Source: a phage. Taken from it: a stretch of 62,283 bases of DNA. The stretch lies in sequence record PZ793367.1; one strand, given 5' to 3'. The position numbers were made by a program, and so were the translations under genes. This document shows positions 1-62,283 of this stretch, one piece after another. Each line of letters opens with the position of its first letter. Within the stretch, counting starts at the first letter, position 1. The notes beneath the pieces were generated by a model. It saw nothing but the letters and a program-made list of their open reading frames with translations, ran no database searches and had not been told where the DNA came from.

Positions 1-747
1 ATGACACCAGAAACCCGCGCGGGGTTTATCCTGGAGTACATCGAAGGCGACCTGACCGATCAGTTGCTGGCGGCAAAGTACGGCCTCGATGACTACCAGT
101 TTAAAACCGCTGTACATATCGGAACCGGGAACATCATCAAGCCGGAACCTCTAACCCGTGGATTAAAGCGCGGTATGCGTAACAGTATGGCGGTGACTCA
201 TCTCGCTACCAAAACACTTGACGCTGAAGAGATGGCATTGAGTCCCCTTCAGTCGGCTGAGATTATCGAACCGAAGGCGCGCGACCTGGCGCTATTCCTC
301 AATAACGCGGAGCTATCTTTCGCTAATAACGTGCTCAGGGGAATGAACGCCACCGCAGCAGCCGCCGCCAGCTTTGAGATCTTCAATAAACAACTGGCTG
401 ATAAGAAGGCCGCCGAATTATTGCGGTCATCTCACGTTGCCGACTACCTGGCGAGCATGAAGGGCCGCAGCTTATTCGCACCAGTAAGGAACAAAGCGTA
501 TCTCGAAGCCGTGCTATGGCAGGTCATCGACCGTGGCCTACAACTGAAACAGGAAGTCGACACGCTTACAGGGTTACCAGTAGAAGGCCAATGTAAGTAC
601 GATCCGAAATCTGTCATTGCTGCAAGTGCGTTACTGTCACGCCTCAAAGGCTGGGATAACGTGGAGCAGGGACAAGGTGAAGCCGAAACACAACGCGATC
701 GCTTACGTCGACTGCAAGCAAACTTTAAACAGAATGGGGGTGAGTGA
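1..747 (+). CDS. putative terminase small subunit (DNA-packaging protein)
   Basis: 248-aa ORF directly upstream of and overlapping (TGATG) the large terminase gene; positional call only, no diagnostic motif. Confidence 0.4.
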   Translation: MTPETRAGFILEYIEGDLTDQLLAAKYGLDDYQFKTAVHIGTGNIIKPEPLTRGLKRGMRNSMAVTHLATKTLDAEEMALSPLQSAEIIEPKARDLALFLNNAELSFANNVLRGMNATAAAAASFEIFNKQLADKKAAELLRSSHVADYLASMKGRSLFAPVRNKAYLEAVLWQVIDRGLQLKQEVDTLTGLPVEGQCKYDPKSVIAASALLSRLKGWDNVEQGQGEAETQRDRLRRLQANFKQNGGE

Positions 748-2378
748 TGTCTAAGCGTGATGTGTGGGAGTTTACCAACACAGATGAAGACGTCTGGATG
801 TTGGTCGACTACTTAGAGAAGAAGGCAAATAGCGTTAACTTCACCTTTGAGGATGACTCGGAGATGGACGCGTTTTTCCTCAAGTGTCGCAACGAGTTCC
901 AATTCTTCGCTGAGCGGTGCCTTGTTATTCGTGGCAAGGACAACACGATCGCCCCCATCCGGCTTAACAAAGCTCAGCAATACATGAATGCAATCGCAGC
1001 CTGGCAGATGCACCACACCGGAAAGGTGCGGATTGTGGTCGTTAAAGGTCGCCAGCAGGGGATGAGTACCACGGTCCAGGCCAGAGCATACTGGAAGACG
1101 ATCCATACTGAGGCGTACCATTCGCTCATCATGGCGCATCAGGCTAAGTCATCCTCGGCGCTTTTCGACATGACCAAGCGTTACCATCAGCATTGCCCTC
1201 CAGACTTGCAGCCTGTTAAGGGTCACGATAACGGCATGATGCTTAGCTTTCCTGAGTTAGATAGCAAGTACGCCGTGGCAACCGCTGGTTCTACATCTGC
1301 CGGACGTGGCCTTACTGCTTCCTTCTTCCACGGGTCAGAAGTGGGCTTCTTTGATGATGGTGCTGAGATTGCATCTGGTATCATGCAGGCTATCCCTAAC
1401 GCTGACGGTACCGAGGTCTATTTAGAGTCAACCGCTAACGGTGCATCAGGCTATTTCTATACCCAGTGGATGCTTGCAGCGCCTGCGGTCAATGACAGTC
1501 TGACGGATGCCGACAGTTCCGGTTTTATCCGTGTATTCGTGCCGTGGTTCTGGCAAGACGAGTACCGCAGCGAGGCTCCTGATTCCTTCGTGTACAGCGA
1601 CGAGGAAAGCAAGTATGCCCGACTCTATGGACTGGACCGCGACCAGATGTTCTGGCGTCGTAAGCAAATCAAGTTACTCGATGGCGACTCCCGACGCTTC
1701 GACCGTGACTATCCGGCAACCGCTGAATTAGCTTTCCAGGCTACAGGCGACAACCTGCTAATCACGGGTGACATGGTGGCCTCTGCGTTGTACTGGGCGA
1801 AATCCGGTAAGCTGGATCCTGTCGGTGCCACCGTTATGGGTGTAGACGTTGCCGCTATGGGTGATGACTCGACGGCATTCGTGGTGCGTCGTGGTCGTGT
1901 GGTCCTGCATTGTGAGAAGCTGAGCAAGGCCAGCAACGGCGAGATTGCTAACCGTCTTCATGTACTGCGGGAACTGTACGGCGTCAACCATACGTTCATC
2001 GACGGTACTGGTGGTTACGGTACTGGCGTTCATGATCTCCTTGCTGCCCGTGGTGCTGCACATAATGTTACGCTGGTCCATTTCTCAGAGAAGGCTACCG
2101 AGGACCACAAATACGCTAATAAACGTGCTGAAATGTGGGTCCGTATTCGTGACTGGATGCGTAACGCTGCCTCACTTCCCCAGGGTCATGACTGGGGCCG
2201 CGACCTCTGCGCGCCAACCTACCGCTTTGATGGTGACCGCCTGCGTCTTGAGAAGAAGGACGAAATCAAGAAACGCATTGGTCGCTCACCGGATATTGGG
2301 GACGCGCTGGCACTTACTTTCGCCTTCCCGGTCATCGAGGGCGGCTACAACGACAGCTATGAACCGGACGTTGCTTAA
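747..2378 (+). CDS. terL: terminase large subunit
   Basis: Walker-A-like VKGRQQGMST and ESTANG segment, ATPase then nuclease-like C-terminal half; ATG at 747 preferred over GTG at 744. Confidence 0.8.
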   Translation: MSKRDVWEFTNTDEDVWMLVDYLEKKANSVNFTFEDDSEMDAFFLKCRNEFQFFAERCLVIRGKDNTIAPIRLNKAQQYMNAIAAWQMHHTGKVRIVVVKGRQQGMSTTVQARAYWKTIHTEAYHSLIMAHQAKSSSALFDMTKRYHQHCPPDLQPVKGHDNGMMLSFPELDSKYAVATAGSTSAGRGLTASFFHGSEVGFFDDGAEIASGIMQAIPNADGTEVYLESTANGASGYFYTQWMLAAPAVNDSLTDADSSGFIRVFVPWFWQDEYRSEAPDSFVYSDEESKYARLYGLDRDQMFWRRKQIKLLDGDSRRFDRDYPATAELAFQATGDNLLITGDMVASALYWAKSGKLDPVGATVMGVDVAAMGDDSTAFVVRRGRVVLHCEKLSKASNGEIANRLHVLRELYGVNHTFIDGTGGYGTGVHDLLAARGAAHNVTLVHFSEKATEDHKYANKRAEMWVRIRDWMRNAASLPQGHDWGRDLCAPTYRFDGDRLRLEKKDEIKKRIGRSPDIGDALALTFAFPVIEGGYNDSYEPDVA

Positions 2379-2440
2379 GATACAATCATCACACGGGGTG
2401 ACATGGAGTTACCCCACTTCGCCCAGGGAGGGCCATAGCA

Positions 2441-3277
2441 ATGACCGCTACCATCAAACTCATCACCGAGCAGACCGCTAACCAACTCGTCGACGCTGTA
2501 AACCGTTCTCAGGCTGACGGCTGGTTCCCGGTCTGCGGCGTCGTGGTCTTCAACGCTCGCTATACTCAGTTAATGGTGCTGGATACTGACGACACGACAC
2601 CGCCAGCCTGCAATTACTTTATCGTAGATGCTGCCGATGACGTGTCGTTCACCCAGCGCGTCAATCAATTACTCGACCTCAATCCCGGCGCTGTTTGCCT
2701 GTCGCCCGTTCAGTATTTCCAGGCTCGCTACATTCAAGCCTACGGCGATGATAGTCACGGTCAAACTACTGGCGGCGCTGTGTTCCGTGCATCGTTCACG
2801 ACGACCAATCTCGTAGCCACGCAGTATGTTACAGCAGACAATACGCCGCAGGTGGTCACCTTCAATGCTCAGGCCATACCTAACGCGGCGCTGGGTACAC
2901 TCGACAACGCCACAGGTATATTCACAGCGGCGCGGCGCATTGTCGGTACTCTGGCTATAAGTTGTCAGGTGCGTCGGACTACTGGCGGCGCTGCGGCGGT
3001 AACGTGGGGATTTCAGGTGGAGACTTCACCGGACGGCATAACATGGACACCGACCGCCGGGAGTGCACGTTACATTAACCTTCGTGGTGCCGGGAATAAC
3101 AACGTTTTGCAGACAACCAACCTCACGGCAGCGGTGGATATTCCAGCAGGTACCCTTGTACGAATTACACAGATGACAGACACGTCATCGGCTAATGTAG
3201 GACTGGTAGCACTTCCAGCCATGTTAGGTGGCGCTACAGCCGCTGGTCTGGTGTTCTCGTTGATTACCACGCTGTGA
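2441..3277 (+). CDS. hypothetical virion protein (possible receptor-binding or adaptor protein)
   Basis: 278-aa ORF with GGAGG-like RBS, Thr/Ala/Gly-rich C-terminal half; precedes a tail-fibre gene. Confidence 0.4.
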   Translation: MTATIKLITEQTANQLVDAVNRSQADGWFPVCGVVVFNARYTQLMVLDTDDTTPPACNYFIVDAADDVSFTQRVNQLLDLNPGAVCLSPVQYFQARYIQAYGDDSHGQTTGGAVFRASFTTTNLVATQYVTADNTPQVVTFNAQAIPNAALGTLDNATGIFTAARRIVGTLAISCQVRRTTGGAAAVTWGFQVETSPDGITWTPTAGSARYINLRGAGNNNVLQTTNLTAAVDIPAGTLVRITQMTDTSSANVGLVALPAMLGGATAAGLVFSLITTL

Positions 3278-3283
3278 TACCAT

Positions 3284-3299
3284 AGGGGCTTCGGCCCCT
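3284..3299 (+). terminator. GC stem-loop GGGGC-UUCG-GCCCC (terminator or RNA stability element)
   Basis: Perfect 5-6 bp GC stem with UUCG tetraloop 7 nt after stop codon at 3277; weak U-tract. Confidence 0.45.
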
Positions 3300-3318
3300 T
3301 ATTCACGGAGTACATGAC

Positions 3319-4767
3319 ATGGAACTAACAGTCGCTGGCGGCTACTTCATTCCCGGCAAGACGCCGCAAATTATCAATAAGGTTAATGAGTTAATCGCTC
3401 TCGGCTACGTTCCCTACGGTACCCCGACGTATAACGAGGCCAGCGGTTGGGTAAGTCAGCTAATGGTGCTGGGCTACGGCGGCAGCGCTACTGACTACAC
3501 TCTCACGACGGGTTATCTCGATAAGACTCCCTACTTCCCTAAGAAGCCGCCAGTTAACGGTAATTGGGTGTTGCTCGGCTCACTACTGGCGCGCTCCAAT
3601 AATTTCTACGTGCACGCATGGCTTGACGGCGTAGCCGCTGGCCCACTCATCAATATCGACACGGGTACCACTGGCACGCTACCAGTCAGCCGGGGCGGTA
3701 CAGGGGCAACCACGGAACTGGACGCACGCAACAATCTGGAGTTAGGCGCAGAGGATGACGTGACGTTTAACAGCGTTACCAGTCGCAAGCGCAATACCGG
3801 AACGTCAGCGTTCATTGCTCAGGGCATTGATGGCTACACTCCAGCATCCAGCTTTACAACGCAGATGTACGACACCGCAGGTACCACGTTGCTCGGTCAG
3901 GGCGAGTTCCGCGCCAACAATAACGGTACGCTGCAAATCATCAACCGCGATCCTGTAGGTTCAACGTCATACTTCTGGACCTTCGGACGCGACGGGACTA
4001 CTGAGTTTCCGGGACAAACAATTATTCCCGCAACTCCGGGTAAACCTTGCATCCTCAGGTCGGGCGCTCCGGTTCTCCAGTTTGAGGAAACCGATACTGG
4101 CAAGGTTTACACGATGGTTGCCGATGGTAGCGGTCTGCGTATCAATGCTAACAACACAAGCGGTCCGATCGTATGGGGTTATAGCGGAACAACATCTCGT
4201 CTACAATTACCTGGTATCGAGGGTAACATTCAGATGTATAGCGGCACCACAACCAGCCTCGGTGTAATCACTACTGGCGGCGGTACCACAGCGGTGGGTA
4301 CTCGCAACCAGTTTGAGGTGACCACTTCGGCGGGGTTCTATCTGGTGCGACGTAACACTCAGAACACCACCGGACAATATATTATCAACTTCCCTACGAG
4401 TGCAGGAACCCTGGCCCTCGCAGGTACGTCAGGTATCAATTTCAAACATGACATTATTGACGCCGATTTACTGGAAGCTGTGAACCGCATCGACGCGCTA
4501 CGCATGGTCAACTTTGTCTACAACGACGACGAGCAAAACCGCCAGCGCTTCGGGATTATCGCGGAAGAGGCGGAAACTATAGCTCCGCAGTACATTAAAC
4601 ATCGTGAAGAAATGTATGAATGCGACATTGACGAGAACGGATCATCCATCAACCAGAAGTTCCGCGACCGTCCGTTTGTTGACGTTAACCCCATCGTCAT
4701 GGATTTACTGGGCTACGTTAAGCACTTGTCGGCACGCGTGGCTGAACTGGAAGAGAAATTAAAGTGA
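3319..4767 (+). CDS. tail fibre/tailspike protein with C-terminal intramolecular chaperone (peptidase S74-like) domain
   Basis: Fibre motif LPVSRGGTGATTELDARNNLELG near N-terminus; C-terminal DALRMVNFVYNDDEQNRQRFGIIAEEAETIAPQYI resembles the auto-cleaving chaperone domain. Confidence 0.7.
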   Translation: MELTVAGGYFIPGKTPQIINKVNELIALGYVPYGTPTYNEASGWVSQLMVLGYGGSATDYTLTTGYLDKTPYFPKKPPVNGNWVLLGSLLARSNNFYVHAWLDGVAAGPLINIDTGTTGTLPVSRGGTGATTELDARNNLELGAEDDVTFNSVTSRKRNTGTSAFIAQGIDGYTPASSFTTQMYDTAGTTLLGQGEFRANNNGTLQIINRDPVGSTSYFWTFGRDGTTEFPGQTIIPATPGKPCILRSGAPVLQFEETDTGKVYTMVADGSGLRINANNTSGPIVWGYSGTTSRLQLPGIEGNIQMYSGTTTSLGVITTGGGTTAVGTRNQFEVTTSAGFYLVRRNTQNTTGQYIINFPTSAGTLALAGTSGINFKHDIIDADLLEAVNRIDALRMVNFVYNDDEQNRQRFGIIAEEAETIAPQYIKHREEMYECDIDENGSSINQKFRDRPFVDVNPIVMDLLGYVKHLSARVAELEEKLK

Positions 4768-4799
4768 TGTTATCATGCACTGATTAACGGAGGTGTACT

Positions 4800-4988
4800 A
4801 TGGCAGGACGTCAAGTTTCATACACTACCCGCAGCTTCACTGAAATCGTGAATCGCCTGGACCCGAAGCGACTATCTACCCCGGAAGCGGTATACGTGTT
4901 CGATAACGGAAAGGTGAAGAGCGAGCAGCCGACGCTACCGGGTCACGACTATCGTTGGCTTAAGGACATTGATAATGACAACAGTTAA
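4800..4988 (+). CDS. hypothetical protein
   Basis: 62-aa ORF with GGAGG RBS upstream of ATG. Confidence 0.4.
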   Translation: MAGRQVSYTTRSFTEIVNRLDPKRLSTPEAVYVFDNGKVKSEQPTLPGHDYRWLKDIDNDNS

Positions 4989-5343
4989 CCATGCAGTAAT
5001 TTACACGCGCGGTACAGGTAGCGACGCCATCGAGATTGCAAACTACGAACTGGCCTCCATCATCGGCGAGTGTCTGCACAACGCATACCCCGGCTACCTG
5101 TGGCGTGTAAACGCTGAGATTGAAGGCGGTATCGTTAACATCCTGTGTGGCGACGTGTCCTACGAGTCCGGCGCTACGTTGATGATTGCCGATCTGGAAG
5201 AACCTGTCGCGGCCAAAGCGCTGGTGCTCCGCGCTGGCGGTGAAATCCTGGAACGCGCCAGGCTGCATCGTGGACGTATGCGCGAGCATGAACTGGTGGA
5301 AGCTAAGCGCGACATTCGTGGTAACATCATTGGTTTAAACTGA
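4975..5343 (+). CDS. hypothetical protein
   Basis: ORF in late operon; ATG at 4975 with AAGGA RBS preferred over TTG at 4969. Confidence 0.5.
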   Translation: MTTVNHAVIYTRGTGSDAIEIANYELASIIGECLHNAYPGYLWRVNAEIEGGIVNILCGDVSYESGATLMIADLEEPVAAKALVLRAGGEILERARLHRGRMREHELVEAKRDIRGNIIGLN

Positions 5344-5353
5344 GGATTAAGAG

Positions 5354-7735
5354 ATGCCGAACGCACAAAAGGGGATTAGTGAGTCCCTCGTTGGTCGCGC
5401 GCCGGACACCCAGTCGCCTTACGGCGGCGGTGGTGCTCGCGGGATTACGCAGGTAAACGACGATCCGTACCGCGCTAACCAGATTATTCCGGGCGCTGAA
5501 CTGGACATCAACCAGGCATCCTTCGGTGAGATGGACTCATTCTCCCAGTTCGAGAAGGAAGGCGACACGCTGCAAGCCGAGGAACAGACCTACGACCAAC
5601 CGGACGACTCCGGCGTTGCTGGTATGTCTGAAACTGAGTGGGTAGACCTCGGTCGCCGTTGCTATGACACGGGCCGCACCTTCTACCGTCAGGGCTACCA
5701 GACGCAGCACATCAACGACACCTATCTGTTTAAAGGTCGCCACGAACCGGGCAGCAAGTATTACAGCGAAGCGTTCCGCAACCGCTCGAAAGTTTTCCGC
5801 CCGTTAACCCGCATGGCCTCCCGTAGCTGGGAAGCGGACATTGCAACCGCTCTGTTCCTGAACGATGACTACATGCACATCTCGCCACGCAACGTAACCG
5901 ATCAGGATGCGGATAAAGCGGCGGCAGTGCTGAAGGAAATCGTAAACCTTCGTCTGGATAAAATCTGGTACCCGATTTGTATCGGTGCGGCGCAGGACTC
6001 ATTCATCAATGGGCCAGCAATCGCTAAGGTTTTCTGGTGGCGTGAAACTACCGTTACCAAAACCGACATTCCGGTGCTGGATGAAATGGGTAACCTGGTC
6101 GGTCTGGAAACTACCGAGAACGAAATCGTCGTTCACGATGAGCCGTACATCGACCTGATCCTGCCGGAAAACTTTATCTTTGACCCGACCGCAAAAGCGA
6201 ACGATGTCATCGGTACTGGCAAGTATTTCATCCACAGAAAAATGATGTCTGTTGATGACGTCATGGTACGGATGGAACGCGGCGAGTGGAACATGCTGTC
6301 ACCGGGCGAAATCCTGACGTGTCGCTGGGCGATGGAAGACGACGCCACGCAGCAGGCAAAACGCGGTGAAGGTAAGCCGGACCCAATCAACAACGACAAC
6401 GCTGACACCCGTTACGAATCCGTGATGGTTAACGAAGTGTTCGTCCGCCGTGACGGTATCTGGTACACCTACCACATGATGGGTACCCAGTTCTTACTGG
6501 AAATGCCTGTGGAACTGAAGAACCGCTATCACCACGGTCGCCTGCCGTTCGTTTACGGTACCTGCATGATTGAGTCTCACAATAACGTGCCGGACTCAAA
6601 AGCCCACCTGGGTAGCGAGTTGCAGAAGGCAGTGAACGAAATCAGTAACCAGCGCGTGGACAACGTCAAGCTCGTACTGAACAAGCGTTATCTGGCGCGT
6701 CGCGGTGCATCTATCGACCTGGCCGCTCTGACACGCTCCACTCCGGGCGGCGTAATTTTCACCAGCGACCCGGCTGGCGACCTGATCCCGCAGGAAGTGA
6801 ACGACGTCACCAGTAGCAGCTATGAGGAAACTCAGCGCCTGACTATGGAGATGAACGAAGCGCAGGGTACCTTCAGCGGCCAGGCTGTAGCCAACAACCG
6901 CGAGATGAACGAAACCGTCGGTGGCATGAAGTTGCTGAGCAACGCCGCTACCAAAGTGAACGACTTCGACATCCGTACCTTCGTGTTCACCTTCGTGCGC
7001 CCGGTGCTGGAACTGTTCATGCTCACCGTTCAGTATTATGAGAACGACGAGACGATCATGCACATCGCCGTCGACAACTCGGCCTACTTCCCGCGCCTCA
7101 ACGTGGAAGACCTGACCGACGATCTCATGACTAAACAGCTTGAGATGAAAGTCGATACAGGTATTGGTGCAACTGATCCGGTACAGCGCGTAAACACCTT
7201 GATGTACGGTGTGACGACGGTAATGCAGTTACCCGGCATGGCTGACAACATGGATAGTAAAGCCGTCGGCAGCGCTATCTTCTCAACGCTCGGTCAGGGC
7301 GACGGTAGTAAATTCTTCCCGAATCTGGCGAAGAACTTCCAAGAGCCGCCTCCGTCTGAACCACCAGTTGATCCGCTGGTACAGGCTGCACAGGAAGAAG
7401 CGAAAGGTCGAGTGCAGGAAGCGCAGATTAAAGCTGAACTGGAACTCCAGAAGCAAGCCAACCAACTGGCCGCCGACCGCGAACTGAAGTTGATTCAGAT
7501 GGCGCTTGACGCAGAACTGGAAGGTAAGCGCGGTCAGCTTGATATGTTGCTGTCTATGCTGGATAATGAAACCCGGCTACGGATTGCCGAAGCACAGGAC
7601 AAGACCAAGCGTCAGACCACCGCACTCCAGCACGGAAGCTCATTGCAGCAGACGGCGATGCAGCAGGCCCAGCAAATCGGCCAGCAGGTAACGCCTACTC
7701 AGCAGGAAGTTATCAATGAGTCAAACGTCAAGTAA
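5354..7735 (+). CDS. portal protein
   Basis: 793-aa ORF at the position expected for a portal, between terminase and scaffold/capsid genes; C-terminal Gln/Ala-rich coiled segment. Confidence 0.7.
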   Translation: MPNAQKGISESLVGRAPDTQSPYGGGGARGITQVNDDPYRANQIIPGAELDINQASFGEMDSFSQFEKEGDTLQAEEQTYDQPDDSGVAGMSETEWVDLGRRCYDTGRTFYRQGYQTQHINDTYLFKGRHEPGSKYYSEAFRNRSKVFRPLTRMASRSWEADIATALFLNDDYMHISPRNVTDQDADKAAAVLKEIVNLRLDKIWYPICIGAAQDSFINGPAIAKVFWWRETTVTKTDIPVLDEMGNLVGLETTENEIVVHDEPYIDLILPENFIFDPTAKANDVIGTGKYFIHRKMMSVDDVMVRMERGEWNMLSPGEILTCRWAMEDDATQQAKRGEGKPDPINNDNADTRYESVMVNEVFVRRDGIWYTYHMMGTQFLLEMPVELKNRYHHGRLPFVYGTCMIESHNNVPDSKAHLGSELQKAVNEISNQRVDNVKLVLNKRYLARRGASIDLAALTRSTPGGVIFTSDPAGDLIPQEVNDVTSSSYEETQRLTMEMNEAQGTFSGQAVANNREMNETVGGMKLLSNAATKVNDFDIRTFVFTFVRPVLELFMLTVQYYENDETIMHIAVDNSAYFPRLNVEDLTDDLMTKQLEMKVDTGIGATDPVQRVNTLMYGVTTVMQLPGMADNMDSKAVGSAIFSTLGQGDGSKFFPNLAKNFQEPPPSEPPVDPLVQAAQEEAKGRVQEAQIKAELELQKQANQLAADRELKLIQMALDAELEGKRGQLDMLLSMLDNETRLRIAEAQDKTKRQTTALQHGSSLQQTAMQQAQQIGQQVTPTQQEVINESNVK

Positions 7736-8114
7736 ATCACCTACGAGCGCGCATGTAGTATATGCGCGCAACATTAATCACATTGATATGCGGCAAGATG
7801 ATTTGATGTCGGATACCTTGCCCGTCAATTATCTTTACAGTAAGATAAACATCGGTGAGGATGCCGCTCACTTTTTTACCGAAACGTTGCTGGGCGCGGA
7901 TTTCGATGTGCGCCTTCGCGAGCAGTTCACCGCAGGCTTTGAGAAGTTGCTCACGGCTAACCCGGCGAACACTAGCGAAATTGTAGAGGCACAGATTGCC
8001 TGCCTGACCGTCATCAAAATTTACGAAACGATTGGCGCTCAGATTGAAGAAAAGGAAAGCAGCAAACAGCAGTTAAACCAACAGCAGTTAGATGAAGACG
8101 GAGAAACAGCATGA
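7716..8114 (+). CDS. hypothetical acidic protein
   Basis: 132-aa ORF overlapping portal end, AGGAAG RBS. Confidence 0.4.
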   Translation: MSQTSSKSPTSAHVVYARNINHIDMRQDDLMSDTLPVNYLYSKINIGEDAAHFFTETLLGADFDVRLREQFTAGFEKLLTANPANTSEIVEAQIACLTVIKIYETIGAQIEEKESSKQQLNQQQLDEDGETA

Positions 8115-9391
8115 CTATCCAACAGGACGCCATGACCCGTAAAGCAACCGAAGTATCAAAGCAACAGGTCATTGAAGAGAACAACGCAGCAGCCGTGGCC
8201 GCTGGATTCACCCAGCAGGAAATCGAAGGTGCCAGCGATCATCTGGATGCCGTCGAGAAGACCACCGAGGCCAAGAAAAGTATCACTGACCAGGTGCGCG
8301 AACAGCAAGCCGCTCAAGCTAAAGATCACGAAGACTTCCTCGCCAGCATCGCCGAACGTCGCCGCCAGCATTTAGCTGAAGGTGCAGGTGAAGGTTTCGA
8401 TCTCTACGGTCTTGACAATGACGAAGAAAGTCAGGACAATCAGGTACAGGAAGAAGAAACTGAGGTAGAGCAGGACGCTCAGGTGCAGCAGGAAGCAGCG
8501 CCGCAAGTGGATAACAATGCCCCTCGCTTCTTCACCGACGCCAACGGTAACCAGAAAGTTGAACTTCTGGTAAATGGCAAAGTTCAAGTAGTCGATGCTT
8601 CACGCGTTATCGCGGCAGCCCAAAAGCTGGAAGCAGGTGACGAGCGGTTGCGCCAGGCCGCAGAAGAACGCCAGCGTTTAGAACGCGAACGTGCTGAACT
8701 TGAACAACTAAGACTGGCCTCGCAACAGACTCAACAGCCATCCAGTACGGACGCTGACCCTGATCTGAAAGCGAAATTGCGACAAGGTTTTGAACGCCTT
8801 TATAACGAAGGCGACGATAGCGCACTGGACGAGCTAGTAGATACCCTGGCAAAAGGACGCCAACAGGCCATCCCACAGGTTGATACCACTCAGGTTGTTC
8901 AGCAAGTCATCGTAGAGCAAAACCGGAAAGCATGGGACCATGCCCTGCAAATCGACGCACAGGCTTACGAGTCTGATCCGGCGTATGCAGATGTGGTCGG
9001 TAACCCGGTACTCAGTACCAAAGCAGCACAGTACGCACAGCAACTGGTACGTGAAAGTAATGCACGCGACAACAACATTTCCCCACGGGAGATCATGAAT
9101 CGCGCAGCAAACATGGCACGTAACGAAGCGCGTGAACTGGCAGCGGCTTTAGGTTATACTAGTCAACAGGTTACCACAACGCAGCAGGTTAACTCTCGCG
9201 CAGCAGCAGTTGAAGCTCGTAAGAGTCAGGTAGGTCAAACCGTGCTGGGTAGCGGTGCGCAACGTGAAAGCGAAGCGCCGAAAAAAGCAGCAGTACCGGA
9301 TGGTGGCCGCAGCCCGTCTTCGATGGACGCTAAGTTGGCAGCCTTCTCAGGTCTGACGCAGGGCAGAACCGCCCCAGCAATTAAACGTTAA
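8111..9391 (+). CDS. putative scaffolding protein
   Basis: 426-aa acidic, Gln/Glu/Ala-rich coiled-coil-like ORF immediately upstream of major capsid gene. Confidence 0.5.
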   Translation: MTIQQDAMTRKATEVSKQQVIEENNAAAVAAGFTQQEIEGASDHLDAVEKTTEAKKSITDQVREQQAAQAKDHEDFLASIAERRRQHLAEGAGEGFDLYGLDNDEESQDNQVQEEETEVEQDAQVQQEAAPQVDNNAPRFFTDANGNQKVELLVNGKVQVVDASRVIAAAQKLEAGDERLRQAAEERQRLERERAELEQLRLASQQTQQPSSTDADPDLKAKLRQGFERLYNEGDDSALDELVDTLAKGRQQAIPQVDTTQVVQQVIVEQNRKAWDHALQIDAQAYESDPAYADVVGNPVLSTKAAQYAQQLVRESNARDNNISPREIMNRAANMARNEARELAAALGYTSQQVTTTQQVNSRAAAVEARKSQVGQTVLGSGAQRESEAPKKAAVPDGGRSPSSMDAKLAAFSGLTQGRTAPAIKR

Positions 9392-9413
9392 TCGTTGAAA
9401 GGAGAGTAACACT

Positions 9414-10385
9414 ATGGCAGGTCAATTGTGGGGCGTTGAGCGTCTCGGCGGGTTCATGTACTCAGACCAACTGAGTCAGTATCTGCGCAAAGAAGTACAG
9501 CCGATGATGCGTTTCCGCCAGTTCTGCTCGGCGAAAGAAGCATTTACCTACGGTCGTGGTGACATCTTCCACTGGGATATTTTCACCAACGTTCGTACCC
9601 AGGGCGGTCGTCTGAAAGAAGGTCAGGCTCTGCCAGAAACCAACTTCGAAATCCGCCAGGGTTCCTTGCAGATCGACGAGTTCGGTAACTCTGTACCGTA
9701 CACCAAAAAACTGGACAACTTGTCCAAAGTTCCGGTTGAGAACATTATCCAGTCCGCTCTGAAAGACGACTGTGCTAAAACCCTCGACTACGAAGCGTAC
9801 AACCAGTTCAACCAGACTCGTCTGGTAGCTTCCCCGGTTAGCGGCACCTCCGCTACTCAGGTGAACATCGAAGCCGTGGCCGCCGCTGGTGACCATACTG
9901 CGACTGTGAACGACGCTGCACTGTCTCTGGACCACGTTAAAGCTATCATCGACGAGATGAAAGAGCGTAACATTCCGGGCTACGACGGTGATGACTACTT
10001 CGCTCTGGCGCGTCCGACGACTTTCCGTCCGATTCGTAACGAGATTGAAGAACTGTCTAAGTACGTTGAAAGCGGCTGGCGTAACATTCGCCTGGGCGAA
10101 ATCGGCAAATACGAAGGTTGCCGCTTTGTTGAGCAGACCAACATTCCGTCCAAAGGTTGGACCAATGGTAAGTCTGACGAAGCGTTCTTCTTCGGTGGCG
10201 ATACCGTAACTGAAGCAGTTACCGATCCTGAACAGATTCGTGGTAAACTGCCTACCGACTACGGTCGTTCCAAAGGTGTTGCGTGGTACTACATGGGTGG
10301 TTTCGGTATCGTTCACAACCAGTCTCAGGCTGACGATCCGCAGGCACTTCAGAACCGCATCATCCGTTGGGACTCAGCGTCCTAA
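9414..10385 (+). CDS. major capsid protein
   Basis: 323-aa ORF with strong AAAGGAGAG RBS, followed by a stable hairpin; position and size fit an HK97-fold capsid protein. Confidence 0.7.
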   Translation: MAGQLWGVERLGGFMYSDQLSQYLRKEVQPMMRFRQFCSAKEAFTYGRGDIFHWDIFTNVRTQGGRLKEGQALPETNFEIRQGSLQIDEFGNSVPYTKKLDNLSKVPVENIIQSALKDDCAKTLDYEAYNQFNQTRLVASPVSGTSATQVNIEAVAAAGDHTATVNDAALSLDHVKAIIDEMKERNIPGYDGDDYFALARPTTFRPIRNEIEELSKYVESGWRNIRLGEIGKYEGCRFVEQTNIPSKGWTNGKSDEAFFFGGDTVTEAVTDPEQIRGKLPTDYGRSKGVAWYYMGGFGIVHNQSQADDPQALQNRIIRWDSAS

Positions 10386-10393
10386 GTTTAATC

Positions 10394-10409
10394 GGGGGCT
10401 TCGGCCCCC
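10394..10409 (+). terminator. GC stem-loop GGGGGC-UUCG-GCCCCC after capsid gene
   Basis: 6-bp all-GC stem with UUCG tetraloop 8 nt after capsid stop; same core as hairpins at 3284 and 53430. Confidence 0.5.
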
Positions 10410-10428
10410 AAATTGAAGGAGAAGTAAC

Positions 10429-10629
10429 ATGGCTCAGAACAAAGCGTACGGTATGCCGATCAACGATAGCGCGACTGGCGTACATGCAAAAGACACTGGC
10501 GACGCAAAATGCGGCCTGTCCAGTCTGGAAAAGTTCAAACCGGAAGAATACCCGGTGACTGAACAGGCTCGCTTCTCTGCGGGTCAACGTAACGAAGACG
10601 TCGGTGGCGGCTTCAAACTCGTACAGTAA
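10429..10629 (+). CDS. hypothetical small virion-associated protein
   Basis: 66-aa ORF with GGAG RBS. Confidence 0.4.
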   Translation: MAQNKAYGMPINDSATGVHAKDTGDAKCGLSSLEKFKPEEYPVTEQARFSAGQRNEDVGGGFKLVQ

Positions 10630-10643
10630 TGGAGGCTCGCTAA

Positions 10644-11045
10644 ATGTACTCTTACGATAAACCGCTGTTAGCCAGCTACAACTACAGTGCGCAGAACTTC
10701 GCATCCAGTCCTGCGATCACTCTGCCTGTATCGGCCATCGCTGAACTGTCTCACGACGCCAGCCGTGTGGTTGAAGGTGCTGTAGTTCTCGGTCTGTCCG
10801 GTGTCTACACTTCCGGTACAGGTACCATCGCTATCGGTGACGGTACTACCACTGACCGTTACGGTGTGTTCACTGTTGACAGCACGTCTGCACCGGGCGG
10901 CCCACTGAAGGGTAAACTGGTGTTGACTGAAGAAGGTTATCACATGGGCGTTTCCAACGACGCCAACACCCCGCAGGTGTTTGTGCTGACCTACTCTGGT
11001 GACGCGGTACTGGCAAGTCTGCAAATCACCGTTGGCCGCTACTAA
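10644..11045 (+). CDS. hypothetical structural protein
   Basis: 133-aa Gly/Thr/Ser-rich ORF with GGAGG RBS, followed by strong terminator. Confidence 0.5.
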   Translation: MYSYDKPLLASYNYSAQNFASSPAITLPVSAIAELSHDASRVVEGAVVLGLSGVYTSGTGTIAIGDGTTTDRYGVFTVDSTSAPGGPLKGKLVLTEEGYHMGVSNDANTPQVFVLTYSGDAVLASLQITVGRY

Positions 11046-11063
11046 TTAGCTGCCCTCCCAAAT

Positions 11064-11092
11064 TGGGGTCGCCTTGTGCGGCCCCTTTTTAT
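11064..11092 (+). terminator. rho-independent terminator
   Basis: 8-bp stem GGGGTCGC/GCGGCCCC with 5-nt loop followed by TTTTTATTAT. Confidence 0.7.
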
Positions 11093-11129
11093 TATGTATC
11101 ATTGGAAGACCTATCTGGAGGAAGTGATT

Positions 11130-11435
11130 ATGAAACCATCATACAATCAGGACGATTCAATTTCGTGGGGCCAGCGTACAGAATTTGACGTTGACGCCAT
11201 GAACAGCCAAATGGATTACGGTCGCATGGGTGATTATTTACCGCCTTCCGACGGTACTCGCGGCGCTGAAGATGACCATCCGAATATTGAGAACTTCAAC
11301 ATTCGTGACGGCTATTTGCAGCACAAAGGTCTGGAATCGTTCCGTCCGCACGATGACTGCGGCACTTCGGTTAAACCGATGTACGATCAGCAGGCTGTGT
11401 ACAAAGGCTATGGAGAAAAGAAACGTGGCTATTAA
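11130..11435 (+). CDS. hypothetical protein
   Basis: ATG with GGAGGAAG RBS; 101 aa. Confidence 0.5.
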   Translation: MKPSYNQDDSISWGQRTEFDVDAMNSQMDYGRMGDYLPPSDGTRGAEDDHPNIENFNIRDGYLQHKGLESFRPHDDCGTSVKPMYDQQAVYKGYGEKKRGY

Positions 11436-11715
11436 ACTCGACAAAACCAAACCGTACGGCGTTATTCGTGGTCAACAGACTGGCGCAGTGAAGCTGGCCT
11501 TCTATCAGAACGGTCACTACTTCGACCCGAAAGGTGAACACGTCGATCTGAATCCCGCTCCGGTTAAAGAGCCTGAAGCGCCAGTGATTCCTGTGAAGGA
11601 ACCGGAGCCGGAAGTACCAGTGGTAATTGAAGAACCAGTGGTGGCTGTGAAGCCGAAAGCGAAAGCTGAAAAACCTAAAGCGCAACTGCCTCCGGGCCTG
11701 CCAACTAAGGAGTAA
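11410..11715 (+). CDS. hypothetical protein with Pro/Glu-rich C-terminus
   Basis: ATG at 11410 overlapping previous ORF; PEPEVPVVIEEPVVAVKPKAKAEKPK tail. Confidence 0.5.
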   Translation: MEKRNVAIKLDKTKPYGVIRGQQTGAVKLAFYQNGHYFDPKGEHVDLNPAPVKEPEAPVIPVKEPEPEVPVVIEEPVVAVKPKAKAEKPKAQLPPGLPTKE

Positions 11716-11718
11716 GAT

Positions 11719-12381
11719 ATGTCGAATACCCTGTTAGGAATGTCTCAACGAGTTGCCCGTGACGCAGGGTATTCCGGCAATATCCAGTCGGTAGCTGTGG
11801 TGTCCGGCGACGCTGCGCGCATTGTGCAGTATGTGAAGGACGCCACCACTTATATTGAAAACCTGTGGGGTGACTGGCGCTTCCTGTGGGGCGGTATGCT
11901 TGAAGGTATCGTCGATGTCGGAGAAACGTCAATCCCCGCACCACTCGGTCACTATCGCTGGGACCAGGCACGTCTTATGTTTGACAATCACCTGGTGTAC
12001 CCGGAACTGTTTCATAACTTCAGCCCGTACAGCACCATGCTGGAAAACGGGTACCCGACTCAGTTTGTCATTATGCCGGACTCATCCATCCAGATGTACC
12101 CGCGTCCTGACAAGCAATTCAACTTTCAATTTTCCTGGTACCGTGAGTCCGTAGAGTTGGTCAACGACTCCGACACTCCGCTGGTACCCGCGCGCTTCTG
12201 CAATACAATCGTGGCCTACGCGCTGTGGCTGTATGCAATGTACGATGACGCGGCGGAACTGGCGGCTAAGTCTCAGGCTGAATACGAAAAATACCTGCGC
12301 CTGCTTGAAGCTGACCAGCGTCCAGACGGTTACCCGACCAACCAGTCGTCCGGCAACTTCTTCTCTATCTCAGCGAGTTAA
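11719..12381 (+). CDS. virion structural protein (tail tube/adaptor-like, tentative)
   Basis: 220-aa ORF with AAGGAG RBS; size and position resemble podovirus tail tubular protein A. Confidence 0.35.
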   Translation: MSNTLLGMSQRVARDAGYSGNIQSVAVVSGDAARIVQYVKDATTYIENLWGDWRFLWGGMLEGIVDVGETSIPAPLGHYRWDQARLMFDNHLVYPELFHNFSPYSTMLENGYPTQFVIMPDSSIQMYPRPDKQFNFQFSWYRESVELVNDSDTPLVPARFCNTIVAYALWLYAMYDDAAELAAKSQAEYEKYLRLLEADQRPDGYPTNQSSGNFFSISAS

Positions 12382-12383
12382 TC

Positions 12384-13787
12384 ATGGCTAATTACGATCG
12401 CTTTGCACTGCAAGGTGGCCTCGACACGGCCACTCCTTATCTCAGCCGTCAACCTGGCACGTTGACAGCCACCACAAACTTCTCACCGGAGACTGACGGC
12501 GGCTATGCGCTGGAAGCAGGATACGAGCGCTTCGACGGTCAGCCAGCGCCGAGCGAGACTGTGGTGTACAGCCTCAACATGACGGATGACGTTACGGGCC
12601 TGCTTCCGGGCGACACAATCACTGGTTCAGTGTCCGGTGCTGTGGCGACGGTCGGTGCGATTTTCGGTAAGGAAATCTGGTGCGATGTCACCAACGGCAT
12701 CAACTTCATGCAGGGTGAGACTGTCAGCGGCAACACCATCGAGTATATCTCGACGGAAGCTATCGACCAGCGCAGCTATAACCCGAACGCCACGCGCACC
12801 ACCATTCTCAAGATGTTACCGCTGGCAGCTAATACGCTGGAAGTTGGCGACGCGTTGCTGGGCTTGTCTTCCGCTGCCACGGTTGCCGTCAACATTATCA
12901 AAGTCACCAACGCTGACATGTGGGTGTACGTATCCACGCTGGCTGGCGCGGTGCAGGTTGGCGAGACGATGGTGAAAGGTGACGGTACCGAGTACAAGGT
13001 TGACGGCGAGTATGAAGTGGAACCGATGCTGGCCTCCCCGGATACTCCCGCAGGTGTCTTCTTCTACCTGAGCGAATTGCGTCGCGCTAAGATTGGCGTG
13101 GTGCCTGGTATCAACAGTGTGCGTGGTGTATGGGATCTGGAAGGTGTCGTTTACTCGTTCCGTGACGCTGACGCCAACAGCACTAAAATGTACCGCAGTA
13201 CCACAACAGGCTGGCAGGAAGTCGACCTGGGCTTTACGATGGGATGGGATACGCGCCCGTCTACCACCACTGACGACGAACTCGGTCCGGGCGATGCAAT
13301 CCGTGGTGTGACGTCCGGCGCTACAGCGACTGTAGGCTGGGTAGGTTACATCGCTCAGGATCACTCGTCCGGCTACCTGACGTTCACCAATGTTACCGGA
13401 ACGTTCCAGGCTGGCGAAGTGATTCACAACGATACATATAACGTTGACATCGGTGAAGTGACAGCGGCGGCCACGCCTAACGTTCTCCCGGCTAACGGTC
13501 TGTACCGCTTCACCAACCACAACTTCTTCGGTGGTCTGAATACGTTCGCAATGTACGGCGTGAACGGTGTGAGCAACGGCTTCGTTTACAACGAGACGCA
13601 TGGCTTCTCCTTTATCCCGACGCAAGCCGACACGGATACCCCGTTCGACGTGGTGGAATACAAGGACCATCTGTTCTTCGCGTTCCCGAAAGGTAGCCTG
13701 CAACACAGCGTGCTGGGTAGCCCGATGGACTGGAGCGGTGGCCTCGGCGCACTGGCGGTCGGCGTAGGTTCCGAAATCTTTCGCTGA
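12384..13787 (+). CDS. virion structural protein with three internal GDxxxGxxSGAxATVG repeats (tail tube/nozzle-like, tentative)
   Basis: 467-aa ORF; repeats GDTITGSVSGAVATVG, GDALLGLSSAATVAV, GDAIRGVTSGATATVG. Confidence 0.35.
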   Translation: MANYDRFALQGGLDTATPYLSRQPGTLTATTNFSPETDGGYALEAGYERFDGQPAPSETVVYSLNMTDDVTGLLPGDTITGSVSGAVATVGAIFGKEIWCDVTNGINFMQGETVSGNTIEYISTEAIDQRSYNPNATRTTILKMLPLAANTLEVGDALLGLSSAATVAVNIIKVTNADMWVYVSTLAGAVQVGETMVKGDGTEYKVDGEYEVEPMLASPDTPAGVFFYLSELRRAKIGVVPGINSVRGVWDLEGVVYSFRDADANSTKMYRSTTTGWQEVDLGFTMGWDTRPSTTTDDELGPGDAIRGVTSGATATVGWVGYIAQDHSSGYLTFTNVTGTFQAGEVIHNDTYNVDIGEVTAAATPNVLPANGLYRFTNHNFFGGLNTFAMYGVNGVSNGFVYNETHGFSFIPTQADTDTPFDVVEYKDHLFFAFPKGSLQHSVLGSPMDWSGGLGALAVGVGSEIFR

Positions 13788-13912
13788 TTCCGGCACCAAA
13801 ATCGCTTATTATTTGTACAGAGAAAGACATCCAAAGTCTTGAGGGGAGCAGCATTGATGACTGGCAAAAAGAGGTTATTACTCAGCATACTGGTATCTCT
13901 AAATTTACTGGG

Positions 13913-14653
13913 GTGTACCAGTCTCAATCACTCGTACTCGCCCAGGCAGGCATCATTAGTATCGACCGGACTGACCAATTTGGTAACTTTAGCGACGGTA
14001 CTATCAGCGACGTCATCAGAGACACCATCGTACCTAACTATTCTCGCTGCACTTGCGCAATGGCAAGGAAGAGTCGAGGGCAGTACCGACTCCACTTTGA
14101 GGGAGACGTCAACATCGCCCTTTCCACTAATCAGGGGAATGTGATCGGCTTCTCGATGTTTGACTACGGCGGTCTGACGGTGCGTGCTGCGGTCAACCCG
14201 TACGGTCGTATCTTCTTCATCTCGGATACCGGATACGTCTATCAGGATTCCGTGGGGGCCAGTAACGATGGTGGTGAACGGTCATCAGTATTCCGTACAT
14301 CCTTCGCCAACCAGGGTGACCCGGATACCCGTAAGCGGTACCGCCGTATGGACATGAGTATCCGCGCGCAATCTTACCTTAACGCGCGTGTCGTTTTCTC
14401 GTACAATAAAGGCGCATCCACTCCGCAGGCATCGGTCGAATCTGGCCTGTTAGTGTCCGGCGGCGGTCGCTGGGATTTGTCGCTGTGGGGGCAGGTCTAC
14501 TGGGATGCCACGGAAAACCCGACAATCTCATCTGATATTGACGGCTTAGGTTTCGACATCAGCACGATGCTGTACATCCGGTCACGAATCCATCCGCAGT
14601 TTACCGCAGAGGATTTATCATTCGAATGGTCACCACGTAGAAAGGTACGATAA
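13913..14653 (+). CDS. virion structural protein, start codon uncertain
   Basis: 246-aa ORF beginning at GTG with no RBS; frame is open from 13721; see finding on candidate -1 frameshift. Confidence 0.5.
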   Translation: MYQSQSLVLAQAGIISIDRTDQFGNFSDGTISDVIRDTIVPNYSRCTCAMARKSRGQYRLHFEGDVNIALSTNQGNVIGFSMFDYGGLTVRAAVNPYGRIFFISDTGYVYQDSVGASNDGGERSSVFRTSFANQGDPDTRKRYRRMDMSIRAQSYLNARVVFSYNKGASTPQASVESGLLVSGGGRWDLSLWGQVYWDATENPTISSDIDGLGFDISTMLYIRSRIHPQFTAEDLSFEWSPRRKVR

Positions 14654-16278
14654 TGGCTAACACTTATTTCAACTACATGGACCCGGTGGAACCGGGCGAC
14701 CGTCTGGAGTCAACAAAATACAACGGCGACTTCTCCGCGATTGCCCGTGCTTTCGACATCCTGCCGTCTCCAGATGCGCTGGCCTCCAACACCGGAAACT
14801 ATGCCCGGTCACAAGGTACATCTACGGCGTACACTGTAACCCTGCCGCGCTTCGATGGTAGCTTCGGTTACATCACTGGTATGCAGGTGTTGCTCAACAT
14901 TCACGTTAACAACACCGGGGCGGCCACGCTCAACATTAACGGACTCGGCCCTAAGCCACTCGTCAACCTGACTACCGCGCTCGGCCCACTGGTGGCTAAC
15001 GATCTGCGTGCAGGCACCATCTATTCCATCCGTTATGACGGTACCCGTTTCCAGGTAGTCAACACTGTTTCCGGTGCGGTAAACGCATCGCAGACCGCAG
15101 CTACCCAGGCAACTACCGCCGCCACAAACGCTGGTACATCCGCCACAAACGCAGCCAATAGTGCCAGCGCCGCAGCGACAAGCGCGAGTAATGCAGCCAG
15201 CAGCGCCAGCGCCGCAGCTTCCGGTGTTACTGCCGCCGCAAACTCTGCCAGCGCCGCATCGACGTCTGCAACCAATGCAGCAAACTCTGCGTCTGCGGCA
15301 AACACATCTGCGGGTAACGCTGCCAGCAGCGCCACGGCAGCATCCGGCAGCGCCACGGCAGCGGCAAACTCCGCTACGGCAGCGGCAGGTAGCGCCAGCA
15401 CGGCTAACACCCGCGCCACGGCAGCGGCAGCAAGTGCTACAGCAGCGGCAAACTCTGCGACTCAGGCAGCGGCCAGTGCTCAGACTGCGCTCGACGCTAT
15501 CGGTGACGCATCGTTCAAAGCGGCGGTGATGGGTGTCCTGTTAACCAGCACGCTGGACGTGGGGACCGTCAAGTTCTATGCGCTGAATATTGATCCGAAC
15601 ACCAAATATCCCGGTACCACCTGGGTACGCCTCCCGGTATCGCAAAGCATCCGTACATCCCTGGCCGACGCAAGTGACGTCATGACCACTGTAGGTGCCG
15701 ACTCGGTAACGCTGGCTGTAGCCAACATCCCGTCGCACAACCACACCGCTACCGTCACCATCAATAACACGGACTTGGGTACTAAGGCGTCAACCAGCTT
15801 TGACTACGGTACTAAAACGTCGAGCGCTCACAACTATGGCACGATCACGATGTCCAGTACGGACCTCGGTACCAAAACTACCAACAGCTATGATTACGGC
15901 GCTGTCACCTCGTCGTCCGCTGGTGCACATACTCACACAGTACCGGTGTACACCGCCCTCGGTACAGCCAACACAATAAAGTCAGCATCCACAGGTAGTT
16001 CAAGTTCAGGTAACGCCGCAACGTCGTCCGCTGGTGCGCATACTCACACGTTCGACCTTCCGTCGCATAACCACACGGTTGCAATCGGTAGTCACAGTCA
16101 CACGATGAACCTGGGTACTCACTCCCACACCGTAGCGGTAGGTAGCCATAGTCACAGCGTGGTCGTAGGGAGTCACACCCACACAACCACAATGACGCTG
16201 GGTAATACCGGTACTGGTCAGGCTTTCAGCATCGTGGCAAAATCTACTATCCTTGTCGGCTGGAGACGTACCGCATGA
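14653..16278 (+). CDS. tail fibre protein 1
   Basis: Ala/Ser-rich collagen-like repeats (NSASAAATSASNAASSASAAAS...), C-terminal His-x-His repeats (SHNHTVAIGSHSHTMNLGTHSHTVAVGSHSHS). Confidence 0.8.
   Translation: MANTYFNYMDPVEPGDRLESTKYNGDFSAIARAFDILPSPDALASNTGNYARSQGTSTAYTVTLPRFDGSFGYITGMQVLLNIHVNNTGAATLNINGLGPKPLVNLTTALGPLVANDLRAGTIYSIRYDGTRFQVVNTVSGAVNASQTAATQATTAATNAGTSATNAANSASAAATSASNAASSASAAASGVTAAANSASAASTSATNAANSASAANTSAGNAASSATAASGSATAAANSATAAAGSASTANTRATAAAASATAAANSATQAAASAQTALDAIGDASFKAAVMGVLLTSTLDVGTVKFYALNIDPNTKYPGTTWVRLPVSQSIRTSLADASDVMTTVGADSVTLAVANIPSHNHTATVTINNTDLGTKASTSFDYGTKTSSAHNYGTITMSSTDLGTKTTNSYDYGAVTSSSAGAHTHTVPVYTALGTANTIKSASTGSSSSGNAATSSAGAHTHTFDLPSHNHTVAIGSHSHTMNLGTHSHTVAVGSHSHSVVVGSHTHTTTMTLGNTGTGQAFSIVAKSTILVGWRRTA
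15100..15470 (+). repeat. in-frame Ala/Ser-rich coding tandem repeats within tail fibre 1
   Basis: Periodic GCx-rich units encoding AANSASAA-type repeats. Confidence 0.6.
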
Positions 16279-17891
16279 GTAACCAATATTACAACTTTAT
16301 CAATCCGGCTGAAGCGGGTACGATTGTCGACCCGTTCGACTACAACCGTGAGATGGAAAAGATCACCGAGGCTTTCTCGGTGGTCCCGCCTGCTTCCCAG
16401 TTAACTTCCGGTACCCTGAACTACTCAACGGATACGGGTACCGGGAACGATCACATCGCCACGCTGGATGACTTTGATACCGACTATGTTGCTGGGAGTA
16501 ACGTTGCACTCCGAATCAATGACGCTTCTACTGGACCGTCTACCCTGAGTGTAAACGGGCTGGCCGCTAAAGACGTCACGCTGTCAGTGTTCGGCGCGGT
16601 GGCGGCAGGTGACCTGTTTGCTGAAGGCGTCTACACGTTCGTATTCAACGGTGAGCGTTTCCAGATTCTGGAGATGGGCGCACGCTATTACACGACAGCC
16701 TTCGAACAGCTTTCGATCGCTCAGGCTAAAGCAGCACTCGCGGCGGCCAGTGAAGCTACGGCACTGAGTGAGCGTAACGCAGCAGCAGCGTCGGCGGCAA
16801 ACGCCCTCGCGTCAGCAAACGCTATTACCGCGTCCAAAAATGCAGCGGCGGGTAGCGCCACGTCAGCGGCGGGTAGCGCCACGTCAGCAGCAAACTCAGC
16901 AACGTCAGCGGCGGGTAGCGCTACGTCAGCAGCAAACTCAGCAACGGCAGCGGCAGGTAGCGCTACGGCAGCGGCGAACTCTGCGACGGCAGCGGCGAAC
17001 TCTGCTACGGCTTCCGACGCCAGCGCAACGGCGGCGGCAAACTCCGCAACGGCGGCGGCAGGTAGCGCGGCGGACGCAGCAACTTACGCGCAGGAAGCTA
17101 TCGACATCGTTAACGCGCCGAACTTTCTCGACCGCGTGCAGGCGGCTGTTCTCGAACTGGAATTGTTCGTCGGTTCCACCGAGTTCTTTGACGCTAACAT
17201 TGATCCGAACGTTAAATATCCGGGTACCACATGGGTGCGTCTACCAGCGTCCACGACTATCCGTATGTCCAACGCAACGGGCACCGACGTGCTGGCCGCA
17301 ACAGGTAGCGACAATGTAGCTTTGACTGTCAGCACCCTACCATCACATAGTCACGCTGTCACAGCGGGTACAGTCAGTTCTACAGACCTCGGTACCGACA
17401 CGCTGGCATCTGTCGACCTCGGTACCGACACGCTGGCTAATTTTACCGACACGGCCAAAACGTCATCCAGTACGGACCTCGGTACCAAAACTACCAGCAG
17501 TTATGATCCTGGTGCAATAGCAACCAACTCCACGGGTGCACACACTCACACAGTCACTCCGTATGCTGCGGAAGGAAGCAACGCGCTTATTAAATCTTCA
17601 GATTTAGGTGCCGTGAAAGCGGGCGACTACACAACATCCTCATCAGGTGCACACACGCACAGCGTCAACCTGGGTGCACACACGCACACTGTAGCGATAG
17701 GTAGTCACAACCACACGTACGCGCTGGGGTCACATACTCATACCGTGGCGCTGGGGTCACATACTCACAACGTTGCTCTCGGTAGTCACAACCACAGCAC
17801 GTCAACATCCGTGACGTCGGTTGGTTCCGGTACGGCGTTCTCCGTGGTAGAATCGTCTCTAATCTTAGTCGCATGGTACAGGAGCGCATAA
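16275..17891 (+). CDS. tail fibre protein 2 (paralogue of fibre 1)
   Basis: Shares N-terminus (YFNYMDP vs YYNFINP), Ala/Ser repeats, HxH repeats and C-terminal LILVxWYR motif with the upstream fibre. Confidence 0.8.
   Translation: MSNQYYNFINPAEAGTIVDPFDYNREMEKITEAFSVVPPASQLTSGTLNYSTDTGTGNDHIATLDDFDTDYVAGSNVALRINDASTGPSTLSVNGLAAKDVTLSVFGAVAAGDLFAEGVYTFVFNGERFQILEMGARYYTTAFEQLSIAQAKAALAAASEATALSERNAAAASAANALASANAITASKNAAAGSATSAAGSATSAANSATSAAGSATSAANSATAAAGSATAAANSATAAANSATASDASATAAANSATAAAGSAADAATYAQEAIDIVNAPNFLDRVQAAVLELELFVGSTEFFDANIDPNVKYPGTTWVRLPASTTIRMSNATGTDVLAATGSDNVALTVSTLPSHSHAVTAGTVSSTDLGTDTLASVDLGTDTLANFTDTAKTSSSTDLGTKTTSSYDPGAIATNSTGAHTHTVTPYAAEGSNALIKSSDLGAVKAGDYTTSSSGAHTHSVNLGAHTHTVAIGSHNHTYALGSHTHTVALGSHTHNVALGSHNHSTSTSVTSVGSGTAFSVVESSLILVAWYRSA
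16770..17060 (+). repeat. in-frame 21/42-bp coding tandem repeats within tail fibre 2
   Basis: gcggcgggtagcgccacgtcagc units repeated, encoding AAGSATSAANSATSAAGSATAAANSAT. Confidence 0.65.
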
Positions 17892-19009
17892 TGTCAGGAT
17901 TAACTAACCCGGCACAGTCGGATAGCACCACTACTAACCAGCCGGATCAGGTGCTCGCTACGAGCACCCCTTCGTCCACGTCCGGTGCGCTGGGTGCGAG
18001 TAATATTCAGAACGACGCGTCGCAGCAGTCGAGCGTGGCCTCGTCAATGGCACAGGCGGCACAACCGCAACAGCAGCAACAGCAGGCTGTACCCGTTGCG
18101 TCACAGCCAGCACCGCAGCAGGTGACCAATGGTGCCGTGGCAAACAACAATAACGCCAACGCCGCCAATAACTACCAGACTGTGGACCAGGCGTACAGCC
18201 AGTTGACCGCACAGAATAGCCCGATGATGCAGCAGGCAGCAGCTACGGCCCAGCGTCAGGCAGCACGTCGCGGTATGGGTAACTCGTCTATGGCTGTCGG
18301 TATGGGTCAGGCGGCCACGGATGCTGCCGCTCAAAACATGGCGTCGCAGATGGCTACCCAGTCGCAGAGTCAGGCCCAGTACAACCGCAGTCAGACGGAA
18401 GCCGAGCGCGCCCAGCAGATTAAGGAAAGTCAGACTGACCGCCAGTTGACGGAAGCCGAACGTGCCGCCCTGGTGCAAGAATCACAAGGTCAACAGCAAA
18501 TCACCAACCAGGCGTCACAGTTCGCACAGTCGCTGGAAGAACAGATTCGTTCCGGTAAGGTGAGTGAAGCGCAGGCCCAGCAGCAGATCAACAACCAGGC
18601 GTCACAGTTCAGCCAAAGCCTGGCCGAGCAAATCCGCTCCGGTAAAGTGAGCGAAGCACAGGCAGCCGAGCAGATTAAGAATCAGGCAGCGCAGTTTAAA
18701 GACTCCCTGAAGCAACAGCAGTTTGAGTTCAATGCCAACCTCGGTCTGGAGAACGCCAAGCTGAAGCAGGACGCCGCGCAGTTCGCAACGTCTATTCAGG
18801 CTAACGCCCGTGGCAGCTATACGGACTCGGTGAACAACCTGTTAAACAACAGTTCGGTGAACATCAACAATATTTCTTCCAACCCGGATTTGACCACGGA
18901 CCAGAAGAACAAGCTGATCTCGCAGGAACTGAGCAACCGTAACAATGACCTGAAGTATTTGCAGTCACTTTATGGTAACGTTACATCCTGGTCCGACAAA
19001 CTGAAATAA
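17891..19009 (+). CDS. Gln-rich virion/internal protein with about 90-bp tandem repeats
   Basis: ATG at 17891 with AGGAG RBS (TAATG overlap); repeats QQITNQASQFAQSLEEQIRSGKVSEAQA x2.5 at 18491-18718. Confidence 0.5.
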   Translation: MSGLTNPAQSDSTTTNQPDQVLATSTPSSTSGALGASNIQNDASQQSSVASSMAQAAQPQQQQQQAVPVASQPAPQQVTNGAVANNNNANAANNYQTVDQAYSQLTAQNSPMMQQAAATAQRQAARRGMGNSSMAVGMGQAATDAAAQNMASQMATQSQSQAQYNRSQTEAERAQQIKESQTDRQLTEAERAALVQESQGQQQITNQASQFAQSLEEQIRSGKVSEAQAQQQINNQASQFSQSLAEQIRSGKVSEAQAAEQIKNQAAQFKDSLKQQQFEFNANLGLENAKLKQDAAQFATSIQANARGSYTDSVNNLLNNSSVNINNISSNPDLTTDQKNKLISQELSNRNNDLKYLQSLYGNVTSWSDKLK

Positions 19010-19018
19010 GGGGCGGCT

Positions 19019-19321
19019 ATGAGTTTCTTCGGTAGTTTTCTCGATACGGCGTCCAGCGCTTTCAACTGGCTGAGCAACAACAAGGCGGCACTGGATTTAA
19101 TCTCCGGTGCTGCAAAAGGTTACGGTGCTTACATGCAGTACAAGCAGGGTAACCAGCAAATGAAATTGATGCAGAAGCAGCAGGAGAACGAGCAGCGTCG
19201 CTGGAATGATACGCACGGTGTCATCGACAGTTACGACAACTCTATCCCTCCGGGGCAGCAGGCTAACTCTGCGTTGCTGTCCGGCAACATGGCCGACGCA
19301 ATGAAACAAGGAGTCAAATAA
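19019..19321 (+). CDS. hypothetical protein
   Basis: 100-aa ORF with AAGGGG RBS. Confidence 0.4.
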   Translation: MSFFGSFLDTASSAFNWLSNNKAALDLISGAAKGYGAYMQYKQGNQQMKLMQKQQENEQRRWNDTHGVIDSYDNSIPPGQQANSALLSGNMADAMKQGVK

Positions 19322-20280
19322 TGGCACAGGCACAAGGCGGTACCGCAGGTAGCTCATCAACCCGTGGTAACGGCAGCTTATCGGCTGGCGCATCTTCGCG
19401 TGGCGGCGGCTTAGGCGGTGGCCTCGGTGGTAGCAACGGCGGCAGCAATAACGCGGGTAACAGCAAAGGTAACGCTGCGTCGAGCAATGCGGCCAGTGGG
19501 GCTTCAGCAGGCGCAGCAGCGGCAGGCGCAACGGCGGCAGCGGCAGGTGACTCTAAGCAGACTGGCGGCAGCCTCATGGGCGGTCTGAAGTCGGCGGTGG
19601 ATAGCGCACGTTCTTCACGCACCGCAGCAGCCGCACCGTCAACCAGCGCACCACAAGGTACTTTGTCGGCGTCCGACGTTGCAGGCATTGACAGCGAAAG
19701 CCATTCAGCCGCTGCGAACCTGGCAGCACGCGATCAAGGTTTCCGTGACACAGCTAACGCTAAGACCACCGCAGCAACAATGGGCGGCCTCGGTATGGCT
19801 GGTAGTCTCGTAGGCAATCTTGCCAGTAAACTGACAGCAGCGGCAGCACCGACTGAAGGTAGCGACCTGAGCGCTAACCACAACGTTGGTAAGGCGTGGG
19901 CTAACAGCGTCGGTCCCAGCAAAACTGTGAGCATGGCTGCAAGCCTGGCTGGCGGTATTCTCGGCGGTCCTATCGGTTCCGCACTGGCTGGCTTCGCGCT
20001 GGGTATCGCTAACGATCAGGCGGCCAAAGCAGCTAACCCGCAAGCGATGGCCGCTACACCACAGCAGATTGCCAACCGCGCTACGTTCGGTCAGCAGGCT
20101 GGTACCAGCAGTTCCGACCAGTACGATGCTACAGGTGCCAGTTCCGATACCGGCAATAGCGGCAGCAACATGATGGCATCCATGAGCGCAGCAGCACAAC
20201 CTGGCGCTGGCTTCCAGGCGGCTGGCGATTTCAGCGAGCAGCGTAAAGTGGACAACCTCAACTTAGGGAGCATCATCTAA
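19321..20280 (+). CDS. Gly/Ala/Ser-rich low-complexity virion protein
   Basis: 319 aa, AAGGAG RBS; GGLGGGLGGSNGGSNNAGNSKGNAASSNAASGASAGAAAAGATAAAAG. Confidence 0.5.
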   Translation: MAQAQGGTAGSSSTRGNGSLSAGASSRGGGLGGGLGGSNGGSNNAGNSKGNAASSNAASGASAGAAAAGATAAAAGDSKQTGGSLMGGLKSAVDSARSSRTAAAAPSTSAPQGTLSASDVAGIDSESHSAAANLAARDQGFRDTANAKTTAATMGGLGMAGSLVGNLASKLTAAAAPTEGSDLSANHNVGKAWANSVGPSKTVSMAASLAGGILGGPIGSALAGFALGIANDQAAKAANPQAMAATPQQIANRATFGQQAGTSSSDQYDATGASSDTGNSGSNMMASMSAAAQPGAGFQAAGDFSEQRKVDNLNLGSII

Positions 20281-20837
20281 TGGGCGTTAGCCAGGAATAT
20301 ATCGACCAGCAGCGATACTACGCTGACGCGGTGCAGGCATATAAAGCCAACGGTATGAACCACAACGCCGCCTGGAAAAAGGCGGAAGCTGATTGGGCCG
20401 CAGGTGAGCGTAACGTCGCCCGGAACGCCGACACCACTGGTTACAAACCTCAGAACGCTGACACCAAAGCGTCACAGGGTGTTGTCCCGGCGTCGCAGCG
20501 TAACAAGGATGGTACCCCTATCAACACGGCAAGTTCCGGCAGTAACAATAGCGGCAACTCTACTGAAGCCGTGCGCTACCGTGGTTCAACATCACAGACC
20601 CGCGTGGGTACCGATACCCGCGTGCGTGGTGGTACCGAAGCATCCAAAGCTGGTCAGGGCATGGGTAACACCGATCAGGGTATGGCTGCGGCAATGAAGA
20701 GTGCCACAGGCAAACAATTCGCTGACTCCAGTGACGTTCAACCCGTGGCCTCCAAGCAGAACGCATGGCAGGGAAACCGGACTCCGGTTAATCTGGCTTC
20801 CGTACAGCAACGTGTGTTAAAGTCTATCGGTCAATAA
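20280..20837 (+). CDS. hypothetical virion protein
   Basis: 185 aa, AGGGAG RBS, Thr/Gly/Ser-rich. Confidence 0.5.
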   Translation: MGVSQEYIDQQRYYADAVQAYKANGMNHNAAWKKAEADWAAGERNVARNADTTGYKPQNADTKASQGVVPASQRNKDGTPINTASSGSNNSGNSTEAVRYRGSTSQTRVGTDTRVRGGTEASKAGQGMGNTDQGMAAAMKSATGKQFADSSDVQPVASKQNAWQGNRTPVNLASVQQRVLKSIGQ

Positions 20838-20852
20838 ATTAAGGGGCGAATT

Positions 20853-21539
20853 ATGTCAATGATGGATGCAATGAGTATGGGCGGCCAGCCTCCGCAGCAG
20901 GAAACGCAGGCACCACAGACTCAACCAATGGACCAGAAGACGTTGCGTATGGGCGGCGATGACCCTGCGGAAATGGAGAAGCTCTATAACAAAGTTATGG
21001 CGCTGATCTCTTCCGAGATTTGGGAAGGTCAGGGTGCCGACCAGGTGTCTGCACAGTTGATGGAAGATGACTCTGAGCCAGCCGAGGTTGTCGGCAAGTT
21101 CACTGGCTTCTATCTTATGATGGCTACTGCCGCTGCCAGAACTAACGGTGGTTCATTCCCGCCTGTGGTTATCGTGGGTGCTGCCGCAGAGACGTCGAGT
21201 CAGCTTACTGATCTGGCGCTTATGCTGAAACTGATCTCCCCGGAAGAAGCGGACGATACCGCAGACGCTGGCGCACTGATTGGTCTGGAAGTTCTCATCG
21301 CCCAGGGCGGTAACCAGATGGCACCTGAAGAGAAACAGGAATACGCCGACATCGTTAAGGCTGTCATCAACGCATCGCCGAACGCTCAGGAAATCGCTGA
21401 GGAAGGTGCCGAGGATGCCATCGAAGAAGTTGAAGAAATGGGCGCACCGGACGACAGCGCTGAAGAGATGGAAGCACAGACCGATGTTGATATGGCAGAG
21501 AAACCGCAGGGCATGGCCGCTGCAATGGGAGGCGCGTAA
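20853..21539 (+). CDS. acidic virion protein
   Basis: 228 aa, AAGGGG RBS, strongly acidic C-terminus. Confidence 0.5.
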   Translation: MSMMDAMSMGGQPPQQETQAPQTQPMDQKTLRMGGDDPAEMEKLYNKVMALISSEIWEGQGADQVSAQLMEDDSEPAEVVGKFTGFYLMMATAAARTNGGSFPPVVIVGAAAETSSQLTDLALMLKLISPEEADDTADAGALIGLEVLIAQGGNQMAPEEKQEYADIVKAVINASPNAQEIAEEGAEDAIEEVEEMGAPDDSAEEMEAQTDVDMAEKPQGMAAAMGGA

Positions 21540-22393
21540 TGAGTATCGGTGAAGCACTGGCGGCAATGTTTGCAGGTGCAGCAGGTGAAGCGGCAGGTAA
21601 CCGCGCGACTGAAATCCGTGACGAAGAAAAAGCTCGTCTGGCAGAAGCACGCGAACTGAAAATGATGGCGCTCCAGCAGAAGTACCAGACGTCCGAGCGT
21701 GAGGCCAGTCAGGCTTACGGTACGTCCGAGCGTAAGGATACTCAGGCTTACAACTCTGCCGAGAAGCAGAAAGACCGTGACTTCCAGTCTTCCGAGCGTC
21801 AGGCATCACAGGCATTCCAGGCTGGCGAGAATGCTAAGTCACGCGCGGCTCAGGCTGGTAGCGATGGTGTTGGTCCAAACGGTAAGCGTCTGCAAGGTAC
21901 ACCGCAGATGGAGAAAGACGAAGACGGCAACATGACGGGTCGTATGATCTTTACCTATCGTGACGGTACCGTGCAGGTTAAAGCCATTGACGATCTGCCG
22001 GGTGGCGACGCTGACACCAAATCCAGCAAAGCACAGCGTGAGTCCGACGCGGCTGCGTATGCTAAGAAGCGTGTCAGCGAGCAAGCTGGCCTCCTGTCAT
22101 CCGATAAGGAAGACTTCAAAGATTATGGTGGTAGTCGCACCAAAGCTGAAGAAGCCTACAAGCAGGAGTATCTCAACAAGAACAAAGGTGGCGGCAGCAA
22201 TGAAGAGTTACCGGGCAGCGGTCCTAAGTTCCAGGAGGGCGCAGATCTGGCGACTAAGGAAGCTGAGAAAGGATACACCGCTAACCAGCAAGCCATGATC
22301 GCTCGCGTTAAGGAGAAGTACCCTGACGCATCCGATGACCAAATCGCGGCGGCCATTCGTGCTAATCCGCAATATGCACCAATGTTCAAATAA
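21539..22393 (+). CDS. hypothetical virion protein with SER-ASQA repeats
   Basis: 284 aa, GGGAGG RBS; four TSEREASQAY-like repeats. Confidence 0.5.
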   Translation: MSIGEALAAMFAGAAGEAAGNRATEIRDEEKARLAEARELKMMALQQKYQTSEREASQAYGTSERKDTQAYNSAEKQKDRDFQSSERQASQAFQAGENAKSRAAQAGSDGVGPNGKRLQGTPQMEKDEDGNMTGRMIFTYRDGTVQVKAIDDLPGGDADTKSSKAQRESDAAAYAKKRVSEQAGLLSSDKEDFKDYGGSRTKAEEAYKQEYLNKNKGGGSNEELPGSGPKFQEGADLATKEAEKGYTANQQAMIARVKEKYPDASDDQIAAAIRANPQYAPMFK

Positions 22394-22434
22394 ATGTGCT
22401 ATGCTTCCCCTATCAACAAGGGGGAGCATTTCTA

Positions 22435-25400
22435 ATGGCTAGTAACATCGACCTTTCTGGACTGGACTTATCCCAGCCAAATCAACAACCTGCAACGAAG
22501 AAGTCTGAAAAGACTGCACCTGCTATTGACCTGTCGACGGTTAACTTTGACCTGAGCGACGTAGACTTTTCCGGTATTGGAAATGAGAAGGCTGTCACAG
22601 AACCAGCAAAAGAAGATAGCTGGGGCGACGTAATTTACAAATCTCTCGCCGCGATGCCTGAGCGTATGCAACGTTCATGGCAGGGTATCAAACAAGGCGT
22701 GGCCGTTAAAGGTCAAGACCTGACTGACGGGGTGCTGGCTGAACGCCTGCGTAACGATCCGTCATATGCTGCCGAACTGGGGATTGACCCGGCTACCTTT
22801 ACCGCTGCCGAAGGCGACACGTATGCGACCAAACTGCAAAAGAATAAAGCTCTCTACGCCGCTATTGATAAAGCGAAGGCCGCAGAACTGAATAAGGATG
22901 CCGACTTTGTTGCCGCGCGTGATGAAGGTCTTCGCCTGTCAAACGAGATTGCCAAAACTGCACCGAAGACTGGTGACGAGTGGTCAGCTAAAAACCTGGT
23001 ATCCACAATCCTCACTGGCGCGCAGGACATGTCTCCGGCAATCCTGACGTCCATCCTGTTGAAGCGTCCGGTCGCTGGCCTCGCTGAGATGACTGGTCAG
23101 GCGTACGGTTCCTACTATCAGGACTCAATCGACAAAGGTCTGTCTCCGGCAGAAGCCGATAACCGCGCTACCATGTTCGCCGCACTGGAACCAATCACTG
23201 AAGCGGTACCGCTGGGCCTCATCATGAAGAAGGGTGCGACTAGCCTGACTGACCTCGGTAAGTCTGCAATGGCTGAAGGTATCCAGGAGTCCGCTACCCA
23301 GGCTATCCAGAACGGTTACGACATTGGTGTGCTTGACGAAGATATGACGGTAGGCCAGTTCCTGAATGACGTGGCGTTCTCCGGTGTAACTGGTGCTGGC
23401 GTAGGTGGCGTGCTGCATGGCGCGGTGCAAGCTCCCGGCATGGTCAAAGACTGGAAGGATAACCGCTCTGTTAACAACGCTATCGGTGACGCTGCGGCTG
23501 AGTCCGGTCAGGCGGTAGAAGGCGTGGACCCGAACGAGTACGACGCTGTGCGTGCTGAGATGGGCGGCGGTGACGTGCTGGACCAGATGGTTGAACAGGC
23601 ATCTCCTGCAATCACTGAAGCTCGCAAGTCTGCCTACATGGAAGCGCGCGCCCAGGGTATGTCTCCGGCTGAAGCGATGGCCGCATCCCGTGAAGTCGGT
23701 GAAGTCGACGCTATGGATCAGATGGTCAGCGAACTGTTCGACTCCCCGGACTCCATCTACTATGCGAACAAGGCAAGCGCCACTAACGCACCGCAGTCTG
23801 TAGCACAGATGGTACAGCAGCAGGTAGCGCAGGGTGACATTGGTCCGCTTCCGGGCGAGACTAAAGGTCTGCCGTCTCCGGGGCAAACTTCCACCATCGC
23901 TATGCCCGGTCCAGTTGCGCAGGTTAAAGAGGCCACTGGCTACAATCCACGCGGTGCGGCTGAAGAGTCTCCGGTACTGGCAGCAGTCCAGCAGAAACTG
24001 GAAGCGCCAGCACTGCCGCCGCAGGTTACTGAAGCTGTGGTACCGCCAGCACTGCCGCCTAAAGCTGAAGTGACTCCGCCTGCGTTACCGCAGATTGACG
24101 TAGCCGCTGCACTGGAACCTACCGTTCCTGCCGCTGAGCCAGCCGCTGCCGAGGTTAAACCGAAGCCAGCACTGTTTGCCCGTACCAAAAAGAAAGCCGC
24201 GCCAGAAGTCGATACAGAAGCACTGGCCGCCGAAGAAGCACGTCAGGCAGAACTGAAGGCGAAAGGTGACGAGGCTGTAGCCAAATACGTTGAGCGTGAA
24301 TCCGTGCGTCCGGCGTTACCGGGTAAGAAGCCGCCAGCTATTCAGGTCACCAACAAGATCCTGAAGGAAGCCAACGAGCGTGGCGTTGACGTCGGCAATA
24401 AAGTGAACTGGAACGGCAAGGAGTATTCCGTCGATAAATTCCAGGGCCGTGCTGTACGTCTGGTTGATGAGAACGGCAACGGTCACATTGTTGATGCCCG
24501 TGAAATCAACGTGCCATCTGTGGTACCGGAAGGTATGAAGCGTGTATCCCAGGAAACCAAAGACGCCCGTGAGCGTTACGACCTGGCCCCTGTAGAGTTC
24601 GAAGATGAGCGCAACCTGGGTGAGATGGTTACCGATGCACAGCAGGCGACCGACGATGTACTGGCGCAGTCTGCCGAAGTTCAGCGTGACCTGGGTGAGA
24701 TGATCGCTGAGAAGGAGAAGGACAACGCCGCAATTGAAGGTGAGTCCACTCGCGTTACCGACGTTGAAGGTCGTGTTGGTTTTGAACCAGTGGAAGGTAC
24801 CGACCTGGACGGGAAGTATGCGAAAGACTCCCACGGTGAAGTCCGCAAGATTACTGGCGTGCAAGGTCGTCGCTTCGTGCTGGACAATGGCGACATCATG
24901 ATTCGTCGCATTGGTGACACCAACGTGATGGATGCTCCACCTAAAGGCGCACGTAAAGCGATGTCGATGGAGGAACGTATTGTAGCTAACACGCTGCAAG
25001 GTATGCTGCATTCACTGAACGATACCAAGCGTCCGCTAAACAAACTGCGCGAAAACATGTCTCACGCTAGTAATCAGGTTGATGAACAGTACCGTCATCT
25101 GTACGCGCCACTGAAGGGTAAGACTCGCGCGGCCATGCGTAAGGAACTGGAAGACCGCATGTCCAGTATCGCTGAGCAGTCACCTAAAGGTCTGAGCAAA
25201 GAAAGTCAGGCGACGGCTGACCGTCTGCGTGAGAAGTCTGCCGCACGCGTCGAGTCTTTCGAGAAGTCACTGGAAGATTTCACGCGTGGTATGAAACCGC
25301 TGGTACGTCGCAACTACATTCGCGCCCTGGAGAAGATCCAACCGGATGGTATTACCCTGAAGGAAACCATCGACCGTGCGTATGCCCGTGGCGATAAAAT

Positions 25401-28400
25401 TGACTCCCGTGACATGTCGGCACCAGCCAAACATTACGTGGCCTACAAAGAAGCTCGCGTACCGAAGAAGACTGACAAGCCGGACGTTACACCGGGCGTC
25501 GACTATCACACGCTGGTAGGTAAAACTTTCGAGGAAGACGGCGAGACGTTCACCGTCAAGTCTATTCACGATACGTACCTGGCTACCGAAGACTCACAAG
25601 GTCGTCGTGAGATTTTCGGCAAGGACTACGCTAAGCGTAAGATTGACAAGCAGTCCGGCGCGGCCAGCGTTAAACCTGCGACCGAGAAGAAAGGGATGTC
25701 GCCGGAAGATGTAGCCGTGGTTGCTACAGACTTCCTGAAGAAGTTCAAAGGTGCACAGGCGATCAACATGTCCGTCATGCAGCGTCAGGAAGACATGGGT
25801 ATCGACCTGCCGGAAGGTAGCGTACTGCTCGGCTTCTACGATGCTGGCAACGTGAGCGCCAAGCTGATCTCTGAAAACCTGACCAGCAAGGAAGAAGTGG
25901 AAGCGCTGTTGCGTCACGAAATCATCGTGCACTACGGCCTGCGCGCTCGCCTGTCTAAACCGGAATACGACGCTGAGATGGATAAAATCCTGGCCGCTGA
26001 TAAGTCCCCGGCGCTGGCGAAGTATTTCAAAACTGTACGCGAGCAATACAGCGACCTGTATGACATGAACTCACCTGACGCACAACGCATGATGGCTGAA
26101 GAAGTCCTGGCGCTGGCTGCGGAAAACCCGGCTATCCTGGAGAAGTCCAACGTCATCACCCGCGTGATTGAAGCTCTGCGTCAGTTGATGATTAAAGCCA
26201 AACTGATTGACGGTCGCGCCAGCATGGAGTCAGTACGCCAGCTTATTCAGGCCAACGCTCAGTACCTGCGTGACAACACTGTCAACCGTGACGACGTGCG
26301 TAAGTCTCTGCCGCCGATGCAGTACAGCGCGCCGCGTAACTTTGCCGCCAGCCTGAAAAAGAAAAATGACATCGAGTCTGCGGAAGTGGACGAAGACATC
26401 AAGCAGGGTATGCGTGACACCATGTACCGCGATGACCGCTCTCTGTTCCAGCGCATCAAAGACATCATGAAAGACAACGGTCTGACGATGGAAGGCTTAT
26501 ATCAGAAAGGCGTGGATGACCTGTACACCATCGCCAAATATGAGAAGGCTGGTAACAACGGTGAACTGCGTCAGGGTAAAGAGTCAGCGTACAAGATGGC
26601 AATGCTGGCGAAGAACGTGAACAGCACCGTGGCCGTCGCAATGAACCACGGCGCTCCGGTATACAAAGACGGTGGCATCAGCCTGAACAAGAACACCAAA
26701 GGCTTCACCGAAATCTTCAAGCCCGTGCTGGAGATGAAAGGTAACATGCTGCCAGTGTGGGAATACTGGGCGGGTGCTGTGCGTGCGCAGCGCTTGATGA
26801 AGGAAGGCCGCGAAAACCTGTATACCGAGAAGCAGATCAAAGACATTATCGACTATGTTAACCGTCGCCCGGAAATGCGTAAGGTGTTCAACCAGGCGCA
26901 CAAAGACTGGCGTGAGTTCAACAAAGCTATCCTCGACTTCGGTGAGCAAACTGGCATCGTGGATCCTGAACAGCGTAAACTGTTCGAGTCCGACGATTAC
27001 GTTCCGTTCTACCGTGTGGATGAGGAAGTGGACCGCGTGACAGCACCGTCTGGTAAACGTGGCCTCGCTGATCAGTCTTCCGGTATCCGCCGTCTGAAAG
27101 GTGGCGCTGGTAAGATGGACATCCTGGAGAACATGGCGCGTAACGTTAACCACATGATCACCTCCGGCTACAAGAACGCGGCCATGCAGAAGGTGCGTGA
27201 CATCACCATCAACGCAGCGCTGGAAGAAGTACCGCATAACTTCAAGCCAGTCGGCATCAGCAACGAGCAGATGAAACGTGCGCTGACCAACCTGGGTCTG
27301 AAGGTTGAAGGTATGACCGCTGAGCAGATGGCGCAATACTCCAACCTGTTCACCGCAGTAGCACCGCAGGGCGCTAACATTATCTCCGTGCGTGAAGGTG
27401 GTAAACCGAAGTATTACGAAGTGACGGATCCTCAGTTGCTGGAAGCTATCGCAGGTGTTGGCCCGGAAGCCGTTGATACCCTCATCAACATTCTCGGCTG
27501 GCCTAAGCGTGTGTTCACCGCAGCCGTGACGTCAACGCCTAACTTCGTTATGACCAACTTCGTACGTGACGTGATGGGTAACTATGTGCAGATGGCGAAA
27601 GCAACTGGCCGCAACGATACACCGACGATTGTCAAAGATGTACTGACATTCCGTCCGTTCTTCAAAGCGTTCCAGGGTGCGATGCGTTCCGTCCGTAACG
27701 ATGCGATGGCTGTCGATTATCATGTGGCTGGCGGCATGATGGGTGGCTACGACAACTCACGTCCAGAGTCGGTTGCCAAAAACATGCGCAAACTGGAGAA
27801 AGGCGGCACCATCATTAACTCACCGAAGAAGCTGTGGGAAATGTACAGCAAGTTGCTGACCGCATCTGAACAGGCCACGCGCATGGGTGTTTACGAAGAT
27901 GTCCTGAAGCACACTGGGGATCCGGTGGAAGCTGCATACCAGTCTAACGATGTGCTGAACTTCAGCCGCCGTGGCAGCAGCCGTTTGACTAAAGCTGTAA
28001 TGGCGATTACCCCGTTCCTGAATGCCCGTGTGCAGGGTCTGGACCGTATGGTGCGCGGTGGTAAAGAGAACCCGAAAGCCTTCATGCTGAAAGGTGCTCT
28101 GCTTGTTGGTGCAACGATGACCCTTATGGCAATCAACGCAGACGACGAACGTTACTGGGCGCTGCCGGAACACGAACGTGATTCCTTCTGGATCATCTTC
28201 GCTGGCGACACTCGCTACCGTATCCCGAAACCGTTCGAACTGGGCGCACTGTTTGGTACTATCCCTGAGCGTGCATTCGAAGCGCTGTACCGTGACGACC
28301 GTATGTTCGGTGCACGCATGGGCTTCATGCTGGGTAACACCTTCGCAATGGACTGGCCTCAATTCTTCAAGCCGATCTATGAAGACCAGACCAACATGAA

Positions 28401-29028
28401 CAGCTTTACTCAGCGTCCGGTTGTACCGCAGTCACTGCAACGTCTGGAAGCTAACCAGCAGTACAGCACCACGACACCGGAGTGGATTAAGGATGTGAGC
28501 AAGGCGTTACCTGAAGCTGCCCCGGAATGGATGCGTAGTCCGCTGCGTCTCCAGCATATGATTGAAGGTTACACCGGAACAGTCGGTCAGTACATCATCG
28601 GCGTAACGGACGTGGCCTATCGCAAAGGAACCGGTACCGAAAAAGTTGCCCCGGCTAAAAAGGATTTCGATTACCCGGTGGTGAAAACTTTCGTACGTGG
28701 CGGTGTGTCCGGCGACAAATACACCGACCGTCTGTACCAGATGAGCGAGAAGGCTGGTCAAACGTACGGTACCCTGAAGGCGTACAAAGACCAGAAGAAC
28801 ATGCAGGCGTATCGGGAATTTAAAACCGAGAAGGCCAGCGTGTTGTCTGCCCGTAAGTCAATTGAGAAGGGCGTTGCCCGGATGCAGAAGTACAACCGCC
28901 AGACGAAAGAGATTTACGCGAACGACAGTATGTCACCTGAAGCGAAGCGTGCAGAACTGGATGCCTTGCAGGTTAAGAAGAACGAACTGGCGAAAGAATT
29001 GAGTGACAAATATTGGATGTTGTTTTAA
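22435..29028 (+). CDS. giant virion-associated protein (putative internal/ejection protein)
   Basis: 2,197 aa from ATG at 22435 (AAGGGGGAG RBS); last gene of late operon; hydrophobic helices near C-terminus; no RNA polymerase motifs recognised. Confidence 0.6.
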   Translation: MASNIDLSGLDLSQPNQQPATKKSEKTAPAIDLSTVNFDLSDVDFSGIGNEKAVTEPAKEDSWGDVIYKSLAAMPERMQRSWQGIKQGVAVKGQDLTDGVLAERLRNDPSYAAELGIDPATFTAAEGDTYATKLQKNKALYAAIDKAKAAELNKDADFVAARDEGLRLSNEIAKTAPKTGDEWSAKNLVSTILTGAQDMSPAILTSILLKRPVAGLAEMTGQAYGSYYQDSIDKGLSPAEADNRATMFAALEPITEAVPLGLIMKKGATSLTDLGKSAMAEGIQESATQAIQNGYDIGVLDEDMTVGQFLNDVAFSGVTGAGVGGVLHGAVQAPGMVKDWKDNRSVNNAIGDAAAESGQAVEGVDPNEYDAVRAEMGGGDVLDQMVEQASPAITEARKSAYMEARAQGMSPAEAMAASREVGEVDAMDQMVSELFDSPDSIYYANKASATNAPQSVAQMVQQQVAQGDIGPLPGETKGLPSPGQTSTIAMPGPVAQVKEATGYNPRGAAEESPVLAAVQQKLEAPALPPQVTEAVVPPALPPKAEVTPPALPQIDVAAALEPTVPAAEPAAAEVKPKPALFARTKKKAAPEVDTEALAAEEARQAELKAKGDEAVAKYVERESVRPALPGKKPPAIQVTNKILKEANERGVDVGNKVNWNGKEYSVDKFQGRAVRLVDENGNGHIVDAREINVPSVVPEGMKRVSQETKDARERYDLAPVEFEDERNLGEMVTDAQQATDDVLAQSAEVQRDLGEMIAEKEKDNAAIEGESTRVTDVEGRVGFEPVEGTDLDGKYAKDSHGEVRKITGVQGRRFVLDNGDIMIRRIGDTNVMDAPPKGARKAMSMEERIVANTLQGMLHSLNDTKRPLNKLRENMSHASNQVDEQYRHLYAPLKGKTRAAMRKELEDRMSSIAEQSPKGLSKESQATADRLREKSAARVESFEKSLEDFTRGMKPLVRRNYIRALEKIQPDGITLKETIDRAYARGDKIDSRDMSAPAKHYVAYKEARVPKKTDKPDVTPGVDYHTLVGKTFEEDGETFTVKSIHDTYLATEDSQGRREIFGKDYAKRKIDKQSGAASVKPATEKKGMSPEDVAVVATDFLKKFKGAQAINMSVMQRQEDMGIDLPEGSVLLGFYDAGNVSAKLISENLTSKEEVEALLRHEIIVHYGLRARLSKPEYDAEMDKILAADKSPALAKYFKTVREQYSDLYDMNSPDAQRMMAEEVLALAAENPAILEKSNVITRVIEALRQLMIKAKLIDGRASMESVRQLIQANAQYLRDNTVNRDDVRKSLPPMQYSAPRNFAASLKKKNDIESAEVDEDIKQGMRDTMYRDDRSLFQRIKDIMKDNGLTMEGLYQKGVDDLYTIAKYEKAGNNGELRQGKESAYKMAMLAKNVNSTVAVAMNHGAPVYKDGGISLNKNTKGFTEIFKPVLEMKGNMLPVWEYWAGAVRAQRLMKEGRENLYTEKQIKDIIDYVNRRPEMRKVFNQAHKDWREFNKAILDFGEQTGIVDPEQRKLFESDDYVPFYRVDEEVDRVTAPSGKRGLADQSSGIRRLKGGAGKMDILENMARNVNHMITSGYKNAAMQKVRDITINAALEEVPHNFKPVGISNEQMKRALTNLGLKVEGMTAEQMAQYSNLFTAVAPQGANIISVREGGKPKYYEVTDPQLLEAIAGVGPEAVDTLINILGWPKRVFTAAVTSTPNFVMTNFVRDVMGNYVQMAKATGRNDTPTIVKDVLTFRPFFKAFQGAMRSVRNDAMAVDYHVAGGMMGGYDNSRPESVAKNMRKLEKGGTIINSPKKLWEMYSKLLTASEQATRMGVYEDVLKHTGDPVEAAYQSNDVLNFSRRGSSRLTKAVMAITPFLNARVQGLDRMVRGGKENPKAFMLKGALLVGATMTLMAINADDERYWALPEHERDSFWIIFAGDTRYRIPKPFELGALFGTIPERAFEALYRDDRMFGARMGFMLGNTFAMDWPQFFKPIYEDQTNMNSFTQRPVVPQSLQRLEANQQYSTTTPEWIKDVSKALPEAAPEWMRSPLRLQHMIEGYTGTVGQYIIGVTDVAYRKGTGTEKVAPAKKDFDYPVVKTFVRGGVSGDKYTDRLYQMSEKAGQTYGTLKAYKDQKNMQAYREFKTEKASVLSARKSIEKGVARMQKYNRQTKEIYANDSMSPEAKRAELDALQVKKNELAKELSDKYWMLF

Positions 29029-29068
29029 TATTTAGATCTCGATGACATTCCCTGTAAATTGATAGCGC

Positions 29069-29099
29069 GCCCTTTCCACTTTGGTTAGGGCTTTTTTTT
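29069..29099 (+). terminator. rho-independent terminator closing the late operon
   Basis: GCCCT...AGGGC stem with internal CCA/TGG pairing followed by T8 tract. Confidence 0.55.
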
Positions 29100-29144
29100 A
29101 TGCTATGCTTTTGGTGGGAGTTCTAAGGGCATGGAGCATTTCAT

Positions 29145-29519
29145 ATGGACATGGGATATTACAACATGAACAAGCAAATCAGAGTGGAAATGCTTGTCGG
29201 CATGGTGACATTAACGTGGTCAATCGTGGCGGCAGTATTCAAACAGCCAGTCATTATTGATGAGTTAACTGGTATCATGCCTGGCGCATGGTGGGTATTC
29301 TCAGGCATTGTAATTGGTGGCGCTCAGATCTATATCTCCCGCAACCCTGAGCGATGGATGGGAACATTCAGCCACTGGTGTGTAGCATTCTTCAGTTGTA
29401 TCTTCTGGTGTTATCTCGGCATGGCCGCACAAGCCGCCGCAGTCGGAGTAGTTCCCATCCTGATTTTCTGGTCTACCGCTGGCGTCACTTTATGGGAGTT
29501 GGCACATGTTCGAACTTAG
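29145..29519 (+). CDS. integral membrane protein (about 4 predicted TM helices)
   Basis: 124 aa with four hydrophobic segments; GGAG RBS. Confidence 0.5.
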   Translation: MDMGYYNMNKQIRVEMLVGMVTLTWSIVAAVFKQPVIIDELTGIMPGAWWVFSGIVIGGAQIYISRNPERWMGTFSHWCVAFFSCIFWCYLGMAAQAAAVGVVPILIFWSTAGVTLWELAHVRT

Positions 29520-29739
29520 TTCAATCCCGGTGGACGCTCCGTTACCTTTCATTGCGATCGCAGTGTTATTCAACCTGGTACGCCATGCGTTGAATCTTCA
29601 CCACGAACGTAAGAAAGAGGCGGCGGAAGAGGCCACGAACGAAAGGATTGTTGTGTTGTCGTCGAAGCTGGCGAAGGCGGAACAGACTATCGAGCACTTG
29701 AGGGAAGAGGTGGAACGCTTGAAAAACAAAGGGGCTTAA
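29506..29739 (+). CDS. membrane-anchored coiled-coil protein (possible spanin-like or lysis accessory protein)
   Basis: N-terminal TM segment LPFIAIAVLFNLV then charged helical region; GGGAG RBS. Confidence 0.45.
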   Translation: MFELSSIPVDAPLPFIAIAVLFNLVRHALNLHHERKKEAAEEATNERIVVLSSKLAKAEQTIEHLREEVERLKNKGA

Positions 29740-29750
29740 CGCCCCTTTTT
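29728..29750. terminator. bidirectional rho-independent terminator at convergent gene junction
   Basis: AAAGGGGC-TTAAC-GCCCCTTTTT; stop codons of both converging genes lie in or next to the loop. Confidence 0.7.
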
Positions 29751-29936
29751 AATACTCGCTGCAATCTTCAGTTCGACAGGTACGCGATTGAGATCGCGGT
29801 GAATGCCTACATCCGGTGGTGCGGAAATACGTAGACCGACGTTACCATTCTCAGAGTTCTCTACCGTCACGACAATATCGTTACCGATGTAGACGCTCTG
29901 ACCTTCACGTCTGGTAATACGGAGTCCCTTAGCCAT
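29736..29936 (-). CDS. csrA: CsrA/RsmA-like RNA-binding regulator
   Basis: [48 protein letters not shown] aligns with E. coli CsrA [44 protein letters not shown]; GGAG RBS. Confidence 0.75.
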   Translation of the reverse strand: [66 protein letters not shown]

Positions 29937-30162
29937 TCTTCTCCGCCTTAGCTTTCTTAGCTTTGATGACGCGACTGATCGCCACCAGTAAAGTAATGAC
30001 ACCAGACACGACCGGGAGATATTCTTCCGGTACCACAGCCTGGAATAAATGCGGGGCAGTCTGCCACACTACTAATGCTGCATCAGGTACCGTGGTCAAC
30101 ACGGTAGTAACGGCGATACCGATAGTGATACCAGCGTCATGCAGCGCTTTGGATTTGTCCAT
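29929..30162 (-). CDS. putative holin
   Basis: 77 aa, two hydrophobic helices and Lys-rich C-terminus KAKKAKAEKNG; AAGGAG RBS; directly downstream of endolysin. Confidence 0.5.
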   Translation of the reverse strand: MDKSKALHDAGITIGIAVTTVLTTVPDAALVVWQTAPHLFQAVVPEEYLPVVSGVITLLVAISRVIKAKKAKAEKNG

Positions 30163-30218
30163 CTGTGAAGCTCCTTATATTGGCGTCCTTGCCAGGATTG
30201 ACGACCTCGACTGGCCGC

Positions 30219-30749
30219 TTAGATGTTCACGCGGTTGGCGACCCATCCATAAATGAATGAGCGATTTTTGGCGTTACTTTCGGTAAGCTCAATATACCGC
30301 ACACACTGTAGGCTGTTAAGCATTTTCAATAATACTTTCGTACCAGCGCTACCACGCAACCGCAGGAAATCGTCCAGGGCATTAATCGTACGTTTACCGA
30401 CCTTACCATCCACTACTAGGCCAGCGCCTGACGCGGCGTTGAGCGCACGCTGGAGGAATTTACCAGCCACCGCCGGACCCATGTTCACGCCAGTGTCTAC
30501 CACTTCAGCACCGATTGCTGAGTCGAGTTCCGCCACCACGTAGAATCCGGTGTTCACTACATAATCGTTGTAGTAAATCTCATACGCTGTAGATTGCGGC
30601 AAATCTTTCATGTGACCTTTGTACCCGGCGTTGCGAGCAACCTTCTCGGTAATTCCGTATTTGGTGGCACCGCCCGGATCATTCGGATGGTCCACGTATC
30701 CACCTTCGACCCGGATAATCTCTTCAATGATTTCGCGTACTGTACTCAT
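30219..30749 (-). CDS. endolysin (GH108-like N-acetylmuramidase with peptidoglycan-binding domain)
   Basis: EGGYVDHPNDPGGATKYGIT motif; AAAGGAG RBS. Confidence 0.8.
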   Translation of the reverse strand: MSTVREIIEEIIRVEGGYVDHPNDPGGATKYGITEKVARNAGYKGHMKDLPQSTAYEIYYNDYVVNTGFYVVAELDSAIGAEVVDTGVNMGPAVAGKFLQRALNAASGAGLVVDGKVGKRTINALDDFLRLRGSAGTKVLLKMLNSLQCVRYIELTESNAKNRSFIYGWVANRVNI

Positions 30750-31600
30750 AGCTTCGCTCCTTTCTCAGTTACGTATGGCTCGCAAACTTCAGCGAGGATG
30801 TCAAGATAACGACTGGCCTTGTCGTACTGCAACAGGATGTCGCCGCAGTCATCAAGCTCCTTGTCCTTGTCGTAAGGTACCACCATGTCGGTGTACCGGG
30901 TACACGCGAAGTAACCTTCGTCACCAGCGTACGAGAAGTTGGCCGCCTGCACATTCGGGAAGTCCTTCAGCGTGGAAAACACCTTGTCGTTACCTGACAG
31001 GTTGTCCATTTTGCGGAAGGTTGCCGTAGCTTTGAAAGCACCGTACAGGTCCAGGCTGTCGCCCAGTTCCAGAGGATGCTCATCTTCCCTGTCGATGTTC
31101 AGCGTAGCTCGTACCATTTGACAAAACGCCGTAGGCTGGAGATAACTTTCGATCGGCAGGCTGTTAAACGCCTGGCGTAAGAGTTGCGTAACCTTTTCAA
31201 CCACACGGGGAGAAGCGCCCACAAAAAGAGCATCTCGATCTGGATCATACGCCACCCAGCCGTAGTCGTTAGAAGGAAGTACATTCTCCCACATTTCTGC
31301 TTTAACTTGCTCATAGATAGCGTTGGCCTCATCACGGTTGAAGGTTTTATCTTTGGTGCGGCGAGCGAACTCAGCACGCAACCACTTGTCCGGTACCTTG
31401 CGTTTCTGGTACTGGAATTGCAGGAAGGTGATACCGTTGTGTACCCAGGTCATCTCATCCTGCATAGGGTTAGCCGCGATGAGGCCAATGCTTTCTTCGT
31501 TCCCGGCAGTGCACGGTTTGAAGTACGCATCCTCATTCGGCTTCGACAGGTCGAGTTCCTTCTCGACCGTGAACGCGGTGACTTTAAATTTTGCCGTCAT
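30746..31600 (-). CDS. hypothetical protein (weak RdgC-like resemblance)
   Basis: 284 aa; N-terminal FKVTAFT...YFKPC pattern loosely recalls RdgC; not verifiable by eye. Confidence 0.5.
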   Translation of the reverse strand: MTAKFKVTAFTVEKELDLSKPNEDAYFKPCTAGNEESIGLIAANPMQDEMTWVHNGITFLQFQYQKRKVPDKWLRAEFARRTKDKTFNRDEANAIYEQVKAEMWENVLPSNDYGWVAYDPDRDALFVGASPRVVEKVTQLLRQAFNSLPIESYLQPTAFCQMVRATLNIDREDEHPLELGDSLDLYGAFKATATFRKMDNLSGNDKVFSTLKDFPNVQAANFSYAGDEGYFACTRYTDMVVPYDKDKELDDCGDILLQYDKASRYLDILAEVCEPYVTEKGAKL

Positions 31601-32108
31601 GTTCTTCCCACCAGATTAATTTTTCCAGGCAGTCTTTCGCCTTGTTCAAATCCTTAATGCGGTCAGCCTTGTCGCCTTTCTTGCGCAGGTATTTGACCAC
31701 GCTGAACTCCAGACTGTTCAGGTTGTTCGCCATTGCATATTCGAAAGGCTGGATACCTTCCTTATAGTGCTGACCGCCCACCTGGTTGTCCCACGGATTG
31801 ACAGGCGTGTCTTTCAGCGGTACATGTTCGACCGCAGGATCAGCTTTGAATACAGCCGGACTAGCTTTCGCATAAGTACCCTTCGGGCAGAACACCACCG
31901 AATGTGGTCCACCACACTGCGAACATTCTTTAGCCGTGGTGATCGTGTGGTAATGTCGGTTAGAAAGGTTTGGTGACGTAACGTGCGGCGCGTTGGGTGT
32001 ATACGTGTGTTCATACACACCACTGACCGCAGGCTTCCACGGACATTCGTCAGCTTTGTGAAATGTACCGCAACCAGCACACCAACTTGTTAAAGTTTGA
32101 TTAGCCAT
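31584..32108 (-). CDS. zinc-finger protein with DUF3310-like C-terminal domain
   Basis: CAGCGTFHKADECPW and ECSQCGGPHSVVFCP cysteine pairs; C-terminal GGQHYKEG...KYLRKKGDKADRIKDLNKA. Confidence 0.4.
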   Translation of the reverse strand: MANQTLTSWCAGCGTFHKADECPWKPAVSGVYEHTYTPNAPHVTSPNLSNRHYHTITTAKECSQCGGPHSVVFCPKGTYAKASPAVFKADPAVEHVPLKDTPVNPWDNQVGGQHYKEGIQPFEYAMANNLNSLEFSVVKYLRKKGDKADRIKDLNKAKDCLEKLIWWEEHDGKI

Positions 32109-32530
32109 CAGAATTTCTTCCCATGTGCTTCAGCGCGAGCGCCAGGTTGATGGTCGGCACGCTTACGGTTGTAAGCAACCTTCTCAATGATGGCCCCGAT
32201 CACATCCAGGTTTTCGCTTTCGGCGATGTCGAGGATGCGGATGATTGCGTCGGCCAGTTCCACTTCCAGCATGGAGCGGTGAGGCAGGTGGTCATCCATC
32301 AGGTTCTTACGGGCACCTTCCATCGCTTCAGAGATCTCACTGTGCACCAGGCACAACAGAGTACCCATCTCACGCGGCTTATCCCACCAACCCATTTGAC
32401 GATTCTGACGGTGGATGCGACGTTGCAGGATAGCGAACGGGATACTGCGGTACAGTTCGGTGCTGGTTGATTCGCTACTTTCAACACCCATGATTGCCGG
32501 AATAGATTTACCGTTACTCATCTTTTTCAT
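32108..32530 (-). CDS. mazG: MazG-like nucleotide pyrophosphohydrolase
   Basis: all-alpha sequence with EMGTLLCLVHSEISEAMEG and EVELADAIIRILDIAE helices; ATG at 32530 with AAGGGGA RBS. Confidence 0.65.
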   Translation of the reverse strand: MKKMSNGKSIPAIMGVESSESTSTELYRSIPFAILQRRIHRQNRQMGWWDKPREMGTLLCLVHSEISEAMEGARKNLMDDHLPHRSMLEVELADAIIRILDIAESENLDVIGAIIEKVAYNRKRADHQPGARAEAHGKKF

Positions 32531-32648
32531 TCCCCTTTTTACGACCAATTTTCCCACTACACACAGGGCACTTTTCACCCCACCGTTTAGCACTGTAATG
32601 ACCGTGCTCGTCACACTTCCGTAAATCGTTAAGCCATAAGATAGCCAT
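32514..32648 (-). CDS. small zinc-ribbon protein (tentative)
   Basis: 44-aa ORF with CDEHGH...CPVCSG; overlaps mazG start. Confidence 0.3.
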   Translation of the reverse strand: MAILWLNDLRKCDEHGHYSAKRWGEKCPVCSGKIGRKKGNEKDE

Positions 32649-32707
32649 TTGTATTTTCCTAACTGGTTTACTTGACGGGGCTAATGTACCCCGCCAGTAA
32701 TTCACCG

Positions 32708-34873
32708 TCAAGTCTTTTTGTCGACAATTAATAATTTGCACGCTTCGAACACGTACCACAGATAGTTAACCTTGCTCCAGTCGAACTTGCTGAAGTCGCT
32801 ACAGTCGGCCACGGTCTGACCGGAACACATGTTGGCCTCGGTTACCAGACCCCACTGACTTTTGTTCTTCGTGTGGATGCGCTCGTCGTGCGGTACCCCG
32901 GCAGCGTCCAGCTTGAGGAACGGTGTCGCCGGATCAGCCAGCAGTTCAGCAATAACACTGTCGTAATACTGGTCAGTGATTTTGTTCTTACGCTTCCACG
33001 TTCCTGGCGTACCCTTCGGTGCCGTGCGCTTAACCAGACTGCCGCCGGACTGCGTGACGTAATACCGGATAGTGTTGGATAACTTCTCTTCGTGGCCGTC
33101 CGGGTAAACCAGATGCAACGACGAGTCACGGTTGACCTTGCCACGGATCATGAAGTCGAACTCGTCACGGTGGTTGATGATGAACGACGTCATGTCAGCA
33201 CCGTGGACCATGCGCGCTTCAACCGCCTTCTGCACCACCAGGGCCGAGTGATCTTTATGCCACTCACGTTTGTATTCATATGCGCCTTTACGCTTGTAGC
33301 GGCTGTCTGGCTTCTCAGGATTGTAGTAACCTTCGCTGTACTCAGCGATGTACGAGTTCACGTCACGGATAAAGAAGCGGTCATAGCGGTTCTCTTCCAG
33401 TTCCAGTTTGGTAACCTGCTCCCACCACACGCGCAGATTGTTGGCGTGCTCCAGGTACTGGTCCGGGCAATGGAAGGTGATACCGTCAGTGTTACACTGA
33501 ATCATCTGTAACCCCGGCACCTTCAGTAATTGCTCAACCAGCATACACAGAGAAAGCTGCCCGTTGATTGTGATCTTCATGGTGTACATCGGGTCATAGA
33601 ACACGCTGTATTCGTTGTTGCTGTTACCGTACGTACCGTTGAGGGCCAGCTTATACGCGCCACCCATCATTGTCTTTTTACCTACGCGGTTACGTTCGTT
33701 GAACAAGAACTCCGATACGTCACAGTAAACTTCCGACAGGTGCGCCGGGAAGATGCGGTTCTTGATTGACAGGTTCGGATAGTAACTTGCCACGTCCAGG
33801 TCGACGATGGTAAAGCCGTTACCGGTACGCACAATCTGGCGGTGTAGTGATGCGTGCAATCCCCCGGTACCGAAGTCATAGTTGAAACCGTCGATGCGAC
33901 AGTGCAAACTGACCGCTACAAACTTTGCCCCGGTCAGGTCGACATCAGCCGGGAGGTGCGCCAGGCGGCGCGGCTTCTTAACACCCTTCAGCCAGACCTT
34001 CACACGCTTCGGGTCCATCCACTTAACCATCTCAGGTGTACACCGGATGTCGGAGAACACACCCTTAGTTTCCTTGATTGTCTGCGCCATCAGATAGTTT
34101 TGCACCATCTGGAATGCCGGATGTTCCAGACGGATGTAAGGCAGGATGCACTCGGCCAGTACGATTTGTGAGCGCGGAGTCTGGCGCGGTACACGCTTGC
34201 CACCGAGTTTGCCGTAGCACTGTACCCCGGCTTTCTCCAGGGCGTGAATCAATACCTCACTGCCGATCTTCGTATCGTTCAGGTTCATGAAGTCCGACCC
34301 GTATTTCTCGGATAGTTCTTCACGGAACGCAATCATGTCATAGGACTTGATATAGAAGTCAGTGGTGGCATCAACGTCATGATCGTTGTACACCCACAGA
34401 ATATCTTTTTGTTCGTTGGTGAGATGGGTGCCAACCGGGAACGGCAGGTCTTCCACCTGCTTCATGCGCATGGCAATCTCAAGCGACTTCAGGCTGGTTG
34501 CCTTCGCCTTGTTGTCATAGTGGTGAATCTTCAGCAGGTCAATCTGCTTGACGAGGCGAGCGTCGGCCCACATCGGATAGGTGTTATCACCTTTGATGCG
34601 GGACATGGCCTTATTGTAGATACCCGCGACTGAACACCAGGGATTCTCATAGATCCACTGGACCACTTCCCAGTCGAACCACAGGTTGTTGAATCCCACC
34701 ATACGCTGATCGTTATTCCGCAGGTAGTTCAGGAAGTAGAACATCTTCTCCCGGTCATCGCGGCGGTCAGAGATTTCGTAGCGATAACGGTTACCTGTCG
34801 CAACGTGACGAGCACTGAAGGTAAACGTATTCGGGTACGTCTCTATGTCGTAGGTGTAATCGCGAGCATCCAT
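32708..34873 (-). CDS. DNA polymerase with 3'-5' exonuclease domain (family-B-like motifs)
   Basis: YDIETYPN (Exo I), DVASYYPNLS (motif A-like), KLALNGTYG (motif B-like), NTDGITF (motif C-like); AAGGA RBS. Confidence 0.75.
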   Translation of the reverse strand: MDARDYTYDIETYPNTFTFSARHVATGNRYRYEISDRRDDREKMFYFLNYLRNNDQRMVGFNNLWFDWEVVQWIYENPWCSVAGIYNKAMSRIKGDNTYPMWADARLVKQIDLLKIHHYDNKAKATSLKSLEIAMRMKQVEDLPFPVGTHLTNEQKDILWVYNDHDVDATTDFYIKSYDMIAFREELSEKYGSDFMNLNDTKIGSEVLIHALEKAGVQCYGKLGGKRVPRQTPRSQIVLAECILPYIRLEHPAFQMVQNYLMAQTIKETKGVFSDIRCTPEMVKWMDPKRVKVWLKGVKKPRRLAHLPADVDLTGAKFVAVSLHCRIDGFNYDFGTGGLHASLHRQIVRTGNGFTIVDLDVASYYPNLSIKNRIFPAHLSEVYCDVSEFLFNERNRVGKKTMMGGAYKLALNGTYGNSNNEYSVFYDPMYTMKITINGQLSLCMLVEQLLKVPGLQMIQCNTDGITFHCPDQYLEHANNLRVWWEQVTKLELEENRYDRFFIRDVNSYIAEYSEGYYNPEKPDSRYKRKGAYEYKREWHKDHSALVVQKAVEARMVHGADMTSFIINHRDEFDFMIRGKVNRDSSLHLVYPDGHEEKLSNTIRYYVTQSGGSLVKRTAPKGTPGTWKRKNKITDQYYDSVIAELLADPATPFLKLDAAGVPHDERIHTKNKSQWGLVTEANMCSGQTVADCSDFSKFDWSKVNYLWYVFEACKLLIVDKKT

Positions 34874-34882
34874 TTTAAGTCC

Positions 34883-35563
34883 TTACAGTTTCGGCAATGG
34901 TGGTAAACCTGGTGCACCCGGCAGCTTCGGTGGTAATGACGGCGCGCCCGGTAGCGGTGGCAACGATGGTGTCGCCAGTGACGGTGCGGCAGTCTTCAGG
35001 ATCTTCACGTTCGGACTGTCAACGTCATGCCCCAGCAGCTTCTTAGCTTTGTAGAAGAGTTCTTCCAGCATCATCAGACCTTTGTCCGGGCTATCGGTCA
35101 TCGTCGGGATACTGCGTTCTTGCTCAGCCACAAAACGGTTGGCCGCGTTGAGTGTCGAGCCATCAAAGTTGTGACCCTTCAGCATCAGTTGCTTCTTATC
35201 GTTCGTCACCGCGTACAGATAAGCGTAGTGGCTGACGTGTGACTCGTAGTGATTCTGCCAGATAGTAGCGTTGCACTGGTGCTGAGTCTGGCGACCGACG
35301 ATGCGGGAGGCCATCATATTGGCACCAATCAATTCGGCCCCGGAGTTTACCAGCGTCTGCACGTTGGAGTAAATGAACTTTTTGAAAACGTCATCACCGT
35401 AGTGGTCTGTAACTTTCTCCCAGTCCTGCAACACGTAATCGTAGCGGTGTTTCTCTTCACCGAAGATTGAGATGGACGCGGCGATAATGGGGGAACCTAA
35501 TGCAGAGTTGGCGGGGATGAGGTGTATTGCAGCGATTCGTTGTGCCATGATTTCGGATTCCAT
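34883..35563 (-). CDS. hypothetical protein with Pro-rich C-terminus
   Basis: 226 aa; C-terminal PSLPPLPGAPSLPPKLPGAPGLPPLPKL. Confidence 0.5.
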   Translation of the reverse strand: MESEIMAQRIAAIHLIPANSALGSPIIAASISIFGEEKHRYDYVLQDWEKVTDHYGDDVFKKFIYSNVQTLVNSGAELIGANMMASRIVGRQTQHQCNATIWQNHYESHVSHYAYLYAVTNDKKQLMLKGHNFDGSTLNAANRFVAEQERSIPTMTDSPDKGLMMLEELFYKAKKLLGHDVDSPNVKILKTAAPSLATPSLPPLPGAPSLPPKLPGAPGLPPLPKL

Positions 35564-35590
35564 AAAACGCCATCCGTGGCGTGGGGATTG

Positions 35591-35902
35591 TTACAGGCTG
35601 TTAAGCAGGTACGTCAGCTTGTCGCCCATTTCGTTCAACTTGACCGACAGATCGCGCGCTTGACGGTTCAGACTGACGAGACTTGTACCATCAGCTACAG
35701 GTTCTCCGACTGTCCCAGCCGTTGTCGGATTGTTGCCGAAGATACGACCGTACACAGCATCAAGCAGAGATTCGATACGGTCCTGACTCATAGAGATGTT
35801 ATTCAGATGATCCTGAAGTTCATCGGTCAAGGTCTGCTTGACTTTAGCTTGATCGTTGTATTGTGATTCTAAAGCAGCTTTCAATTCTTTCTCGTTGTAC
35901 AT
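35591..35902 (-). CDS. coiled-coil protein
   Basis: ATG at 35902 with GAGGAA RBS; upstream part of the 183-aa ORF overlaps neighbouring gene and is rejected. Confidence 0.5.
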   Translation of the reverse strand: MYNEKELKAALESQYNDQAKVKQTLTDELQDHLNNISMSQDRIESLLDAVYGRIFGNNPTTAGTVGEPVADGTSLVSLNRQARDLSVKLNEMGDKLTYLLNSL

Positions 35903-35923
35903 GGTGTTTTCCTCTTCAGTGTT

Positions 35924-35939
35924 GGCCCCTTGCGGGGCC
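35924..35939 (-). other. intergenic GC hairpin with GCAA tetraloop on the transcribed strand
   Basis: GGCCCC-TTGC-GGGGCC between two minus-strand genes. Confidence 0.4.
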
Positions 35940-35948
35940 GTGGGTTGG

Positions 35949-37025
35949 TTATGCGTTGTAAGGGTGTCCGCCAGGTGCAGCAGGTGCAGCCGGAGGTGCC
36001 ATTGGTGCAGCAGGTGCAGCCGGAGGTGCCATCGGTGCAGCAGGTGCAGCGGCTGCCGCAGGTTGCATCTTACCGTTAGCGACCAGTGCTTCTTCGGTCC
36101 AGCCGCTGGCGATGTACTGATCGTAAGTGTAATCAGTCGCAATCATGCGGCTCTGCGGCGTCGGTGCTACAGGCGCAGCAGGAGGTACAGCAGGAGCGGC
36201 GGCAGGTGCAGGAGCAGCAGGAGGCAGACCAGCACCCGGAACAGCCGGAGCAGCGGGAGTTGCCGGAGGCATACCAGCGCCGGGTAAACCAGGCATACCA
36301 GCCGGAGGCATACCAGCGCCAGGTAAACCAGGCATACCAGGTTGCGCACCCATCGCCGGAGTAGCGCCGCCAACAGGCATTGTGCTCATACCAGTCAGTG
36401 CTGCGGCAGGTGCCTGATTCAGAATGCTGGTGTAGTCAGGACCGCTCACGATCGGCGTACCGTAACCCACACGCTGAATCATGTGGAAGTTAATGTAGAT
36501 GCCGGACTGCGGTGGCGCTGAGTCGTTGCACTTGATAGAGCACAGCACGCGAACATAGTGGCCGCATGGGAAAGTGTGAGCGCCTTTAAGCTGTTGCACT
36601 TTCTTACCGTCAGGACCAATAGTGTCGTTGTACGGAGACGGTACAGCAGACTGATCAACGTCGAACACCTGTGGCTGGAAGCCGTTCTTGAATTTGATAA
36701 CCCAGCAACCTTTCCAGCCAGGCTTAGCTACGTTCTGCGGAGCGTCGCCATCTTCCATCTTCCAGTGGAAACCTACCCACTGAGTCGCCTGATATGACGC
36801 AGCGTATTTGTGAGTAGCCGCTACCTGTTGCATCAGTGCGTACAGTTCATCAAAGCGAGTGGCCGCTGGCTGGTCTTTCGGGAAGGCCACTGCGCAGAAA
36901 TATTCCTCACGACCGTTCTTCAGTTCAACACCCTGGAAGCCAGTGGTGTTAGCGCGGAACGGGTCGCCTGATACCAGGATGCCAGTACCAGTCAGGAATT
37001 GATCAGCAGAGTTTTGAATAGCCAT
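35949..37025 (-). CDS. putative single-stranded DNA-binding protein (DUF2815-like, tentative) with Pro/Ala/Met-rich tail
   Basis: Adjacent to Cas4-like nuclease as in known phage replication modules; N-terminal FRANTTGFQGVELKNGREEYFCAVAFPKD; GGAGAAG RBS. Confidence 0.4.
   Translation of the reverse strand: MAIQNSADQFLTGTGILVSGDPFRANTTGFQGVELKNGREEYFCAVAFPKDQPAATRFDELYALMQQVAATHKYAASYQATQWVGFHWKMEDGDAPQNVAKPGWKGCWVIKFKNGFQPQVFDVDQSAVPSPYNDTIGPDGKKVQQLKGAHTFPCGHYVRVLCSIKCNDSAPPQSGIYINFHMIQRVGYGTPIVSGPDYTSILNQAPAAALTGMSTMPVGGATPAMGAQPGMPGLPGAGMPPAGMPGLPGAGMPPATPAAPAVPGAGLPPAAPAPAAAPAVPPAAPVAPTPQSRMIATDYTYDQYIASGWTEEALVANGKMQPAAAAAPAAPMAPPAAPAAPMAPPAAPAAPGGHPYNA
35974..36060. repeat. 30-bp tandem repeat (about 2.9 copies) encoding MAPPAAPAAP units
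   Basis: ggtgcagcaggtgcagccggaggtgccat(t/c) repeated head to tail. Confidence 0.65.
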
Positions 37026-37028
37026 TAA

Positions 37029-38204
37029 TTACTTCTCCAGTTTTGTAATAGGTTGATTCAACGCAATCATCATTGGGCTTTGTTCCGGGGTACCAGCTTC
37101 TTCGATACCACGTAGCGCCAACGTTTCAGTTTTCGGTTCGCTCAGCATCTTAGCCACGGCGTCACCGTACGTCTTCCTTATTTCTGACAGCGCCCCAATC
37201 TTACGCGGTGCTATCTTGTCCATGTCTGGTTCCATCCCGGTCACCAGCTTAATTGCTTTGGCCGCTTCCTCGACCGTCAAACTTTTCTTAGGCGCTTCCC
37301 TGGATTTTACTTTGACCATTTTCAGGTCTTTCATCACCGTGCCTTGACGCGCTAACTGTAATCCCCACTGGTATGCCCCGTCAATAAAATTCTTCACCAA
37401 TTTTGATTGTTTGATGATTTTCTGAACTTCTTCCGAGGATAACAGGTTCGGATTAAACTTCACTGGCTCAGCCATGCTCATGACATACTCAGCATTGGCG
37501 CGGCACCGACCGATAGCTTCACACCAGATACAGTGTGGACCAGCGGTTGCTACCTGGATTTCGTTGCTGTGATTAGCGGCTTGATATTCTGCCGCCACAC
37601 CTGCAAATAACTCCAGTTCAGCACGCGTATACGTGGCTGTACGTATTGCTCCAGTTGCACCGAGGCAACGCGGCTGGATGATTTCAAAGCGCACTTCCTC
37701 CACGTTCGGGTAACGAAGAACAATGTCGAGTGCATAGCACATTAACTGACGGTTATCGTTGGCCGATACAAACGTGCGACCGAACTTCAGGTCTGCCACG
37801 ATAGCCCAGTTGCTGGCAATAGCAATCGCATGTAAATCTCGCGTGCCGAAGAAGCCCGGATGGATGTGCGTCAGGTCGACGCGATACTCGCTCTTAATAT
37901 CAACAGCGACACCCAAAGCGTTACACATATCCACTAACTGCTTGACGCGGCCAGTGTACACGTTGCAAAACTCTGCCATCTCTTCCGTGCACTCTATCCC
38001 TGTGCGGTCATAGACTTGTCCAACGAATTGACGAACATCGTAATGACCGCACTTGATTGCTTCTTCTGAAAAGTGGTGAGCCGTAGTCCCTTCCTGGGCC
38101 GCGTACCCGGATTCTTCTTCCGGGCAGTTGCGGCGCATCTGGAGATAGGCTTTACAGTTCGACCACAATTCGGCACTCGATGGTCCGGTTATAAAGTGTT
38201 CCAT
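37029..38204 (-). CDS. Cas4/RecB-like PD-(D/E)xK nuclease (DUF2800-like)
   Basis: DLKFGR...QLMCYA nuclease core and C-terminal Cys cluster CIWCEAIGRC; AAGGGGA RBS. Confidence 0.65.
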   Translation of the reverse strand: MEHFITGPSSAELWSNCKAYLQMRRNCPEEESGYAAQEGTTAHHFSEEAIKCGHYDVRQFVGQVYDRTGIECTEEMAEFCNVYTGRVKQLVDMCNALGVAVDIKSEYRVDLTHIHPGFFGTRDLHAIAIASNWAIVADLKFGRTFVSANDNRQLMCYALDIVLRYPNVEEVRFEIIQPRCLGATGAIRTATYTRAELELFAGVAAEYQAANHSNEIQVATAGPHCIWCEAIGRCRANAEYVMSMAEPVKFNPNLLSSEEVQKIIKQSKLVKNFIDGAYQWGLQLARQGTVMKDLKMVKVKSREAPKKSLTVEEAAKAIKLVTGMEPDMDKIAPRKIGALSEIRKTYGDAVAKMLSEPKTETLALRGIEEAGTPEQSPMMIALNQPITKLEK

Positions 38205-38216
38205 CGAGTGGTCCCC

Positions 38217-38984
38217 TTAGATAACTGACTGGCTGCGCAGGAAGTCATCGTTGGTGGCGTACTGCCAGAAGGTAAATTTGTAGCCGGACTGGATGTCTTT
38301 CGCAGTCTTACCACCAGTTACCCCGAACAGGCCGTACAGTTTTTCCAGTGCATCAGCACCATGCTTGTGGGCCAGCGCCGCAGCCGTCTGTTCCATCGCT
38401 TCGTCGGTAGCGCCGGACTCGTCAGCGATTGCCGGGAAGTCGATCGCTACAGGTGCCTGCGGTGCCAGCGGCGGCAGACCTACGCCAGCCAGCGGCGGTA
38501 AACCAGGCTGCGGTGCAACAGGTGCTTGCGGTGCTTCAACAGCAGGTACCACTGGAGCATCCATTCCGGCTTCAATTTCGGCAGCGTAATCTTCACGCTC
38601 TTTCTGACCACGCAGTTCAGCTTCAACCTGCGGTACCAGCACTTCACGATCAACACCACGCAGATATTTCCAGGTGCCGTCAGCATTGAAGGTCTTAGCC
38701 GCAGAGTGGATACGGGAGTCCCACGGTAGACCGTTCTTATCCAGCGTGGTAGCATCCGTTTCCTGGCCGATTGACTGTGCTACTTCTTCAGCCACTTCGT
38801 CAACCGCATCAGCGAAAGACTGTTGGTTACCAGCGGTACCGACCGGAGTCAGACCTTTCGCTACAGCGCCACCGAATACTGACAGCAGGTCTTCTTCCAG
38901 CTTGTTGTAAACTGTGCTCGGCAGAGTGTTAGCACGAATCAGTTCAACGATCAGGCTGTATTTTTGTTCGATAGTAAAAGTCAT
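38217..38984 (-). CDS. hypothetical protein with Pro/Ala-rich linker
   Basis: 255-aa ORF, TGGAG RBS, first gene of leftward replication operon. Confidence 0.5.
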   Translation of the reverse strand: MTFTIEQKYSLIVELIRANTLPSTVYNKLEEDLLSVFGGAVAKGLTPVGTAGNQQSFADAVDEVAEEVAQSIGQETDATTLDKNGLPWDSRIHSAAKTFNADGTWKYLRGVDREVLVPQVEAELRGQKEREDYAAEIEAGMDAPVVPAVEAPQAPVAPQPGLPPLAGVGLPPLAPQAPVAIDFPAIADESGATDEAMEQTAAALAHKHGADALEKLYGLFGVTGGKTAKDIQSGYKFTFWQYATNDDFLRSQSVI

Positions 38985-39037
38985 GTTGTATTGCTCCAGG
39001 TTGATTAAAGTTTTGTTGTGTCGTGTTGACGGAATGA

Positions 39038-39067
39038 ATCATACACTCAACCAAAAACCGATTGCAA
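39038..39067 (-). promoter_or_regulatory. candidate sigma70 promoter (leftward): TTGCAA-18-TATGAT
   Basis: -35 at 39062-39067 (palindromic ATTGCAAT), -10 at 39038-39043, about 50 nt upstream of gene start 38984. Confidence 0.35.
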
Positions 39068-39090
39068 TACTTTTTTAAAAATTTTATTAT
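39062..39090 (+). promoter_or_regulatory. candidate sigma70 promoter (rightward): TTGCAA-17-TATTAT
   Basis: Shares the palindromic -35 with the leftward promoter; -10 at 39085-39090, upstream of helicase gene. Confidence 0.35.
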
Positions 39091-39125
39091 CCTCTTCATC
39101 AACACACATATAAGAGAACATCGAG

Positions 39126-40994
39126 ATGGCAAAACGTACCGCACGCCCCTATCAGGCGAAGGTTATCAATGAGTATTTCACCTGCTTGCACGCAGGCTAT
39201 AAGGCACCTGTCATCATAATGAGTACGGGCGCAGGTAAAACTTTTTGCTTCACCAGCATAGTTGAACAGATGGTTGCCGCTGGTCACATGTGTATTGTCT
39301 TCTGTCACCGTTCAGAACTGGTGCGTCAAATATCTGAAAGTCTGGCAACGCAGGAGTTACATCACGACTTTATATGCAGCGATAAAACTCGCGCGATCTG
39401 CGGTAACGTACAGCAGGCAAAGTTCGGGCGCACATTCTATCGTCCCGGCGCACCTATAATCGTGGCCTCTGTACAGACCGTCAACGCCAGACTTAAAGAA
39501 AGTCCGAAGTCTACCCCTCAGCGTAAAGCTATGCGCGAGGCCACGCTTCAGTTATTAAAGCGCTGCACCTTTGGTGTATTTGATGAGTCGCACCACCTGA
39601 CGCGCGACAATACCTTCGGTCGCCCTCTGCAATACATGAATCCTCAAGCACGCTATTTGCTGGTAACGGCAACACCGGAACGTGCCGACGGTAAAGGTAT
39701 GGGCGCGGTATCAATGCAGGGTAGTGGCATCGTCGACGTTGTGATCAAAGGGCCGGAAATGCGCTGGCTGATTGACCAGGGTAACTTGTGCGACTATAAA
39801 ATTTATGAGCCACCTACGGAACAGGCTGACTTTACTAAGGTGCGCGTGACGGCCAGCGGGGACTACAACCAGCACGACCAGGCGCGTGAAATGGATAAAG
39901 CTAAAATCACTGGCGATGTAGTGCGCCACTACCAGGAACTCATCAATGGAAAACTCACAATTGTATTTTGCTGTGACATCTCCCACGCTCAGTCTGTGGC
40001 CGACGCTTACCAGCGAGCAGGGATACCAGCCGCCGTACTCCACGGAGGTGATGATGAATCTACACGTTTCAAGACCCTCCAGGCTTTCGAGCGCCGTGAA
40101 ATACTCGTGCTCGTTACCGTTGATCTTGTCTCAGAAGGGTTCGACTTACCTGCAATTGAGGCAGCACAATTTCTGCGACGCACAATGTCTTTATCCTGGT
40201 TCATGCAAGCGTTCGGTCGTGTCCTGCGCCCGTCGCCCGGTAAAGATTATGCGATTATACTCGATCATGTGGGAAACTGGCGGGAGCATGGCCTTCCCGA
40301 TAAGCCCCGCGTCTGGTCAATGGCAGACCGAAAAGGCGGCAAGTCTTCGAGCAGCGATGATGACACAGTTCCGGTTACCCGTTGCCGTGTCCCTGTCGAC
40401 AAGTCCGGCAGGTTCACACCTGAGCAATGCGCCGTCATGTCAGCCGACGAGCAACTCAACAACGGAATCAGACCATGTGGATACATCTACGAAATCACCG
40501 AGCCACGCTGCCCCGATTGTGGGTGCCGACAGCCACTGGCCCCGCGAGGTGAACCCGTCATGGTTAAAGGTCAATTAGTAGAAGTGTCTGCGGAAGAACT
40601 GGCGAAGATGCGAGCGGGTGACGATTCCATCAGCGACCAGGCTGCTGTATGGCGTCAGGAGATTCAGGAAGATTTACTCAAACTGAAGATGTCACCAGAA
40701 GAATACGTTAGCCGGATGCACGTACCCGCTGTCGCTCATACTACACAGATTAATAATCATCGCCGCTGGCGTGCAATGCAGGCCACACTCAGACCATTGA
40801 TGGATGAATGGATGGAGTACCACCAGAAAGGTGACGTGCACAAGGAAGCCGCACAACAGCTTTTCTTAAACCGCTTCGGCATCAACGTCTACTATGCGCA
40901 GGTGCTGAAACCTAAAGAGTGTTTTGAACTGATTGAGAAAATCAAAGCACACCTCGAAGAGATTCATGCCAAAGGAGGCTTGACCTATGCGTAA
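39126..40994 (+). CDS. SF2 DNA helicase (DEAH/SNF2-like) with C-terminal zinc finger
   Basis: Walker A MSTGAGKT, DESHH box, CPDCGC finger. Confidence 0.8.
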   Translation: MAKRTARPYQAKVINEYFTCLHAGYKAPVIIMSTGAGKTFCFTSIVEQMVAAGHMCIVFCHRSELVRQISESLATQELHHDFICSDKTRAICGNVQQAKFGRTFYRPGAPIIVASVQTVNARLKESPKSTPQRKAMREATLQLLKRCTFGVFDESHHLTRDNTFGRPLQYMNPQARYLLVTATPERADGKGMGAVSMQGSGIVDVVIKGPEMRWLIDQGNLCDYKIYEPPTEQADFTKVRVTASGDYNQHDQAREMDKAKITGDVVRHYQELINGKLTIVFCCDISHAQSVADAYQRAGIPAAVLHGGDDESTRFKTLQAFERREILVLVTVDLVSEGFDLPAIEAAQFLRRTMSLSWFMQAFGRVLRPSPGKDYAIILDHVGNWREHGLPDKPRVWSMADRKGGKSSSSDDDTVPVTRCRVPVDKSGRFTPEQCAVMSADEQLNNGIRPCGYIYEITEPRCPDCGCRQPLAPRGEPVMVKGQLVEVSAEELAKMRAGDDSISDQAAVWRQEIQEDLLKLKMSPEEYVSRMHVPAVAHTTQINNHRRWRAMQATLRPLMDEWMEYHQKGDVHKEAAQQLFLNRFGINVYYAQVLKPKECFELIEKIKAHLEEIHAKGGLTYA

Positions 40995-41070
40995 ACTTTG
41001 GGAGTGGATATTTGTTACCACCGTCATCGTGTGTTTCGTGATTGATTTACTTTACGGCTTATAAATTTCT

Positions 41071-41098
41071 TTTCAAAGTATTTTAAATACTGTATGCT
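41071..41098 (+). promoter_or_regulatory. candidate sigma70 promoter TTTCAA-16-TATGCT with palindromic spacer
   Basis: Spacer AGTATTTTAAATACT is a near-palindrome; lies 25 nt upstream of GGAGG RBS. Confidence 0.3.
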
Positions 41099-41122
41099 CG
41101 GTTTCTCACTGGAGGAATTATC

Positions 41123-41533
41123 ATGTCACAAGCAGAGAAAAAGCTATTCGACCACAGCGCGATGAAGATGCAGCGCGAGTACAAAGGATTGTTGTATCGC
41201 AACAACTCCGGCGCATTGCCAGACCGCAACGGTACGCTCGTTCGCTTTGGACTCGGTAATGACTCCAAGCAACTCAACGAAGTATGGAAGTCACCCGACT
41301 CCATCGGCGGCACACCAATCACCATTACGCCTGATATGGTAGGTCGCACGTTTCTTGTGTTAACCGGATTCGAATTTAAGAAACCTGGCTGGCACATGAC
41401 ACCGGGAGACAAACGGGCGAAGGCCCAACACGCTTGCATCCTCGACTGGCGACAGGCAGGTGGTATAGCAGGCTTCGTAACCGACGTAACCCACATCGAC
41501 TACTACATTCAGGAATTTAAAAATGGCAAGTAA
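41123..41533 (+). CDS. VRR-NUC domain nuclease
   Basis: GTPITITPDMVGRTFLVLTGFEFKKPG and QHACILDWRQAGGIAGFV match the VRR-NUC PD-(D/E)xK pattern. Confidence 0.65.
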   Translation: MSQAEKKLFDHSAMKMQREYKGLLYRNNSGALPDRNGTLVRFGLGNDSKQLNEVWKSPDSIGGTPITITPDMVGRTFLVLTGFEFKKPGWHMTPGDKRAKAQHACILDWRQAGGIAGFVTDVTHIDYYIQEFKNGK

Positions 41534-41717
41534 TAAAGAGTTACACCCGAACAATCAGAAGCTGGCTGAACTTATTGAAGAATTTGGCTTTGAAAAAGTG
41601 ATGGCCGCTACCGGATACAAGATCAGCACGTTGGCGGTATACATGAAAGGCCATTGCGGTGTTATCCCTGACGCGCGCCTGAACATTGCTATCACGGTAC
41701 TGAACTCTAATAAATAA
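41523..41717 (+). CDS. small helix-turn-helix protein (tentative)
   Basis: 64 aa; AATGYKISTLAVYM HTH-like segment. Confidence 0.4.
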   Translation: MASNKELHPNNQKLAELIEEFGFEKVMAATGYKISTLAVYMKGHCGVIPDARLNIAITVLNSNK

Positions 41718-41726
41718 GGTTATCTC

Positions 41727-44147
41727 ATGACCTATAAGCCTGAACAGGCGCAGTTGTTTTATGCCGCGCTAACTGGAATGCAAAACCCGCCGCTCGTATG
41801 GCAGTGGTTCTGTGACTATGACAAAGACCGACGCGACCTGGCTGGCTGGGAATACGCGTACATGAATCCTGCAAAGCTGGCTGACATTCAGGCTCGCGGT
41901 TGCGGCGTGTTCACGTCTGTCAACGGTTCGACTACAGGCGGTCGTGGTAAGAATGACATCGACATCTTCCGTGCAGTGTTCATGGATAGTGATGGTGCTC
42001 CGTTCCCGGACCAGTGGCCTGTTCCGCCACACGCTATCGTCAAGCGCGACGACACGCATTATCACGCCTACTGGTTTATCGACGGTGACTGCTCCGCTAT
42101 GGAGTGGATGATCGCACAGAAGCAGATCGCTCTGCACTTCGGTAGCGACGAGTCAATGGTAAACCCTGACCGCGTTATGCGTGTACCGGGATTCCTCCAC
42201 CAGAAGTCACTGGACAACCGCGTTCTCTACGAACTGGCGGAACTCCACGCTGACATGCCACGCTACAAACTGCGCGACATTATCTCCCGCTTCACGTTGA
42301 CCGACGAGAAGATGATGAAGATGGGCGAGTGGGTACGCCAGCGTAGCGCTCAGTACGTGGGCGGGATGGATGACTTCGACGACAATGAGCACAACTGTAA
42401 ACAGTTCATCACCTACCTGAAGAACCGCGCCGAGCAATCCATCAGCGGCCAGGGTGGTAACCATGTGCTGTTTAAAACTGCCGCCGCCGGACGTGACTAT
42501 CAACTGTCGCCGCAGAAAACCTACGAGTTAATGATTGACTACTGGGACGCCAACAATGAACCGCCGTGGGGCGATGAGATGTGGCCGACCGTCCAGAACG
42601 TCTACAAGTACAGCCAGAATGGTGTAGGCGCACGCTCGTTTGCTGCACGTATCACTGAGCCTGCCGCTATGCTGCCGGGTATGTCACTGACTCCGGTTGA
42701 GCAGGCTATCTATATGCCGGAAGCGCCAGTCGTTGACGAGAAACAACAGATGGCTGAATCGGTAGCACGTCTGGCCGCCGCTATTGAGTCCGGCGACGAC
42801 AGCATGATGCAACCTGACGACATGGTTTACAGTTCCAACCATACGCGTAACGCCATGCTGTTCATGTGGCTGCATTGCCGCAAGGGTGAGTACCTTGTGG
42901 ATGACGGTATCATGTACCAGTTCAACGGTAAAATTTACGAAGCACAAGCGCCGGACTTTCTGAAGGTTAAGCTGGCTACCGAGATGCAACTCAGCTTCCC
43001 GTCTGAGTCAACCATCAACGGTACCGCCAACCTCATCAAGCTGTTGCTGGCACGCTCTGCTCCGTCCAAATGGCCTGAGTGGAAAGGTGATCCCGATAAG
43101 GATACATCCGGTTTGATTTGTTTCAACAACGGTATCCTGGATATTAACGAGAATCTCTGGTATGAGCACACGCACTTACTGCGTATTCGTACCATTCTCC
43201 CGTTTGATTATGACTACAAGGCCACTTGCCCTACGTGGGAAAACTTCCTGCGTGAAGTGTGGGGTAACAGTAAATACGAACCGCTGATTGAACAGTTACA
43301 GATGTGGTTTGGCTATATGCTTATGGATGATACCAGTCAACAGAAGATGCTCATCATGTCCGGTACCGGGGGCGCTGGTAAGTCGACCATCATGCGTACG
43401 CTTAACAAAATGGTAGGTGATTACAACTGCGCGTTCCCTAACCTGAACGGCTTAACTAAAGATTCGCAACTGGCCGCTTTATTCGATAAGCCTGTGGCAA
43501 TCCTGAACGACGTATCCGATCCGTCACCATCCAACGCTACAGCCGTGGTTGAACGTATTAAAGGTATCGTTGGTCAGGATAAATTAACAATTGACCGCAA
43601 ATACCTGACGTCGATTGAGGTCAGTTTCCGGTGCCGTCTGAACGTTACCTGCAACGCCTTCCCGCGTTTGTCGGAATCATCGAACGCTATGCTGCGTCGT
43701 GGTCTGTTCTTCACAACCAAGCGTTCGTTTGTCGGCAAGGAAGACATGACACTGGAACCTCGCATCGACAAAGAGATGACTGGTATCATCAACTGGGCGA
43801 TCGCAGGTATCAAAAAGTTACAGAAGATTGGCAAGCTGGAAAACCACCCTTGCATGAATGACGATATTGAAATCTTCCGCATGTTGACATCGCCGCTTGA
43901 AACGTTCGTACAGGATGCGCTGGTATACCGCGAGGATGCTTACATTACCATCCCTGATCTGTGCAAACGTTACAAAGCGTGGTGCACACTGAACGAAGGA
44001 TCGCGCATGTTCAGCAACCAGTCACTGATAAGTAAGATCGGTGTATTCCCCGGCTTGAGTCTGGCGAAACGTGGCCGCGACTATGTACTGGAAGGTGCTT
44101 ACCTCCGACCGGACGATGAACCAGACAACGGAGTGATTTACGAATGA
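41727..44147 (+). CDS. bifunctional primase-polymerase / SF3 helicase
   Basis: N-terminal prim-pol-like AVFMDSD and THYHAYWF; Walker A GTGGAGKST in C-terminal half. Confidence 0.8.
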   Translation: MTYKPEQAQLFYAALTGMQNPPLVWQWFCDYDKDRRDLAGWEYAYMNPAKLADIQARGCGVFTSVNGSTTGGRGKNDIDIFRAVFMDSDGAPFPDQWPVPPHAIVKRDDTHYHAYWFIDGDCSAMEWMIAQKQIALHFGSDESMVNPDRVMRVPGFLHQKSLDNRVLYELAELHADMPRYKLRDIISRFTLTDEKMMKMGEWVRQRSAQYVGGMDDFDDNEHNCKQFITYLKNRAEQSISGQGGNHVLFKTAAAGRDYQLSPQKTYELMIDYWDANNEPPWGDEMWPTVQNVYKYSQNGVGARSFAARITEPAAMLPGMSLTPVEQAIYMPEAPVVDEKQQMAESVARLAAAIESGDDSMMQPDDMVYSSNHTRNAMLFMWLHCRKGEYLVDDGIMYQFNGKIYEAQAPDFLKVKLATEMQLSFPSESTINGTANLIKLLLARSAPSKWPEWKGDPDKDTSGLICFNNGILDINENLWYEHTHLLRIRTILPFDYDYKATCPTWENFLREVWGNSKYEPLIEQLQMWFGYMLMDDTSQQKMLIMSGTGGAGKSTIMRTLNKMVGDYNCAFPNLNGLTKDSQLAALFDKPVAILNDVSDPSPSNATAVVERIKGIVGQDKLTIDRKYLTSIEVSFRCRLNVTCNAFPRLSESSNAMLRRGLFFTTKRSFVGKEDMTLEPRIDKEMTGIINWAIAGIKKLQKIGKLENHPCMNDDIEIFRMLTSPLETFVQDALVYREDAYITIPDLCKRYKAWCTLNEGSRMFSNQSLISKIGVFPGLSLAKRGRDYVLEGAYLRPDDEPDNGVIYE

Positions 44148-44638
44148 AACCTTTCTACGCAAGCAAGACACCAAAGGAGTTACGCGATTGCTGGGGTACG
44201 CCCCAGTGGTTGATTGACCGCCTGTCGCTGGAGTTTGATTTCGCAATCGACGCGGCGGCAGATGAGCACAACAGAAAGTTCCCCCTGTATTTCAAGCAGG
44301 GATTAGGCTTTAACTGGGCGGACTTCTGCCCGGAAGGTAAATGGGTATGGAACAACCCTCCGTTCTCCTTAGTGGACCCGTGGGTGGATCAGTGGATACA
44401 GTGCAGCGAATCGGACCGTGGCGTGGTGTCAATCGTCAACGCACAGACTGCCGCTCGCTGGTTTCACAAGGCGCTGGAGGCTTGCTCGGAGGCCAGGTTT
44501 AGCATCGGGCGTGTGGCCTTCATTCATCCCGTTACCGGAAAGCGTGTAGCCGGAAACAACCTGGGGCAAGTGCTGTTCGTGTTTGAACCGGGCAAGCTGG
44601 GCGAAAAAAGAATTGGCACTTTCAAAGGAACCAAGTAG
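44144..44638 (+). CDS. dam: Dam-like DNA N6-adenine methyltransferase (orphan)
   Basis: CWGTPQWLIDRL N-terminus and NPPFS catalytic motif; no restriction partner nearby. Confidence 0.75.
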   Translation: MKPFYASKTPKELRDCWGTPQWLIDRLSLEFDFAIDAAADEHNRKFPLYFKQGLGFNWADFCPEGKWVWNNPPFSLVDPWVDQWIQCSESDRGVVSIVNAQTAARWFHKALEACSEARFSIGRVAFIHPVTGKRVAGNNLGQVLFVFEPGKLGEKRIGTFKGTK

Positions 44639-44665
44639 AATGGATTACTTGACAAAGGAGGATGT

Positions 44666-44854
44666 ATGAAAATCACACCACTGAAGGAATGGATTGAAGG
44701 TCACCGCTCGTTAACGGCTGCGGCTGAAGTGCTCGACGTTCCAAAACAAAACCTGTCGTTTGCTTTGAACAAAGTGAAGGGCGCTACGTTTGTGCTGGAG
44801 GAAGACGACGGGACACTGCGGTTGTTACGTGAGGTTGCAAAAAGGGGCGCATAA
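44666..44854 (+). CDS. small helix-turn-helix protein (tentative)
   Basis: 62 aa; RSLTAAAEVLDVPKQNLSFAL HTH-like segment. Confidence 0.4.
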   Translation: MKITPLKEWIEGHRSLTAAAEVLDVPKQNLSFALNKVKGATFVLEEDDGTLRLLREVAKRGA

Positions 44855-44869
44855 GCGCCCTTAGTTTTT
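44843..44869. terminator. bidirectional rho-independent terminator
   Basis: AAAGGGGCGC-ATAA-GCGCCC followed by TTAGTTTTT; stop codon TAA lies in the loop. Confidence 0.65.
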
Positions 44870-45056
44870 ACAGTATCAGCAGGAATTGAATACAACCTAC
44901 ACCTATCCCTACACACAATCCCGTAAACGCTCCCCCGATTGCTCCAAGCATACGCTCACGCCAGGTGACGCTATCGAATGCATCAGCCAGGATATACAGT
45001 GCTACACTGAATGCCAGGCAGGCGAATGAAGCTAAGATGATGGTTATAGATAACAT
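44868..45056 (-). CDS. small membrane protein
   Basis: 62 aa, two hydrophobic segments. Confidence 0.4.
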   Translation of the reverse strand: MLSITIILASFACLAFSVALYILADAFDSVTWRERMLGAIGGAFTGLCVGIGVGCIQFLLIL

Positions 45057-45065
45057 AATTACCTC

Positions 45066-45317
45066 TCAGTGAAATGTCAGTTTGAGTTGTTCAAAGATTA
45101 CCGGATCATCAAGCTGAATCTCCAGTTCTTCATCATGCACCTGATACTCTTCGACATCACTCGCCGCCAGCACCAGTTGCACACCGTCAACCACACCCAG
45201 TACAGCAAACACTCCCTGACTGCGGTCACTGTTTACGATACTGAGCATGTCGCTCAGCACGTCTCCCAGCCCGTTTGGGTTAACGCAAAGGTCGATATGT
45301 TTAGGTTCATTTGACAT
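45066..45317 (-). CDS. hypothetical protein
   Basis: ATG at 45317 with AGGAGG RBS; longer ORF start rejected. Confidence 0.4.
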   Translation of the reverse strand: MSNEPKHIDLCVNPNGLGDVLSDMLSIVNSDRSQGVFAVLGVVDGVQLVLAASDVEEYQVHDEELEIQLDDPVIFEQLKLTFH

Positions 45318-45621
45318 GGCGGCTGGCCTCCTGTGCGTCAATGATTGCTTCGTTTGTGGCGACAATGAGATCCACCACATGCTTAGCGAGTACGGTCAGG
45401 TTCCCGTGTCGCGCTTGATTCACCACGTTGATCGCGGTGTTGGTATCCGTCATCATTTCCACGCCGTCAATCAGGTCGACGATGAATTTGTGGCGGTCGT
45501 ACTCCCGGTTAAAGCTGGCTATGTCCGGGTGGTTATCAAGATGAAAGCAGCAGTGATAACCCTTTGGTAAATTGGCAACACGATCACCTACTCGCGGCCC
45601 GTCGATTAAAAGGATGGTCAT
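45307..45621 (-). CDS. hypothetical protein
   Basis: 104-aa ORF in leftward operon. Confidence 0.5.
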   Translation of the reverse strand: MTILLIDGPRVGDRVANLPKGYHCCFHLDNHPDIASFNREYDRHKFIVDLIDGVEMMTDTNTAINVVNQARHGNLTVLAKHVVDLIVATNEAIIDAQEASRHVK

Positions 45622-45830
45622 ATAAAGCTCGCCTTAATTAGCGCGGCCTCCCGGTGGCCTCTGTGAATGGTAACGACTCCAGCCGTTTCAAGTTTCTTCA
45701 CCGCCTTGCGCACATGCTCTTTGTCGTAGCCGGTATAGGAGGCCAGTTCATCGAACGTTACAGGTGCGTCAGCCGATGCTATACAGCATAGCAGGTAACG
45801 ACCGAACACGTTAACCTTGTGTTGCGCCAT
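45618..45830 (-). CDS. winged-helix DNA-binding protein (tentative)
   Basis: FDELASYTGYDKEHVRKAVKKLETAGVV; internal ATG chosen to avoid 80-bp overlap. Confidence 0.45.
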   Translation of the reverse strand: MAQHKVNVFGRYLLCCIASADAPVTFDELASYTGYDKEHVRKAVKKLETAGVVTIHRGHREAALIKASFI

Positions 45831-45858
45831 CCGGTAGTCTTCGCCCGGTGTGAATACC

Positions 45859-46482
45859 TTAATTGCCACGGTAGTAAGCCTCCACAGTATCCGAGATTTC
45901 ACAGATTGCTTTGTGCAGCGTCCAGCCTTCGTGGTCATACGCCAGTTTAACCGCAGCGATCACGTCGTTGGCTTTGTTAAGTTTAGATTCCAGGTCAACA
46001 ACTCTGTCACCGAGACGGTTGGATTCTTTAATCATTTGTACAGCCTGACTGAACACAGCGGCAGTCGTTAAGCCTTTGTCACAGTCCAATACTACCCGCA
46101 GTTCTTCAACCCACTTGCGGAAATACTTCAGCGATTCATCATCCTGTCGGGCGTCGTTTTCCAGGTCGCGAATTTTTGATGTCATTCTACTCAAACGCTC
46201 ACCTTCTTCAGCCAGGGCTTTCCGCAGAGTGGTTTCAGTCTGTTTGGCTTTCTCCAGTGCGCGCTCATAGTCATACACCTGTTGATTTAATGACTTCAGG
46301 TTTTGCTTTAAGATCTCCACTTGCTTAAGAGCATCATTATACGCGTCGTTGCTCGGATAAATTACAGGTGCCGGGGCGTCAGCGTTACGCAGCTTGTTAG
46401 CCAGCGACTTGACGTTATTCATCGTCATACCTTCGGCGATCAGGACCAGTGCTTCATTAAAAGTAAGGGTGATAGTTTTCAT
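45859..46482 (-). CDS. coiled-coil protein
   Basis: 207 aa with long heptad-like Lys/Glu-rich region. Confidence 0.5.
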   Translation of the reverse strand: MKTITLTFNEALVLIAEGMTMNNVKSLANKLRNADAPAPVIYPSNDAYNDALKQVEILKQNLKSLNQQVYDYERALEKAKQTETTLRKALAEEGERLSRMTSKIRDLENDARQDDESLKYFRKWVEELRVVLDCDKGLTTAAVFSQAVQMIKESNRLGDRVVDLESKLNKANDVIAAVKLAYDHEGWTLHKAICEISDTVEAYYRGN

Positions 46483-46745
46483 TTAATACGCTCCACTTCG
46501 TAGGCAAATGCTGAGTAGGTGTTGGCCGCCAGCAGTCCGGCGGTCGGTGAGGCAGGTAATTTGAGTTTCTTCAATGCCAGGCGCACGACCATTACGCGCA
46601 ACCAGATCACGGCTTGCTCCTTATCAGGTGTGGTTTGAGTGATACGACGGTGATTGTCATCGACAACGTAGTAGCCAGCGGCTTCACGTTTGATGTGGTA
46701 GGTTGCTTCTGCTTCACGCAGGATATTGATTTGGAATCTGAACAT
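46479..46745 (-). CDS. hypothetical protein
   Basis: 88-aa ORF immediately downstream of promoter P3. Confidence 0.5.
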   Translation of the reverse strand: MFRFQINILREAEATYHIKREAAGYYVVDDNHRRITQTTPDKEQAVIWLRVMVVRLALKKLKLPASPTAGLLAANTYSAFAYEVERIK

Positions 46746-46780
46746 GACTATTTACCCCATTGCTCGTTAGCGATAGGGTA

Positions 46781-46809
46781 AATATAGGTTAGTTAAATCT
46801 GACTGTCAA
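46781..46809 (-). promoter_or_regulatory. sigma70-like promoter TTGACA-17-TATATT
   Basis: Perfect -35 at 46804-46809, -10 at 46781-46786, intergenic between phoH and the next gene. Confidence 0.5.
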
Positions 46810-46814
46810 TAGAT

Positions 46815-47510
46815 TTATTCGTAGGCTTCTAACGCGAGTCTACAAATATGTGATCTAACGCAATCATTTTTGTGGAAGAGAATACCCTGAACGTCATCAG
46901 AGTCCTGGAACCGTGCTAACGCATCGCTGAGTCCGTCCGGCACGCCCTTCGGTAAGTCGCACTGAGTGATGTCACCGTTAACGACCACGATGCAGTTGTC
47001 ACCGATACGCGTCAGGAAGAGTTTCATCTGCTTAGGTGTGACGTTCTGCGCTTCGTCGAGGATGATAAACGCATTGTCAAAGCTGCGGCCCCGCATGTAG
47101 GCGAACGGTGCAATCTCAATCTTGCCGTGCTCCATGCAGTATTTGAAATGCGTCTCGCCCAGGCGTTTAATCAGCGTGTCCTTAACCGGACGGAAGTACG
47201 GATCAAACTTCTCTGCCAGACCTCCCGGCAGGAAGCCCATGTCTTCGTCAGCATTGAGTACGGGACGTGTGACAACGATGCGTTCGACAATCTTATCGGT
47301 GAGATACTCCGCAGCTTTGCAGGCTGCAATAAACGTTTTACCGCACCCAGCCTCGCCGCTCGCAAATATAAGTGACTTAGTTCGGATGGCCTCAAGATAG
47401 GATTCCTGATTTACGGTGCGCGGTTCAATCGGCGATTTGTCTGCGCGGGTGACGGGGGAAGGGTTGGTGTTGAACTCTACAACTTCAGCGGTGTTGCGTT
47501 TCTTACTCAT
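46815..47510 (-). CDS. phoH: PhoH-like ATPase
   Basis: Walker A GEAGCGKTF and FIILDEAQN; ATG at 47510 with GAGGTG RBS. Confidence 0.8.
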   Translation of the reverse strand: MSKKRNTAEVVEFNTNPSPVTRADKSPIEPRTVNQESYLEAIRTKSLIFASGEAGCGKTFIAACKAAEYLTDKIVERIVVTRPVLNADEDMGFLPGGLAEKFDPYFRPVKDTLIKRLGETHFKYCMEHGKIEIAPFAYMRGRSFDNAFIILDEAQNVTPKQMKLFLTRIGDNCIVVVNGDITQCDLPKGVPDGLSDALARFQDSDDVQGILFHKNDCVRSHICRLALEAYE

Positions 47511-47529
47511 AGAGCACCTCGTTTGAGAG

Positions 47530-47547
47530 GGGCGCGGAATTGCGCCC
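47530..47547 (-). other. GC hairpin in phoH 5' leader
   Basis: GGGCGC-GGAATT-GCGCCC about 20 nt upstream of phoH start. Confidence 0.4.
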
Positions 47548-47555
47548 ATCATTTG

Positions 47556-47747
47556 CTACAGCCAGCCAGCGATTGCGCCCGGTAAGAAGGTGAAAATTCC
47601 TACGATGCGCATCACTACTTCGGCGGTGGTATCATCTGGATGGCCTCCACCAATATACGACAGGCAGTGCGCCAGATTCAAGAACCAGCCTGTGATGCCA
47701 GCCAGAATAACACCCCAAATTGCACCTATTGCAATGATACTTTTCAT
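47556..47747 (-). CDS. small membrane protein
   Basis: 63 aa, two hydrophobic segments. Confidence 0.4.
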   Translation of the reverse strand: MKSIIAIGAIWGVILAGITGWFLNLAHCLSYIGGGHPDDTTAEVVMRIVGIFTFLPGAIAGWL

Positions 47748-48229
47748 GCTTTTCTACTCCCCCGTGGCCGCGTGACGTGACGCGTGATGTTGTGCTGTTT
47801 GCACAGTTTATAAATGCGTGATGAAAACACCCCAATCACAGCAGCGTAATCGCTGGCGGTCATGGTTAGCATCGCTTTACGCAGATGATTGATGTCTACC
47901 TTCACGCCCTTCTCAGGACTTTTCCAGCCGTACTTCTTGCGCACCGTATCAAGCTGGCGCGGGAGGATTCCCAGCAGTTTGGCAGCTTCGACACGCGACT
48001 TACGCTCGACGATCATTTTGTTCATCGGCGTGTTTGCTACCGGTACCCGGTACCGCTCGATAGGTTGCCAGTTCTGCCAGACTACCCGATGTTTGTAACG
48101 ATGGTTGACACGCTGGACCGCCCGATATTTTCCTTTGTGCGTCACGACGCAGTAAGGTTTGTTGAGCACCGCAGACATACGTTCAGCCTGCTTGATGGCC
48201 TCGTCCAGAGTGTCACAGGTGATTGCCAT
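47744..48229 (-). CDS. putative DNA-binding protein
   Basis: 161 aa, basic, HTH-like EAAKLLGILPRQLDTVRK. Confidence 0.4.
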   Translation of the reverse strand: MAITCDTLDEAIKQAERMSAVLNKPYCVVTHKGKYRAVQRVNHRYKHRVVWQNWQPIERYRVPVANTPMNKMIVERKSRVEAAKLLGILPRQLDTVRKKYGWKSPEKGVKVDINHLRKAMLTMTASDYAAVIGVFSSRIYKLCKQHNITRHVTRPRGSRKA

Positions 48230-48420
48230 TAGCGACGCGCCTTACCACGACTACGGCCGGGGAGTGCACGAACTTCTAAAGGAATGATGCGAACACCTTT
48301 GCGGGTATAGCGCTTCGTGTACGTTACGATCTCGGTGCGCTGCGGTGGTGCCAGGTCACGCAGAGCAGCGGCGAAAGGTGTAGAGAAAGCGTTACCGAAC
48401 AGCATTTTAAATAAGCTCAT
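48229..48420 (-). CDS. hypothetical basic protein
   Basis: 63 aa, AGGAAAA RBS, downstream of promoter P4. Confidence 0.4.
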   Translation of the reverse strand: MSLFKMLFGNAFSTPFAAALRDLAPPQRTEIVTYTKRYTRKGVRIIPLEVRALPGRSRGKARR

Positions 48421-48455
48421 ATTGATTTTCCTATTGTCGCGTTTGTAGAATAATG

Positions 48456-48484
48456 AATTTAGTATAGTCGTCCCTGACTGTCAA
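48456..48484 (-). promoter_or_regulatory. sigma70-like promoter TTGACA-17-TAAATT
   Basis: -35 at 48479-48484; spacer GTCAGGGACG conserved with promoter at 61016-61044. Confidence 0.4.
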
Positions 48485-48488
48485 GTAA

Positions 48489-49118
48489 TTAATCCGCGCT
48501 AATGAATGAATCCACATCCGGCGGCCACACGTCTTGCGGCTGCGGCGGTAACGCGGGTTTGTTATTGAGTTTGGCGTAAGCCTTACACACCCACTCAACC
48601 TGGTACCGGGCATCATGCAGCGCGTTATGATACTGGATATGTGCCGGACGCGTGCGGGGCATCTGCATACCTGCAAGCATCATGATTGTGCGCATGTCGT
48701 AGATATTCCAGTATTTCCACGGGTATTGATGTCCATACGTGCTGATCACAGGGTTGGTTTGACGTAGCCACCATTCAAGCTGGGCGATGTCCATCACCGA
48801 TCCGTTACCCCAAATGCCGGAGTTGCCCAGGTTGTATTTATAGAACCACTCACGCAGGCTGCGCGCCACGTTTCGCGGGTCGCTGGTACCGTTGTACGCT
48901 TCAGCCCTGGCCGCCTCGTCCTGATCTTCCCACCACTTCAGGGTAGAAAGGCTGGGCGTGCCGTACTTCTGCGCCAGATTGCGGTCCATGCGCTCGTAAA
49001 ACTCTGCCACAATCTCACCGCTGGTGATGTCGAACGCTACCAGGCCGATGGTAAGGATTGGACCGTTTGGCTCGACGCTGAGGTTCTCAACGTCTGCCAT
49101 CACATGAATATTACTCAC
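48489..49118 (-). CDS. DnaQ-like (DEDDh) 3'-5' exonuclease
   Basis: MADVEN, WGNGSVMD and HNALHDARY exonuclease motifs; GTG start with GAAGGAG RBS. Confidence 0.7.
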   Translation of the reverse strand: MSNIHVMADVENLSVEPNGPILTIGLVAFDITSGEIVAEFYERMDRNLAQKYGTPSLSTLKWWEDQDEAARAEAYNGTSDPRNVARSLREWFYKYNLGNSGIWGNGSVMDIAQLEWWLRQTNPVISTYGHQYPWKYWNIYDMRTIMMLAGMQMPRTRPAHIQYHNALHDARYQVEWVCKAYAKLNNKPALPPQPQDVWPPDVDSFISAD

Positions 49119-49351
49119 GGCTTAAGCTCCTTCAGTGAGTCGCGCCAGTCGACAACTTGCGTGTCGAGTTTCGGGCAGTCGGTAACGTAACAGGTTTCGA
49201 CAGCACCGTAACCGTTTCGAGGCCACCATACTTCAGCTAAAATGAATGGCTTACCTACGAACGCGTAAACCGTTCCGTCACCGTCAGCCGCCAGATGAGT
49301 GGCTCTATTAGGTACGTCCACCGCATACCCAAAGTATTCAACTGTTTTCAC
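49115..49351 (-). CDS. hypothetical protein
   Basis: 78-aa ORF, translationally coupled to neighbours. Confidence 0.5.
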   Translation of the reverse strand: MKTVEYFGYAVDVPNRATHLAADGDGTVYAFVGKPFILAEVWWPRNGYGAVETCYVTDCPKLDTQVVDWRDSLKELKP

Positions 49352-49842
49352 TTATTACTCTCCCCATCCAGTACGGCAGCGCACAGGCTATCAACCTGCA
49401 CCACGATCACCCGGTCTGAAAGCGCTTCGAATGCTGCGCAAACTTTAGGGTCATCCTCAAAGCACGTAAATTTCTCAGTGCCGTAGGTCTTCAGCAGGCG
49501 GAGCAGGGCATCAGCTTTGAACTCTTCCGCGCTGCGGTGGTCGTCCATCGGTCGCATCTGCAACTTAATGAGCGTGCGGCTTAACTCCAGATCATTATGC
49601 AGGCGGTCCATCGTCGGCAGGTAGGCAGACTTACCGCGCCCGGTAAGGAAGCGCACATCTTCGCCACTGGCTAACAGTTGTTTGATGATAGCCAGCATGT
49701 TAGGGATCGGCTTATCACCACGGCACGCACCATTAAACTGCGCCCAGGCTTCGGTGCTGTTGCGTTGGTCGCCAGTCGGCATCAGGTGCGCGCGGTGGCG
49801 ATTGTCGTACAGGGTACCGTCTAAATCACAGATGTAGATCAT
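49348..49842 (-). CDS. HAD-superfamily phosphatase
   Basis: DLDGTL motif I at N-terminus; GGAGATG RBS. Confidence 0.65.
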   Translation of the reverse strand: MIYICDLDGTLYDNRHRAHLMPTGDQRNSTEAWAQFNGACRGDKPIPNMLAIIKQLLASGEDVRFLTGRGKSAYLPTMDRLHNDLELSRTLIKLQMRPMDDHRSAEEFKADALLRLLKTYGTEKFTCFEDDPKVCAAFEALSDRVIVVQVDSLCAAVLDGESNK

Positions 49843-49897
49843 TTCAATATCATCTCCAGCACTTTATAGAATCCGTAACACAGTACGATAAAAACTA

Positions 49898-50239
49898 TTA
49901 ACGCGAATAGCGAGTCCATAACTTTAAAGTCTCCGTAAAAATATACTCGGCCAGGTAGGTTAGTGCTTCATGGTTGTCATGGTCAACCCTGATCCCTACG
50001 TGATTTAAAACATCCCATGCTGAGTGTATAGCTTCGTGCATCACCAGCGACGGTGAAGGCTCCCTGATATACACCACACATGGCCCTATGTGCTCAACGG
50101 TAGCGAAGGCGTTTGTTAATGCGTAATCATCGCCCTTGCGGTCCGGGAAGTCCTTCAGGTATTTTTCCAGGCTGAAGTAGACCCGGAGTTTTCCTGGGTA
50201 GATTTTGAATTTGATGATGCCGTCTGCCATAGTACCCAC
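49898..50239 (-). CDS. small HExxH-motif protein (possible mini-metallopeptidase)
   Basis: VMHEAIHSAWD zinc-binding-like motif in a 113-aa ORF. Confidence 0.4.
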   Translation of the reverse strand: MGTMADGIIKFKIYPGKLRVYFSLEKYLKDFPDRKGDDYALTNAFATVEHIGPCVVYIREPSPSLVMHEAIHSAWDVLNHVGIRVDHDNHEALTYLAEYIFTETLKLWTRYSR

Positions 50240-50424
50240 TCGTTTCGCTCATCGCCCGGTACCAGCCAGCCTTCTTTAACCAGTTGGTCGCACGTTTCAT
50301 CAAGACTGGCGGGAACAACCTTCGCCCCCGTCAGCGCCCAGCGGTGGCCGCCTACTTGCTGCGGGTAATGGTACAGCTTCGCACCCGCTTTAAGTTCGAC
50401 CGTCAGCACATAGCCGCGCATCAT
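50155..50424 (-). CDS. hypothetical protein
   Basis: 89-aa ORF overlapping the downstream gene by about 80 bp; C-terminal part low-complexity. Confidence 0.35.
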   Translation of the reverse strand: MMRGYVLTVELKAGAKLYHYPQQVGGHRWALTGAKVVPASLDETCDQLVKEGWLVPGDERNEWVLWQTASSNSKSTQENSGSTSAWKNT

Positions 50425-50711
50425 GACTTGCTTAACTCCATACCGTCAAGCGCGAAATCCAGGATAGCCGCCGGGTCTTTCTTGCGGATAGTCTCGGCAA
50501 AAATCTTGATGGTCTTCGTGCAATTGTAAGGCGTGACCAGCTTGTCATTATTACGGTCAACCACAATACACGCCGGGATAGTGTCCTTTTCTGTCAGGAT
50601 TGACGTGTTAAAAAAGTCGTAACGGTACGGCAACGGGGTGTTAGCGTGTGCTACGTTCATGCCTACAGCCATTGCCGCGTATGCAGCCACAATCATAATA
50701 ATGTATTTCAT
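50421..50711 (-). CDS. exported periplasmic protein
   Basis: N-terminal signal peptide MKYIIMIVAAYAAMAVGMNVAHA followed by two-Cys mature domain. Confidence 0.5.
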   Translation of the reverse strand: MKYIIMIVAAYAAMAVGMNVAHANTPLPYRYDFFNTSILTEKDTIPACIVVDRNNDKLVTPYNCTKTIKIFAETIRKKDPAAILDFALDGMELSKS

Positions 50712-50974
50712 TTTAAAGTCCTCAGTGATAGGAAAAGTTTTTCGCGGCGCGACTCAAACGCCCGGCGACAGTCGTCGATTGCGGCTTGTGCTGTAAGGTA
50801 CGCATTACTTTCGTACTCACGTTCATCGTTAGCGCGAGCAACGCATACCCATGTACCGTTACGATAACGCTTCAGTAAATGCGAATCGCGTTTGTATTGA
50901 CATGCACCCATATTGTCAAAGCTGATCAGTTCCCAGCCTTCCGGTGCGATACTCAGTGCTTCGTTTACGTTCAC
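50708..50974 (-). CDS. small protein of the xPxGW family
   Basis: SIAPEGWELIS motif; GTG at 50974 with AGAGGG RBS preferred because promoter P2 lies inside the longer ORF. Confidence 0.4.
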   Translation of the reverse strand: MNVNEALSIAPEGWELISFDNMGACQYKRDSHLLKRYRNGTWVCVARANDEREYESNAYLTAQAAIDDCRRAFESRREKLFLSLRTLK

Positions 50975-51005
50975 TCGATTAACCCTCTGTGTTGTTGGTA
51001 AACTA

Positions 51006-51034
51006 AATATAATTGATGGCTTCCATGCCGTCAA
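51006..51034 (-). promoter_or_regulatory. sigma70-like promoter TTGACG-17-TATATT
   Basis: Nearly identical over about 35 nt to the promoter at 61016-61044. Confidence 0.5.
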
Positions 51035-51043
51035 GTAAATCAT

Positions 51044-51256
51044 TTACCAACTAGCAAAACATTTATCAGTCGGTTGGCGGATCATCCATTCACCATAAAT
51101 AAACTTAATCGTTAGAAACGTGTCGTTGCGGTTACCTTTAATCGCCTTAACTTTTAGCGCCCGTCTAAGGTTCCGCCAGCGCGGCTCCCATACCAGATCG
51201 CCAGGGTTAAGTTTGCCGTAGGTAGTCAGGCGGAAGTGTGGTTTATTTGTTGCCAT
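51044..51256 (-). CDS. hypothetical protein
   Basis: Internal ATG at 51256 chosen to limit overlap with upstream gene. Confidence 0.35.
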   Translation of the reverse strand: MATNKPHFRLTTYGKLNPGDLVWEPRWRNLRRALKVKAIKGNRNDTFLTIKFIYGEWMIRQPTDKCFASW

Positions 51257-51896
51257 CGGATGGTACCCCACACAGCGCGTTAAGCGTGGACACATCAAGC
51301 GCAATCTCGGTTGACTGCGGTTTCTCAGCCGCCGGGATTAACTCAGCCGCTTCCGGCCAGGCTTTTAACAGCGCGGCAACATTACGGAACGGCTTAAGCT
51401 GGGCTTTCAGTGTGGCGTGAAGGTTCTCGTAGTCCTTGCGCAGCGCCTTAGCGTCAGCATCGATCGCCATAAGCTCATCGCGTGCGGATTCATACGGGTA
51501 GACCAGACCTTCACCAACAGGCCAGGCGGGTACGATGCAATGCTCGACGTCAGCGCCGCTGTCAGCGAACAATGACCGCGCCTCATCATAACGGTTGCCG
51601 TAGTGCAGACCGTCAATGCGTAAGTTGTGACTGTGACCGCACACGTTGACGTAAAAGTAATCGCTCGTTACCTGAGCGTGAACAGTGCCGAACGCTTTTA
51701 AGTCGTCATTGATATGGTCAGCATCACGCTTGAGCGCCAAGATTTCCTCAATACTCAAGCCGGATTGCTTCAGGAAGTAGTCACGGATACGCACAGCCAC
51801 CGCAGAGCGACGGGCGCAGATGGCCTTGTCGCGTTCGACGATACCGGATTTGTGCTCGGCGTTGCGTAAGATAGCGTCTATAATTGATTGTTTCAT
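51243..51896 (-). CDS. hypothetical protein adjacent to methyltransferase-like gene
   Basis: 217-aa ORF, start overlaps methyltransferase-like stop (TAATG). Confidence 0.5.
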   Translation of the reverse strand: MKQSIIDAILRNAEHKSGIVERDKAICARRSAVAVRIRDYFLKQSGLSIEEILALKRDADHINDDLKAFGTVHAQVTSDYFYVNVCGHSHNLRIDGLHYGNRYDEARSLFADSGADVEHCIVPAWPVGEGLVYPYESARDELMAIDADAKALRKDYENLHATLKAQLKPFRNVAALLKAWPEAAELIPAAEKPQSTEIALDVSTLNALCGVPSDGNK

Positions 51897-52594
51897 TATT
51901 TGTTAGCCTCATATACTGCACGGGCAAAGCCGCGCGGGGTTAATGATCGGATGGTTTTAGTCTTCGCAGACTTGCCGCCTAACTTGTGGTACTGTTTGCT
52001 GTACCCTGGCGGGATGGGTATTGGCAATTTAACAGGATACCGGAAGCCGTTACCCGTCCAAAGGTTTGTAGTCTTCGGATACATGTCGCGCGCTTCGATG
52101 TACTCAGGGAAGAACGGATTAATGTCATCTTCCGGCAGGTACCCGGCAAACTCCCACGGCTGGAAAGTATAATCAGGCTTTTGCCATAGCGTTGATAATA
52201 CTCCGCGCGGGTTCTCCACCATGTACGGAACGTTAAACCAGCACCCTAAACCCTCGGCAATGCGTGCGGTCTTCGTGGCCTCAATCTGAAAATCAGGATT
52301 CTTCTCACGCTTTCGCGGGAAGGCTGGCGCACCGGATACCGCTAAATCCGTGCACGGTGGGAAAGCAAAAATTAAATCCGGTGTTCCCCACTCACCCGCG
52401 ATCGCCTTCAGAGTCCACAGGCTATCAATCCAGGCGTTTACGTAGTGAATGTTTGGATGCTCCACTCGGCACCCGAATTTAGTGTAAGGCCCGTGGTCGC
52501 CCTCGTCCGCGTTGAAGCAGTAGACGGTATGACCCGCCTCCGCCCACGGCTGACCCATCAGGCCGGACCCGTCGAACAGGGACCAGATGATCAT
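51896..52594 (-). CDS. truncated DNA (cytosine-5)-methyltransferase-like protein
   Basis: SLFDGSGL (motif I FxGxG), FAFPPCTDLAVSG (motif IV with PCT instead of PCQ), MVENPRGV (motif VI ENV); only 232 aa, no obvious target-recognition domain. Confidence 0.55.
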   Translation of the reverse strand: MIIWSLFDGSGLMGQPWAEAGHTVYCFNADEGDHGPYTKFGCRVEHPNIHYVNAWIDSLWTLKAIAGEWGTPDLIFAFPPCTDLAVSGAPAFPRKREKNPDFQIEATKTARIAEGLGCWFNVPYMVENPRGVLSTLWQKPDYTFQPWEFAGYLPEDDINPFFPEYIEARDMYPKTTNLWTGNGFRYPVKLPIPIPPGYSKQYHKLGGKSAKTKTIRSLTPRGFARAVYEANK

Positions 52595-52827
52595 TGCATT
52601 TTCTCCAGACCTTTACGCGCACAGTCAACCATGCGTTCGATCACATCTTCCGGCACCATTGCCTGAGTGAGCATCACCTTGCTAACAACGCGCGATATAC
52701 CCACCTGCGCCCCGGATACATGGTCGTAACCACGCCAGACAAATTTAATACAGTGTGCATCAGTTGAGATTTCACAGCGAAAACCGTCGATGTGCACCAG
52801 TTCCAGCAGCTTCATAAAGTCAATCAT
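52591..52827 (-). CDS. hypothetical protein
   Basis: 78-aa ORF. Confidence 0.4.
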   Translation of the reverse strand: MIDFMKLLELVHIDGFRCEISTDAHCIKFVWRGYDHVSGAQVGISRVVSKVMLTQAMVPEDVIERMVDCARKGLEKMQ

Positions 52828-53003
52828 CGTGTTTTCTCCAGCCGCTCCAGTCGGTCAAATAGCGCGTCTATAGCATCATTGCGTACCAGCGGATCGACTT
52901 CTTGTTTGCGTCCGCACGTCAGGCAATAGACCTCATCTTTCAGAACCTGGCGTGCTGTAGGTTGCTCCACTGCCGCGCCGCACTTGCAATAAGCCCATGC
53001 CAT
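52824..53003 (-). CDS. small zinc-ribbon protein
   Basis: CKCGAAVEQ...CLTCGRKQ; internal ATG at 53003. Confidence 0.4.
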   Translation of the reverse strand: MAWAYCKCGAAVEQPTARQVLKDEVYCLTCGRKQEVDPLVRNDAIDALFDRLERLEKTR

Positions 53004-53004
53004 A

Positions 53005-53232
53005 TTATTTACCCCACCATTTCTTTTTCTTTTCCAGCCAGGCGCAAGCCTCGTTGATAGTGTTGTAATTCTGCGACATCTCGCCGTTGTAGCGTGCGAA
53101 ATATCCCTCATAAAATTTAACAATTTCGTTCCCGTTGCGATCCGCCCACACCGCCGAGTCGTTGCGACTGTCAAAGCTGGTCAGCTTAAAGCCGCCAGGT
53201 GTTAACGCTAAAGCCTGCTCGATGGTCATCAT
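53005..53232 (-). CDS. small protein of the xPxGW family
   Basis: ALTPGGFKL ... NEACAWLEKK pattern shared with family members. Confidence 0.45.
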   Translation of the reverse strand: MMTIEQALALTPGGFKLTSFDSRNDSAVWADRNGNEIVKFYEGYFARYNGEMSQNYNTINEACAWLEKKKKWWGK

Positions 53233-53423
53233 GATATTAATTCCCCTACCGTTACATTGAGCGCCGCAGCTAACTCGGTTAGCGTTTTCAGGCGCGGATT
53301 GTTCGCTTTAAGTACCATGAACAGAGCGCCACGTTTCCAGCCTGCGCGCCGTTCCACCTCACTAAGACTTATGGCCTCCCGCTCGGCCAGGTATTGCACA
53401 CGGGCTTTTAAATTAATCGCCAT
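53229..53423 (-). CDS. Cro/C1-type (XRE-family) helix-turn-helix regulator
   Basis: LSEVERRAGWKRGALFMV...LTELAAALNVTVGELI; ATG at 53423 sits 4 nt after a UUCG hairpin. Confidence 0.6.
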   Translation of the reverse strand: MAINLKARVQYLAEREAISLSEVERRAGWKRGALFMVLKANNPRLKTLTELAAALNVTVGELIS

Positions 53424-53429
53424 AGTTTG

Positions 53430-53443
53430 GGGGCCGAAGCCCC
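53430..53443 (-). other. GGGGC-UUCG-GCCCC hairpin in 5' leader of HTH regulator gene
   Basis: Identical core to hairpins at 3285 and 10395. Confidence 0.45.
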
Positions 53444-53451
53444 ACCCTTTA

Positions 53452-53637
53452 TTACTTTTCACCACCCTTAGCCACAGCATCACGCGACGTCTGCGCGTTC
53501 TCGGCGCGTTGCTGCGCGTTAGGTGAATCGGACTCAGCGCGCCCGGTTTGACCGGATACGTTTGGATTGTACCCGACGTTAGCAGAGCAACCAGCCAGCA
53601 GAGTAGCCAGGATGATAGCGATGATAGATTTAGACAT
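53452..53637 (-). CDS. small lipoprotein
   Basis: MSKSIIAIILATLLAGCS lipobox; AGGAG RBS at ATG 53637. Confidence 0.5.
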   Translation of the reverse strand: MSKSIIAIILATLLAGCSANVGYNPNVSGQTGRAESDSPNAQQRAENAQTSRDAVAKGGEK

Positions 53638-53699
53638 GTTTGAAGCTCCTATTGTTTGTGATGGAAAGGAGGCCGCCACCACGTCGACCATAAAATTTG

Positions 53700-53816
53700 T
53701 TAACGCCAGAGTTCTACCGGAAGACCGAACACGAACCGGAGAACCGCCCACACTGCAACCATTGACATCACCCACAATGCCAGGGAAAAGGCAAGACCTG
53801 TGATTATGCTTTGCAT
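53700..53816 (-). CDS. tiny transmembrane peptide (38 aa), unlisted in ORF track
   Basis: MQSIITGLAFSLALWVMSMVAVWAVLRFVFGLPVELWR; AAGG RBS; TAATG overlap with upstream peptide. Confidence 0.4.
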   Translation of the reverse strand: MQSIITGLAFSLALWVMSMVAVWAVLRFVFGLPVELWR

Positions 53817-53950
53817 TACAACCGCCTTAATTGTGTGATAATGTCGTTAAAGGTGGCGTAGTCGCACGTCATAACCCACAGCGCTGACAGTATGAAAATG
53901 GCGATTGACAGTTTAAGTGCCGCGCTTGCGAATACATTAAAACCAGCCAT
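53816..53950 (-). CDS. tiny transmembrane peptide (44 aa), unlisted in ORF track
   Basis: MAGFNVFASAALKLSIAIFILSALWVMTCDYATFNDIITQLRRL; shares ALWVM core with the downstream peptide. Confidence 0.4.
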   Translation of the reverse strand: MAGFNVFASAALKLSIAIFILSALWVMTCDYATFNDIITQLRRL

Positions 53951-54296
53951 AGATCCCCCCGCAGTGTTTCATTGCGTCGTACAGGTTAGAAAATGCCATA
54001 CCTTGTGTAAGGCCGTTCATGGTGTACCATTTACCGTTACGCTCGTCCAGCTTGATAGCCCGGTTTAACGCATTGTGATAAAGGGCGTTCCCACCGTACA
54101 CGCGGACCATGTAAACTTCCCCGTTGCGTGCGGTCACTGACACGGTGATCAGATGACCTTCCTCGGTACCCACCAGGGTAGCACCGTCACAAAAGTAAAT
54201 GTTATCGCCCTGGTGCTCGCTGCGCTCCAGCGGAAAGTCTGTAATATGCGCGACGGCAGCAATGATTCTCGGTAAGTTACTCACAGGAACCCCCAC
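53937..54296 (-). CDS. hypothetical protein (GTG start, uncertain)
   Basis: 119-aa ORF beginning at GTG without clear RBS. Confidence 0.35.
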   Translation of the reverse strand: MGVPVSNLPRIIAAVAHITDFPLERSEHQGDNIYFCDGATLVGTEEGHLITVSVTARNGEVYMVRVYGGNALYHNALNRAIKLDERNGKWYTMNGLTQGMAFSNLYDAMKHCGGIYGWF

Positions 54297-54446
54297 ATTT
54301 CACAAATATATTTCACGGTTGCCGATATTGCGATCAGCGTCATGCAAGCACTTAACACAGCTACTAAATGATCTTTCACAGGAAACCCCACAACGTTAAC
54401 GAAAGATAGCCCAGCGTTACATAGAAACCGATTGTTAATGTAGTGC

Positions 54447-54725
54447 TCACTGGCTGGCCTCCTTCACCATCCGGGCAGCTTCGCGCATTATCTTAGCGCG
54501 GTTGGCTACCGTGGACTTGATACCGTGCTGAGCTAACAGGCGGCGCGTCGTGGTAAACTGGTGCGGCGGGAAGATAGCCGCAAAAAAGTTGTCGTCGTAA
54601 CGCTCCAGTCGGTCGAGGTCCACCAGGTCAGCTACTGCGTGACGCATAGCCTTTGATACAAAGATTGACCAGTCGGTACCCTCCGGTGCCTTGCGTGCTA
54701 AGGTATTCATGACACCATCTCCCAT
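54447..54725 (-). CDS. hypothetical protein
   Basis: 92-aa ORF. Confidence 0.4.
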   Translation of the reverse strand: MGDGVMNTLARKAPEGTDWSIFVSKAMRHAVADLVDLDRLERYDDNFFAAIFPPHQFTTTRRLLAQHGIKSTVANRAKIMREAARMVKEASQ

Positions 54726-54967
54726 GCGTGATGAACAATCTTACCCATTGCCTCATCAAAGCTATTGCATTGCACACTATCGAGATTGCGGAACCGTACC
54801 AGGTTATCGCGGTAAGCAACAGCCATCAGGTGAGCGCCATAATACAATTCGATCTCAATAGAGTGACCTTTGTTAGCCTTTATCACCCAGCCGAGCGGCA
54901 ACACGTTAGCGCGCCCGGTGTTTTCTGCATAGGCCAGCGCTTCGGCTGGCGTTGGGTATTTGTTCAT
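54707..54967 (-). CDS. small protein of the xPxGW family
   Basis: NVLPLGWVIKANKGHSIEIELYYG ... FDEAMGKI. Confidence 0.5.
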   Translation of the reverse strand: MNKYPTPAEALAYAENTGRANVLPLGWVIKANKGHSIEIELYYGAHLMAVAYRDNLVRFRNLDSVQCNSFDEAMGKIVHHAWEMVS

Positions 54968-54969
54968 GA

Positions 54970-55287
54970 TTAAAATCTCACGTTGGTGATAACGATTACC
55001 GGTTTATGACCCATGTTGTAGGTATCACCGAACAACAGCGGACCCATAGTGAAGTCACCGCGTGAAAGGTTACGTGCTGACACCGTGTATACCAGACCGT
55101 TATGCAGTACGGTATCACCCGGCTTGATTGCGCTAATGTGCTTGCCGACTAACTGCGCGTCTTTGTAAACGCGGATGTTATATTCAGGCGCTACCGTCTT
55201 TTTCAGGGAAGCGATCACCGCCTCGCTATCCAGCATGTTGATATTTTCTGCCGCCATCAGTGCCGCAATATTTTCTAATGCTTGCAT
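54970..55287 (-). CDS. hypothetical protein
   Basis: 105-aa ORF. Confidence 0.5.
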   Translation of the reverse strand: MQALENIAALMAAENINMLDSEAVIASLKKTVAPEYNIRVYKDAQLVGKHISAIKPGDTVLHNGLVYTVSARNLSRGDFTMGPLLFGDTYNMGHKPVIVITNVRF

Positions 55288-55359
55288 TTGCTTATCTCCT
55301 GTTACGGGGTGTTAGTGGTTTTATTGGGGCACCTCGCAAGATGCCCTGTAAATCCGCTA

Positions 55360-55599
55360 TTACTTGATGATGAAGGCGAATCCGGTACCGTCTGGAGTTT
55401 CGCCGCTGGCGATGATGTTCCACTCAATCCCGGTACGCTCTTTCAGGTCAGCAACCAGCGCGTTGGCCGCTTCGGTGTGCGCTTCTTTAATCTCAGCAAC
55501 CGGGTAAGCGATGGTCACTTTACCGTACCAGCATTTGGCAACGATGCGAGCGCCACGGGAGTTAGTAGGAGCCAGGAATTTAGTAATGATAGTTTGCAT
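55360..55599 (-). CDS. hypothetical protein
   Basis: 79-aa ORF. Confidence 0.5.
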   Translation of the reverse strand: MQTIITKFLAPTNSRGARIVAKCWYGKVTIAYPVAEIKEAHTEAANALVADLKERTGIEWNIIASGETPDGTGFAFIIK

Positions 55600-55652
55600 G
55601 ATATTTCTCTCTCTTTTTGAGGTGGGAAGCGGTATTGCCTCCCAGTGATTTA

Positions 55653-55681
55653 AAGATACTACTAACCAGATTTAGCGTCAA
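55653..55681 (-). promoter_or_regulatory. candidate sigma70-like promoter TTGACG-17-TATCTT
   Basis: Extended -35 ACTTGACGC matches the conserved early-promoter family; weaker -10. Confidence 0.35.
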
Positions 55682-56006
55682 GTAAATTTATCATTAATTT
55701 TATCATTTCCTCGTCGGGTCGGTAGGAATTGTCGCGGCACATCTCGTTAATTCGGTCCGAAACACTCCTAAGTTTTTGTTTTAACTCGCAATACTTCAAA
55801 TGCTCGTCATGGTTGCGAGCTATGGGGAAACATGGGTATTCATGCACGCAGCCGTCAGACTTACGCACTCTTACGCTGCGACCTCTTACAAAAACCTCTA
55901 TATATTTCCGACCAATGTTAACAACGTTACCCGGTCCACTGGTTGCAGGTCGATCGGTTTTGATAAATACAACATCACCCTTCTTTAACTCGTTCCACCA
56001 TTTCAT
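55662..56006 (-). CDS. hypothetical protein
   Basis: 114-aa ORF. Confidence 0.5.
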   Translation of the reverse strand: MKWWNELKKGDVVFIKTDRPATSGPGNVVNIGRKYIEVFVRGRSVRVRKSDGCVHEYPCFPIARNHDEHLKYCELKQKLRSVSDRINEMCRDNSYRPDEEMIKLMINLLDAKSG

Positions 56007-56332
56007 AATTGCACCACCAGCTTGATATAGTCGATGGCGTCATCCAGCGTCCTGACGTGTACCGGGGGACGGTCCCGCAGATGCACGACGATGTAATTGG
56101 TGAACTGAACGCAGCGCGCGAACTCGTCGCCGTCCGGGTAACGCACAACCCACACCGCTGATCCTTCTTTCGATACTACATAACCCTCGATGACCGGAAG
56201 GCGCGCAGGGCACTCGACAGGCGGAGCCAAATCTATGATCGCATCCTTAAGCCAGGCGGTGACCTCTGCGGGTGATTTGCCGTTTTCCAGGGCGTGCAGG
56301 GCGTTGATAATATTAGCGCGTGCATTATTCAT
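56003..56332 (-). CDS. hypothetical protein
   Basis: 109-aa ORF. Confidence 0.5.
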   Translation of the reverse strand: MNNARANIINALHALENGKSPAEVTAWLKDAIIDLAPPVECPARLPVIEGYVVSKEGSAVWVVRYPDGDEFARCVQFTNYIVVHLRDRPPVHVRTLDDAIDYIKLVVQL

Positions 56333-56742
56333 TTGTTCAGACCTCCATTAACAATAAAATTAAATGCGTCTTTAAAGTTATTAAAGCGGTGGCGCGGTAC
56401 TGTACCAGCATCGCACACCACATAACGCACACCGACTTTAACAATCTGGCCTACTCGCTTGTCGTCATGTACACGGGCAACGCGCCAGGTATGCACGCCT
56501 ATCTGCTCCGCCTTATAGCGGATTTTGAATTTAAGGTACGCCGCCAGCACCTTGTCGGCCCACTTCTGACGCTCGGATGTCGGCACAAACGACGAGCAGC
56601 GATCCGCCAACTTAAAGGTATTGACGGTTAACCCCCAGTCGTTATGACAAGAAAGGTACACCGAGAAAGGCGTGAATTGCAGGCGCACGTTGCGATACTT
56701 AAAACTCTGTTTTACTGCATGGTTAACGGTTACTTTACGCAT
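56329..56742 (-). CDS. hypothetical protein sharing a motif with the upstream gene
   Basis: NVRLQFTPFSVYL...TFKLADR...QKWADKVL. Confidence 0.5.
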   Translation of the reverse strand: MRKVTVNHAVKQSFKYRNVRLQFTPFSVYLSCHNDWGLTVNTFKLADRCSSFVPTSERQKWADKVLAAYLKFKIRYKAEQIGVHTWRVARVHDDKRVGQIVKVGVRYVVCDAGTVPRHRFNNFKDAFNFIVNGGLNK

Positions 56743-57139
56743 AATTAGTACCTTTGATTGAGCAGGTTAGAAAGAGATCCATAACATCATTCGTCCACTG
56801 TTCCCGGTCGCCTTCCTGATCGGCCAGTTTGAACATCTCCACATTGGGCGCTACCAGGTAGACCCCGGTTGTCGTGAATGACAGGCGCACGCTGGAGTAA
56901 TTGAGGCATTCATTGACAGCGTGACGCGTGTCATCGGTGCACGTTCTCGTACTCCACATAAATTTGAACTTGCTATCAGGACGGTGGACACGCACAGCCA
57001 TCTCACCGTCTGCCGTCTGCACAATACCGTAATGCCTCCCGGTTGACTGGTAGCGCACCCTGGCCGCTTTGATAGCCGCCGGGATAGACGTATATCGCCG
57101 ATAACCCGGCGCGCCTTTAAGCTGGTTGGGATGCGGCAT
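56735..57139 (-). CDS. hypothetical protein sharing a motif with the downstream gene
   Basis: SVRLSFTTTGVYL...MFKLADQ...EQWTNDVM. Confidence 0.5.
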   Translation of the reverse strand: MPHPNQLKGAPGYRRYTSIPAAIKAARVRYQSTGRHYGIVQTADGEMAVRVHRPDSKFKFMWSTRTCTDDTRHAVNECLNYSSVRLSFTTTGVYLVAPNVEMFKLADQEGDREQWTNDVMDLFLTCSIKGTNYA

Positions 57140-57452
57140 CGGCTGAACCCCAGGCGCGATCTATCAGTCCTTGCAGCGCTCCCAGTTGTGTAGCGTGGTA
57201 CCCGGCATCGCCCGGATCGCGGTCAACGTAGGCCCAGGCGTGGCCCTCAGTAGTCCGGCGCACCTTGCCGAACGCTACGTTGTTGGCGTCAACGAGGGTA
57301 TAGGTTATGGTGTGTTTACCCTCGCGCACCATGCGCCAGCCTTTAGGAATGCGTAACTGTTGCCCGTAATACTCAAAGATTGAATAGTTGACGTCGTCAA
57401 TCTGTGCTATCAGGTCTACCAGGGCGGCGCGGATCTCTGCAATAGTTTTCAT
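57117..57452 (-). CDS. small protein of the xPxGW family
   Basis: LRIPKGWRMVREGKHTITYTLVD ... ALQGLIDRAW. Confidence 0.5.
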   Translation of the reverse strand: MKTIAEIRAALVDLIAQIDDVNYSIFEYYGQQLRIPKGWRMVREGKHTITYTLVDANNVAFGKVRRTTEGHAWAYVDRDPGDAGYHATQLGALQGLIDRAWGSADAASQPA

Positions 57453-58069
57453 AATTCATTGGCCTTATTGTTGAGCCACTTGATGGCGTCTTGTTGAGTT
57501 TTAAAAGTGGTTTTGTATTTGCAATCCCACCAGATTGCATGGTCACCGTTTAACTTCCGGTATGCTGATCCACGTCTGAAGCCGCGCTGGTCGCTCAGGG
57601 TGATGGTGTCGCTTTCATGGTTGATGGCTATAACCCAGCCTTTAGGCAGATTTACCGGTACGCCCAGGAAATGCGGCTGATTCTCGGCTGGCACGTTGAC
57701 GGAGGCATTACTCAGGCAGCATAACGCGCCCGGTAAATGACTGAAGTCGCCAATAGTCACACCGTCAAAGCTGACGACATAACGGTTGGTTGTTTTTGTC
57801 TTGCATACGTGACCACGTTGACGCGTCCGGTCATGCAGGGTAAACACTACACAGCCTTGAGTGTGCTGTACCAGATCCCAATACTCAGGGAATGCGATAG
57901 ACACGCCGCAGACATCAATGATTCGCGTATTTGGTGCAGCGTCAACATGCGGCGTTAAGTGCGCGATGATTGCGTCAAGCGCCTCGATTAACTCATAAGC
58001 CGGGGCCGTCTTCGGGATAATGCAGGCATAATCATCCCGCAGGTTCTGATAGTAGCTTAAAGTTTTCAT
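57449..58069 (-). CDS. protein with C-terminal xPxGW-family domain
   Basis: VNLPKGWVIAINHESDTITLSD ... QQDAIKWLNNK. Confidence 0.5.
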   Translation of the reverse strand: MKTLSYYQNLRDDYACIIPKTAPAYELIEALDAIIAHLTPHVDAAPNTRIIDVCGVSIAFPEYWDLVQHTQGCVVFTLHDRTRQRGHVCKTKTTNRYVVSFDGVTIGDFSHLPGALCCLSNASVNVPAENQPHFLGVPVNLPKGWVIAINHESDTITLSDQRGFRRGSAYRKLNGDHAIWWDCKYKTTFKTQQDAIKWLNNKANEL

Positions 58070-58320
58070 TTGGTTAATCCCTCGATTGCCTCACGGGCGT
58101 GACGCTTTGCGTCGCCGTAAGCGTTGGGCGAATACTGCGACGTTTCATGACCAGCAAACCACGCGTTAACTAATAGCTCTTTGATTAGCTCACTGTTGAG
58201 CAGGTCAAACGCGCCGTTAGTGTAAGGGTGCGTGTAAGGATTGGCCTTATTACGCTGCGTAGGGTCGCTATCTTTATCAGTCATGTGGGCGTTGTTGATC
58301 CACTTCTCGAACTCTGTCAT
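58066..58320 (-). CDS. hypothetical protein
   Basis: 84-aa ORF. Confidence 0.5.
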   Translation of the reverse strand: MTEFEKWINNAHMTDKDSDPTQRNKANPYTHPYTNGAFDLLNSELIKELLVNAWFAGHETSQYSPNAYGDAKRHAREAIEGLTK

Positions 58321-58493
58321 TTAAATTTACCCTCCAGTATTTTAGCGATGACCGCATCAATCCACATATCACGCTGCGACGGCTCATAGGTGTGGCTGAG
58401 CACCTGGCCGATAGTAGCACCTGGGGCAAACGTGGTAATCAATATCACTGTATGCCCGATAAACTTTAATTTAATGTTACTGATTGTTTGCAT
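58317..58493 (-). CDS. small ORF (58 aa) flanking the paralogue array, unlisted in ORF track
   Basis: ATG overlaps the end of the upstream paralogue, ATGA overlap with downstream gene; weakly similar to the 56-aa ORF at 59318-59488. Confidence 0.35.
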   Translation of the reverse strand: MQTISNIKLKFIGHTVILITTFAPGATIGQVLSHTYEPSQRDMWIDAVIAKILEGKFK

Positions 58494-58767
58494 GGTCTTT
58501 CACCCACTTGATGCGCTCAGGGTTAAGGTGCATGGTCGCGCCGTCAAACTCTATTTCGAATCGGTATTCACCGCCGAACGGGTAGATCGGATCGAGTCCA
58601 GCCTCTTCCAGTTGCTTCTTAATATGCCAGCGCGGCAGGCAATACGGCGCTTGCGTGACTGACATACATAATCCAACGTGACGATAGAACGGCTGGCCTT
58701 CCGGCGCGCCTTTATCCAGCCAGGCGGCATAGTCGTTATAGAATTGCTGTAATAATTTATTTTGCAT
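58477..58767 (-). CDS. paralogue 3 of tandem YPFGG-motif family
   Basis: MQNKLLQQFYNDYAAWLD...YPFGG...HLNPERIKWVKDHA. Confidence 0.6.
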   Translation of the reverse strand: MQNKLLQQFYNDYAAWLDKGAPEGQPFYRHVGLCMSVTQAPYCLPRWHIKKQLEEAGLDPIYPFGGEYRFEIEFDGATMHLNPERIKWVKDHANNQ

Positions 58768-59044
58768 GGTCTTTCACCCATTGAACGCGTAAAGGGTTGA
58801 GGTGCATAGCCCGATTCTCTAAATCTATATCGAACTGAGGCACGCCGCCGAACGGGTATAATGAATCGAGTCCGGCCTCCGCAAACTGTTTTTTAATTTC
58901 GTTAAGAGGTACGCGGTACGGTCGTTTCATTGCTTGCGAGCATAAACCCTCGCCGCGCGTAAATTGCTTATCGTCTTCCGGCGCGCCAGCGTCAAGCCAG
59001 GCCGCGTAGTCGTTATAGAATTGCTGTAAGTTTTTATTGTGCAT
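58757..59044 (-). CDS. paralogue 2 of tandem YPFGG-motif family
   Basis: MHNKNLQQFYNDYAAWLD...YPFGG...HLNPLRVQWVKDHA. Confidence 0.6.
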   Translation of the reverse strand: MHNKNLQQFYNDYAAWLDAGAPEDDKQFTRGEGLCSQAMKRPYRVPLNEIKKQFAEAGLDSLYPFGGVPQFDIDLENRAMHLNPLRVQWVKDHAK

Positions 59045-59321
59045 GGTCTTTTACCCACTTGATGCGTAAAGGGTTGATGTGATGGTCGCTATTGAATGAC
59101 TTAGTAAGATAATCCGCCTCACCGTCATTGAAAGGATACTGAAAATCAAGACCAGCCGCCTCGAACTGGCGACCCATCTCGATATAAGCGTCACGGTCGC
59201 CGCCGAACTTCCCCAGGTTATGACATAACCCAGCGTCTCGATAAAACGGTTGTTTGTGTGGCGCGCCAGCGTCAAGCCACGCGGCGTATGCGTTATAGAA
59301 TGCCTGTAATAATTTATTCAT
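59034..59321 (-). CDS. paralogue 1 of tandem YPFGG-motif family
   Basis: MNKLLQAFYNAYAAWLD...YPFNDG...HINPLRIKWVKDHA. Confidence 0.6.
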   Translation of the reverse strand: MNKLLQAFYNAYAAWLDAGAPHKQPFYRDAGLCHNLGKFGGDRDAYIEMGRQFEAAGLDFQYPFNDGEADYLTKSFNSDHHINPLRIKWVKDHAQ

Positions 59322-59488
59322 TTCAATAAATCCTCGATTGCTAAGTGGATGCCTACCAGCCGCGCCCGGTCACGCTGGGCTTTAATGCGGCTCACTACAG
59401 TGGCGAGGGACTCCCCGCCGTACAGGGTGATTTTAAACAGGGTGGTCACCCGGCTGTTATATTTTGCGCAAAGCACGTAAGGCTTCAT
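59318..59488 (-). CDS. small ORF (56 aa) flanking the paralogue array, unlisted in ORF track
   Basis: MKPYVLCAKYNSRVTTLFKITLYGGESLATVVSRIKAQRDRARLVGIHLAIEDLLK; overlaps both neighbours. Confidence 0.35.
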   Translation of the reverse strand: MKPYVLCAKYNSRVTTLFKITLYGGESLATVVSRIKAQRDRARLVGIHLAIEDLLK

Positions 59489-59753
59489 TGTAGTATTCCG
59501 TCATTTCAATTTTCATGTGGTGGCTTACGCAATCCTCGTTGGCCCATACTAGCCAGTCGCTCGGTAATGCGCAGGCAATGAACTCCTGCCAGTAGTCATA
59601 ATCGCGCTGGCTGAGCGTACCCATTGCCGCTATTTTGTTGCGTACATCGAAACCAGCGTTAAAGATTTGCTGACAGATAGCGGCCAGGGTGGGGCGCAGT
59701 GCCAGTTTGCGGAAGTAGCGCGCGTCTTCAGCGTCGATAATTTGATTGGTCAT
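59457..59753 (-). CDS. hypothetical protein
   Basis: 98-aa ORF. Confidence 0.5.
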   Translation of the reverse strand: MTNQIIDAEDARYFRKLALRPTLAAICQQIFNAGFDVRNKIAAMGTLSQRDYDYWQEFIACALPSDWLVWANEDCVSHHMKIEMTEYYNEALRALRKI

Positions 59754-59800
59754 GATTGCATCTCCTGTTAAGGGTGGGGCACGATGGCCCCGGTGGTTGA

Positions 59801-60745
59801 TTATAAGCCGTTAATGCGGTTGGCGTAGCTCACAGCGTTGTATTCGTCGTCGAACTCGTACAGGTGCTTACCGTCGAGCATTACGAAGTGACGACCTTTG
59901 TCAGTGCTGTACACGGCGCGCCCGTTGGTGATAGTGGTGTAAGCGTTGATGTCTGCCTCTGTTACCTCCAGCGCGCCCATGTTGATGAGGTTGCGGATAC
60001 CGATCTGAATGTCGACCCACTCGCGCGACTCGTTAACCCAGCGATAAACGAAACCTGACTTGCTCACCTTGTATACGGAGTCAGCCACGAAGTAACGCGG
60101 GGTTTCTTTATTGATGAAGTCGGTCAGTTGCTGTTGCTTACGCTCGAACTCTTTGCGGTTAAACTCGACCGTCAGATCCAGGTCTTCACCAGCATATAAA
60201 TGTTGCGGCGCTTTCGCCAGGTCACACAGGTCATTGTGATTGGTGATGCGTGCGTCGTGACCGTCTACGATACGCTGCGCCATACCTGCCAGCAGGTTAG
60301 CGGTGCGCTCGCGGTCCATTTTAAACGCTTCATCATGAGCGGCGGCAATGGAGTTACCGGAAAACTCGCGGTTGTCCTTGCCGTCCCAGCCCATACGGGA
60401 ATCACGGGAGTTAAGCTCAATGATGGCCGCCTCCAGGCGCTCAATCAGCTTAGCGCGACGGGTAGGAGTGGAGAAAGACAACCCGGTGTTAGCTTCGAAG
60501 TTAATGCGGTTCCACTCGGCACAAATAGCGCCAATAGCAGTTGTGTTGTCGCGAATCATACGTTCAGCAGTCTGGATCAGGAAAGTGATATTTACAACAA
60601 CAACTGAGGCCTTACCGTAATTAACGCGAACCATCATATCTTCCAGGGTAGACATGCAAGCCTCGCCGCTTTCATAGGTGCCGTGGTCGTTGCTGGTGAA
60701 AGTGATGGTTGATTTACCGTCTTTGATGATTACTGGAAATTTCAT
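59801..60745 (-). CDS. hypothetical protein (314 aa)
   Basis: ATG at 60745 (MKFPVIIKDG) preferred; upstream extension overlaps intergenic hairpin. Confidence 0.5.
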   Translation of the reverse strand: MKFPVIIKDGKSTITFTSNDHGTYESGEACMSTLEDMMVRVNYGKASVVVVNITFLIQTAERMIRDNTTAIGAICAEWNRINFEANTGLSFSTPTRRAKLIERLEAAIIELNSRDSRMGWDGKDNREFSGNSIAAAHDEAFKMDRERTANLLAGMAQRIVDGHDARITNHNDLCDLAKAPQHLYAGEDLDLTVEFNRKEFERKQQQLTDFINKETPRYFVADSVYKVSKSGFVYRWVNESREWVDIQIGIRNLINMGALEVTEADINAYTTITNGRAVYSTDKGRHFVMLDGKHLYEFDDEYNAVSYANRINGL

Positions 60746-60794
60746 TTTGTTTCTCGCTCTTATTGAGGGTGGGGCCGATGGCCCCGTCAAGTTA

Positions 60795-60977
60795 TTAATA
60801 GAAAGATACGTAAGTCGCAATGCCTTTGGCGTCATCGTTAGGCAGCGCCTTGATTGCCAGGTCGTAACCTGCATCGACTTTGGCCTTTGCGCTTTCCTCG
60901 CTGTAACCCCACATTGTCAGAATGGTCACTACGTTTTCTTTATTTACTACTTTGAGCGCTTTGGTGATACGTGCCAT
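60795..60977 (-). CDS. hypothetical small protein
   Basis: 60-aa ORF just downstream of promoter P1. Confidence 0.4.
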   Translation of the reverse strand: MARITKALKVVNKENVVTILTMWGYSEESAKAKVDAGYDLAIKALPNDDAKGIATYVSFY

Positions 60978-61015
60978 TTTGTTTCTCTCTTTCGTTAATT
61001 GGTTGGTGCAATCTA

Positions 61016-61044
61016 AATATAATTAGTGGCGTCCCTGCCGTCAA
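61016..61044 (-). promoter_or_regulatory. sigma70-like promoter TTGACG-17-TATATT
   Basis: -35 at 61039-61044, -10 at 61016-61021; member of the conserved early-promoter family. Confidence 0.5.
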
Positions 61045-61049
61045 GTGTT

Positions 61050-61790
61050 TTATTTATGATTTTGTGACGCGCTTAACACTTTTTTGCGTGTTTCCTTACG
61101 GTGGCGGCAGTAGTCGAGATAAGCCGCCTTAAGTGGCGCGGCGATATGTGGCAGGATGTCGTGATGGCCTCCGGCACGTTGCACACCCATGATCATTTCA
61201 TTTAGTAACCACTGAGCGAAGTCGGGCCGCTCCATTACATCACGACCAGTAAGGAGGCGATCACCGCCTGGCATTAAATGCTTTGCGTCAGTGTAACGAA
61301 CCGACCATTGACCGCCGTCCGGTCGAGCGGCCAGGGCTGGGATTTGCTGATAGTAATGCTCACAGCCTTTAGCTGGCGCATGGTTGACCCACATGATTAA
61401 GGATGTGTCAGAATGATAAGCCTTCGCACGGTTACGCCGGAACGCATCACGCTTTACCGCTGCACAATGTGTACACCCGGCGTTAAGCGTATATTTGATT
61501 GTATTACTGCACACCTTACACGGTCGCCCGGTGTATGTGCTCTCTCCTTTATGTACAGCGATCTCCCTGGCTAACTTAGCTTTCTGGTATTCCCTGCTAA
61601 CATTCTTGTCCCTTGCACACTGCACACACCCACGGCTGGAAACGTAGCGTTCACGCTCCCCACAATGGCGGCAAGGATTCTTCGCGAGGAATACGGCAGC
61701 CTTGCGCGTCGGAAGCTGTGCCCCGTCCACGGTGTCATCTACCAGGTCGGCCCCGTAGTGGTTCATGATGTCGTCAATGTTGATGGTCAT
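61050..61790 (-). CDS. Cys-rich zinc-binding protein, first gene of leftward early operon
   Basis: Four CxxC pairs (CRHC, CVQC, CKVC, CTHC) in the N-terminal half; AGGAAA RBS. Confidence 0.5.
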   Translation of the reverse strand: MTINIDDIMNHYGADLVDDTVDGAQLPTRKAAVFLAKNPCRHCGERERYVSSRGCVQCARDKNVSREYQKAKLAREIAVHKGESTYTGRPCKVCSNTIKYTLNAGCTHCAAVKRDAFRRNRAKAYHSDTSLIMWVNHAPAKGCEHYYQQIPALAARPDGGQWSVRYTDAKHLMPGGDRLLTGRDVMERPDFAQWLLNEMIMGVQRAGGHHDILPHIAAPLKAAYLDYCRHRKETRKKVLSASQNHK

Positions 61791-61802
61791 TCTTAGTTTC
61801 CT

Positions 61803-61852
61803 GTGGTTGTTGATAGAATCTTAATTATACCTTTATCACGATGATTAAGTAA
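61803..61852 (-). promoter_or_regulatory. candidate early promoter with perfect TATAAT
   Basis: -10 TATAAT at 61824-61829 (minus strand), -35 TTACTT at 61847-61852, about 27 nt before the first early gene. Confidence 0.4.
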
Positions 61853-62008
61853 AACATTACTAACTACCGAAAACCTACATAATCACTGATTAAGGCAGGT
61901 TTACATTTTCTTAAGAGATAACTTAATCTCACCTAGCGTGAAAATAAAAACTAGACTTAACCAATGGTTTTGTAGGTTTCCCGTAGTTAGTAATGTATTA
62001 CTTAATCA
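61842..62008. repeat. 38-bp imperfect inverted repeat pair (arms 61842-61879 and 61971-62008)
   Basis: Arms match at 35 of 38 positions, separated by 91 bp; left arm overlaps the -35 of the candidate early promoter. Confidence 0.7.
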
Positions 62009-62221
62009 CTGACATTTACTACAAGAAAGCGCCAACCCGTGGCCTCTTCTCTTAAAGAGCGCCAGAAATTTTCTTCAAACGTTTACCTTAATCAAACGCT
62101 CAAAGAGTTACCTTACTCCTTCAGTTGCTCAAAGTTTAACCAATTCCCGTAGCGCTACACGAAATCTGAGAAAGCGGCAAGGTAAGACACCTGGCCTTTT
62201 TACGCAGATGCGCGGTATTTG

Positions 62222-62237
62222 TGTGACGCAGGTCACA
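62222..62237. promoter_or_regulatory. CRP-like palindrome TGTGA-N6-TCACA
   Basis: TGTGAcgcaggTCACA about 46 nt before the window end; would lie upstream of the first gene if the genome is circular or permuted. Confidence 0.35.
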
Positions 62238-62283
62238 GTGTTAAGCTATGCAGGTGATCACAAACACATAAAGGAATGACGTC

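Follow-up and report, generated by a model that had tools for sequence, protein, structure and literature searches.

Translational coupling through 4-nt overlaps of a stop and a start codon (ATGA or GTGA) is known from trpE-trpD and trpB-trpA of E. coli and from many phage operons. Phages also encode micro-proteins of less than 50 aa, which were found by ribosome profiling of lambda and by comparative genomics of phage metagenomes. Deletions and insertions between short direct repeats, i.e. events of illegitimate or short-homology recombination, are classic in T7 and T4, and the programmed +1 site of prfB, the gene of RF2, reads AGG GGG UAU CUU UGA. The locus described here, a pair of 17-bp direct repeats in a phage genome, is similar to each of these systems in some respects and differs from each in others.

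The window, i.e. the whole stretch of 62,283 bp that was analysed, represents a Xuquatrovirus genome. Over positions 53500-55300 it shares 96.7% identity with Escherichia phage PTXU04 and 87.7% with phage Pondi, and HelliStehle/Bas95 matches part of the same stretch. The Xuquatrovirus relatives are podoviruses of E. coli with genomes of about 60 kb, the biology of which is little understood. The minus strand carries every gene of this part of the genome, and 4-nt stop/start overlaps join most neighbouring genes of the cluster.

With a probability of about 80%, the 17-mer is at once a protein-coding sequence and a translation-restart junction, which is doubled because two tiny genes, sORF1 and sORF2, are placed in tandem between the homologues of PTXU04 gp74 and gp73. 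The features concerned are the following.

53937..54284, minus strand: gp73 homologue (PTXU04_00073), 115 aa, with the predicted GTG start at 54284..54282
54281..54297, minus strand: repeat copy at the end of sORF2, plus-strand letters TCACAGGAACCCCCACA
54281..54375, minus strand: presence/absence segment of 95 bp, made up of the 78-nt sORF2 interior and one 17-mer
54281..54379, minus strand: sORF2, 32 aa, unannotated, hydrophobic peptide (M)KDHLVAVLSACMTLIAISATVKYICEMWGFL
54376..54392, minus strand: repeat copy at the end of sORF1, plus-strand letters TCACAGGAAACCCCACA
54376..54450, minus strand: sORF1, 24 aa, unannotated, hydrophobic peptide (M)STTLTIGFYVTLGYLSLTLWGFL
54447..54710, minus strand: gp74 homologue (PTXU04_00074), 87 aa, first cistron of the GTGA chain
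54458..54464, minus strand: Shine-Dalgarno (SD) sequence AAGGAGG of sORF1, 7 nt 5' of its GTG and within the last codons of the gp74 homologue

The repeat pair and the cistron chain

Both the letters and the coordinates of the repeat pair in the original prediction (54281-54297 and 54376-54392, 95 bp start-to-start) proved correct, and the two 17-mers are identical at 16 out of 17 bases. In 100 dinucleotide-preserving shuffles of the window, searched for pairs of 17-mers with at most one mismatch and 17-200 bp apart, five shuffles contained such a pair, which gives a chance expectation of 0.05 pairs per shuffled window. The pair is therefore more than chance. The real window holds 25 other near-exact 17-mer pairs, the majority of them in repetitive coding sequence around 15-18 kb, and the spacing of every one of these is a multiple of three. 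The 95-bp pair is the sole near-exact 17-mer pair in the window with a spacing that is not a multiple of 3; its spacing equals 33 codons of three nucleotides minus a 4-nt overlap. The pair was also inherited in PTXU04 and in the metagenomic contig L022. A search for further copies throughout the 62,283-bp window, as suggested with the original prediction, gave no third 17-mer when up to three mismatches were allowed.

The repeat had earlier been read on the non-coding strand, while the genes are situated on the minus strand. Read on the minus strand, the copy at 54376..54392 is TG TGG GGT TTC CTG TGA, i.e. (L)WGFL-stop, and the copy at 54281..54297 is TG TGG GGG TTC CTG TGA, i.e. (M)WGFL-stop. 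Each 17-mer comprises the last five codons of a micro-ORF with its stop, plus the start codon of the next cistron, and the copies differ only in the wobble base of their Gly codon (GGT vs GGG). sORF1 ends in the same 17-mer in every relative having sORF1, and the positions that vary inside the 17-mer among relatives are synonymous third-codon positions only, namely GGT/GGG and TTC/TTT.

The two micro-ORFs are part of a chain of four cistrons, in which the gp74 homologue (87 aa) is followed by sORF1 (24 aa), sORF2 (32 aa) and the gp73 homologue (115 aa). Three GTGA overlaps on the minus strand, at 54450-54447, 54379-54376 and 54284-54281, join these cistrons: the GTG of sORF1 overlaps the TGA of the gp74 homologue, the GTG of sORF2 (54379..54377) overlaps the TGA of sORF1, and the stop of sORF2 overlaps the start of the 115-aa gene. 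In each overlap the final base of the GTG doubles as the G of the TGA. From the first junction through sORF1 the minus-strand letters are AAGGAGGCCAGCCA GTG AGC ... TTG TGG GGT TTC CTG TGA; those of sORF2 are GTG AAA GAT ... ATG TGG GGG TTC CTG TGA, and the gp73 homologue begins with GTG AGT AAC TTA CCG. The longest ORF of the gp74 homologue reaches 54725; the homologue itself is joined to the next gene upstream by an ATGA overlap of its ATG with that gene's stop. Across all relatives the stop/start overlap is retained as GTGA or ATGA, the ATGA form being found in L009 and L010.

Two nearly identical direct copies next to a gene start could point to an operator, in which the copies are DNA or RNA binding sites of a regulator controlling the downstream gene, and a regulator binding site had indeed been proposed in the original prediction. 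A few genes downstream, the homologue of PTXU04_00070 is a DNA-binding-domain protein according to a published re-annotation, with HTH Pfam hints in relatives, the phage encodes a CsrA homologue (gp28), and the plus strand of the repeat has a GGA motif. Such an operator is nevertheless very unlikely given where the repeat lies and how it varies. It is located wholly within minus-strand coding sequence, with no promoter-like site on that strand within about 1 kb; its variation is confined to wobble positions that are synonymous in the sORF frame; and the window contains just the two copies, even at three mismatches. In relatives the copy number is 0, 1 or 2 though the flanking genes are conserved. 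Absence of the repeat from relatives had been named in advance as an argument against a binding site, and this is largely what was found, since a single copy is the rule among relatives and four lineages lack it. A CsrA site was rejected, as the GGA motif is absent from the mRNA-sense strand and present on the antisense strand alone, which encodes no gene here.

Start sites and proposed translational restart

The gene at 53937-54296 of the original prediction exists as a minus-strand ORF initiated by GTG. It is, however, merely the longest ORF, and comparison with relatives places the start of the gp73 homologue at the GTG at 54284 and not at 54296: the PTXU04 annotation (348 nt) places the start at the position homologous to GTG 54284, six relatives (L008, L009, L010, L019, L025 and L026) have an ATG at exactly the homologous position, and all 20 aligned gp73 homologues start with M-[S/N]-N-L. 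The statement that the first repeat copy overlaps the GTG of this gene holds in so far as the GTG at 54284-54282 is inside the copy, with the start at 54284 in place of 54296.

Anti-SD duplex energies were compared with the background of the window, which has a median of -2.9 and a 1st percentile of -9.6 kcal/mol. The remark in the original prediction that the gene has no ribosome binding site is valid for 54296 (-2.1 kcal/mol) and is due to the choice of the wrong start; the start at 54284 has an SD-like GGGGGU 5 nt upstream with a duplex energy of -9.6 kcal/mol, equal to the 1st percentile of the background. For sORF1, the AAGGAGG duplex reaches -11.7 kcal/mol, beyond the 1st percentile, and this motif is kept in the relatives having sORF1. 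The value for sORF2 is moderate (-5.9 kcal/mol). The idea that the repeat might be part of an initiation signal was thus essentially right, in that each copy holds an SD-like G-run, a 5-nt spacer and GTG; the signal is not an unusual one, being a standard GTGA overlap.

No sigma-70-like promoter was identified on the coding strand nearby (about 1 kb), and no terminator-like site on the minus strand at the locus. The RNA has a minimum free energy of -48.4 kcal/mol against a shuffle mean of -57.1 kcal/mol (z=+1.9), so that it folds worse than its shuffles. A structured RNA or attenuator leader was rejected on the basis of this z value and the lack of a minus-strand terminator.

Under the preferred reading, the nucleotides that encode the end of a micro-ORF would also serve the next cistron, by providing the SD-like G-run GGGG[G]U, a 5-nt spacer and the GUG start. 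Ribosomes would load at the strong AAGGAGG before sORF1, or come from gp74, terminate at each UGA and then re-initiate at the overlapping GUG with assistance of the G-run. The expression of the two putative single-helix membrane peptides and of gp73 would thereby be coupled, and the second copy of the 17-mer would stem from the 95-bp sORF2 segment, which is present in this lineage and missing from most relatives. Re-initiation is the probable route of expression.

Programmed recoding, by which a frameshift would fuse sORF1 to sORF2 or a sORF to gp73, was considered for the same nucleotides. The GGT variant reads G_GGU_UUC in frame, formally a -1 slippery heptamer two codons before the UGA; the -1 frame is also the frame of the next cistron, and the layout resembles the +1 site of prfB. 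In the window and L022 it is copy 1 that carries GGT, in PTXU04 it is copy 2, and L010, L029 and L030 have it in their only copy. In most relatives, however, GGG breaks the X_XXY_YYZ pattern, and GGT/GGG behaves as a neutral synonymous polymorphism. A downstream stimulatory structure is lacking (z=+1.9), and in a prfB-like +1 shift the P-site CUG followed by U cannot re-pair, while the +1 frame misses the next gene. Recoding is therefore extremely improbable at this locus.

Coding evidence and the 95-bp segment

The relatives were gathered via the neighbouring 115-aa protein, which makes their sampling independent of the sORFs. Thirteen distinct DNA versions of sORF1, from isolates and ENA/Logan assemblies, encode three protein versions, all of 24 aa. 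Variable sites are concentrated at codon position 3, both overall (19 out of 29, p=4e-4) and in the main clade (13 out of 15, p=3e-5). The most divergent sORF1 (L009/L010), MSTLITLSFYATIGYFSLTLWGLI, differs by conservative replacements alone, and its overlap is kept as ATGA. sORF1 is taken to be a real gene on which purifying selection acts. When it was searched for outside the group, phage records gave only PTXU04, Pondi and Bas95, no additions came from IMG/VR, and GTDB genomes contained none.

For sORF2, the frame is open in all three known copies, i.e. the window, PTXU04 (L001) and the metagenomic contig L022. The three sequences differ at seven variable sites, comprising three synonymous changes and four conservative replacements, which are too few for a selection test. 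Searches for homologues by tblastn and blastn of phage records gave PTXU04 alone, as did a degenerate DNA pattern in IMG/VR; neither E. coli genomes nor, by phmmer, 1.84 billion protein representatives contained a match. sORF2 may be translated and functional. As these searches gave no homologue beyond the known copies, it could also be a spacer that is translated but serves no function.

The hydrophobicity of either peptide would suffice for one membrane helix, and membrane insertion is predicted for each. sORF1 has a GRAVY of 1.22 and a best 19-residue hydropathy window of 1.35; for sORF2 the GRAVY is about 1.2 and the best 19-aa window 2.0. Neither sORF1 and sORF2 nor the gp74 and gp73 homologues matched a Pfam or PHROGs family. 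The AlphaFold2 model of gp73 (pLDDT 91.9) consists of a helix, a meander beta-sheet and C-terminal helices, and showed no significant match in PDB or BFVD except the protein itself.

The locus as a whole carries a run of tiny membrane proteins and lipoproteins, namely sORF1, sORF2, a 44-aa ORF, the 38-aa gp72 and the 61-aa lipoprotein gp71. Runs of this kind would be characteristic of accessory early genes whose products target the host envelope.

The opposite possibility is that there are no genes in the 160 nt between gp74 and gp73, the repeat being the neutral remnant of a small duplication in non-coding sequence. The records of PTXU04, Pondi and Bas95 annotate neither ORF and leave a gap where sORF1 falls; both ORFs lack a family match, and sORF2 is without a statistical sign of selection. 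Common gene callers set their lower limit of gene length at about 90 nt. Missing annotation is thus to be expected, because sORF1 (75 nt) is below this minimum and sORF2 (99 nt) close to it. Against a non-coding interval stand the codon-position bias of sORF1 and its constant length over 13 DNA versions, its strong SD sequence at the right spacing, and the exact stop/start overlaps at every junction in every relative. Taken with these observations, the absence of genes is improbable.

Three states of the junction were found among the relatives.

State 0, no sORF and no 17-mer, gp74 overlapping gp73 directly: L008, L025, L019-21, L026
State 1, a single sORF and a single 17-mer directly before gp73: Pondi, Bas95, L005-7, L009-18, L027-30
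State 2, two sORFs and two 17-mers: the window, PTXU04, L022

States 1 and 2 differ by a precise segment of 95 bp, and one 17-mer remains where it is absent; because of the repeat, the boundaries of the segment can equally be placed at 54298-54392. In L022 the gp74/sORF1/sORF2 part is 94-98% identical to the window, whereas identity drops to 54% for the gp73 protein. The upstream part of L029 and L030 is near-identical, and sORF2 is missing from both. From these identity patterns the junction is therefore also a mosaic boundary.

Recombination at the junction may have brought in the sORF2 segment, or deletion between the 17-mers may be removing it. Parsimony favours a gain, given how widespread and diverse the genomes with one sORF are, though this polarity is to be read as a tentative one. 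Simple tandem duplication was rejected as the origin of sORF2. Its 78-nt interior is unlike the upstream 78 nt in global alignment and unlike the sORF1 interior in local alignment, and it likewise resembles neither the sORF1 peptide, the 5' end of gp73, the rest of the window nor the fetched loci.

A sequence of 16 out of 17 identical nucleotides with sharp edges, common to two unrelated peptides, requires more than coding alone. The shared 17-mer needs either recombination or duplication at the junction, or a constraint at the nucleotide level from the restart signal. One tentative possibility is an insertion scar, left when a foreign micro-gene of 78 bp arrived at the sORF1/gp73 junction with a 17-bp target duplication or by short-homology recombination. 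The repeat would then tell more about the route of arrival than about function, and that the junction acts as a recombination hotspot or 'linker' between modules is an equally tentative part of this proposal. It is in agreement with the precise 95-bp indel that leaves one copy in relatives, with the sharp similarity edges around an interior unlike anything else in the window, with the mosaic breakpoint of L022 at the junction, and with L029 and L030, near-identical upstream yet without sORF2. Deletion between the repeats accounts for the same pattern, however, and 17 bp is long for a target-site duplication. Terminal inverted repeats, a transposase or a homing endonuclease are lacking in the insert, and no donor was detected in phage records, IMG/VR, JGI metagenomes, E. 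coli genomes or the 1.84 billion protein representatives. Such a scar is moreover compatible with the doubled coding and restart junction and not exclusive of it.

The target-site duplication of a mobile element was rejected: there are no inverted repeats and no mobility gene, the 78-nt insert encodes nothing but the 32-aa peptide, and no other copy was present in the window, the fetched loci, phage records or E. coli. In JGI metagenomes, a search for other junction-flanked inserts (TGTGGGGNTTYCTGTGA-N57-87-same) returned a single match, L024, which is an unrelated 12-nt tandem repeat.

It is rather doubtful, but conceivable, that the 'WGFL-stop/GUG' junction is a portable coupling cassette that unites stop, SD and start in one unit. 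If so, any short sequence recombined between two copies would be expressed at once as a new cistron, sORF2 would be a recently born or captured micro-gene, and the junction would be a hotspot of module exchange in the early regions of Xuquatrovirus, for which the mosaic breakpoint of L022 is suggestive.

Meaning and comparison with known systems

For annotation, the analysis adds two putative tiny membrane-peptide genes that are absent from every deposited Xuquatrovirus record, or three with the neighbouring 44-aa ORF. In a genome-wide CRISPRi-ART screen of PTXU04, gp74 was scored 'Semi-Fit' and gp73 'Not Fit', and a guide over the sORF2/gp73 junction caused no fitness defect (PMC11879866 supplement). 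The latter result is compatible with an accessory function but gives no positive support to the preferred reading. Since the micro-ORFs are unannotated, they were not targeted as such in this screen, and the guides at the gp73 and gp74 starts sit on or beside these cistrons, which are probably coupled. A polar effect on the micro-peptides could thus account for part of the 'Semi-Fit' phenotype of gp74. In general, the locus can serve as an example of a short repeat that seems regulatory when read on one strand, and for which the other strand offers a probable explanation in coding and restart constraints.

Like the coupled cistrons of the trp type, the chain combines stop/start overlap with an SD-like sequence in the last codons of the upstream ORF and has no intervening promoter or terminator. 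It differs by having three GTGA junctions in 170 nt, two of them made from the same 17 nt, and by upstream cistrons of only 24 and 32 codons; the coupling here is predicted from sequence.

sORF1 and sORF2 are similar to other phage micro-proteins in size, in being unannotated, in having one predicted membrane helix, and in their location in an early/accessory cluster of one phage group. The C-terminal WGFL-stop common to two unrelated peptides sets them apart and is peculiar to this locus.

As with the indels at repeats in T7 and T4, a precise polymorphism, here of 95 bp, is bounded by a direct repeat, here of 17 bp, of which one copy is left. Unlike in those phages, the repeat is probably a coding and restart sequence and not random microhomology.

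The resemblance to prfB is found in UGG GGG UUC CUG UGA, which has an SD-like G-run, a 3-nt spacer, a Leu codon and UGA; here, in difference to prfB, the G-run is placed for the overlapping GUG start. The mechanism would thus be an ordinary one, translational coupling via overlapping stop and start codons, and it is the predicted pair of small genes that is new.

Micro membrane proteins and a lipoprotein downstream of the 115-aa gene

Analysis of the region behind the 115-aa gene (the gp73 homologue) revealed a third unannotated hydrophobic small ORF, in addition to sORF1 and sORF2, the two micro-ORFs located between the gp74 and gp73 homologues. Two further tiny envelope proteins of 38 and 61 aa (window 53452-53816, minus strand) are encoded downstream of the sORFs and this 44-aa ORF.

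53816-53950 (-), 44-aa hydrophobic small ORF, unannotated; peptide MAGFNVFASAALKLSIAIFILSALWVMTCDYATFNDIITQLRRL
53816..53700 (-), 38-aa membrane peptide, homologue of PTXU04_00072, kept in many relatives
53637..53452 (-), 61-aa lipoprotein, homologue of PTXU04_00071; lipobox MSKSIIAIILATLLAGC

From its ATG on, the 44-aa ORF shares 14 nt with the 3' end of the 115-aa gene, and it is served by the Shine-Dalgarno sequence GGGGGGAT (-9.4 kcal/mol). Its stop codon and the start codon of the gp72 homologue run into each other as TAATG. An identical ORF is present in an unannotated gap of phage PTXU04, and it is also conserved in the relatives' loci L011 and L022. In three other relatives (L005, L015 and L026) a divergent 52-aa version is called, again with the 14-nt overlap. 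For the 61-aa lipoprotein, LPAM_1 and Cor/Rz-like PHROGs came up as weak matches. Together, the two sORFs, the 44-aa ORF, the 38-aa peptide and the 61-aa lipoprotein form a run of five micro membrane/lipoproteins.

The 115-aa protein family and mosaicism at its border

In the 115-aa family (53937-54284, minus strand) both termini are invariant, the N-terminus reading MxNLxRFIAAVAHITDFP and the C-terminus NLYDAMxHCGGxxGW. The fold is predicted with confidence (pLDDT 91.9), and a search of the model against PDB and BFVD returned no significant structure match except the PTXU04 protein itself.

A mosaic breakpoint was observed at the sORF/gp73 junction when the metagenomic contig L022 (1334-1848) was compared with the window (53937-54450). 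Nucleotide identity is 94-98% across gp74, sORF1 and sORF2, whereas the adjacent 115-aa protein of L022 (P0020) is only 54% identical. L005 represents the opposite case, with a 93% identical 115-aa protein, yet one sORF only.

Direct repeats

The sole difference between the two 17-mer copies is G/T, giving glycine codon GGT or GGG (window 54376-54392 and 54281-54297; PTXU04 locus L001, 2285-2396). The placement of GGT and GGG in PTXU04 is reversed relative to the window and L022, which could reflect gene conversion between the copies or independent synonymous changes. Formally, a -1 slippery heptamer, G_GGU_UUC, arises with the GGT form.

Elsewhere in the window, 25 near-exact 17-mer direct-repeat pairs were found, every spacing being a multiple of 3 (21, 42, 63, 84, 105 and so on). 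These presumably belong to repetitive coding sequence of a large protein.

15160-18500, also 24003, 35973-36261 and 38449, near-exact 17-mer repeat pairs, most at 15-18 kb

Comparison with the CRISPRi-ART screen of PTXU04

PTXU04 54544-54574 (window about 54269-54299), CRISPRi-ART site
PTXU04 54974-55004 (window about 54699-54729), CRISPRi-ART site

The CRISPRi-ART entry listed for gp73 spans the second copy of the repeat as well as the end of sORF2. The knockdown study leaves polarity on the unannotated sORFs out of account. Its supplement scores gp73 as Not Fit and gp74, which opens the chain of cistrons, as Semi-Fit (PMC11879866).

Follow-up and report, generated by a model that had tools for sequence, protein, structure and literature searches.

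Lytic phages are known for hyperplastic regions of small early genes, as exemplified by the early genes of T4 and T7. The closest described relative of the phage DNA studied here is Escherichia phage PTXU04 of the genus Xuquatrovirus, a podovirus with a genome of about 61.6 kb and non-permuted ends. Three consecutive genes of this phage, gp85-gp87 (PTXU04_00085 to PTXU04_00087), are annotated as hypothetical proteins, and a transcriptome-wide CRISPRi-ART knock-down screen scored gp84, gp85, gp86, gp87, gp88 and gp89 all as 'Not Fit' (PMC11879866, supplementary file 16). The HHpred annotation of gp84-gp89 in that study is "unknown" (PMC11879866, supplementary files 8, 16), and beyond the fitness call its supplements make no comment on gp85-87 (PMC11879866). 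In the literature on PTXU04, Pondi and Bas95 we found no description of paralogy, subtypes or a shared junction among these genes, and literature searches by PHROG number, or for anti-defence genes arranged as tandem paralogues, returned nothing on PHROG 2510, the family to which they belong.

The window, by which we mean the whole stretch of 62,283 nucleotides that was analysed, carries the counterparts of gp85-gp87 in the same gene order. Its array region is ~97% identical to PTXU04 at the DNA level, whereas Pondi and HelliStehle/Bas95 are weaker DNA matches to the window. The array belongs to a leftward operon of closely packed genes not far from the right end of the genome, and its features are the following:

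59318-59488, minus strand: upstream ORF of 56 aa, corresponding to PTXU04 gp88; its stop and the start of copy 1 share 4 nt (ATGA)
59034-59321, minus strand: copy 1 (subtype A), ORF of 95 aa; protein 100% identical to PTXU04 gp87
59041-59057, minus strand: junction motif between copies 1 and 2, coding strand TGGGTAAAAGACCATGC, with one mismatch; the ATG of copy 2 lies inside it
58757-59044, minus strand: copy 2 (subtype B), ORF of 95 aa; protein 100% identical to PTXU04 gp86
58764-58780, minus strand: junction motif between copies 2 and 3, TGGGTGAAAGACCATGC, exact; GGTGA 6 nt before the ATG of copy 3
58477-58767, minus strand: copy 3 (subtype C), ORF of 96 aa; protein 99% identical to PTXU04 gp85
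58490-58506, minus strand: junction motif between copy 3 and the 58-aa ORF, an exact match
58317-58493, minus strand: downstream ORF of 58 aa, corresponding to PTXU04 gp84; its ATG lies within the WVKDHA codons of copy 3, with an overlap of 17 nt

The initial annotation had described the three genes as a tandem triplication of one small gene family, and their paralogy is borne out by the alignments. The proteins can be aligned over their full length with 41 invariant columns, share 51-60% identity, and find each other in pairwise BLASTP with E values of 5e-29 and 5e-25. When the family HMM was run against the six-frame ORF set of the whole window, it matched these three copies and no further one. 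At the DNA level, conservation among the copies is concentrated in a 5' block of 96 nt (67-76% identity) and a 3' block of 42 nt (81-86%), which recur along the array every 277-280 nt. The reading frames are intact in every relative, showing that the ORFs are conserved as coding sequence in related phages.

The recurrence of one DNA motif at each downstream junction, also proposed from the first inspection, holds as well. The motif GCATGGTCTTTCACCCA occurs three times in the window (exact at 58490 and 58764, with a single mismatch at 59041), against a chance expectation of 0.01. Stop and start overlap as ATGCACAATAA between copies 1 and 2, as ATGCAAAATAA between copies 2 and 3, and as ATGCAAACAATCAGTAA between copy 3 and the 58-aa ORF, the overlaps at these three junctions being 11, 11 and 17 nt long. 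Read on the coding strand, the 17-nt motif specifies the conserved C-terminal W-V-K-D-H-A and has the ATG of the next gene inside it, and GGTGA stands 6 nt 5' of the ATG at every one of the three junctions. GGTGA is complementary to UCACC at the 3' end of 16S rRNA, and this complementarity points to a Shine-Dalgarno-like element. Since the motif holds both GGTGA and the ATG, each copy would supply the ribosome-binding site and start codon of the gene downstream of it, and the array genes are probably translationally coupled.

Both small ORFs that bracket the array exist and are annotated in PTXU04, as the first inspection had indicated; the weak mutual resemblance that it saw between them did not withstand comparison. 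BLASTP of the 56-aa against the 58-aa ORF gave no alignment at E<=100, and hhalign of their orthologue profiles returned a probability of 1.3% (P=0.039, 21 columns), so that no relationship between the two is detectable. Scans of the flanking ORFs against Pfam, NCBIfam and PADLOC gave nothing usable, and the 56-aa ORF had no family match in PHROG either. A gp84-like 58-aa ORF is intact 3' of the array in 11/11 loci examined, with an invariant C-terminal half. It is unannotated or uncalled in Pondi (L002, OP136151.1), L009 and L012, where annotation leaves an apparent gap of ~157 nt. On the 5' side, the position of gp88 is occupied by a gene of 53-56 aa in related loci. HMMs of both flanking ORFs found no partner beside family members in other phages, which makes these ORFs specific to Xuquatrovirus.

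We compared 12 Xuquatrovirus-like arrays: that of the window, those of three GenBank genomes and eight from metagenomic contigs; a profile search with a 17-sequence alignment gave only five IMG/VR loci. Copy number varies from one to three: six arrays hold one copy, four hold two, and only the window and PTXU04 hold three. A tree of the copies from 11 of the 12 arrays resolves four subtypes, A to D, with 70-94% identity within a subtype and ~41-60% between subtypes. The window carries A-B-C, Pondi and L009 carry D-A (Pondi thus has two copies to the window's three), L012 carries A-C and L019 carries A-B. Single-copy genomes have subtype A, B, C or D, Bas95 being the one with a lone B copy, and across all arrays the order of subtypes is invariably D-A-B-C. 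In the tree, copy 1 of the window groups with Pondi_00020, L009 copy 2 and L014; copy 2 is 87-94% identical to the sole Bas95 copy and to L019 copy 2; and copy 3 is 85-90% identical to L012 copy 2 and L017.

This arrangement does not agree with the local, recent expansion that the initial annotation had envisaged. Synonymous divergence among the copies of the window is saturated (dS 1.4-2.0), so the "triplication" is old, and each copy is closer to its subtype partners in other phages than to its neighbours in the same array. The 70-94% identity of these orthologues, as against 51-60% between neighbours, makes the array a combination of old subtypes, and recent lineage-specific tandem duplication was rejected on both counts. 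Recombination has left a direct trace in two further loci: the first copies of L012 (3001-3285) and L019 (3001-3288) are D/A chimeras, in which codons 1-27 match subtype D at 99% and 88-92% DNA identity and residues 28-80 belong to subtype A. They record unequal recombination in the conserved 5' block, by which a D-A pair was reduced to a single gene.

Evolution at the codon level is of a different kind from that first proposed. The genes had been described as rapidly diversifying, but whole-gene dN/dS is 0.07-0.26 overall and 0.07-0.25 among orthologues of one subtype (0.07-0.23 for copy 1 and 0.09-0.14 for copy 2 against their orthologues), and purifying selection maintains each subtype. Variability peaks at residues 35-46 and 65-80, where segment pN/pS is highest, at 0.53 for residues 65-80 of subtype A and 0.68 for residues 35-46 of subtype D. 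No whole-gene dN/dS or segment pN/pS exceeded 1, in small samples from which a few selected sites could escape, and the signature of an arms race is thus absent at the level of codons. The fast-changing feature is which subtypes are present, not the codon sequence.

The family reaches far beyond this genus. All three copies give full-length matches to PHROG 2510, a profile without assigned function (E 7e-26, 1e-21 and 6e-23 for copies 1, 2 and 3), and weaker ones to PHROG 6418 and 2176; the homologues from Phapecoctavirus and from a P2-like prophage match the same profiles. The PHROG 2510 profile has 219 positions, of which the window proteins cover 6-107 only; the remainder may reflect longer or two-domain members, which exist. 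An exhaustive profile search at E<=1e-3 recovered 1,629 cluster representatives, several of them two-domain fusions of about 200 aa; at E<=1e-10 the number is 670. By tblastn we located 342 places across 162 phage records, including Phapecoctavirus, T1-like, N4-like, Rhizobium, Achromobacter and Delftia phages. Phapecoctavirus genomes have 2-4 copies each, and in ESCO5 three copies are dispersed. Named members of the family are all called "hypothetical protein". A connection with plasmid leading regions was considered and rejected: the family matched in only 1/72,556 plasmids, and this near-absence led us to drop the link.

The remote-homology search and structure prediction proposed with the initial annotation yielded a confident model and no recognisable relative. 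AlphaFold2 predicts copy 3 with five helices (pLDDT 94.2). Neither the three copies, 123 homologues nor the longer fused members came near a curated cut-off in Pfam-A or NCBIfam, the PADLOC-DB defence profiles gave no family at E<=1 for the array proteins, and searches of the PDB by sequence profile and by fold found no similar solved structure. The profile matches to 2LKY and 3FBX are at chance level; the former, the DUF3349 protein MSMEG_1053, has a weak N-terminal likeness (aaWL-aG-PEG-P) over 50 residues (E 0.79 with the 17-sequence profile). The array proteins are soluble, contain many aromatic residues and have a mildly acidic pI of ~6.1.

Conservation within the family is concentrated on few positions. 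Across 238 members, W16, C34, P63, F64, R85 and W88 are ~100% conserved, followed by Q52 and N82 (92%) and by H80 and H92 (82-84%). According to the model and the family alignment, C34 lies at the N-terminus of helix 2, following an invariant Gly-Leu. Two diverged family domains are repeatedly found fused in metagenomic proteins of 190-244 aa (P0121-P0130, P0138, P0176 and P0240), and in some of these one half has lost C34 or H92. The model of one natural two-domain protein is a single compact unit (pTM 0.81), and a dimer as the working unit would be compatible with it. A 441-aa protein, P0241, has one family domain inside a larger polypeptide that ends in a CxxC-rich motif.

Where family members elsewhere were examined, they lie amid small genes without known function. 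Examples are the left end of an N4-like phage, ESCO5, the early operon of a P2-like prophage, and a T4-like contig in which the homologue follows the DNA ligase gene. In the T1-like phage Sf12, genes for a helicase and a VRR-NUC nuclease precede the homologue. The neighbour genes are entirely different between phage lineages. The E. coli P2-like prophage homologue P0105 (L021-L023, 8001-8330) has a Dam-type methyltransferase gene on one side and a C5 DNA methyltransferase gene on the other and lies upstream of gpA, which encodes the replication initiator; neighbouring stops and starts overlap there.

In the window, one candidate control element was located upstream of the leftward block that contains the array:

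61016-61044, minus strand: candidate sigma-70-like promoter, TTGACG, 17 nt, TATATT, matching 10/12 consensus positions

This site may drive the array block; the frequency of promoter-like consensus sites does not exceed that in shuffled sequence. It falls within a 47-nt element that is present twice (51000-51046 and 61010-61056, 81% identity); each element has TTGACG-17 nt-TATATT on the minus strand, making the two candidate promoters for two leftward operons. Going by gene position and the consensus promoter matches, the array may be expressed early.

Several other genes of the window deserve a brief description. The array is followed immediately, on its downstream side, by another small family of paralogues: a 206-aa protein (57449-58069, minus strand) holds two copies of a domain shared with the adjacent 111-aa protein (57117-57452, minus strand), with BLASTP E values of 4e-4 and 0.005 and the motif PKGW...TITL-D. 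PTXU04 has gp82 at this position, with a length of just 360 nt; an indel therefore distinguishes the window from PTXU04 there. Upstream of the array region, a 60-aa gene (60795-60977, minus strand) appears to be the same as the DUF7421 (PF24196) genes of L014, L015 and L017; in L015 the DUF7421 gene is present twice. Far from the array, two adjacent genes of ~540 aa (14653-16278 and 16275-17891, with repeats at 15096-16183 and 16800-17796) share periodic repeats of 21 nt, which are GC-rich and contain many GCN codons, and CAC-rich repeats of 27 nt, and look like paralogous fibre-like proteins with internal repeats. The ORF of 2,210 aa at 22396-29028 (plus strand) is the counterpart of PTXU04 gp25, a 'polyvalent protein' reported to be essential in the CRISPRi-ART study (PMC11879866).

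The 'Not Fit' scores of the PTXU04 genes mean that they are individually dispensable on the laboratory host, and natural relatives exist without one or two of the subtypes; the array thus consists of accessory genes. What these genes do can be approached from this setting. The explanation that we favour, at a little under an even chance, is that the proteins are accessory host-interaction proteins, active in counter-defence or host takeover, forming a repertoire on a conserved scaffold. Within it, three long-diverged subtypes (A, B and C) of the soluble, phage-specific, five-helix ~95-aa PHROG 2510 family form one cassette. The junction being embedded in the W-V-K-D-H-A codons, an unequal crossover between copies would rebuild a working junction, and phage lineages would gain and lose members of a small repertoire. 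The proteins would act by binding: residues 1-34 and 81-93, with W16, C34, P63, F64, R85 and W88 essentially invariant, would provide the conserved aromatic scaffold, and the subtype-specific segments 35-46 and 65-80 would set which host protein, or which variant of it, is recognised. An anti-defence or host-takeover role is a plausible guess, as had also been suggested initially, and the anti-defence reading would fit the setting of small genes near a genome end, their dispensability and their patchy spread among phages. One published phenotype bears on it, since according to the BASEL study Bas95, with its single subtype-B copy, is highly sensitive to restriction-modification systems; this speaks against subtype B having a strong anti-restriction role. 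A fuller joint statement, possible though in our view doubtful as a whole, would describe PHROG 2510 as a large and so far unrecognised class of phage proteins for counter-defence or takeover, with a fold absent from solved structures and an invariant Cys/Arg site, whose subtypes are exchanged as cassettes through recombination at self-regenerating junctions and whose three-gene array in the PTXU04 lineage is a specificity repertoire against the variants of one host target.

Further observations stand against the favoured explanation: no homology, fold or experiment ties the family to a defence system or a host target, pN/pS stays below 1 in every segment, the promoter matches that would speak for early timing do not outnumber those in shuffled sequence, and the polar residues (C34 and R85 at ~100%; Q52, N82, H80 and H92 at 82-92%) are better explained by a catalytic or ligand site common to the family than by a binder with a variable surface. 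This conservation of polar residues is the basis of a somewhat unlikely alternative, in which all copies share one activity at a candidate invariant polar site made up of these six residues, and several copies give dosage or hetero-oligomers, not different targets. The proteins could then be small thiol-dependent enzymes or binders of a metal, nucleotide or small molecule, possibly dimeric. The persistence of the site across 238 diverse members points in this direction, as do the place of C34 at the helix 2 N-terminus behind Gly-Leu and the two-domain fusions that are common among the best matches, one of them with the compact, dimer-compatible model. The invariant residues of the same 238 members are mostly aromatic, Gly or Pro, as a scaffold would show, which speaks for the favoured explanation. 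Even a shared activity might act in counter-defence, for instance if it sequestered a signalling molecule.

We regard as unlikely that the proteins act inside the phage programme, as modulators of replication, transcription or DNA modification. Such a role would agree with the homologue between two methyltransferase genes just upstream of gpA in the P2-like prophage, and with those following the helicase and VRR-NUC nuclease genes of Sf12 and the DNA ligase gene of the T4-like contig. Redundancy among copies would explain the null single knock-downs, in which the genes were targeted singly by CRISPRi guides directed at near-identical junction sequences (PMC11879866). Yet copy number and subtypes vary in close relatives, half of which are single-copy with differing subtype, and this would be unusual for core regulation; moreover, no match to a DNA-binding fold rose above noise, the proteins are mildly acidic, and the gene neighbours of homologues are wholly different between phage lineages. 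The least probable reading, already disfavoured and very improbable in our judgement, is that the genes have no role and are non-functional leftovers or selfish filler. The three genes and both flanking ORFs were dispensable in the published knock-down screen (PMC11879866), and a function is annotated nowhere, as this reading would have it. Against it stand strong purifying selection within subtypes (dN/dS 0.07-0.25), frames that are intact in every relative, and a large family with invariant residues and a confidently predicted fold.

The array thus looks like an ordinary dispensable accessory cassette of real, conserved genes that databases know as hypothetical. What is described here is its structure, the turnover of subtypes and the footprints of recombination, the genes themselves having already been annotated. 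If it is a counter-defence or takeover module, a function would be gained for a protein represented in well over a thousand sequence clusters, which span T1-like, T4-like, N4-like, T7-like, Phapecoctavirus and P2-like phages, and the existing knock-down toolkit would make PTXU04 a convenient phage for testing this. The subtype cassettes, together with a junction that bears the putative ribosome-binding site and start codon, are a clear example of how a small phage gene array expands and contracts.

Compared with known systems, none of the defining features of known anti-defence families was found in the array proteins, and unlike the anti-defence proteins with deposited structures, to which they show no sequence or fold similarity, they are related to this class by analogy, not membership. 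The analogy lies in the organisation of the locus. Like the anti-defence clusters and hyperplastic early regions of lytic phages, the array of the window is made of small, dispensable genes packed near a genome end, whose presence varies in close relatives and is patchy across unrelated phages.

Follow-up and report, generated by a model that had tools for sequence, protein, structure and literature searches.

A palindrome that keeps its symmetry but not its sequence beside the first early gene of PTXU04-like phages, possibly a replication origin and control region

The replication origins of lambda, iteron plasmids, T7 (a promoter with an AT-rich region) and HSV (oriL and oriS) have a logic in common. 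The HSV origins, situated where early genes diverge, are long palindromes with an AT-rich centre flanked by initiator boxes in inverted orientation (oriL has two on each side), and their arms can take a hairpin form during activation. A folded single strand is also what the function of integron attC sites depends on.

An element recalling these systems is located in the genome of a coliphage close to Escherichia phage PTXU04. As in HSV oriL and oriS, a palindrome with inverted boxes and an AT-rich centre lies between diverging genes; however, HSV is a eukaryotic virus with an unrelated initiator (UL9) and its oriL is perfect, whereas the phage element is 72-86% complementary, has an asymmetric centre of 28-118 nt, and its role as an origin is predicted. 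Short repeated boxes and an AT-rich region beside an essential early gene are features of iteron origins (lambda ori with O, pSC101, P1 and F), and so are a promoter overlapping inverted boxes and box sequences that differ between related replicons. Iterons are nevertheless, for the most part, 17-22 bp long, directly repeated and not separated by long mirrored spacers, and the zinc-ribbon protein encoded next to the phage element is unlike Rep, O or DnaA-type initiators. The T7 elements phiOL and phiOR resemble it in combining a promoter and an AT-rich element near the genome end, but a phage RNA polymerase is not identified here, the terminal repeat is putative, and the T7 element is not a boxed palindrome of 140-230 bp. 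The hairpin early promoters of N4, with a stem of 5-7 bp, a loop of 3 nt and a virion RNA polymerase, differ from arms of 50-72 nt around a centre of 28-118 nt. The 2210-aa virion-type protein encoded here displays an LPD38 domain only and no match to RNA polymerases.

The window, i.e., the whole stretch of DNA that was analysed (PZ793367.1, 62,283 bp), is a near-complete Xuquatrovirus genome, 98% identical over its last kilobase to PTXU04, itself a Xuquatrovirus podovirus of 61.6 kb. It begins with the ATG of a putative small terminase gene and is thus taken as a near-complete genome rotated to terS. The inverted repeat sits in a 493-bp gap (61791-62283), with leftward early genes on one side and the rightward terS/TerL and structural genes on the other. 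Its constant neighbour is the first leftward gene (61050-61790), orthologue of PTXU04 gp92. The region is composed of the following features.

61050-61790, minus strand: first leftward early gene, 246 aa, its product bearing two C-x2-C-x10-C-x2-C zinc ribbons and a C-terminal domain that is conserved.
61824-61853, minus strand: candidate sigma-70 early promoter of the first leftward gene, from a consensus match, with its -35 within the left arm.
61842-61910, no strand: left arm (69 nt), its outer 38 nt 92% mirrored and its inner 31 nt 71% mirrored, covarying with the right arm.
61842-61849, plus strand: outer left box TGATTAAG, overlapping the -35/spacer of the leftward promoter.
61887-61894, plus strand: inner left box TGATTAAG, 45 bp from the outer left box.
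61911-61939, plus strand: asymmetric AT-rich centre, a clade-conserved oriented motif reading ...TAACTTAATCTCACCTAGCGTGAAAATAAAA and continuing into the right arm.
61940-62008, no strand: right arm (69 nt), covarying with the left arm.
61956-61963, minus strand: inner right box variant, CTTAACCA on the plus strand, with one mismatch.
62001-62008, minus strand: outer right box TGATTAAG, CTTAATCA on the plus strand.
62039-62049, plus strand: GTGGCCTCTTC motif, at which the linear PTXU04 record starts.
62087-62094, minus strand: fifth box copy, outside the palindrome, 86 bp right of the outer right box.
62127-62283, plus strand: sequence-conserved block upstream of terS, including the palindrome GTAGCGCTAC (62148-62157) and a CRP-type TGTGA-N6-TCACA (62222-62237).

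The 38-bp arms reported by the initial annotation (61842-61879 and 61971-62008) do match at 35 of 38 positions (all except 12, 27 and 29 of the arm) and are separated by 91 bp. They form the outer part of longer arms, as a repeat finder extends them without gaps to 69 nt (61842-61910 and 61940-62008), 83% complementary, around a centre of 29 nt. The whole is an imperfect, AT-rich palindrome of 167 bp, and no other inverted repeat with arms at most 400 bp apart reaches 24 nt in the full 62,283-bp window. When folded as single-stranded DNA, a stretch of 181 nt including it reaches -38.2 kcal/mol, versus -11.5 +/- 2.9 for shuffled sequences (z = -9.3), a value equalled by none of 200 shuffles. 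GC content is 30-33% across 61800-61999 versus about 52% for the genome, as in the AT-rich unwinding regions of origins. Arm mismatches are moderately clustered in blocks, leaving perfect runs of up to 30 nt. Smaller repeats are embedded in the structure. The nonamer AATCACTGA, previously described as following both arms, is indeed present twice, but only the first copy (61881-61889) follows a 38-nt arm, one base beyond it and inside the extended arm; the second (62004-62012) begins within the right arm, sharing its final 5 nt. The repeat finder also returns a 14-nt direct repeat, TACATAATCACTGA and TACTTAATCACTGA. A 14-bp dyad, AGTAA-N4-TTACT, occurs at 61848-61861 and 61989-62002 and, like box TGATTAAG, overlaps the -35; operators of Cro/CI-type repressors are dyads of 14-20 bp that overlap promoter elements, but the symmetry itself spans 69 nt, and no comparable dyad is seen in the other genomes.

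Each arm includes two boxes about 45 bp apart, in the layout > > centre < <. Exact TGATTAAG occurs five times in the whole window, all within 700 bp and four within 253 bp, a clustering of the kind used to recognise origins. Direct repeats within arms are found at a spacing of 43-46 bp with 23 hexamer hits versus 1.4 expected, and show a second peak at 52 bp. The box sequence differs by subgroup, such as TGTTTTA(C) in the relatives L010 and L014, and no helical phasing of arm centres was consistent across genomes. In an alignment of 11 genomes anchored on GCGAA/GTGAA, the centre displays in all 11 the same orientation and the same order of motifs, namely a TATAAT-like sequence, a pyrimidine-rich stretch, G[CT]GAA and (G)TAAATA, beside the right arm. 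This motif may be a rightward promoter; its spacing varies and sigma-70 scans are indecisive. On the other side, the left arm overlaps, as noted earlier, the -35 of a candidate promoter with a TATAAT, which lies on the minus strand (-35 TTTACT at 61853-61848, an 18-nt spacer and -10 TATAAT at 61829-61824; 10 of 12 consensus matches). Such hits occur at chance frequency, two being found in the region for 1.8 expected. The -35 of the leftward promoter is likewise in the left arm of HelliStehle, L007 and L008, and is not evident there in other relatives. Scans of 11 genomes for sigma-70 promoters yield chance-level hits in AT-rich DNA, at inconsistent positions.

Relatives were collected from annotated phages (Pondi and HelliStehle), from a metagenome scan (L007), and as further contigs containing homologues of TerL (52-81% identity) or of the zinc-ribbon protein (41-80% identity). 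Absence of the repeat from related genomes had been named at the outset as grounds for rejecting the element, and the opposite is found: a long inverted repeat is present at the same position in all 14 relatives containing the region, down to 52% TerL identity. Their arms measure 50-72 nt, are 72-86% complementary within a genome and enclose a centre of 28-118 nt. For the 11 relatives measured in detail, the element spans 141-230 bp with a GC content of 27-37%; in the same 11, the distance between the beginning of the left arm and the first leftward gene's start codon is -4 to 52 nt. Such constancy of place points to a functional cis element. The module is untraceable further out, since Vibrio podophages (43% TerL identity) have another gene layout.

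The arm sequences themselves are unrelated between genomes, yet mirror symmetry is kept within each of them. Over 760 bp, HelliStehle and L007 share 91% identity, yet a core of about 40 bp differs in both arms, 11 of 56 arm pairs being changed on both sides with complementarity kept. Similarly, the flanks of L024 are 94-100% identical to those of the window and its palindrome only 50-60%. When the window, PTXU04, L024 and L026 are aligned, 17 of 69 pairs are changed on both sides, a number reached in none of 500 shuffles and to be compared with 2-10 in slid-register controls; 76% of cells are paired, versus about 40% when slid. Conservation is 94-98% in the centre, in the boxes that end the arms and in the right flank. 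As dS in the flanking genes is already 0.24-0.5 in "close" pairs, a divergence of about 45% in the arm cores is about neutral. Judged from these alignments, the arm interiors are thus constrained in symmetry, not in sequence. The 141 positions of 11 genomes that depart from Watson-Crick pairing comprise 23 G:T on the plus strand, 30 on the minus strand and 88 unpairable, close to the random 1:1:4; in the absence of a wobble bias, the symmetry is a feature at the level of DNA, not a selected RNA helix. Taken together, the comparisons indicate that the palindrome is a functional DNA cis element of the PTXU04-like clade (Xuquatrovirus and relatives). The co-variation of the arms may reflect either selection for pairing within a strand, as a hairpin or cruciform, or concerted evolution, in which one arm converts the other or templates are switched. 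The latter could also yield co-varying arms, which speaks against a need for hairpin selection, and the clustered mismatches with long perfect runs are compatible with conversion tracts. Extrusion of a cruciform from duplex DNA is energetically costly given 17-28% mismatches and a centre of 28-118 nt.

Several proteins were considered as readers of the arm cores. TerS and the primase/helicase are 96% and 97% identical, respectively, between the window and HelliStehle, despite unrelated arms. The Cro-like protein put forward in the initial annotation does exist, on the minus strand (53232-53423, previously given as 53229-53423), and belongs to the HTH_3 family; it is 92% identical in Pondi and 88% in HelliStehle, with a nearly unchanged helix-turn-helix core that cannot read arm cores unrelated between these phages. 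None of these three candidates co-varies with the arms, and all were rejected. No DNA-binding domain was found with Pfam in ten other divergent early proteins. The product of the first leftward gene is the most divergent among the proteins common to three complete genomes (45% and 40% identity); across the clade, it combines a conserved domain at its C-terminus with two to four C-x2-C-x10-C-x2-C zinc ribbons. The gene is essential in PTXU04, where gp92 is the sole "Fit" gene among gp45-gp92 in a CRISPRi-ART screen and is tentatively labelled "endonuclease" by HHpred (PMC11879866 supplements). The zinc-ribbon protein is the best candidate for binding the boxes and the sole candidate for an initiator; it displays no similarity to Rep, O or DnaA-type initiators. 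Its gene has a dN/dS of at most 0.2, and its co-divergence with the arms is ambiguous, HelliStehle and L007 being 90% identical in this protein despite different arm cores. Positive selection on the gene was also considered and discarded, as dN/dS is at most 0.2 overall and locally raised dN and dS resemble mosaicism.

The reading tentatively favoured, at somewhat less than even confidence, is that of a lytic replication origin coupled to promoter control of the essential first early gene. Each arm would contribute two short boxes for protein binding, the four being mirrored around an AT-rich, asymmetric and conserved core. The genome end bearing the palindrome would enter the cell first, and host RNA polymerase would fire the leftward early promoter, whose -35 lies within the left arm. 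An early phage protein, for which the zinc-ribbon protein is the best candidate, would then bind the boxes and thereby shut down its own promoter. Binding, together with negative supercoiling generated by transcription, would open the AT-rich centre, and the mirrored arms would pair within each strand as a hairpin or cruciform, holding the region open to helicase, primase and SSB of the phage. No chi sites are oriented to protect the putative leading end. An origin fits best because the element is unique, AT-rich, bounded by boxes and located between diverging early and late blocks, because it abuts an essential early gene and overlaps its promoter, and because the replication genes are T7-like (gp2.5-like SSB, exonucleases) without a recognised initiator. 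Against it, GC skew is flat, confounded by gene orientation and uninformative for an origin, the replication genes lie 18 kb from the palindrome, and sigma-70 hits are at chance level.

The location exactly between the diverging early and packaging/structural blocks would also suit an early/late switch, which we regard as rather unlikely. A phage regulator, either the zinc-ribbon protein or some other early product, would then use the four boxes as operators; bridging of the arms would repress the leftward early promoter and activate or free rightward transcription to terS, as with phi29 p4, and the mirrored arm interiors would be a by-product of concerted evolution, to which the clustered mismatch blocks are suited. 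The best leftward promoter and the outer left box overlap at the -35/spacer, the boxes are symmetrically arranged, the centre has a conserved rightward TATAAT-like motif, and the neighbouring gene is essential as expected of a late-gene activator. The phi29 switch (a nucleoprotein hairpin of p4/p6, with A2c/A2b on one side and A3 on the other) similarly lies where early and late operons diverge and has several sites for DNA-bending regulators, but it is made of short inverted repeats rather than one long palindrome with co-varying arms, and a homologous regulator is absent here. Moreover, arms mirrored over their full 50-72 nt far exceed the length of an operator, their 11-mers and 12-mers are absent from other promoters, the sole recognisable HTH protein does not co-vary with them, the right arm of the window is without a good outward promoter, and the position of the promoter relative to the arm varies between genomes. 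The same promoter data weigh on a quite improbable variant in which each arm is a copy of one promoter or 5' leader with a ribosome-binding site, giving one transcript each way, the copies being kept alike by conversion. In its favour, the left arm of several relatives has a Shine-Dalgarno-like end, mirrored by the right arm, that comes within 2-20 nt of the start codon, the right arm of L009 mirrors even the position of the start codon, and inner arm ends are often TAAAAT/TATAAT-like. In the window, though, the -10 is outside the arm and unmirrored, and its right-arm equivalent is poor (ATTACT, 17 nt, TACAAG); no conserved ORF follows the right arm, and predicted promoter positions are inconsistent among genomes. 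A structured RNA is very improbable. The transcribed palindrome would be a long hairpin, e.g., an RNase III site or a regulatory leader of the first early gene like T7 R0.3, and the strong predicted hairpin and the compensating changes are in its favour, as is a sub-threshold Rfam match to a miRNA-precursor hairpin model. This match (MIR6217), the sole one in Rfam, scores 42.9 bits, far under the gathering score of 110, and G:U pairs are in excess on neither strand (23 versus 30 of 141, with 62% unpairable). In addition, transcription from the best leftward promoter would start downstream of the arm in the window, HelliStehle, L007 and L008, and only about 30 bp lie right of the palindrome in the linear genome if its end is 62038.

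This end bears on an alternative judged unlikely, in which the palindrome, just inside a putative short direct terminal repeat (from GTGGCC, 62039), serves terminal processing, either as a hairpin priming duplication of the repeat in the manner of the T7 "hairpin end" or as a packaging stop like lambda cosQ. The PTXU04 record breaks at window 62038|62039 (...AACCC|GTGGCCTCTTC), 30 nt past the right arm, and beyond the right arm, at a distance of 12-52 nt, each of the 11 genomes checked has (G/C/T)TGGCC, which supports, without proving, a real terminus or cut site; the GTGGCCTCTTC site at 62039 is probably the genome terminus or a terminase cleavage site. The PTXU04 genome is not circularly permuted (BAL-31 digestion, Korf et al.; PMC6563267), and that article gives no account of how its ends were mapped. 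Ends of metagenomic contigs were tried for the same purpose and found uninformative, as contigs break inside palindromes, the usual behaviour of assemblers at inverted repeats. Most genomes have two motifs of the GTGGCC type at a spacing of 57-152 bp, possible boundaries of a repeat, and the T7-like replication genes fit such processing. Replication is of the T7 type in SU10 and phiEco32, phages of the same portal family whose terminal repeats measure 193 bp; for T7 itself, a hairpin intermediate is reported, and a fold-back beside the terminal repeat is proposed to help to duplicate it (PMC4281155). A requirement for structure only would also explain why sequence drifts while complementarity is kept. 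However, the linear PTXU04 record has no terminal repeat, though the same study reported repeats in other phages, and a priming hairpin needs neither boxes, nor an asymmetric centre, nor a tight link to a start codon. Lambda cos (cosQ-cosN-cosB) is comparable in that the element stands beside a probable terminase cut site upstream of terS, the 160-bp block being positioned like cosB, but lambda cos has no such palindrome, and the arms here do not co-vary with TerS. It is unlikely that the terminase recognises the sequence of the arms, since HelliStehle and the window have unrelated arms and a TerS of 96% identity. The initial annotation, which proposed paired operators, a replication origin or a packaging/terminal element, is thus supported in part: an origin agrees best with the anatomy, and terminal processing is a further possibility. 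The block at 62127-62283, separate from the palindrome, is from its sequence conservation a better candidate for terminase binding or a late promoter. It is also unlikely, though conceivable, that the element is coded by structure, with short boxes and fold being all that matters while the arm interiors drift freely, and is read as a hairpin or cruciform by a novel family of essential gp92-like multi-zinc-ribbon early proteins that would nick or remodel it for replication start or end processing. This would bring a logic like that of attC or of parvovirus ITRs into a virulent dsDNA coliphage. Integron attC sites also keep an imperfect palindrome and conserved boxes at the arm ends while varying in sequence; their boxes, however, are 5-6 bp apart, they work with a tyrosine recombinase and occur in many copies, whereas the boxes here are about 45 bp apart, in one copy and with no recombinase. 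As for a chance repeat or an inserted mobile element (MITE- or ERIC-like), which an AT-rich sequence of about 170 bp with terminal inverted repeats could evoke, it is effectively refuted by the fixed position in 14 of 14 genomes, the conserved centre, the single copy in the genome, the lack of any match among 5,426 genomes of E. coli and 72,556 plasmids, and the lack of a flanking target duplication.

The element is unmentioned in the articles on PTXU04 and HelliStehle that were consulted. It is most likely a palindromic origin or control-region element not previously described, and the mechanism outlined for it is a proposal. As the sole long palindrome, located at the start of gp92 and with an architecture kept despite the drift of its arms, it is a concrete experimental target. 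PTXU04 is among the few non-model coliphages with a genome-wide map of gene fitness, and a target as small as about 170 bp, touching the gp92 start, could allow gp92 and the palindrome to be given a function jointly. As a clear case from nature of DNA in which symmetry is preserved and sequence is not, the palindrome is also useful for asking whether such symmetry reflects selection for a hairpin or conversion from arm to arm.

Two GTGGCC-type motifs, spaced by 57-152 bp, lie in the interval between the AT-rich inverted repeat and terS, an interval that also carries a perfect CRP-type palindrome, TGTGA-N6-TCACA, in the window.

62039-62049 and 62191-62197: GTGGCC-type motif pair
62222-62237: TGTGA-N6-TCACA, 62 nt 5' of the terS start codon

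In the related genomes or contigs L008, L010 and L014, where the motif pairs stand at 2295/2404, 2104/2203 and 531/648, respectively, this interval contains units of about 100-117 bp repeated in tandem; each unit begins with a GTGGCC-type motif and also holds a TGTGA-N6-TCACA palindrome. The motif pair could mark the boundaries of a short terminal repeat or could represent terminase-binding repeats. Of the 11 clade genomes checked, 9 carry the CRP-type palindrome 5' of terS (as at 2586 in L003, 2596 in L004 and 2939 in L007), as do the partial contigs L015 and L016; the other two genomes, L011 and L012, lack it. Where present, it occurs in one to four copies, with several copies each in L008, L009, L010 and L014-L016. 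It could be bound by the host CRP or by a conserved regulator of the phage, for instance the Cro-like helix-turn-helix protein.

53232-53423, minus strand: Cro-like protein, HTH_3 / Cro-C1-type

This protein is highly conserved in the related phages Pondi and HelliStehle. The initial annotation had described it as Cro-like (53229-53423), an identity that holds; its gene is on the minus rather than the plus strand.

The inverted repeat itself gives an Rfam match (61839-62011, minus strand) to the plant miRNA precursor MIR6217 with an E-value of 1e-7. This identity was rejected: the match reaches 42.9 bits against a gathering score of 110 and is an artefact that any long AT-rich hairpin would give. 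Next to the repeat lies the first early gene.

61050-61790, minus strand: first early gene, zinc-ribbon protein

Across the family, its product has two to four C-x2-C-x10-C-x2-C zinc ribbons in tandem, together with a C-terminal domain that is conserved (WVNEPPA...VRYTDA.HL). Searches for a fold or family match to this protein found none, and it defines an uncharacterised family. Its PTXU04 counterpart is essential according to published CRISPRi-ART data (PMC11879866).

Four other genes were compared with Pondi and HelliStehle.

744-2378, plus strand: TerL
22396-29028, plus strand: 2210-aa protein, counterpart of the essential PTXU04 gp25
41727-44147, plus strand: primase/helicase-type protein
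55665-56006, minus strand: protein with a phage ProQ C-terminal-like domain

The 2210-aa protein, whose sole domain is an LPD38 near the C-terminus, is 95% conserved in Pondi and essentially missing in HelliStehle, where the tblastn match is limited to 65 residues with 50% identity. The primase/helicase-type protein is closer to HelliStehle (97% identity versus 69% for Pondi), whereas TerL is closer to Pondi (98% versus 80% for HelliStehle), which indicates a mosaic ancestry of the window. Neither Pondi nor HelliStehle has a counterpart of the ProQ-like protein; taken with the CsrA homologue that is annotated in these phages, it suggests an investment in RNA-binding regulators.
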